Source: Saccostrea echinata (Eukaryota). From it: a stretch of 64,000 nucleotides of DNA. Positions 1-64,000 of this stretch are shown here, one piece after another. A program made the position numbers and the translations under genes. How positions within the stretch are numbered: position 1 is the stretch's first letter; the number at the start of each line of letters is the position of its first letter. The stretch covers positions 11,842,001-11,906,000 of the forward strand of contig NW_026889803.1 of NCBI RefSeq assembly GCF_033153115.1. Reading direction: 5' to 3'. Below the pieces are notes generated by a model. It worked only from the letters and a program-made list of their open reading frames with translations. It searched no databases and was not told the DNA's origin.

Positions 1-3
1 TAG

Positions 4-686
4 GTGGAATGGGCGGAATGATGTCGGGTGGAATAGGCGGTGGAATGATGTCAATGGGAGGCATAGGATCCATGGGCGGTAGTATGGGAGGCATTGGATC
101 CATGATGCCAATTAGTAAAATGATGGGAAGCATGGGCGGTATTGGATCTATGGGAAGCATGGGTGGAATTGGATCTATGGGCGGAATTGGATCTATGGGT
201 GGCATGGGTGGAATTGGATCAATGGGCAGCATGGGTGGAATCGGATCAATGGGAAGCATGGGTGGAATCGGATCTATGGGCGGAATAAGATACATGAAAT
301 CTATGGGCGGCATTGGATCCATGGGCGGTATTGGATCTATGGGTGGCATGGGATCCATGGGCGGTATTGGATTTATGGGCGGCATGGGATCAATGGGCGG
401 CATGGGATCAATGGGCGGCATCGGATCCATGGGTGGCATCGGTTCCATGGGCGGTATCGGATCCATGGGTGGCATGGGAGGTAAGTTATCAGGATAAATA
501 GTATTTGGTATTACTTTCATTCTCATATTCATAATTTGAATTTGTTTACAAGTTGATTTTCTTTAAAGATAAGGAAATCTCAATTAAATAGAAAACAAAA
601 TTATTTAAATTTGATTTGATAGTTTTGAAATAAATATGATTATTAATATTCTGTAAAAATTTTCATTACAGGCATGGGAATGAAAT
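4..686 (+). CDS. Gene A (partial): Gly/Met/Ser-rich (GG[I/M]GSM)n protein, abductin-like composition; exons 4-480 and 672-686
   Basis: tag acceptor at 1-3. The 477-nt phase 1-1 exon ends G|gtaagt at 480/481 and encodes tandem GGIGSM/GGMGSM. A 15-nt micro-exon (ttacag|GCATGGGAATGAAAT|gtaagt) continues the frame as GMGMK. The 5' end lies outside the window; the 3' end was not located (N gap at 728-890). Confidence 0.85.
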
Positions 687-727
687 GTAAGTGTCATTGT
701 TAATATATCTTTATGCATAATAATTAT

Positions 728-890
728 NNNNNNNNNNNNNNNNNNNNNNNNNNNNNNNNNNNNNNNNNNNNNNNNNNNNNNNNNNNNNNNNNNNNNNNNN
801 NNNNNNNNNNNNNNNNNNNNNNNNNNNNNNNNNNNNNNNNNNNNNNNNNNNNNNNNNNNNNNNNNNNNNNNNNNNNNNNNNNNNNNNNNN
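728..890. other. Assembly gap (N run)
   Basis: Run of n. Confidence 0.99.
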
Positions 891-2842
891 TTAGCTGGAT
901 ATTAATACTCTTCAACTCTCAGGGCCACCATAAACCGTTTTCATGTTTATTTTGCTTATATGTAATAAATATTTGCAGTATCAAAATGGATTTTATTTTA
1001 TATATGAACAAACTGTGGCTTAAATTATCAGTTGATGGTGGACCATCGGAAAATTGAATACAAAAAAAAATAGGAAAAACCCTTAATATAATTTTACTCA
1101 GAACAAGTGCAACAAATTCATTCTGTACTTTTGTTAATTTAATCAAAGAGTCATAATAATTTTGACAAACAGCAAAACTACTCTAACTAATTGTGACAAA
1201 TGTAAAATTCACGTTCAGCCCATATTTCATTAATAGAAATTAATTTTTTATATTTCACACAGATAGAGTATGTCATGACCTTAAAGGGAACTGATTTTGG
1301 CAATGATCATGTTGCAAACTTTGCAGTATTGAACAATCAACATGGATTTAAGAACAAGCAATACTTTGAATTCTAATTCTTACGTGTACCAGTTAAATTT
1401 CCAGAAGTATTGAGTTACTTTTAAGAGAGGATAACAGAAGTCGTTTGAAGAGGCCTTCTTCATTTATTCTGATTAATTGTTTTCCAAGTTTTCTCATTAT
1501 GAGGAAATGTAAAAATGTACAGCTAGGTGGCGAAATTTGGGCGCTGTCTCAGAAAAAGCGATAAAGACCATTTGCGTTGAACACAAATAATATGAATCTG
1601 ATGCAACCAAATAGTTAGTAACCTTCAATGAACAAAACTAATATCAGAGGAAACTTTTTCACATTATATGTTTTGAGATCCTGCATGCAAAATCACATCT
1701 GTCTTGTTAACAATTTTACATGGAGGACCACAATTCATTTTACTTTTGTCCTTTTTAAATAAAGTCTGAAGATTGTTTTATTACTAAATTGAAAAAAAAA
1801 TCAATGATTTTATTGAACGACATATGGGTTAATCTTCTAAGAAATAATCTATACTGTAACAACATTACACAAAACAACCAATTTAAGAATTATGTATCTA
1901 TACACATTTTAAAATACGTTCAACCCATTTTATGTACAGTTTAGAATTCTTAATGTTATGTTTAGTTTTGAATCATTCTTAAATAAACAAATTAATTGGT
2001 AATTGTAAAAATTGCAATACAACTCATTTACTTTTTGTTGGAATGTCAATCATTTGTAATTGTTACTCATACTATAAAGCAACAGTTCAAAAATAAATTC
2101 CATTTGGTGAATAGATAAGCAACAAACTAATAAATTATTTAAATACACTACTTGTGGTAAATTTTTAAAAAGAAAATGAAGAAAAAAAAATTCAATTACT
2201 GGCAAAGAAACCGATACAAATTCAAAGGGAAACTACTATGCATTATTTTAAACAGATCAAGAATATATAAACCAAATCACAAATCCCATAGTTCCAAGAT
2301 TTAGGCAAAAATTCATTTAAAAAAACTTGGCATGCCTAATTTGCGTCACGGTTTTTCATAAATAAATCACATGGATTTAAAAACAAGCAATACTTTGCAT
2401 GTTAAAAATTCTAAAATATATTTCAAGCACTCTTGTTTACACCATCAGGTTAATACTAGTAATAACAGTTGACAGAATGCAACAAAACCAACTAAACGAG
2501 ACCTTACTCCTGTTAAAACTATGTCAAATAGACCCCCAAAAAAATTAATAACAAATTTTTAATTTGTATCAAATATCAGGCTTCACTGCTTCTGGATCTG
2601 AAAGTTATTTTAATCAGCAAAAGGTCTATTTTCTATGTGAAAAACATCGAACTGAAGCTCAAAAAGCTTATGAGGAATAAGAGAAGAAAATTATTCCATA
2701 AATCGACGTCGAGGTACAAAATTAAACATGTCCAACGCCAACTTCAAACTGAAAAGATAGTCAAGACGTACTATTGTATCTGATAATAGTGCATTTGATT
2801 AAGTATGTAAATTCAAAAGATGAACTAAACGTATGCTTTCTA

Positions 2843-4321
2843 CGAATGGCTGATCCAAATAAAAAGTCATAACTGCTTTAAAATCTTTAATAATCGAAAA
2901 CAAAATTTTACATACTAACACCTCTATCTTTTTTTTTTTTACTTTTGCTTTAAAATTTCATTCAGAAATATACAATACTTTTTAAAATATTAATTTAAAC
3001 ACAACGTTAAGTCTCGTCTATCGCCAATGGATAGAAAAGGTACTGACGTTCGTTATATATGACGTTCTTCTTCGGCACTCATTTTTAGTTCATCCATAAT
3101 ATATTAGTCTCTCACATGAACATTTTATTCATGTACACTCCCAACTTGTGCTGGAGCGTCTAGTTCTGACATATTTCATAAAAAATATTTTAACTTTTTA
3201 CATTGCATTTGCATACTGGTATTTATTACATTTTCAACAATGAAATACTGTGATTTATTCATTGAATAAAATTGATATTCCCTCACAGTGTGAAAGGATA
3301 CCAAAGTGATATTCTCTCACTGTGTGAAAGGATATCAAAGTAAGTAAAATATAATTTCTGGCCTGAAATAAGATTGAGATAGTAACTAAACCATCTTGAC
3401 AGAGACTAAAACTGCCAATTTCTTCCCAAATATGTTGCTTAAATTCATGTAACAATGTTTTCATCTCTCAACTGCTAAGCTATGACGTCTCAACTGCTCA
3501 TCTGTGACGTCACAGCCTATTACATTGTGTTAAGAAAAGACAGGGGCAAAGGGAAAATCAAAGAAAATGTAATAAATAGAAAATTCAATGTTTTGTAGTT
3601 GGATATGGAACTTATTTCACTCGTGAGACAGGATTTTTTGATATTTTCACTCGTGCTTCGCACTCGTGAAAATATCAAAAAATCCTGTCCCACTCGTGAA
3701 ATAAATTCCATATCCAACTACAAAACATTGAATATCCTCTATATGTATCGCTGTGCGTACATGTTTATCTTGAAAGCGTAGCGTCGGATTTCAGAGGCGT
3801 CGTGAAAAGGTCACACTTCCTTCTACTTAGCATCTGTTCATTTTTTGACTTCTTTTACATTGGTATTTTGAACAACTTTTGTATCTTTATAATGTTTATT
3901 ATTTCCTTCATTAGTTGTCAAATGTTTTGGAAATCAACTCTGGCGTTAAGTCAGGTTCTCAAACTTTTAAACATTTCAACAGAAGAAGAAAGTGAGTGGA
4001 CGATCAGTCAACTTTTAACATCACTTACTCTTGAATCTGACGATGCACATAAGATCTAAGCAAAAGGACTCAATGTAGAAATAACTTTGGTTATAAAGAT
4101 TTGCAGATGAACTAAAAATGAGTTTCTTTTTTTTTTTTGGATGAGATTGACAAAACCTAAGGTTGAAAGGTTATAAAAAAGGTTTTTTTTATATTATTGA
4201 AGGACATTTTTAGACAAAAATCAGAATATACAGGGGTATAAGTATGTAAAACTGTGTTGATAATATTCGATCAATAAAGATCTTATAGCAGTTTAGGCTT
4301 TACTTTTTGGTTCAACCCTCG
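2843..4321. mobile_element. Tc1/mariner-like non-autonomous element (long TIRs, TA flanks)
   Basis: Left ta|cgaatggctgatccaaa and right ttttggttcaaccctcg|ta. Internal arms are also inverted (actcatttttagttcatc near 3077 vs gatgaactaaaaatgagt near 4106). Same family as 24754-26023. Confidence 0.65.
3583..3733. repeat. Near-perfect ~150-bp palindrome (hairpin-type non-autonomous element end)
   Basis: attcaatgttttgtagttggatatggaa...ttccatatccaactacaaaacattgaat, centred on gtgc-ttc-gcac (3653-3663). Confidence 0.85.
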
Positions 4322-5556
4322 TAATTTTGATGAACATTCAATAAAAGTGAAGAATTCTGAAATTGAACAAGGTCGTTAACTTCATGTGACCTTTGTAACT
4401 ACATGTTATTGCTTACATGCTCTATGACTGGTGTTTTATAATGAAGTCCTAGTCATTTACAAGTATTCGTAAAGGGGTACCAAATAGGACCATAAGACTC
4501 CTTTTGTCTTCATACCATTATGTTGCAGTTGGAATGGTCTTTTGCTACCATCTGGCTTGTCCAGAATTTGTCGCTAAAAATTGTTAGACTACACGATTAT
4601 TGTGCAGTCCTAAATACAAAGTCTAATTTTTTAATCATTTTTGTAGTCAAGGGTTCACAAACATGTCCTTACACCTAAATGTAAAAAAGATAAAAATGGT
4701 GTTTCGGATGAATGTTCTATCATTTCTACATCTACGGTGACCAATCAACTCTTAGTTTTAAGACTATTTTCACTTTTTGGTTTCAACAGTGAACGTACTT
4801 GGGACTTACCATTGATGAAGCTTAAATGTTTGGCTGATTAAAATATGTTCTTGCACTGAATACTCTTTCTTGTCTACATTTGATCTAGATTCTTTTTTTT
4901 CATATCAGGTTTGATAAAGTCTGCATCATATTTTACACTGTCAGAGGGGTAAGTTGAAAGCTCAGCACATTCCTGAGCTACGGTAACAGATCACAGAAAA
5001 AAAGGAGCGGATCGAAATCTTTGTTTCGCGAAGATGTGTCATCAAGGATTGTCTGTAACAAATTATACATGCCCGTTTGTAGTATTACACATTTATTTGC
5101 ATTTATTGTTTCACTTTTGTACATTTTGTGGAAATGTTCTCATTTATTTCTAGATATATGATTCACAAGGAAGTCCTTAAAAGAAATCCTCGTTAGTCCT
5201 ATCCCTGTCCATTTTTTTTTCTTTTTGATTTTCCACTTTTAATAATTTGGTAGTGTATACATAAAAGACTTGTCGTATTAGATATGTTATGTCATGCTGA
5301 AGGATATTTGCCATATCAAAATATTGCTTTTCTTACAATTTGCTTAATGATAGAATGTCAGAAAAGAGGGTTTGCTTTTGATGATTTTGACTTGATATTT
5401 TTAAAACAACCGCAGCGAAATCGAAGATAAAAATATTAAATTAACAATCATTGAAAGCAAAGACTACAGTCCAAATGGTCACAGAAGCTCTAGTATTTAT
5501 CTCTTCTACTCAATTTATCATAAATGCGTACCTTTATAAAATACATAACATTTGTT

Positions 5557-6443
5557 TTTCACATAAACCGTATCAGAATTATTCATCATTAATTAAAATT
5601 TAAAAGTATTTTATTAAGGAATATTTCGAAGCCTTTGTAGTTTCTTCTCATTTCCAAAGTATTCTTTATCGATATGTACCATCAATTACACTTTTTAAAT
5701 ACTCTGTATTTTGCAATTCAATCAGTCTTAATGTATAGAAAATACCAACATGATAAAAATTGATAAAAAGTAAACTACACTCTTATCCTTTTTTACATAG
5801 CGATGTATTTATGCATTAGAAGACATACGCAGAGCACACAGTATGACTGGCCAAACAAAATTTTGCGACCAAACTCTACTATTATGTTGTCAATTTTGAA
5901 TTTACTAGATAGAGGTACTAGTAAATACAAAATTTTATCATGTTGCAAATTTTGCATTTACAGTGAACCGCCATCTAGTAATTCTAAATTGACAACATGA
6001 TACCACTATTCAAAACGATCGCAGTTCCAATATAACGTCTTTTTATACTTTGTCACAAATGCATACACAAAAGTTGTAAGATTATCCTGCCTGTTTCCTT
6101 TACAATTTACAATTGAACGATCGATGCCTAATCTTTTTCTAGGTAGTCAATGGTAAAGTCTAATTTTTAATTGCATTTCTCTTTCACATAAACTGTAACA
6201 AACTTGTCAAGAATCAATTTTTGTAATTTATTAATTTATGAATATTTGAGGCCTTTTTAGTATCTTCTCATTTTCACAGTTTTCTTTATCGATATTACCA
6301 TCAAGTATACTTTTAAATGATATACTCGTATGTACTTTATGACAGTTACAATCAAGTCGGTCTTAATGTTGACAATGTCTTGATAAAAAATAAACCAAAC
6401 ACTTAAACTTCATGTACACAGTCCTCAGTATGACTGGCCAAAC
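5557..6443 (+). repeat. Diverged direct duplication (~5557-5856 vs ~6182-6443) upstream of gene B
   Basis: Collinear shared blocks: tttcacataaac, gaatattt..gcctt..tagt.tcttctcattt, ttctttatcgatat..accatcaa, gtcttaatgt, and an exact cagtatgactggccaaac. Confidence 0.75.
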
Positions 6444-6676
6444 GAAACATTTCACCAGAATAGTAGACTTTATCATTACTAAATACTGACTTCCAAACTT
6501 TTTCAAAAGCAGCAGTATTAGCTGACTTCCTGCCAATTATTCATCGTGTACAAACTTGGTTTTACACAGTGAGGGATGTCGGAGAACACAAATCTGCAAA
6601 GTGATCACGTTATTTCAGTCATTAAACATGTCACCTTCCTATGTGTCGAAACAACCACATTCGCAGAAAGTGCTAT

Positions 6677-6684
6677 TATATAAG
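6677..6684 (+). promoter_or_regulatory. TATA box of gene B (TATATAAG)
   Basis: Lies upstream of a short non-coding exon ending gctgaag|gtgagg at 6747. Confidence 0.6.
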
Positions 6685-7041
6685 TAACCCAGGAAAAGAA
6701 CCTTTCACGAGAAGTTTGTCTCCCGTCAAAATAGTTTGCAGCTGAAGGTGAGGTTATTCAAAAGATAAGATTATGCAGTTTGATTTTATTCTAAATCTAA
6801 AGTGATTTTCAACGTCTCCTTTGAAACCGCTCTTACTGGTCTATTTCTGAAATGTTTTAAGCTTATGGTGTATTAGATATTTATGATGTGCGATTCAAAT
6901 ATTAATAACATTTGATCTGTTCAAGTTTTTAAATTCTAATAATTCGTAGAAATGTTGAACCTAAAGGAAATATACCCTGATTTCTTCTATTCTTCTCGTG
7001 ATAATTTTCATCTTTTTTCTATCGATTCATTTTTATTTCAG

Positions 7042-8110
7042 ATGGCAACGTACATGTCTTTCATTGTTTTGTTGTCTGTGTCAGCCTTAACTTTTGTCCA
7101 TGGTAAGTACTTTATATTTTAAGTTAAAGGCATTCAATTTACATTTTTTTTTATAAATAAAGATTATGCAGGGAGTATTTAATGATTGAAAACAATGTAT
7201 TTTGATCTAAGAATACTATATGAAATGAACACGAAATATTGATTGATAATTTTTGCTACACATAACTTTGAATTTCCAAGATTAGTACTGAATTAATATG
7301 TATTTATTGAACATAAAGGTGATTTCTACACAAACAATTGATAATCACTTTATCTTAAATATTTTCATTAAACAGGTATCAACCTAAGTCAGAATAGTAA
7401 AAAAAAAATGAAATGAATAATTTTTAGACACTGTCTTTTAAGGAACTCTTCATCCCTTGATTGACATATTGGGGATTTTTTTTTTTAATTTAACAAAAAA
7501 CCTCAGTATTTTATTTAGACAAGAAATTAATCCAAACCAATAATAATATGTACGAGACTGTAAAAACAACCCATAAATTTTCCATTAAGGTTTTCCATAT
7601 AGCCGCACGGGCATGTTGGTGCTTCCTATAGGTAATAACGCTGAGGAGCCGGTTCAACCTATGATGATTATCCCATTCAAAATTGGCCAACAACCAATGA
7701 TGCCAACGATGCCCATGATGCCTAAGCCCATGATGATGAACATGATGCCAATGATGAATAATAATGCCAACTCGAATTCCATGATGCCCCAACAACGAAT
7801 GGAGAGACCGGAAATCAAAACAGATGCAGGTTAGTGGTATTCAGAAAAAAAGCTTTATTGCTTATATTCCTTTGAAAGTATTTGTTTCTTGCAAGAAGGA
7901 ATATTTTGCTACATAGCCCATTAATATTAAAATGCAAGTTATGATGATCGAAATCAGCGAATTATAAAACTGATTTTTATATTGATTTATTCAAAATCTT
8001 TGAATACTTTCAGATACAATATTTTACAAAATACGATGATTTATATTTATAACAATTGATATTTTTTTTTTTACTTGTTTTTAGCAGGTAGAAAAACCCT
8101 GGAATTTTGA
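7042..8110 (+). CDS. Gene B: secreted Met/Pro-rich protein, ~107 aa; exons 7042-7102, 7590-7829, 8088-8110
   Basis: tttcag|ATG. Signal peptide MATYMSFIVLLSVSALTFVHG, phase-1 gtaagt. Exon 2 FPYSRTGML...QQPMMPTMPMMPKPMMMNMMPMM...KTDA. Last exon GRKTLEF*. AATAAA at 8212-8217. Confidence 0.8.
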
Positions 8111-8287
8111 ATATTAAAAGACTTTTACCTGAGCTGTTCTTTTTCACCGGAAGTGACATTAAAATATTAACTGTCCTTCACTAGTGTCTGTGATACTTTA
8201 TGTAAATTTAGAATAAACATTTTTAATTTCGAAGATTCCTTAATCTTTTGCATCATGCCATTTAGGTTCTATTGCTTATAATGGATG

Positions 8288-8410
8288 AAACACGGAGATA
8301 ACGAACAGTAATCAAGCTCAAAAGTCCATTGAAACAATAAAAACCGGGAGCAGAGCAAACACGGACTTCTAAAAACATCAGAGGTGGGATCGGGTCCCAT
8401 GGAGGAGTAT
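8288..8410 (-). mobile_element. Short 3'-terminal remnant of the Penelope-like element family
   Basis: ggagataacgaacagt...gagcagagcaaacacggac...agaggtgg...ccatggaggagt matches 12013-12135. Confidence 0.7.
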
Positions 8411-9483
8411 TTTACTGTGAATAGTCTGATCCAACAGTAATAGCTCTGGATTCCAACAACTTATTTCCAATCGTTCTGCGAGCAACATGATTAAAACAAA
8501 TGGTGCTTCCTGAATATTGGAATTTGGCTAAAATTCTTTTAAAAAATGTTCATAAACAACACAATGAAGCGTGGTATATAAAATAAACTTATGAAAGCAG
8601 GCGTATTTTTCCAAGGAAAAAAAAAAACAAAAGAGGGAAAAAGAGTCTCAAGCGACGTTTTGTTAAAAAAAATTGTAACAGACATATTTTTTCTACAGAT
8701 ATGATTTGATGACAATATTGTATAGTTATTCGTTTTAATTTGTTATTGAAAGTTTTTTTAATTGATTAAAACATAGAGTTAAATAAAACAAAAATATTTG
8801 ATAACGATTTTACTGGCTTACCTTATAAGATTATTTTTTATTTATTATTAACGATGTTTTATCGTTCATTAATGGGAATAAATTTGCTTTGGGTAAACTT
8901 AATTTATGTACAATTTGCGATCTGTTTCAAGATTGCAATCTAAGACGTATATATTTCATGCTTGATCGAAGTGCAAATGACATCAGTGTCTTAATATTTC
9001 ATGGATCTTTTGTTCTTGTTATTTTGTGCAGAACACGGATTTTAACGACCGGAAATGAAATGTTCTACGATTAATGGCGTCGTGGAACATTCTAAGTTTG
9101 ATGATGAATTGTATCTTTAAACACACAAGGAGATAAAACTGGCGCATTTCCTACATCAGGTGTGAACATCTTCTGACAAGAACAGTACAAAAGGCGTAAC
9201 ATATCTGTAGATGTTATCTCTTCGTTATCATTAGCAAAAAGCCACACTAATTACATAACACGAATTTCCAAGCTATAATTTTATTCGTAAATCATGAAAC
9301 AAGACTTTACAACATGGATCATTTGTATTAAGAAAAAACATTTTAATCATGCATAAAGATTTATGTCAAAATGGAAAGAAATTACAATGTATAGTGTTAT
9401 ACCCTAACTAATGTGCAACAATTCGAGGGTGATCACTTAATATGGCAACGATTTTGAAGTGTAATGTTTTTGATTTGTTTGTA

Positions 9484-9990
9484 TCAATAAATATGCTTTC
9501 CTAACAAATCGTTTAACATTAAGTCTCTAACAGTGATCAGGTTTGGATTGCCTTGTCGTTGTTTTATGATAGGGCTCAGTGGACTCAGGTTCCAGTGACG
9601 ATGTTTCTGTGTCCATGTCGACATTTTCGTACTTGGATTCTTCACTGAAGAGCCAGAGAGTGTGTACGAAATTCCTGTGTGAGCTGAAAATGACATGACT
9701 TTGCATTTGATGAAAGTGTTTAAAGTTAATGTTCAATTTTTTTCTCTCCAAAATGAATATATAGAAATTGACATAAAAACTATAGTTATATAGACAACAT
9801 TATTCAAATGATAAAAGATTACGACGCACAGGTTATGTATTAGTAATGAACAGATAAGATGGTAACAAAAGCATTTATTACATTTAAAAAAATGATTTAT
9901 AAAAATATTTATCTAACACTTACCTGAACCTTTCGATACAATATTGAACAGAAAAAGAACCCAGAAGACAGTCACATTCGATTTCATCAT
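9484..9990 (-). CDS. Gene C: small secreted basic protein, ~88 aa; exons 9990-9924, 9683-9484
   Basis: Signal-like MMKSNVTVFWVLFLFNIVSKGSA ending in phase-1 gtaagt. Acceptor ttttcag|CTCAC; the frame continues HTGISYTLSG...LLGKHIY*. Upstream non-coding exon donor at 10724 and TATATAAA at 10775-10768. Confidence 0.7.
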
Positions 9991-10767
9991 TAAATCTAAA
10001 ACTGAAATATTTAAATTTCTATTAATCATTTTACAGCTAAATAATCAATTATAGGTTACTAGTAACATTTATGCTCATAAAATATCATAAATCAAATTAT
10101 ATCTTTTCACATCTTATCGATGTCATTTCCAAGCTAATATCCTGCGTGTTAGATGTAGAATCATAAATTCTACCGAAAAAGAAAGTTTCTTTTCAGAAAG
10201 AAAAAAACTCCAGGTCATCTTGACTTTGATTCCTATCGTCCCATGTTTGCAGGGAGAATGGGTAAGGTAGCATAAGAATCTCTCTCTCCAATCTTAAATC
10301 TTAGACCTAATTTTTATTTCTGTTATTTTATCTATCCCTGGTAATTTTTAAAACCTAAAGTCTTTGTATATCTAAAATTTCGCTAAATATTGTCCCTTCT
10401 GGTACATGTATATTTTATTTTGTCGAGGAAAAAGGAAGTAAAATATGTCACAAATACAATACATGTATTTGGTGCTGCCAGAATGTATTTCATTCTAATC
10501 AAAGAATTTAATCTTTTTATTCACAACATATGAAAGAGAAGTTATATATTATAAATTGAATGTTAAATGAATATATAACATTTTAATGTGTAAATGTGTC
10601 GGTTATTTTTAAATCAAAAGACACATTACCAAAGACAGGTATCGTTAAATAATCAAGAGCTCTCATCTAAAAATCTTTTACTATTGACGGGTAATATATT
10701 TTTTTTTTAAAAAGATATACTTACAACAGAATTGTCTTCATGTGATAAAAAGTTTAATAACTTCACA

Positions 10768-10775
10768 TTTATATA
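10768..10775 (-). promoter_or_regulatory. TATA box of gene C (TATATAAA)
   Basis: About 45 nt upstream of a gtaagt donor (10724-10719) on the minus strand. Confidence 0.5.
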
Positions 10776-11918
10776 AAAAGTCTTAACAGAATCGAAAATT
10801 ATACAAAACTGTAAACATGATTGATAATATTTTCAAAAGAAAAATCTTTCAAATGCTTCTTCCCTGATTAAGTTATCGTTCATTAAACTTTATGATAGAG
10901 AATTTGTCATCAGTATGAAAAAGTTTATTTGTAGGGACATGAAGAATTGTTAACAGTTCATTGAATTTTTATGATGAAAGAAATGTATGAGGATTAAGGG
11001 GGTTAGCATTCTTTAGATGTCGGTCAAAACAAACATTTTTGGTTAATGTTGACAAACTGCCCTGCCATTGTTAAGACGGTCTGAATTTTTATTGTAAGTG
11101 GAATGACTTATAGTCATTTTTCTTTGTTGTTTATCTGTGAAATTTTATATATATGCTCATCACCAATCATGCATTGTCGATCATAAAATCGTTGACAATT
11201 TCACAATTTGTCAAGTCTACTCAAATGTACAGGGCAAAGATTTTTTTTCATTGTTGTATGTCTGTCTGTGTCAAAATTTTATTCGTGCCATAACTCTGCT
11301 AATCAAACTTTAGTATGCTGGTGCTCAGGATTTAAAGTTCGTCCAGATCTTGTCTCAACATTGATGTCAAAGGGCAAAATACATTGTAAATTGACTTGAT
11401 TGTTTTTAACTGTATCGACGATTACCTAATTTAAGTTGTTTCACAAGGGTCATATATCTGTTAAATGGTGGTTGGTTCACTTTCTTTGCATGAATATGTT
11501 AGTTATGCATGTGTTGTTGGGGGAGGGGGGATTTTCGTTAGTTTGTTTGCTGTTTTTGTATTCATTTTCTTCTTCTTCGTCTTTTTTTTTGTATGTTGTT
11601 TTTTAACTTCGTGATTTGGAAATATGCAAATCAAAAAAGAACAAAAAACAAAAAACAAAAAAAAAAACAACAAAAAACAAAAAAACTAAACAAAACTAAA
11701 CCAAAAAAAACCCCAAACAAATCGACAGACAAACAAAAACAGAAACAAAAAAAATGCATAAAAAACAAAACAAAAACCAGACATGCCTTATCTTACGAAA
11801 AACATACATGTATTATCTCACCACTAAGCATACAATGAATTGGTGATATGAAGTTCTTCCACACGAAATATTTATTAATGATTAGAACATGCCAACTGTG
11901 ATGAAATACTTGAAAGTT

Positions 11919-11957
<39 letters not shown>

Positions 11958-12012
11958 TTTTTATTTATTTATTTTTTTTTTTTGCATAATTTCAGCATTG
12001 CATATTTCATCA

Positions 12013-26023: not shown

Positions 26024-27763
26024 ACTACATATAAATAAGGAAAGTTGGAAAAGCTGGTCATCTCGTTTGTCATACACTTAGTTGTTAATTGGCCCTTATC
26101 GTCTATAGATAGTAAAAAATCCAAAACGAAAGAAATGTGACAGACTCTGTGGTGTCTCGAGTTCACTGGGATATTTCGAGTCATCATATAAATGCGTGGA
26201 ATTGATAAAACGTCGTCGATGTTTGTGAATGTCGACTTGAAGGCCACAGCAAGTGTTTTCTTCTTCTCAAGTAGAAGTTGTTTTTTTTTAATAAATTCTG
26301 CTTCATATGAATATAAAAAAGGTCTGCTAATAAAGGAGCAAAATTATTGCCAATCGAGTTCTAACAGTTTGTTGGAAGACCTGGTCTCCGAGACTACATA
26401 AATTAATGTTTTCAGTGAGGAACACCAATATCCTTTTAATATCATCTTCAGAGAAATTGTGTGTAGAATCAGAGTGATTTTTAATAAAGTAATTTCGTTG
26501 ATGACCAATGACAAAATACGAAAATTTCTAAGTTCTATTTTTATTGAAGAAGCTGTTTTCTATGACACCAAAAAGTCTAGTTTTTAATTTATCGTGAGAA
26601 ATGGTGGTATAAAGTGTAGAAAATTCGTACGTTTTGATGTTATTGACTTTTGAAAAAAATTGTGATTTTATATTTTCTAAAAGTTCTTTGGGGCTTTTGA
26701 GAATCGACATCTGATTTACACCACTTCTAGAATATGCTGTAGCACAGTACGTCTGAAGTTTCCCCTTAATAGCAGTTATATATTTGAAAGGGCTTGATAG
26801 AGCATGTGCTGAACCCAGCAATGTAAGGATTTACAAAATTCAGTACTACATGTGCTCGTGAGTATATTTAATTGTGTTTATTTTGCTGCCATTTAAACAT
26901 CGATTTGTGACTGTGCTTCACTGTATGTGTTTATGTTTAAAACTGAAGACTGAGAACTGTAAAATGCCACCAACAAGAACAAGTAGTAAATCTGAAAGCA
27001 ACATAGTCATTCCTAGTATGAGCTCACCAAGTAAACCAAGAACATGTAAAGAGTTACAGTCAGTAATAGAAGAAATTTGTCGTCTGAAAAGTGATCTTGT
27101 CAACAAAAAAGACCTTTGCTTAAAAAAAAACACACTGAAAATGCAATAAATTATTTTTAAAAAGTTTTTCTAAAATAAAATTATAATTATGAATCTTACA
27201 AGCAAAGAGATTGTTACAAACCTTGTCTGCTGGAACCATAACATATTGTTCAAGTAGCCTTTCTCGTTCTTTTATCACCTCCGATTTAGTGAAATCGAAG
27301 GATAGATGATTCGCATATTGCTTTTAAGTCTAAGACTGCTTCATGATCATGGAGCCAGGTATCTTTAGTATAGACAACTTTACGGTTAGTACATTCATTC
27401 AGTTTGAATCTTGGATTCAATGAAAAAGATTTTTTCTGTTTTTAGAAAACATTATAATTCAAGATGTTTCTTATTTAAAACTGAAAAATAACGCATTCTA
27501 AAAACATGACAAACACATTGTGTCGTCATTTATAAAAAGAATGACAACATTAGAAGAATCTACATCAAATTTATTTCTGTATTAAGTATATTTATTTAAC
27601 AACTGGATCCAGTTATCCTGTTTTCATAAGAGGATTTTCACCGGATTAAGCACCTGTAATTAACACTGAACATAGAGATACAGCCACATACATGTGCAGC
27701 ATAAACTGCTGATCAAAAACTTTTCAATAAAAAAACGACACAGTAACTTGTATATATATATCT

Positions 27764-28612
27764 TCAAAAATAGCTTGATCCGAAAAACCTACTGAGTTGG
27801 TTTCCCGCTAGAAATGACTGCATGGTAGATTGTCCAACGGCTTCCATCATGGCGGAACTCAGTATTTCGTCTGCACTTGGAACACGCAAGGTTGAATCGG
27901 TCCGGGTAGTGGGCATCATGGAGTTAAACAATAGGTTATTTGTTCCTGACATCGAGTTTGAAATTCCAGTCATCATTCTAGTAATCATCGATGACATCAT
28001 TGGATTATTTGTCGTCGACGTCAACGGAGAGGTCATCATCGACCTCATCTGATTCGTCATTGATGACATCGGATTTGACATCGTGGACATCATTGGATTT
28101 GTCATCGTGGAAATTATTGGATTTGTCATTGCAGACATCACTGAGGCAGTCATTCCTGTAGGGTTAGCTACGTTGTTGGGCATTGATGACGTCATATCAC
28201 GTCTGACAGAGTTTGCCATACCAGAGAGTATGCTGCTTTGGACTGGATTAGACAGCATGGACATCATGTTTGAAAGAGACATCCCAGTTCCCATAGCAAC
28301 AGTACCAGCGTCAGAAACGGCAGATGATGACATTGCAGAAGGTCTCTGCATTTGTGGGAGTAAATCGGATTTATTCCATTTCTTCTTGTAGTCTTTTGTT
28401 GGAGGGAAATAATATACTGAAATGAAATAACGATAATTAAGTACAGATTATGCTTTTACCTTTCAGTGAATCTATTTCAGTATATTATTATGAAAAAAAA
28501 ACTAATTCGCTTTTAAGGTTATGCATACAATGTACTAGTATTTACCTTTATAAGTTGCGCAAACACAGTAAAAATTCAGAAGCATCAAAAAGAAAAATGT
28601 TCCGGATTTCAT
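27764..28612 (-). CDS. Gene E: secreted Met/Ser/Thr/Asn-rich protein, ~239 aa, probable paralog of gene D; exons 28612-28546, 28416-27764
   Basis: Signal MKSGTFFFLMLLNFYCVCA followed by TYK, phase-1 gtaaat. Acceptor ttcatttcag|TA; VYYFPPTKDYKKKWNKSDLLPQ is in frame with ORF 27764-28351. Ends RFFGSSYF*. Confidence 0.85.
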
Positions 28613-28697
28613 TCTTAGTTTGGTATCCTTGTCTGAGATATAATCTTCTTAATTTCTTATTTAACTTTCGTTTTTTATCTATAGGAGGTAGCTTGTT

Positions 28698-28705
28698 CTT
28701 ATATA
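28698..28705 (-). promoter_or_regulatory. TATA box of gene E (TATATAAG)
   Basis: About 90 nt upstream of the ATG; identical octamer to gene B. Confidence 0.55.
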
Positions 28706-29267
28706 TCTTCTTTTCAAGACTACATATAAATGACATATTTCATTTGTCCCATGACCAATTCATCAAAACAAAGAGTAAATGGTCAATCAACTAAAAAACT
28801 GCTAAAGAATGTGTCATTTGAAAAGTAATTTGACTGGAACAATTAGGAATCGTTTCTTTGTTCTGTGGAAATTACTAGAAATTTTATTGATGGAGTCAAT
28901 TAACATTAAAATTCTTATTTTAACATGTGCATTCTAAACCTGTTCTATTGGGGCAATTGTTATTTCCAATTTCTGTTATGACTTTAAAAATGTTTACTAC
29001 TTATTTTTTACACACTAGATAAATAAAGATGAAAATAATTAAGCTTTTTTAAGTGATCTGGTCTACAATTTTAATAATATATTGTATTTATCGCTTGTGT
29101 ATGATAAAAAAACCCCACTTTTTCGAGAAAATTGTCTTTAACATCCTTTCAAAATATTTATTTTATATCTACTAGAATCACTAAAATATTGGCTAAGAAT
29201 TAACTAGTTCTACATAATATACATGTATATCATTTGGTATATATTCCCATTCACTGTTCACGTGAAT

Positions 29268-29428
29268 TAAGGAATAACTGTCTAATTTTTTGGATTCATG
29301 ATGTGATCAATCGAGTGGCTTGCGTGATAATTTGCATAAACGCCGAAGGCGTTTATGCATAAAATTATCACGCAAGCCAATCGATTGATCATCGTCATGA
29401 ATCCAAAAAATCTGACAGTTATTCCTTA
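29268..29428. repeat. ~160-bp imperfect palindrome (hairpin element) between divergent genes E and F
   Basis: taaggaataactgtc...gacagttattcctta, centred on cgcc-gaa-ggcg (29341-29351). Confidence 0.85.
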
Positions 29429-29724
29429 TATTTACATGCTCCTGATTCTGCAAATTCCCGTGCTAATAGCCCCGCTTCTGTCTCTATTTGTCCCGCCCCG
29501 CACGTGATTTTTTTTAACCGCGCCTATCGATGAACCAGTAGATTTATGTAGAAATAAAGTATTTTTACAATTTGTAATTTTATCTCGGACAAAGACATTG
29601 GAAATGTAAATATTTTCGTATCAACATTCATTGTTTTTATTGTGAAATAAAAAACTATATAATTAGTGGTCAACTGTTCTTCCTTGTTTGTCAGTGCACA
29701 GCACTGCCAACAATCATTACACGG

Positions 29725-29732
29725 TATATAAA
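29725..29732 (+). promoter_or_regulatory. TATA box of gene F (TATATAAA)
   Basis: About 100 nt upstream of the ATG at 29826. Confidence 0.55.
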
Positions 29733-29825
29733 CAGGTGTATGAACTTAAAAATCATTTGACAAATAATTAATTCATTCTTGACCAATTTCAGAATGTAAG
29801 GATTCTCGTGAAGGAAGTCAAACTA

Positions 29826-30353
29826 ATGGCCGTTTTCCTATTTCTTTTGAGTTTGTATCTTGGACCTTCAGTCTCTGGTTACAGTTACAGTAAGTTCATG
29901 GCGACTTCGGCATAGTTTCTAGTGGGGTTTTCGTCGATCCTATGAGAAACATGTCTGCTTTCAACCATCAATCTAGCCCCTCCAATTTCTGACACTAAAA
30001 ATGTTTAAATTTTTTTTTTTAATATTGCAGATTATGGAAATTCCGATAACACCTTAAGTATGCCCCTGCCTTTTGTCGGGAATCTACTTATGCCGGCTGA
30101 CTTGCTGCTAACTACGGCCATCCTCCCCGCCAAAACCAAAATGACGGGGATCAACTTTAATTCTGATGACGTCCTGTCATTGATGGCATATATGTTCTAC
30201 CCTAAAGACTTCACTATGACTTCCCTTGCAACAACTATTATTGAGCATCGTCCATCAATGAAGAAAATATTCTCCAACGTGTCCAAAAGGAGGGTCATCC
30301 CTGGAACAAACGTATCCGTATTTGGAGGTATTTATATACTTGTAGGGGTTTAA
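29826..30353 (+). CDS. Gene F: small secreted hydrophobic protein, ~128 aa; exons 29826-29889, 30031-30353
   Basis: Signal MAVFLFLLSLYLGPSVSG followed by YSY, phase-1 gtaagt. Acceptor ttgcag|AT; NYGNSDNTLS is in frame with ORF 30060-30353. Confidence 0.75.
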
Positions 30354-30767
30354 CCTGCATGACAGTATATATATTTTGTAAGTTTCCAAGTGAGCAATCG
30401 AAATCACAAATACATGTATTAGATGTAGTATAAAAGATCAACTAAATTTTGTCTGAAAAATGTTTTACTACTTTTTGATAATTAAATTACACAATCTAAT
30501 TGATACACGCACTTTATGATTAAATATCGTTTAAAAACTAAAATTGTGCAAAATTTTCTTGCTTGCAACAACAACAAAAAAAAAAGAATCCCGAAAGGAC
30601 ATCTTTAAAAAAAAGTTTGTTTGTCCTCTCCCGACCGAATGGTTAAAAAGGGCCCGACTCAAACTTTTTTTAACCTCCTAGAAACATTTTTTTCAAAATT
30701 CAACCTATTCATTTATTTTATCCTGAGTCGGATGAGAGCAAGCAAACATTTTGCAAAGATGGTCGAA

Positions 30768-30768
<1 letters not shown>

Positions 30769-30841
<73 letters not shown>
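30769..30841. repeat. (TA)n microsatellite
   Basis: Direct reading. Confidence 0.95.
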
Positions 30842-30844
<3 letters not shown>

Positions 30845-31962
30845 ATTTTGTAGATGATATGTAAAGGATAAAGCTAAACATTTAAAGGAGGAAAATCCAC
30901 AAAATACTCCCATCCAATTCATTGGACACGTCAGACTCGGAAGGAAACTAAGAAGCGTTACTTTTATCGTTGTTTTCGAGACTGTGTTGTTATTCTACCT
31001 CTGAAAGCAGATTTGTTCTGCTTCAACCCACAGGCCTTTGGATCGCTTAAATCCGACTTTAAAAATATAAAGCGATCTAATAGCCTGTGGTTCAACCGCA
31101 TACCGTATTTCATTTGACTGAATTTATGTGTTTTAGATTTGCAATATTGCCGACAACAAATTGTTAACTGAGTGTAATGTGGTGCACATATTAAAAACGT
31201 TCGAATAAAGCGATTTATTAACAAGACTTTATTTGATCAACTAGTTGCAAGAAATATAAAAACAGGAATTTTAATACTGAATAATCAAAAACAATAAAAG
31301 ATCAAAACCTGATTGAACACGATTATCTCAGTAAGAGTATTTGAAAGCAACAAAAATTTAGTTCAATAAAGGAGGAAATAAAAATAAGAACACGTTTATA
31401 TGAACAAAATGTAGAGGAAAACTTTTTTTTTACCTACAACAGAAATAAAACTAGAAAAAAAAATAGTTTCAAATGATATTTCAGATGTAAAAGAAAAAAT
31501 ATATAAAAAGAAATAAACCACTGAGTTATCCTCGTTCATTGAGACTGATTATTTAAATGCTGATAATGACACTTTTATGTCCAACTGGACAAACATTCGT
31601 GGTCTAAGCAAAGGTCACACGAGGTCATATCTTTGTTATCTGCCTTTCTCAGTCATCGGTACACAATAATTAATCATCCCCTATAGATCTTGATCCCAAT
31701 ATCAGGCTTGTCAAACCAAATAAAAAAAATCCAAGAGCTCTTTCTTTAAGTCGAAGTCACCTCAGAGGAGATACTAGTATGACCTAAGACATGTGTACTT
31801 TGTATCACTGTCCATAAAATTGTGACCATTTTATTCTTGAAAGTCATCGTTTGTTTGTTTGTTTTTGCTCAGTGGGAAAATAATCTACCAAATGAATCTA
31901 AAACTTGAAAATTCTCGAGAGTAACATGTAGTGAAAGAGTATTATTTTCGGCCTTCCTTTTG

Positions 31963-33379
31963 TCAGTCGCTTCTCTTGTGATGGACCACGTTCTTCAGGA
32001 CTGGCCCAACATACCATTTCCTTAGAGTGTTTTCCATCAGATAGTCAACTGACCTATCTATAGGTTTAATGATGAAAGGAATGGAGAGAAGCCCGACGGC
32101 AGTGGTGGTCCACTTTCTGGTTGGTCCAGGCCACGTGGTGGCTTTCTTCAGAAGTACCTCGGTGTACGTACAGATGCGGTTGATGGTGAATCCTGGGATA
32201 GCGACAGACGCCAGACCCTGCCAGATTAGTGTGTCTACGATTGCCCATCCAACACGTAGTCTCTTCTTACGTTCGTCTTCAAATGACTTCTGATTAAAAT
32301 ATACAAGAAACATTGTACAATTAAGCATGCAGATTTTTTTATAATTGAAATTGAAGATTTACAGTAAATAACATCATTTGTTACTGATGTTTCTGGCCTC
32401 AAGACATTAAATTGAGAACAGGCTGAAGTCAAAATTTTGATTTTGAATATCTTAACTTTTATTTCACATGGCCGTAGGAACCGGGGGAGGGGGCATTTTT
32501 TTTTTTTTTTTTTTTGCTTGTCAAGAAATTTTTGGTAGTTGATAGTGCCCCCTCAACTGAAAATGTATGGCTGTGCCCTCCCCCCCCCCCCCCCAACTGA
32601 AATTGCTTCCTACGGGCCTTGTTTCATGTACGTGTTTGAAAAATTGCATTTTAGCCTAGAATATTCAAATGCAAACGCAGTTGAAAATTAAATATATTCT
32701 GTTTGATTCTCAAAATCATTTTAACAGTTACATCAATTTGAAAGTCTGTTCTCAGTTTATGGTCTTGATGCTTTATTTATACTTAGGGTGTACTTCCCTG
32801 TTGATGCGGAAATATATCTATCGACTGGAGGAAAACGGTTATTATTTTTCAGTATTGTGCATGAAAAATTGTTTTCCAAAATGACCCTTCTAATGTATTC
32901 ACTGGCCCCTAAGTAATAAGGTCCAATTATTGAAATCTGGTCAAAAGATCTGGGAGAGTTTTAGGTTTTCTGATCTAGCCAATACTTATTCCTTCAAACT
33001 TCCATAAAATCTTAATTTAAAACTGATGGAAAGAAGGTAATTACAATAGAGATGGTCTGTGCCCCTGATTACCTGAGATGTTTCCCAGCCTTTATGTATG
33101 GCATCCGCCACCACATAACCACTAGCTACAACATAACTGAGGTAGACCCATTTGACGGGAACCTGGGCACGAAATGCCTCGCCTACTTCATTACTGTATC
33201 CTGCAATTTATAAAAAGTTCTGCTTTCATTGATTGGCAGAAAATAAAATACATGTTCTGTATGTGCTTTTGTCGTCTTATTTTGACGTTCAAGGGATAAT
33301 AAAAAGATACTGTACCTAGGTAACGCACGTGTGTATCTCTAAAGAAATCTACATCTCCCTTTTCAATGTCATTTTCCAT
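31963..33379 (-). CDS. MTFP1: Mitochondrial fission process protein 1 (MTP18), ~172 aa; exons 33379-33316, 33200-33073, 32289-31963
   Basis: Family motifs DFFRDTHVRYLGYSNEVGEAFR, YVVADAIHKG, DTLIWQGLASVAIPGFTINR, IPFIIKPIDRSVD; GT-AG introns with consistent phases. Confidence 0.93.
32467..32621. mobile_element. Small MITE in MTFP1 intron 2
   Basis: ccgtaggaa ... ttcctacgg inverted termini with G and C tracts. Confidence 0.5.
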
Positions 33380-33474
33380 GCTAACATGCTGCCCGGAAGT
33401 TGTGCTTATTTCAACCGGATGTTGATATTTTATAAATAGCGTCCTAAACAACCGACAGCCCACGCTTTTAAAAA
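33380..33474. promoter_or_regulatory. Compact bidirectional promoter (MTFP1 / stathmin-like) with ETS motifs
   Basis: 95 bp between opposing ATGs; CCGGAAGT at 33393-33400 and ACCGGATGT at 33414-33422. Confidence 0.6.
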
Positions 33475-35304
33475 ATGGAAGAAGACTGTAAATATACCTC
33501 GTTTGATGTGGAAATGGGATCTCCCAGTCGTAAATCTGAACCTCCTCAAAGATTAACAAAATATCAACGCCGTCACACCACACAAGAAGAAATAAAGGCC
33601 AAACAAATTGCTGCAGAGGAGAGACGAAAGGTATCGATATTATTGTAAAAACTTCGTAGGCTTCAAGGTCTATAACTGACGTACTCATTTTCTTCCAATG
33701 TAAAGCATAAAATAGTATTGTTTAAATAAAAAAAAAAATAGTAAGAGCTCATAGCCTCTCAAAAATATTATATTTCCATTCAATCGCATCCATATTTCGT
33801 TCTATGAGAGCAGATTGTACGTTGTGGATATGATTGACGGGAAAATCTCATATTTTTGAGAAATTATGATCTCTTACTATTTTTATTATTTATTTGGGTA
33901 AGAAGAGGGGTGTCCACATGAATGATAACAAAGAATCTTACTTTTAGGATTAGAGTCAAAGTCGTAGGGAAGACCAAGCTATAAAAATTTTATGATAGTT
34001 GAATTAACGTTGGTCCCTACCAATACAATCAATGTATGAAGTTTTGATTAAAATATTTTGAAGTTTCTTCTAAACTCTATAGATCTGCTAAAGGCAAAAT
34101 ATGTAATAGTAAGGTCAAGGTCATAGGAAAGGTCAAACTAAGAAAATTATGAGTTGAATACCTCCCACCAATATGTTTCAGCGTACGAGTTATGATATAA
34201 ACATCTATAAAATAATTGCTTTGAGACTTAAGAAAGAATAGTGACGTCAAGGTCAGAAAATTATGCCACAATTTATTAGCTCTGTATCAGTGTATAAATT
34301 CTGGTTAAAGTGACACTGTGACGGACAAACGGGAAAATTGACAACAGTAGAATTTTTGCATGATAAATGCAAATTTTGTTCAGTTCTTGAAGATATTAGG
34401 TTTCAGAAAATTACAGGTTTCAGAACCTAAAAAATCTAATTTAATGTAGAAAAATAAAAGTAAAACAAATCTTTGTATAACCCATCACAAAAATATTGCT
34501 TCACTTCTTCCTCTTTATTGTACGCATGCACTGAAAAGTTGAAGAATTTACCATGGTTTCAATTCCATAGGTATAAATGTCGGATGACTGAGAATTTTGA
34601 TATAATCTTCAAAAAAGATGATCATAACTTATTCCTTACTTCTGCTTGCCCCAATTCAATGTTGTTTACAAGTTTCACGCTAAAAATAAAGGACGCGTGA
34701 CCTTGACATTGTTGACATTGACGATAAAAACAAAGCGATAGATACATTTGTTTTTCCGGCACTTATGCAGTTTTTTTCTTGCTTTACAGTGCAGTTGAAT
34801 TGTCAAAACTTCGCTATATTCATATTTCACAGAAATCTTTTGTTTTGTGATACAATTTTCTTAAAAGAAACACATGGTTTTGACTCATTATGCAACTTTA
34901 AAATAACTTGAACAGTATCTCTGAAACTGAGCTAAATGTCAAGTGTGATGGATGGACAAATGGAAGGACAAAAGACAGACATGACAAACACTATATACGC
35001 AGCCATATTTATGGTGGGCCTTAAAAAGGGTACTCTTCATGCAGTGGACTGATTTTTTTTTTTTCAAATTTAGGTCTATGAACATGAAAAGCTGATGAGA
35101 ATCCAAGAAAGGAGTGAAGAATGTTCCAAGATTAATTCTAAAGTGAGTCACTTGTTGGCTCTTGATGCCAAAAGACGAGGCCTGCCTGGTACAAGTCAAG
35201 TAAAACCTATCTCCACAAGAGAGGCCGTGCAGTCCATTAAATCACTCAGTAAAGACTTCTCCAGAATAACACAAGGCTTCAATGTCAACGAAATGCAATC
35301 ATAA
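33475..35304 (+). CDS. Stathmin-like protein, ~128 aa; exons 33475-33630, 35074-35304
   Basis: Exon 1 MEEDCKYTSFDVEMGSPSRKSEPPQRL...TQEEIKAKQIAAEERRK matches the stathmin pattern (F-E/D-V/L hairpin, SP site, EEIQKKLEAAEERRK). Phase-0 aag|gtatcg and tttag|GTC are in frame with ORF 35095-35304. Confidence 0.75.
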
Positions 35305-36409
35305 TTCACCTTGCCAAACAAAGAGGCCTTCCTATTGGGAAAAGTGTATATGATATACTTCAAAATAACATAACAAGTAGTTCTTCAATAAGAATTACTG
35401 AAGTCAATCAATACACTATCAATATGAATTTTATTTTCCAAGTGTAATACCAACATCACTGGAATAGCGAGAAATATTTTCTAAGTAGAAAAAGGTGGAC
35501 AAGCTGTTACTTGCGAAGTGTTTACACTCAGTTACAATCACGAAAACATGTTACTTCAATAATTTATTTCAGTTCTTTCTTTGTTTATACAAATAAAAAC
35601 TTTTCAATAAATCTTTTCCATGCCTTACTTCAATGCAATTTGTCCAAAGGAAATCAGTGACAGGTTTAACATAAAGGAGATGTTACAGCTTTTTCAACAT
35701 TCTACAGTTCCTTCTAGGACTGGGACAATAGAGGTATCCTCACAATACAGTCACAGCAATGATACAAAATGCTTGATACTCTGTCTCAATACTTTCATCA
35801 CTGAACCTTAAATCACGATACAATAATGTATCCAAAAACAGCCCCATTCCTAATTCCTTCCTTCAAACATACTAGCGACAAATCAATTTATATCATAACT
35901 GCACTGATATTGATAATGAATATACTACATGTATTTGTTAAATTACACCACTAATGAAAATTGTTCGATGATATTTTTAGGATACATGTACTAAGTTTTT
36001 TTTATTCCTACGATCTCTTGTAAACTGAAAAATTAATAAATGGTTAAGTATTTACTGGTTTGTATCATTTTTTCATGAAAAACAAAATTAAAACTAAAAA
36101 AAATCCCCTAGATTGCTTGCCTTAATCATCCAGATTTTCGATGAAGATAATAATAATAATAATAATACACTAACAGTTTTCTGACTGATTCAGAATTTCT
36201 TCTCCAGACCCTATATCCCATGTTAACACAATGTTACACACTAACTGTAAAATAAACTCGCTAAAGAACCAATGCCCAAAGAATAAGAAATTTAAGGTTA
36301 TTCTCGCAAATGAAATTTACATCATGTACACATGTAAATACAAAGATGTCAATCATCATCTTCAAATACTTCATTAACAGCAACACTATGGATGACTGAT
36401 GTGTGACTT

Positions 36410-62610: not shown

Positions 62611-64000
62611 ATGGAGAACTTAGAGTTCGAGGATGACAAACTGACCTCGGTTGAGGTTCCCTCGCTAAGCGCCACCAAACTTAAGTGCGAGCCCTGCAAT
62701 AATGATAGCTTGGAGGTAGTGGATGCACTTTACTTTTGCAAAAACTGTTTGGAGGGATTATGTGAAACATGTGCCAAATACCACAGAAATATGAAAGCTC
62801 TGAGAAACCATGTCGTCATAGAGTTGGGTGAAACAACTTCTTCCATGGCTCTAAAGCCCCTTTCCTCTTTCGGAACTGCCACTGGCAACAATTGCAACAT
62901 CCATCCGCATAAAGAGCTCGATTTCTTTTGCGTCGACCATCAGAGCACCTGCTGCGTCATGTGCATCGCGCTTGGGCACAGGAAATGCGAGATCGTCAAA
63001 AGCGTCGATCAGGTTGACATCGGGAGTGATTTCGGACTCTCCACCACCTCCTTGTTCCAAAGAGCAGAAAAATGTGCTAGTTACGCCCAGTCAGTTGTAG
63101 CCACAAAGGAACGCAGCCTACAGTACCTTCAAGACCAGAAGAACAAAGCGACGGCACGAGTTGCTTCAATGATTCGGGATACAAAAACAATACTCGATAC
63201 CCTTGAATCCAACATTCATCAGGACATAGATAATGCTGACCAGCAGCAAAGAATGCAACTCCAAGATCAAGTTGAACATTACCGAGGGATCGTCAGCCAG
63301 ATTAACGAGGCCAAAAATAAACTAGAAACTTCAGTCAAATTCCGAACGAAACTGAACGTCCTCCAGCAAGCCCCACGACTCGAAGAGCTTTGTAGGAAGT
63401 ATGAACATGAGTTCCAGAATGATAAAGACAAAGACAGCGATCTAACCTTTGGATGGTCTCCAGACGCAGTCTTAGACAATCTAGCACGAGTGCAAGATAA
63501 TATTGGGAAAATGCATCTAACACCAATTCAAAGGCTGGAGGCACCACACCATCCTAGTCGGAAAATTTACTGGGACAAACGAATAATCAAGCGATCCGAA
63601 TTTAATGCCAAGACTGGGTCTGACAAAAGCAACTGTCTCTTTACAGGCGCTGGTTTCACGAACAAGGGTGAGATCGTTCTAGCAGACCACAGCAACCGCA
63701 AAATTAAACTTTTCACAAGAACTGGCACTCTCCGCCATCAACTCCGCTGTGAAGATCAACCCTGGGACGTCTGCATGGTGGATGATGACAATGTTCTCGT
63801 CTCATTCCCGGCTAAGCAAAAAATTCAAGTCTTCCGCATCCGTGAAAAAATCATTCCGATCCGCAACATTGCAGTAGAAGGAAATTGCCACGGAGTATCG
63901 CATAGCGCTGGGAAACTTGTGGTCACGTTTTCAGATGACTACAAAAGCTGCATTGGTTCTGTGAAATACATGGATATGCAAGGGAGAGTCACACGCAACA
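62611..64000 (+). CDS. B-box/coiled-coil/NHL-like (RING-less TRIM-like) protein, partial, intronless so far
   Basis: Uninterrupted frame from ATG 62611 (in-frame ATG also at 62560) to the window end. B-box1 CEPC...FCKNCLEGLCETCAKYH...H; B-box2 CNIHPHKELDFFCVDHQSTCCVMCIALGHRKC; Q/E/K-rich helix; propeller-like GEIVLADHSNRKIKLF and QPWDVCMV. Absent from the ORF track because it has no stop. Confidence 0.85.
   Translation, partial: MENLEFEDDKLTSVEVPSLSATKLKCEPCNNDSLEVVDALYFCKNCLEGLCETCAKYHRNMKALRNHVVIELGETTSSMALKPLSSFGTATGNNCNIHPHKELDFFCVDHQSTCCVMCIALGHRKCEIVKSVDQVDIGSDFGLSTTSLFQRAEKCASYAQSVVATKERSLQYLQDQKNKATARVASMIRDTKTILDTLESNIHQDIDNADQQQRMQLQDQVEHYRGIVSQINEAKNKLETSVKFRTKLNVLQQAPRLEELCRKYEHEFQNDKDKDSDLTFGWSPDAVLDNLARVQDNIGKMHLTPIQRLEAPHHPSRKIYWDKRIIKRSEFNAKTGSDKSNCLFTGAGFTNKGEIVLADHSNRKIKLFTRTGTLRHQLRCEDQPWDVCMVDDDNVLVSFPAKQKIQVFRIREKIIPIRNIAVEGNCHGVSHSAGKLVVTFSDDYKSCIGSVKYMDMQGRVTRN

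Follow-up and report, generated by a model that had tools for sequence, protein, structure and literature searches.

A bounded cluster of small methionine-rich genes

The window analysed here is a 64,000-nucleotide stretch of the Saccostrea echinata genome (contig NW_026889803.1), with coordinates counted from its first letter and negative values given to sequence upstream of it. Positions 4–30353 hold six gene models, A to F, which form the downstream half of a cluster of about 67 kb; taking the window together with 40 kb upstream of it, this cluster comprises 11 small genes, nine of which encode Met-rich proteins (15–37% methionine) that are predicted to be secreted and largely disordered. 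An earlier note on this DNA had proposed a small Met-rich gene cluster of six genes at 4–30353. The six genes stand, and the cluster is borne out by its reading frames, by in-frame gene models and by a shuffle control, but its extent is roughly twice that claimed, with five further Met-rich genes in the 40 kb upstream, including three Gly/Met “abductin-like” paralogues of A.

In the window, long stop-free Met-rich frames lie at 3–494 and 7589–7831 on the plus strand and at 20339–21193 and 27767–28447 on the minus strand. The analysis covered 204 kb, in which eight stop-free frames of 60 aa or more contain at least 15% Met, with the frame of gene E, at about 15%, falling slightly below this threshold; all nine are located between −38.2 kb and +28.4 kb. 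The mean Met content across 664 frames was 2.5%, the highest values outside genes were 9% and 13% (the latter in an antisense frame of A), and no frame of at least 60 aa at 15% Met was found in twenty composition-preserving shuffles. Four of the six models in the window, the number given previously, have 15–25% methionine against this 2.5% background; C and F are not Met-rich. Met-rich frames were absent from the next 100 kb upstream and the 35 kb downstream of the cluster, and none accompany the sirtuin-like, NIF3-like, MTP18 and RPA1 genes carried by its flanks. The end of the cluster is marked by the first ordinary gene downstream, MTP18/MTFP1, which has an exon at 31966–32328 (minus strand). 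Between models A–F, over 30 kb, no housekeeping gene was seen, in keeping with the earlier note, and the only other elements found were repeated remnants of RT-like elements.

A common architecture runs through these genes. All six window models are in frame with canonical GT-AG introns, and in each a signal exon of 61–79 nt with a phase-1 donor leads into an in-frame second exon. The signal exon ends in phase 1 in all 11 genes of the cluster, and in seven of them the ATG is the first triplet behind an acceptor. A phase-1 intron behind the signal peptide is, in general, a frequent feature of genes for secreted proteins. When read by eye, each of the six N-termini has a hydrophobic core and small residues at −3/−1, from which the proteins are predicted to be of a secreted type; most models also have Tyr at the protein ends. 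Exons were searched singly, and lengths and frames were computed for the joined spliced models. The resulting lengths for B to F (87, 88, 301, 239 and 128 aa, respectively) agree with the 88–301 aa claimed before, and the statement that the proteins possess no recognisable globular domain held up in Pfam, which returned no significant domain for any exon of the window genes or the upstream genes. No coding exon crosses an assembly gap: gaps 14370–14501 and 17925–18098 are intergenic, while gap 21943–22092, which lies 533 nt upstream of the ATG of D, may contain a 5'UTR exon or promoter of that gene.

The Met-rich secreted-type gene cluster is real and bounded: adjacent genes have a common signal-exon/phase-1 architecture together with biased composition, with unrelated genes outside, as is expected of a tandem cluster. 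Genes A–F are real, or likely real, and likely lineage-restricted. At least three groups can be distinguished, namely the Gly/Met genes (A and three upstream), a D/E family, and singletons, the last being B, C and F in the window plus two upstream genes, one of which encodes a 750-aa Met/Gly/Pro protein.

Gene families within the cluster

The signal exon of A lies outside the window (−228 to −156, plus strand), so that the gene is partial within it, as had been noted. Its main exon occupies 4–480 on the same strand (acceptor AG at 2–3, donor GT at 481–482, phase 1 at both ends) and encodes the (GGIGSM)n-type repeat described earlier (Gly 46%, Met 24%, Ser 16%, Ile 11%, Pro 1%), with tandem periods of 18, 27 and 45 nt that yield GGIGSM-type units devoid of Phe. 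In the in-frame model there follows a 15-nt micro-exon (672–686, plus strand; G-M-G-M-K), which ends in K and a phase-1 T|GTAAGT donor, and the main exon of each of the three upstream paralogues closes with an identical donor. An unfilled assembly gap (728–890) falls inside the last intron; beyond it, guided by the tail exons seen in the upstream paralogues, we place a putative terminal exon of 11 nt (895–905, plus strand; S-G-Y-stop). Because this exon starts just 4 nt past the gap, within which its acceptor tract falls, the 3' end of A is provisional; with the putative tail included, the protein would be 191 aa long.

A and its three upstream paralogues have the same exon structure, a YGP|G junction past the signal peptide, the MK|T donor and short Tyr-containing S-x-Y tails (putative in A). 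The upstream paralogues contain 38–53% Gly, 35–37% Met and 1–3% Pro in repeat units of the form GGMGGGM(M)N, and all four members are almost pure Gly/Met chains, low in Pro and with no acidic residues. Antisense Pro/Ile/Met frames over the repeats (e.g. 2–562, minus strand) were rejected as coding, because the signal exon, the splice sites and the paralogue tails are all found on the plus strand. A protein search with the main exon of A gave no significant relatives, two marginal unnamed matches being found among 8000 low-complexity candidates. Protein searches of the oyster's own genome with low-complexity exons recovered the query alone and missed a paralogue that is 85% identical, and are therefore uninformative on copy number. 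A bacterial match (0.76) to one upstream Gly/Met exon in the ESM Atlas was disregarded.

Gene B has a signal-peptide exon at 7042–7102 (plus strand), with a cag|ATG start and a G|GTAAGT phase-1 donor, and a second exon at 7632–7834 (plus strand) that contains 25% Met, 16% Pro and 12% Asn. Its Met-Met-Pro runs justify the earlier description of B as MMP-rich. The in-frame stop of B overlaps a possible G|GTTAGT donor, and a further tail exon is therefore possible. Gene C, a single-copy locus in the genome, is a candidate gene as judged from its model: a signal-peptide exon at 9924–9990 (minus strand; CAG|GTAAGT donor, phase 1) is joined to a second exon at 9484–9683 (minus strand), giving a protein with Tyr at its end.

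For D, a signal-peptide exon at 21332–21410 (minus strand), with a cag|ATG start and a phase-1 donor, precedes a second exon at 20336–21162 (minus strand) that encodes repeats of NPMxSM type and, at the C-terminus, a tail rich in Tyr and Lys. The junction is matched by the Saccostrea cucullata protein P0001, to which D is 75% identical by BLASTP and 80% identical in a pairwise alignment; a basic stretch soon after the signal peptide reads KKRQR in D and KNRQR in S. cucullata. The ESM Atlas held no usable match for D. In gene E, the signal-peptide exon (28546–28612, minus strand; phase-1 donor) is followed by a second exon (27764–28416, minus strand). The part of the protein encoded there is Tyr/Lys-rich at its N-terminus, continues with a helical segment that is conserved and with disordered repeats rich in Met, and closes with an aromatic C-terminal tail. 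Both the junction and the length of E agree with the C. gigas model LOC105335596, and the N- and C-terminal segments are invariant in its orthologues in C. gigas and C. virginica. The AlphaFold model of E has a mean pLDDT of 51, with values below 50 in the Met-rich repeats. Public ‘Logan’ ORFs of E relatives run through the intron; they are therefore genomic and uninformative on splicing. No papers were found in a literature search for K1QVI4 and LOC105335596. Profile comparison identified a homologous segment in D and E (82% probability, E 1e-5), and the two follow a common plan in which a short helical domain leads into Met-rich repeats and then an aromatic tail. Both had earlier been characterised as M/S/T/P/N-rich; the second exon of D contains 22% Met, 20% Ser and 11% Pro, and E has about 15% Met.

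Genes E and F are divergently transcribed, with a spacer of 1.2 kb between them. The signal-peptide exon of F (29826–29889, plus strand) has a junction matched by the S. cucullata orthologue P0004, and its second exon (30031–30353, plus strand), which is not low-complexity, may instead end in a splice site at about 30329; the AlphaFold model has a pLDDT of 54, which, like that of the E model, is too low to support a fold search. F is conserved across four oyster genera (Saccostrea, Crassostrea/Magallana, Ostrea). Public models from other ostreids reproduce the splice junctions of D, E and F, and orthologues of these three genes were found in true oysters (Ostreidae) only, which accords with the orphan-like status suggested for them. 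In C. virginica, the E and F orthologues have consecutive gene ids on one contig, so that the adjacency of the two genes appears to be conserved.

Likeness to known ligament and shell proteins

Scallop and pearl-oyster sequences were compared with these proteins by eye, with abductin residue positions taken from the published description. Abductin is the elastomer of the scallop hinge ligament (Cao, Wang & Bayley 1997); as described in PMC13052691, it starts with an Ala-rich stretch of some 20 residues, in which Cys occupies positions 6 and 10 and Tyr positions 4 and 20, and continues into a Gly/Met domain very low in Pro with the decapeptide consensus GGFGGMGGGX. A and its paralogues are likewise small and of a secreted type, with an Ala-rich leader that fits in part in its Cys and Tyr positions and then a Gly/Met-rich, presumably random-coil domain whose low Pro content (1% in A, 1–3% upstream) matches that of abductin. 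The repeat unit of A, however, is GGIGSM-like, with Ile and Ser in it and without Phe, and the paralogue units come closer to the consensus. In the leaders, Cys6 and Tyr22 are found in A, Cys10 and Tyr20 in two paralogues and only Tyr19/20 in the third, and Tyr4 occurs in none. Moreover, abductin is a pectinid protein, whereas here four tandem copies with micro-exon/tail-exon structure are found in an ostreid oyster.

The ligament methionine-rich protein of Pinctada fucata, LMP (Suzuki et al. 2019; PMC7591529), is a secreted, very Met-rich ligament framework protein, in which a YGP motif and Met/Pro runs come after the signal peptide, with (MMMKPD)n repeats and a C-terminal tail that contains Tyr. 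Met-Met-Pro runs of a similar kind occur in gene B, which lacks the YGP motif, while a YGP junction is present in A and the three upstream Gly/Met genes, and the upstream 750-aa gene has a Tyr-Gly plus basic, Met/Pro start behind its signal peptide; both of these motifs are too short for statistics. No MMMKPD-type hexapeptide repeat was found in B or any other gene of the cluster. Since the protein search with A returned no significant relatives, the likeness to abductin and LMP is one of composition, short motifs and published residue positions, and that to LMP, being low-complexity and short, may bear on working mode and not on membership. D and E are unlike any characterised ligament protein.

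The organisation of the locus has parallels elsewhere. The SCPP and epidermal differentiation complexes of vertebrates and the shematrin/KRMP-type arrays of molluscs are clusters of small genes with a signal exon, a phase-1 intron and fast-evolving repeat exons. The tandem layout here is the same, although the Met-rich chemistry and the lineage differ.

Possible functions and their implications

The reading that we favour, at roughly even confidence, is that the locus is a tandem cluster of 11 ostreid genes for extracellular structural matrix proteins secreted by mantle epithelium, most likely into the hinge ligament. A role in the ligament itself is plausible, a candidate function that we hold at a little under even confidence. 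Because Met-rich proteins are reported from nacre, prism and ligament, composition does not separate ligament from shell layers, and the products could instead serve as an insoluble framework in the calcified shell layers or the periostracum, with the mantle edge or pallium as their source and no specificity for the ligament. We consider this rather unlikely, although the insoluble proteins of Pinctada fucata do contain Met-rich regions in nacre and prism as well as in ligament, NU-5, a nacre protein with Gly/Met/Pro repeats similar in composition to the upstream 750-aa gene, is expressed at very low levels in the mantle isthmus, and MRNP is a Met-rich pearl-oyster nacre protein. NU-5, P,NU-5 and MRNP34 are secreted matrix proteins that resemble the cluster products in their Met-rich repetitive regions with Gly/Pro, but they are large nacre/prism proteins with acidic (Asp/Glu-rich) regions or other domains; to our knowledge, ostreids make no nacre. 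The proteins of the cluster, by contrast, are small, its Gly/Met members are nearly non-acidic, and a Pinctada study found that the acidic regions of shell-layer proteins are missing from ligament proteins. The leaders of the Gly/Met members, in addition, partly fit the description of abductin.

It is less probable still that these are secreted proteins with no scaffold role, such as mucus or cement components, Met-based copper binders, oxidant scavengers or peptide precursors. Binding of Cu(I) by Met-rich motifs is known from other systems, and the KKRQR stretch near the signal peptide of D, the strictly invariant C-terminal segment of E (a possible recognition or peptide motif) and the small, conserved, non-repetitive F would all suit such roles; yet repeated peptide units with dibasic flanks are absent, the counterpart of the basic motif of D in S. 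cucullata is no canonical convertase site, repeat exons this long are typically found in structural proteins, and terminal Tyr enrichment recurs in most members. Finally, we regard it as quite improbable that tandem duplication and the expansion of repeats have produced the neighbourhood as a side effect, without shared regulation or a shared material, in which some models (especially C, possibly B) are not genes. A conserved upstream DNA block is confined to the three closest upstream paralogues, transposon remnants are scattered among the genes, B and C have no orthologue support, and about 0.3 signal-like ORFs with a consensus GTAAGT donor are, by our estimate, expected by chance in the 31.5 kb scanned. 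Duplication alone, however, hardly explains why three unrelated-looking Met-rich families adjoin with ordinary genes outside; the E–F adjacency is apparently kept in C. virginica, and C combines a strong acceptor with an in-frame exon of 66 codons in a genome of 31% GC.

If the genes do encode matrix proteins of the mantle epithelium, the flexible Gly/Met or Met/Ser/Pro chains might act as entropic springs or as a framework around mineral fibres, with Tyr at the mature N- and C-termini providing points for oxidative cross-linking, and their diversity would have arisen through tandem duplication, with the signal exon conserved and the repeat exon behind it free to turn over. A bolder proposal, which we regard as doubtful, is that abductin, LMP and these oyster genes derive from one ancestral pteriomorphian ligament gene whose YGP phase-1 signal exon was kept while its low-complexity exon was repeatedly replaced. 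The MTFP1-adjacent locus would then be a ‘ligament gene complex’ encoding the full set of elastomer and framework proteins of the oyster hinge, comparable to the SCPP cluster for vertebrate mineralised tissues.

The composition of the oyster hinge ligament is essentially undescribed, the known bivalve components being scallop abductin and a few pearl-oyster proteins, and no report on the genomic organisation of bivalve ligament proteins was found in the literature searched. Should the products instead belong to shell layers, the cluster still reveals D/E as a new Met-rich family specific to oysters, whose members combine an aromatic tail with a helical head that is conserved. If the cluster supplies the ligament, it would provide a compact parts list, comprising elastomers of Gly/Met type, framework proteins of Met/Pro and Met/Ser type and their cross-linking ends, along with a series of naturally occurring repeat variants on which the design of protein elastomers could draw, and a route to asking whether bivalve orders share the origin of their ligament proteins.

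Extent of the methionine-rich cluster

The earlier note described six small genes, A to F, at window 4-30353, four of them (A, B, D and E) Met-rich, and this observation as a whole is confirmed here and extended by five further Met-rich genes upstream. Examining 140 kb of upstream DNA (204 kb in total; negative coordinates lie upstream of the window), we found all five in the nearest 40 kb, where these secreted-protein genes span -38700 to -6800 (upstream stretches L005, L007, L004 and L006). They include a Met/Pro/Ser/Asn exon of 295 codons (-38199..-37315), a minus-strand Met/Gly/Pro exon of 753 codons (-31313..-29055), and three genes of a Gly/Met abductin-like kind (35-37% Met), whose main exons lie near -24500, -15330 and -8700. 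The cluster, at 11 genes over ~67 kb, is bigger than first described. The next 100 kb upstream held no Met-rich genes; motifs of ordinary genes (sirtuin-like, NIF3-like, BTB and ankyrin) are visible in its ORFs, and downstream the cluster is followed by MTP18/MTFP1 and then by RPA1. Across the 204 kb examined, eight frames 60 aa or longer contain at least 15% Met, with that of E just below this level, and all lie inside the 67 kb; 20 shuffles yielded no Met-rich frames, background Met being 2.5%.

Repeated elements are found among these genes. The 1.2-kb spacer between the divergent genes E and F contains an inverted repeat of ~180 bp (29259-29438; 87% self-complementary), which may represent either an inserted MITE-like element or a regulatory hairpin that the two genes share. 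The stretch that separates D from E includes a 140-bp tandem repeat (25216-25608; 2.8 copies, 76% identity). Degenerate copies of one reverse-transcriptase-like element are dispersed through the cluster, at 12382-13298(-), 26017-26821(-), ~-53400, -18200, -11900 and -2500; the longest has a YIDD-type motif, and none of the copies gave a Pfam match at E<=0.01. Each of the upstream Gly/Met genes is followed, 0.5-2 kb further downstream, by an element of ~170 bp, 80-84% conserved among the three (L007 ~7575-7720; L004 ~5567-5730; L006 ~2985-3160), that looks like a SINE-type repeat rather than an exon.

Gene models and shared architecture

The window (~31% GC, within a 923-Mb assembly) contains four long Met-rich open frames. 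A scan of 31.5 kb for signal exons, defined as a start codon followed by a hydrophobic core and then a splice donor, identified a signal-type exon 5' of each of these frames, together with two extra exon pairs corresponding to genes C and F. Only four candidates in the scanned 31.5 kb carry a consensus GTAAGT donor, and they belong to B, C, D and F; the E signal exon uses GTAAAT. Each of the six models keeps its reading frame across GT-AG introns, with phase 1 at the junction that follows the signal exon, and the model lengths of 87-301 aa (A being partial) agree with those first reported. The second exons are composed of Gly46/Met24/Ser16/Ile11 (%) in A, Met25/Pro16/Asn12 in B, Met22/Ser20/Pro11 in D and Ser19/Met15/Thr11 in E, and are unremarkable in C and F. 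No Pfam domains were found in A-F. The C locus is single copy, and C is likely to be a gene.

Four N runs in the window (728-890, 14370-14501, 17925-18098 and 21943-22092) were left as gaps, with no sequence filled in, and ORFs drawn over them, which translate as X, were discarded as artefacts. The coding exons of A-F are clear of these gaps, apart from a putative 11-nt terminal exon of A. Because the gap at 728-890 ends 4 nt before this exon, its acceptor tract is unread, and we infer the 3' end of A from its paralogues. The gaps at 14370-14501 and 17925-18098 fall in the 10 kb that separate C from D, and that at 21943-22092 lies 533 nt upstream of the D start codon; since this codon abuts an acceptor, an untranslated first exon of D may sit within the gap or on its far side.

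In all 11 genes the signal exon is 61-79 nt long and ends in phase 1, and in 7 of them the ATG is the first triplet past an acceptor. Three further features unite gene A with the trio of upstream Gly/Met genes: the junction reads Tyr-Gly-Pro|Gly; the main exon, or in A a micro-exon, closes with Met-Lys and T|GT; and a very short final exon contributes Ser, Gly or Ala, and Tyr. These four are paralogues. Profile comparison identified a segment common to D and E (82% probability, E 1e-5), which is predicted to be helical in E (pLDDT ~80), the Met-rich repeats of E being predicted to be disordered.

A possible phase-1 donor, G|GTTAGT (7826-7840), coincides in part with the stop codon of B; donors of this type are also used in A and in the 750-aa gene upstream, and B may have a short tail exon. 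In D, a basic KKRQR stretch (21130-21162(-); KNRQR in the Saccostrea cucullata counterpart) lies 8-13 residues past the predicted signal-peptide cleavage site and could be a propeptide processing site, albeit not a canonical furin motif. Lys/Arg residues occur in the head and tail regions of both D and E, from which tryptic peptides are expected.

Relatives in other oysters

Homology searches were run exon by exon, one at a time. The best protein matches of D (75%) and F (81%) were both from S. cucullata, where LOC134254519 matches D end to end, splice-junction residues included, and LOC134254533 reproduces the F junction. With weaker matches in Crassostrea virginica, Magallana gigas and Ostrea edulis, F is conserved in four oyster genera. 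These matches place the organism among the ostreid oysters, nearest to Saccostrea. A full HMMER scan recovered four clear relatives of the E second exon, among them C. virginica LOC144626250 and C. gigas LOC105335596; the latter, at 239 aa, equals spliced E in length and spans the identical junction. Some public ORF calls of E relatives (P0030 and P0046) run through the E TGA stop as Trp and through the E intron, and were rejected as artefacts that arise when prokaryote-style gene calling is applied to oyster DNA. In C. virginica, the gene and protein ids of the E and F relatives run consecutively on a single contig, and in S. cucullata one contig carries the relatives of both D and F; part of this layout is therefore probably conserved. 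The label 'orphan-like' was a fair one, since no relatives beyond Ostreidae passed.

Ligament and shell-layer readings

Abductin, the scallop hinge-ligament elastomer, is described as having an Ala-rich N-terminus of 20 residues (Cys at 6/10, Tyr at 4/20) and then a Pro-poor Gly/Met domain with GGFGGMGGGX repeats (review, PMC13052691). When compared with this published description, A has Cys6, Tyr22, a fitting composition and low Pro, and two of its paralogues have Cys10 and Tyr20, but the repeat of A is a different one. In the ligament methionine-rich protein (LMP) of Pinctada fucata, a YGP motif follows the signal peptide, and the protein also contains runs of Met/Pro, an (MMMKPD)n array and a tail with Tyr (PMC7591529 supplement). 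The motif, the runs and the tail all occur in the cluster, although spread over different genes, whereas the hexapeptide array is absent from it. These likenesses bear on how the proteins may work and do not demonstrate membership of either family.

Nacre and prism proteins of Pinctada are Met-rich too, so a role in the shell layers stays alive as a rival to the ligament. A biomaterial reading of the cluster is plausible: we judge an extracellular structural role to be probable, and assignment to the hinge ligament specifically to be tentative, its chances falling a little short of even. Tyrosines are present at the ends of A, D, E and most upstream members, at the N-terminus of F and at the C-terminus of C; B as modelled has none. 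In the mechanism proposed, the mantle epithelium would secrete the proteins once the signal peptide is removed, and the chains of Gly/Met or Met/Ser/Pro would remain disordered; linkage through terminal tyrosines would turn them into a network that is rubbery and insoluble, or into a framework surrounding aragonite fibres.
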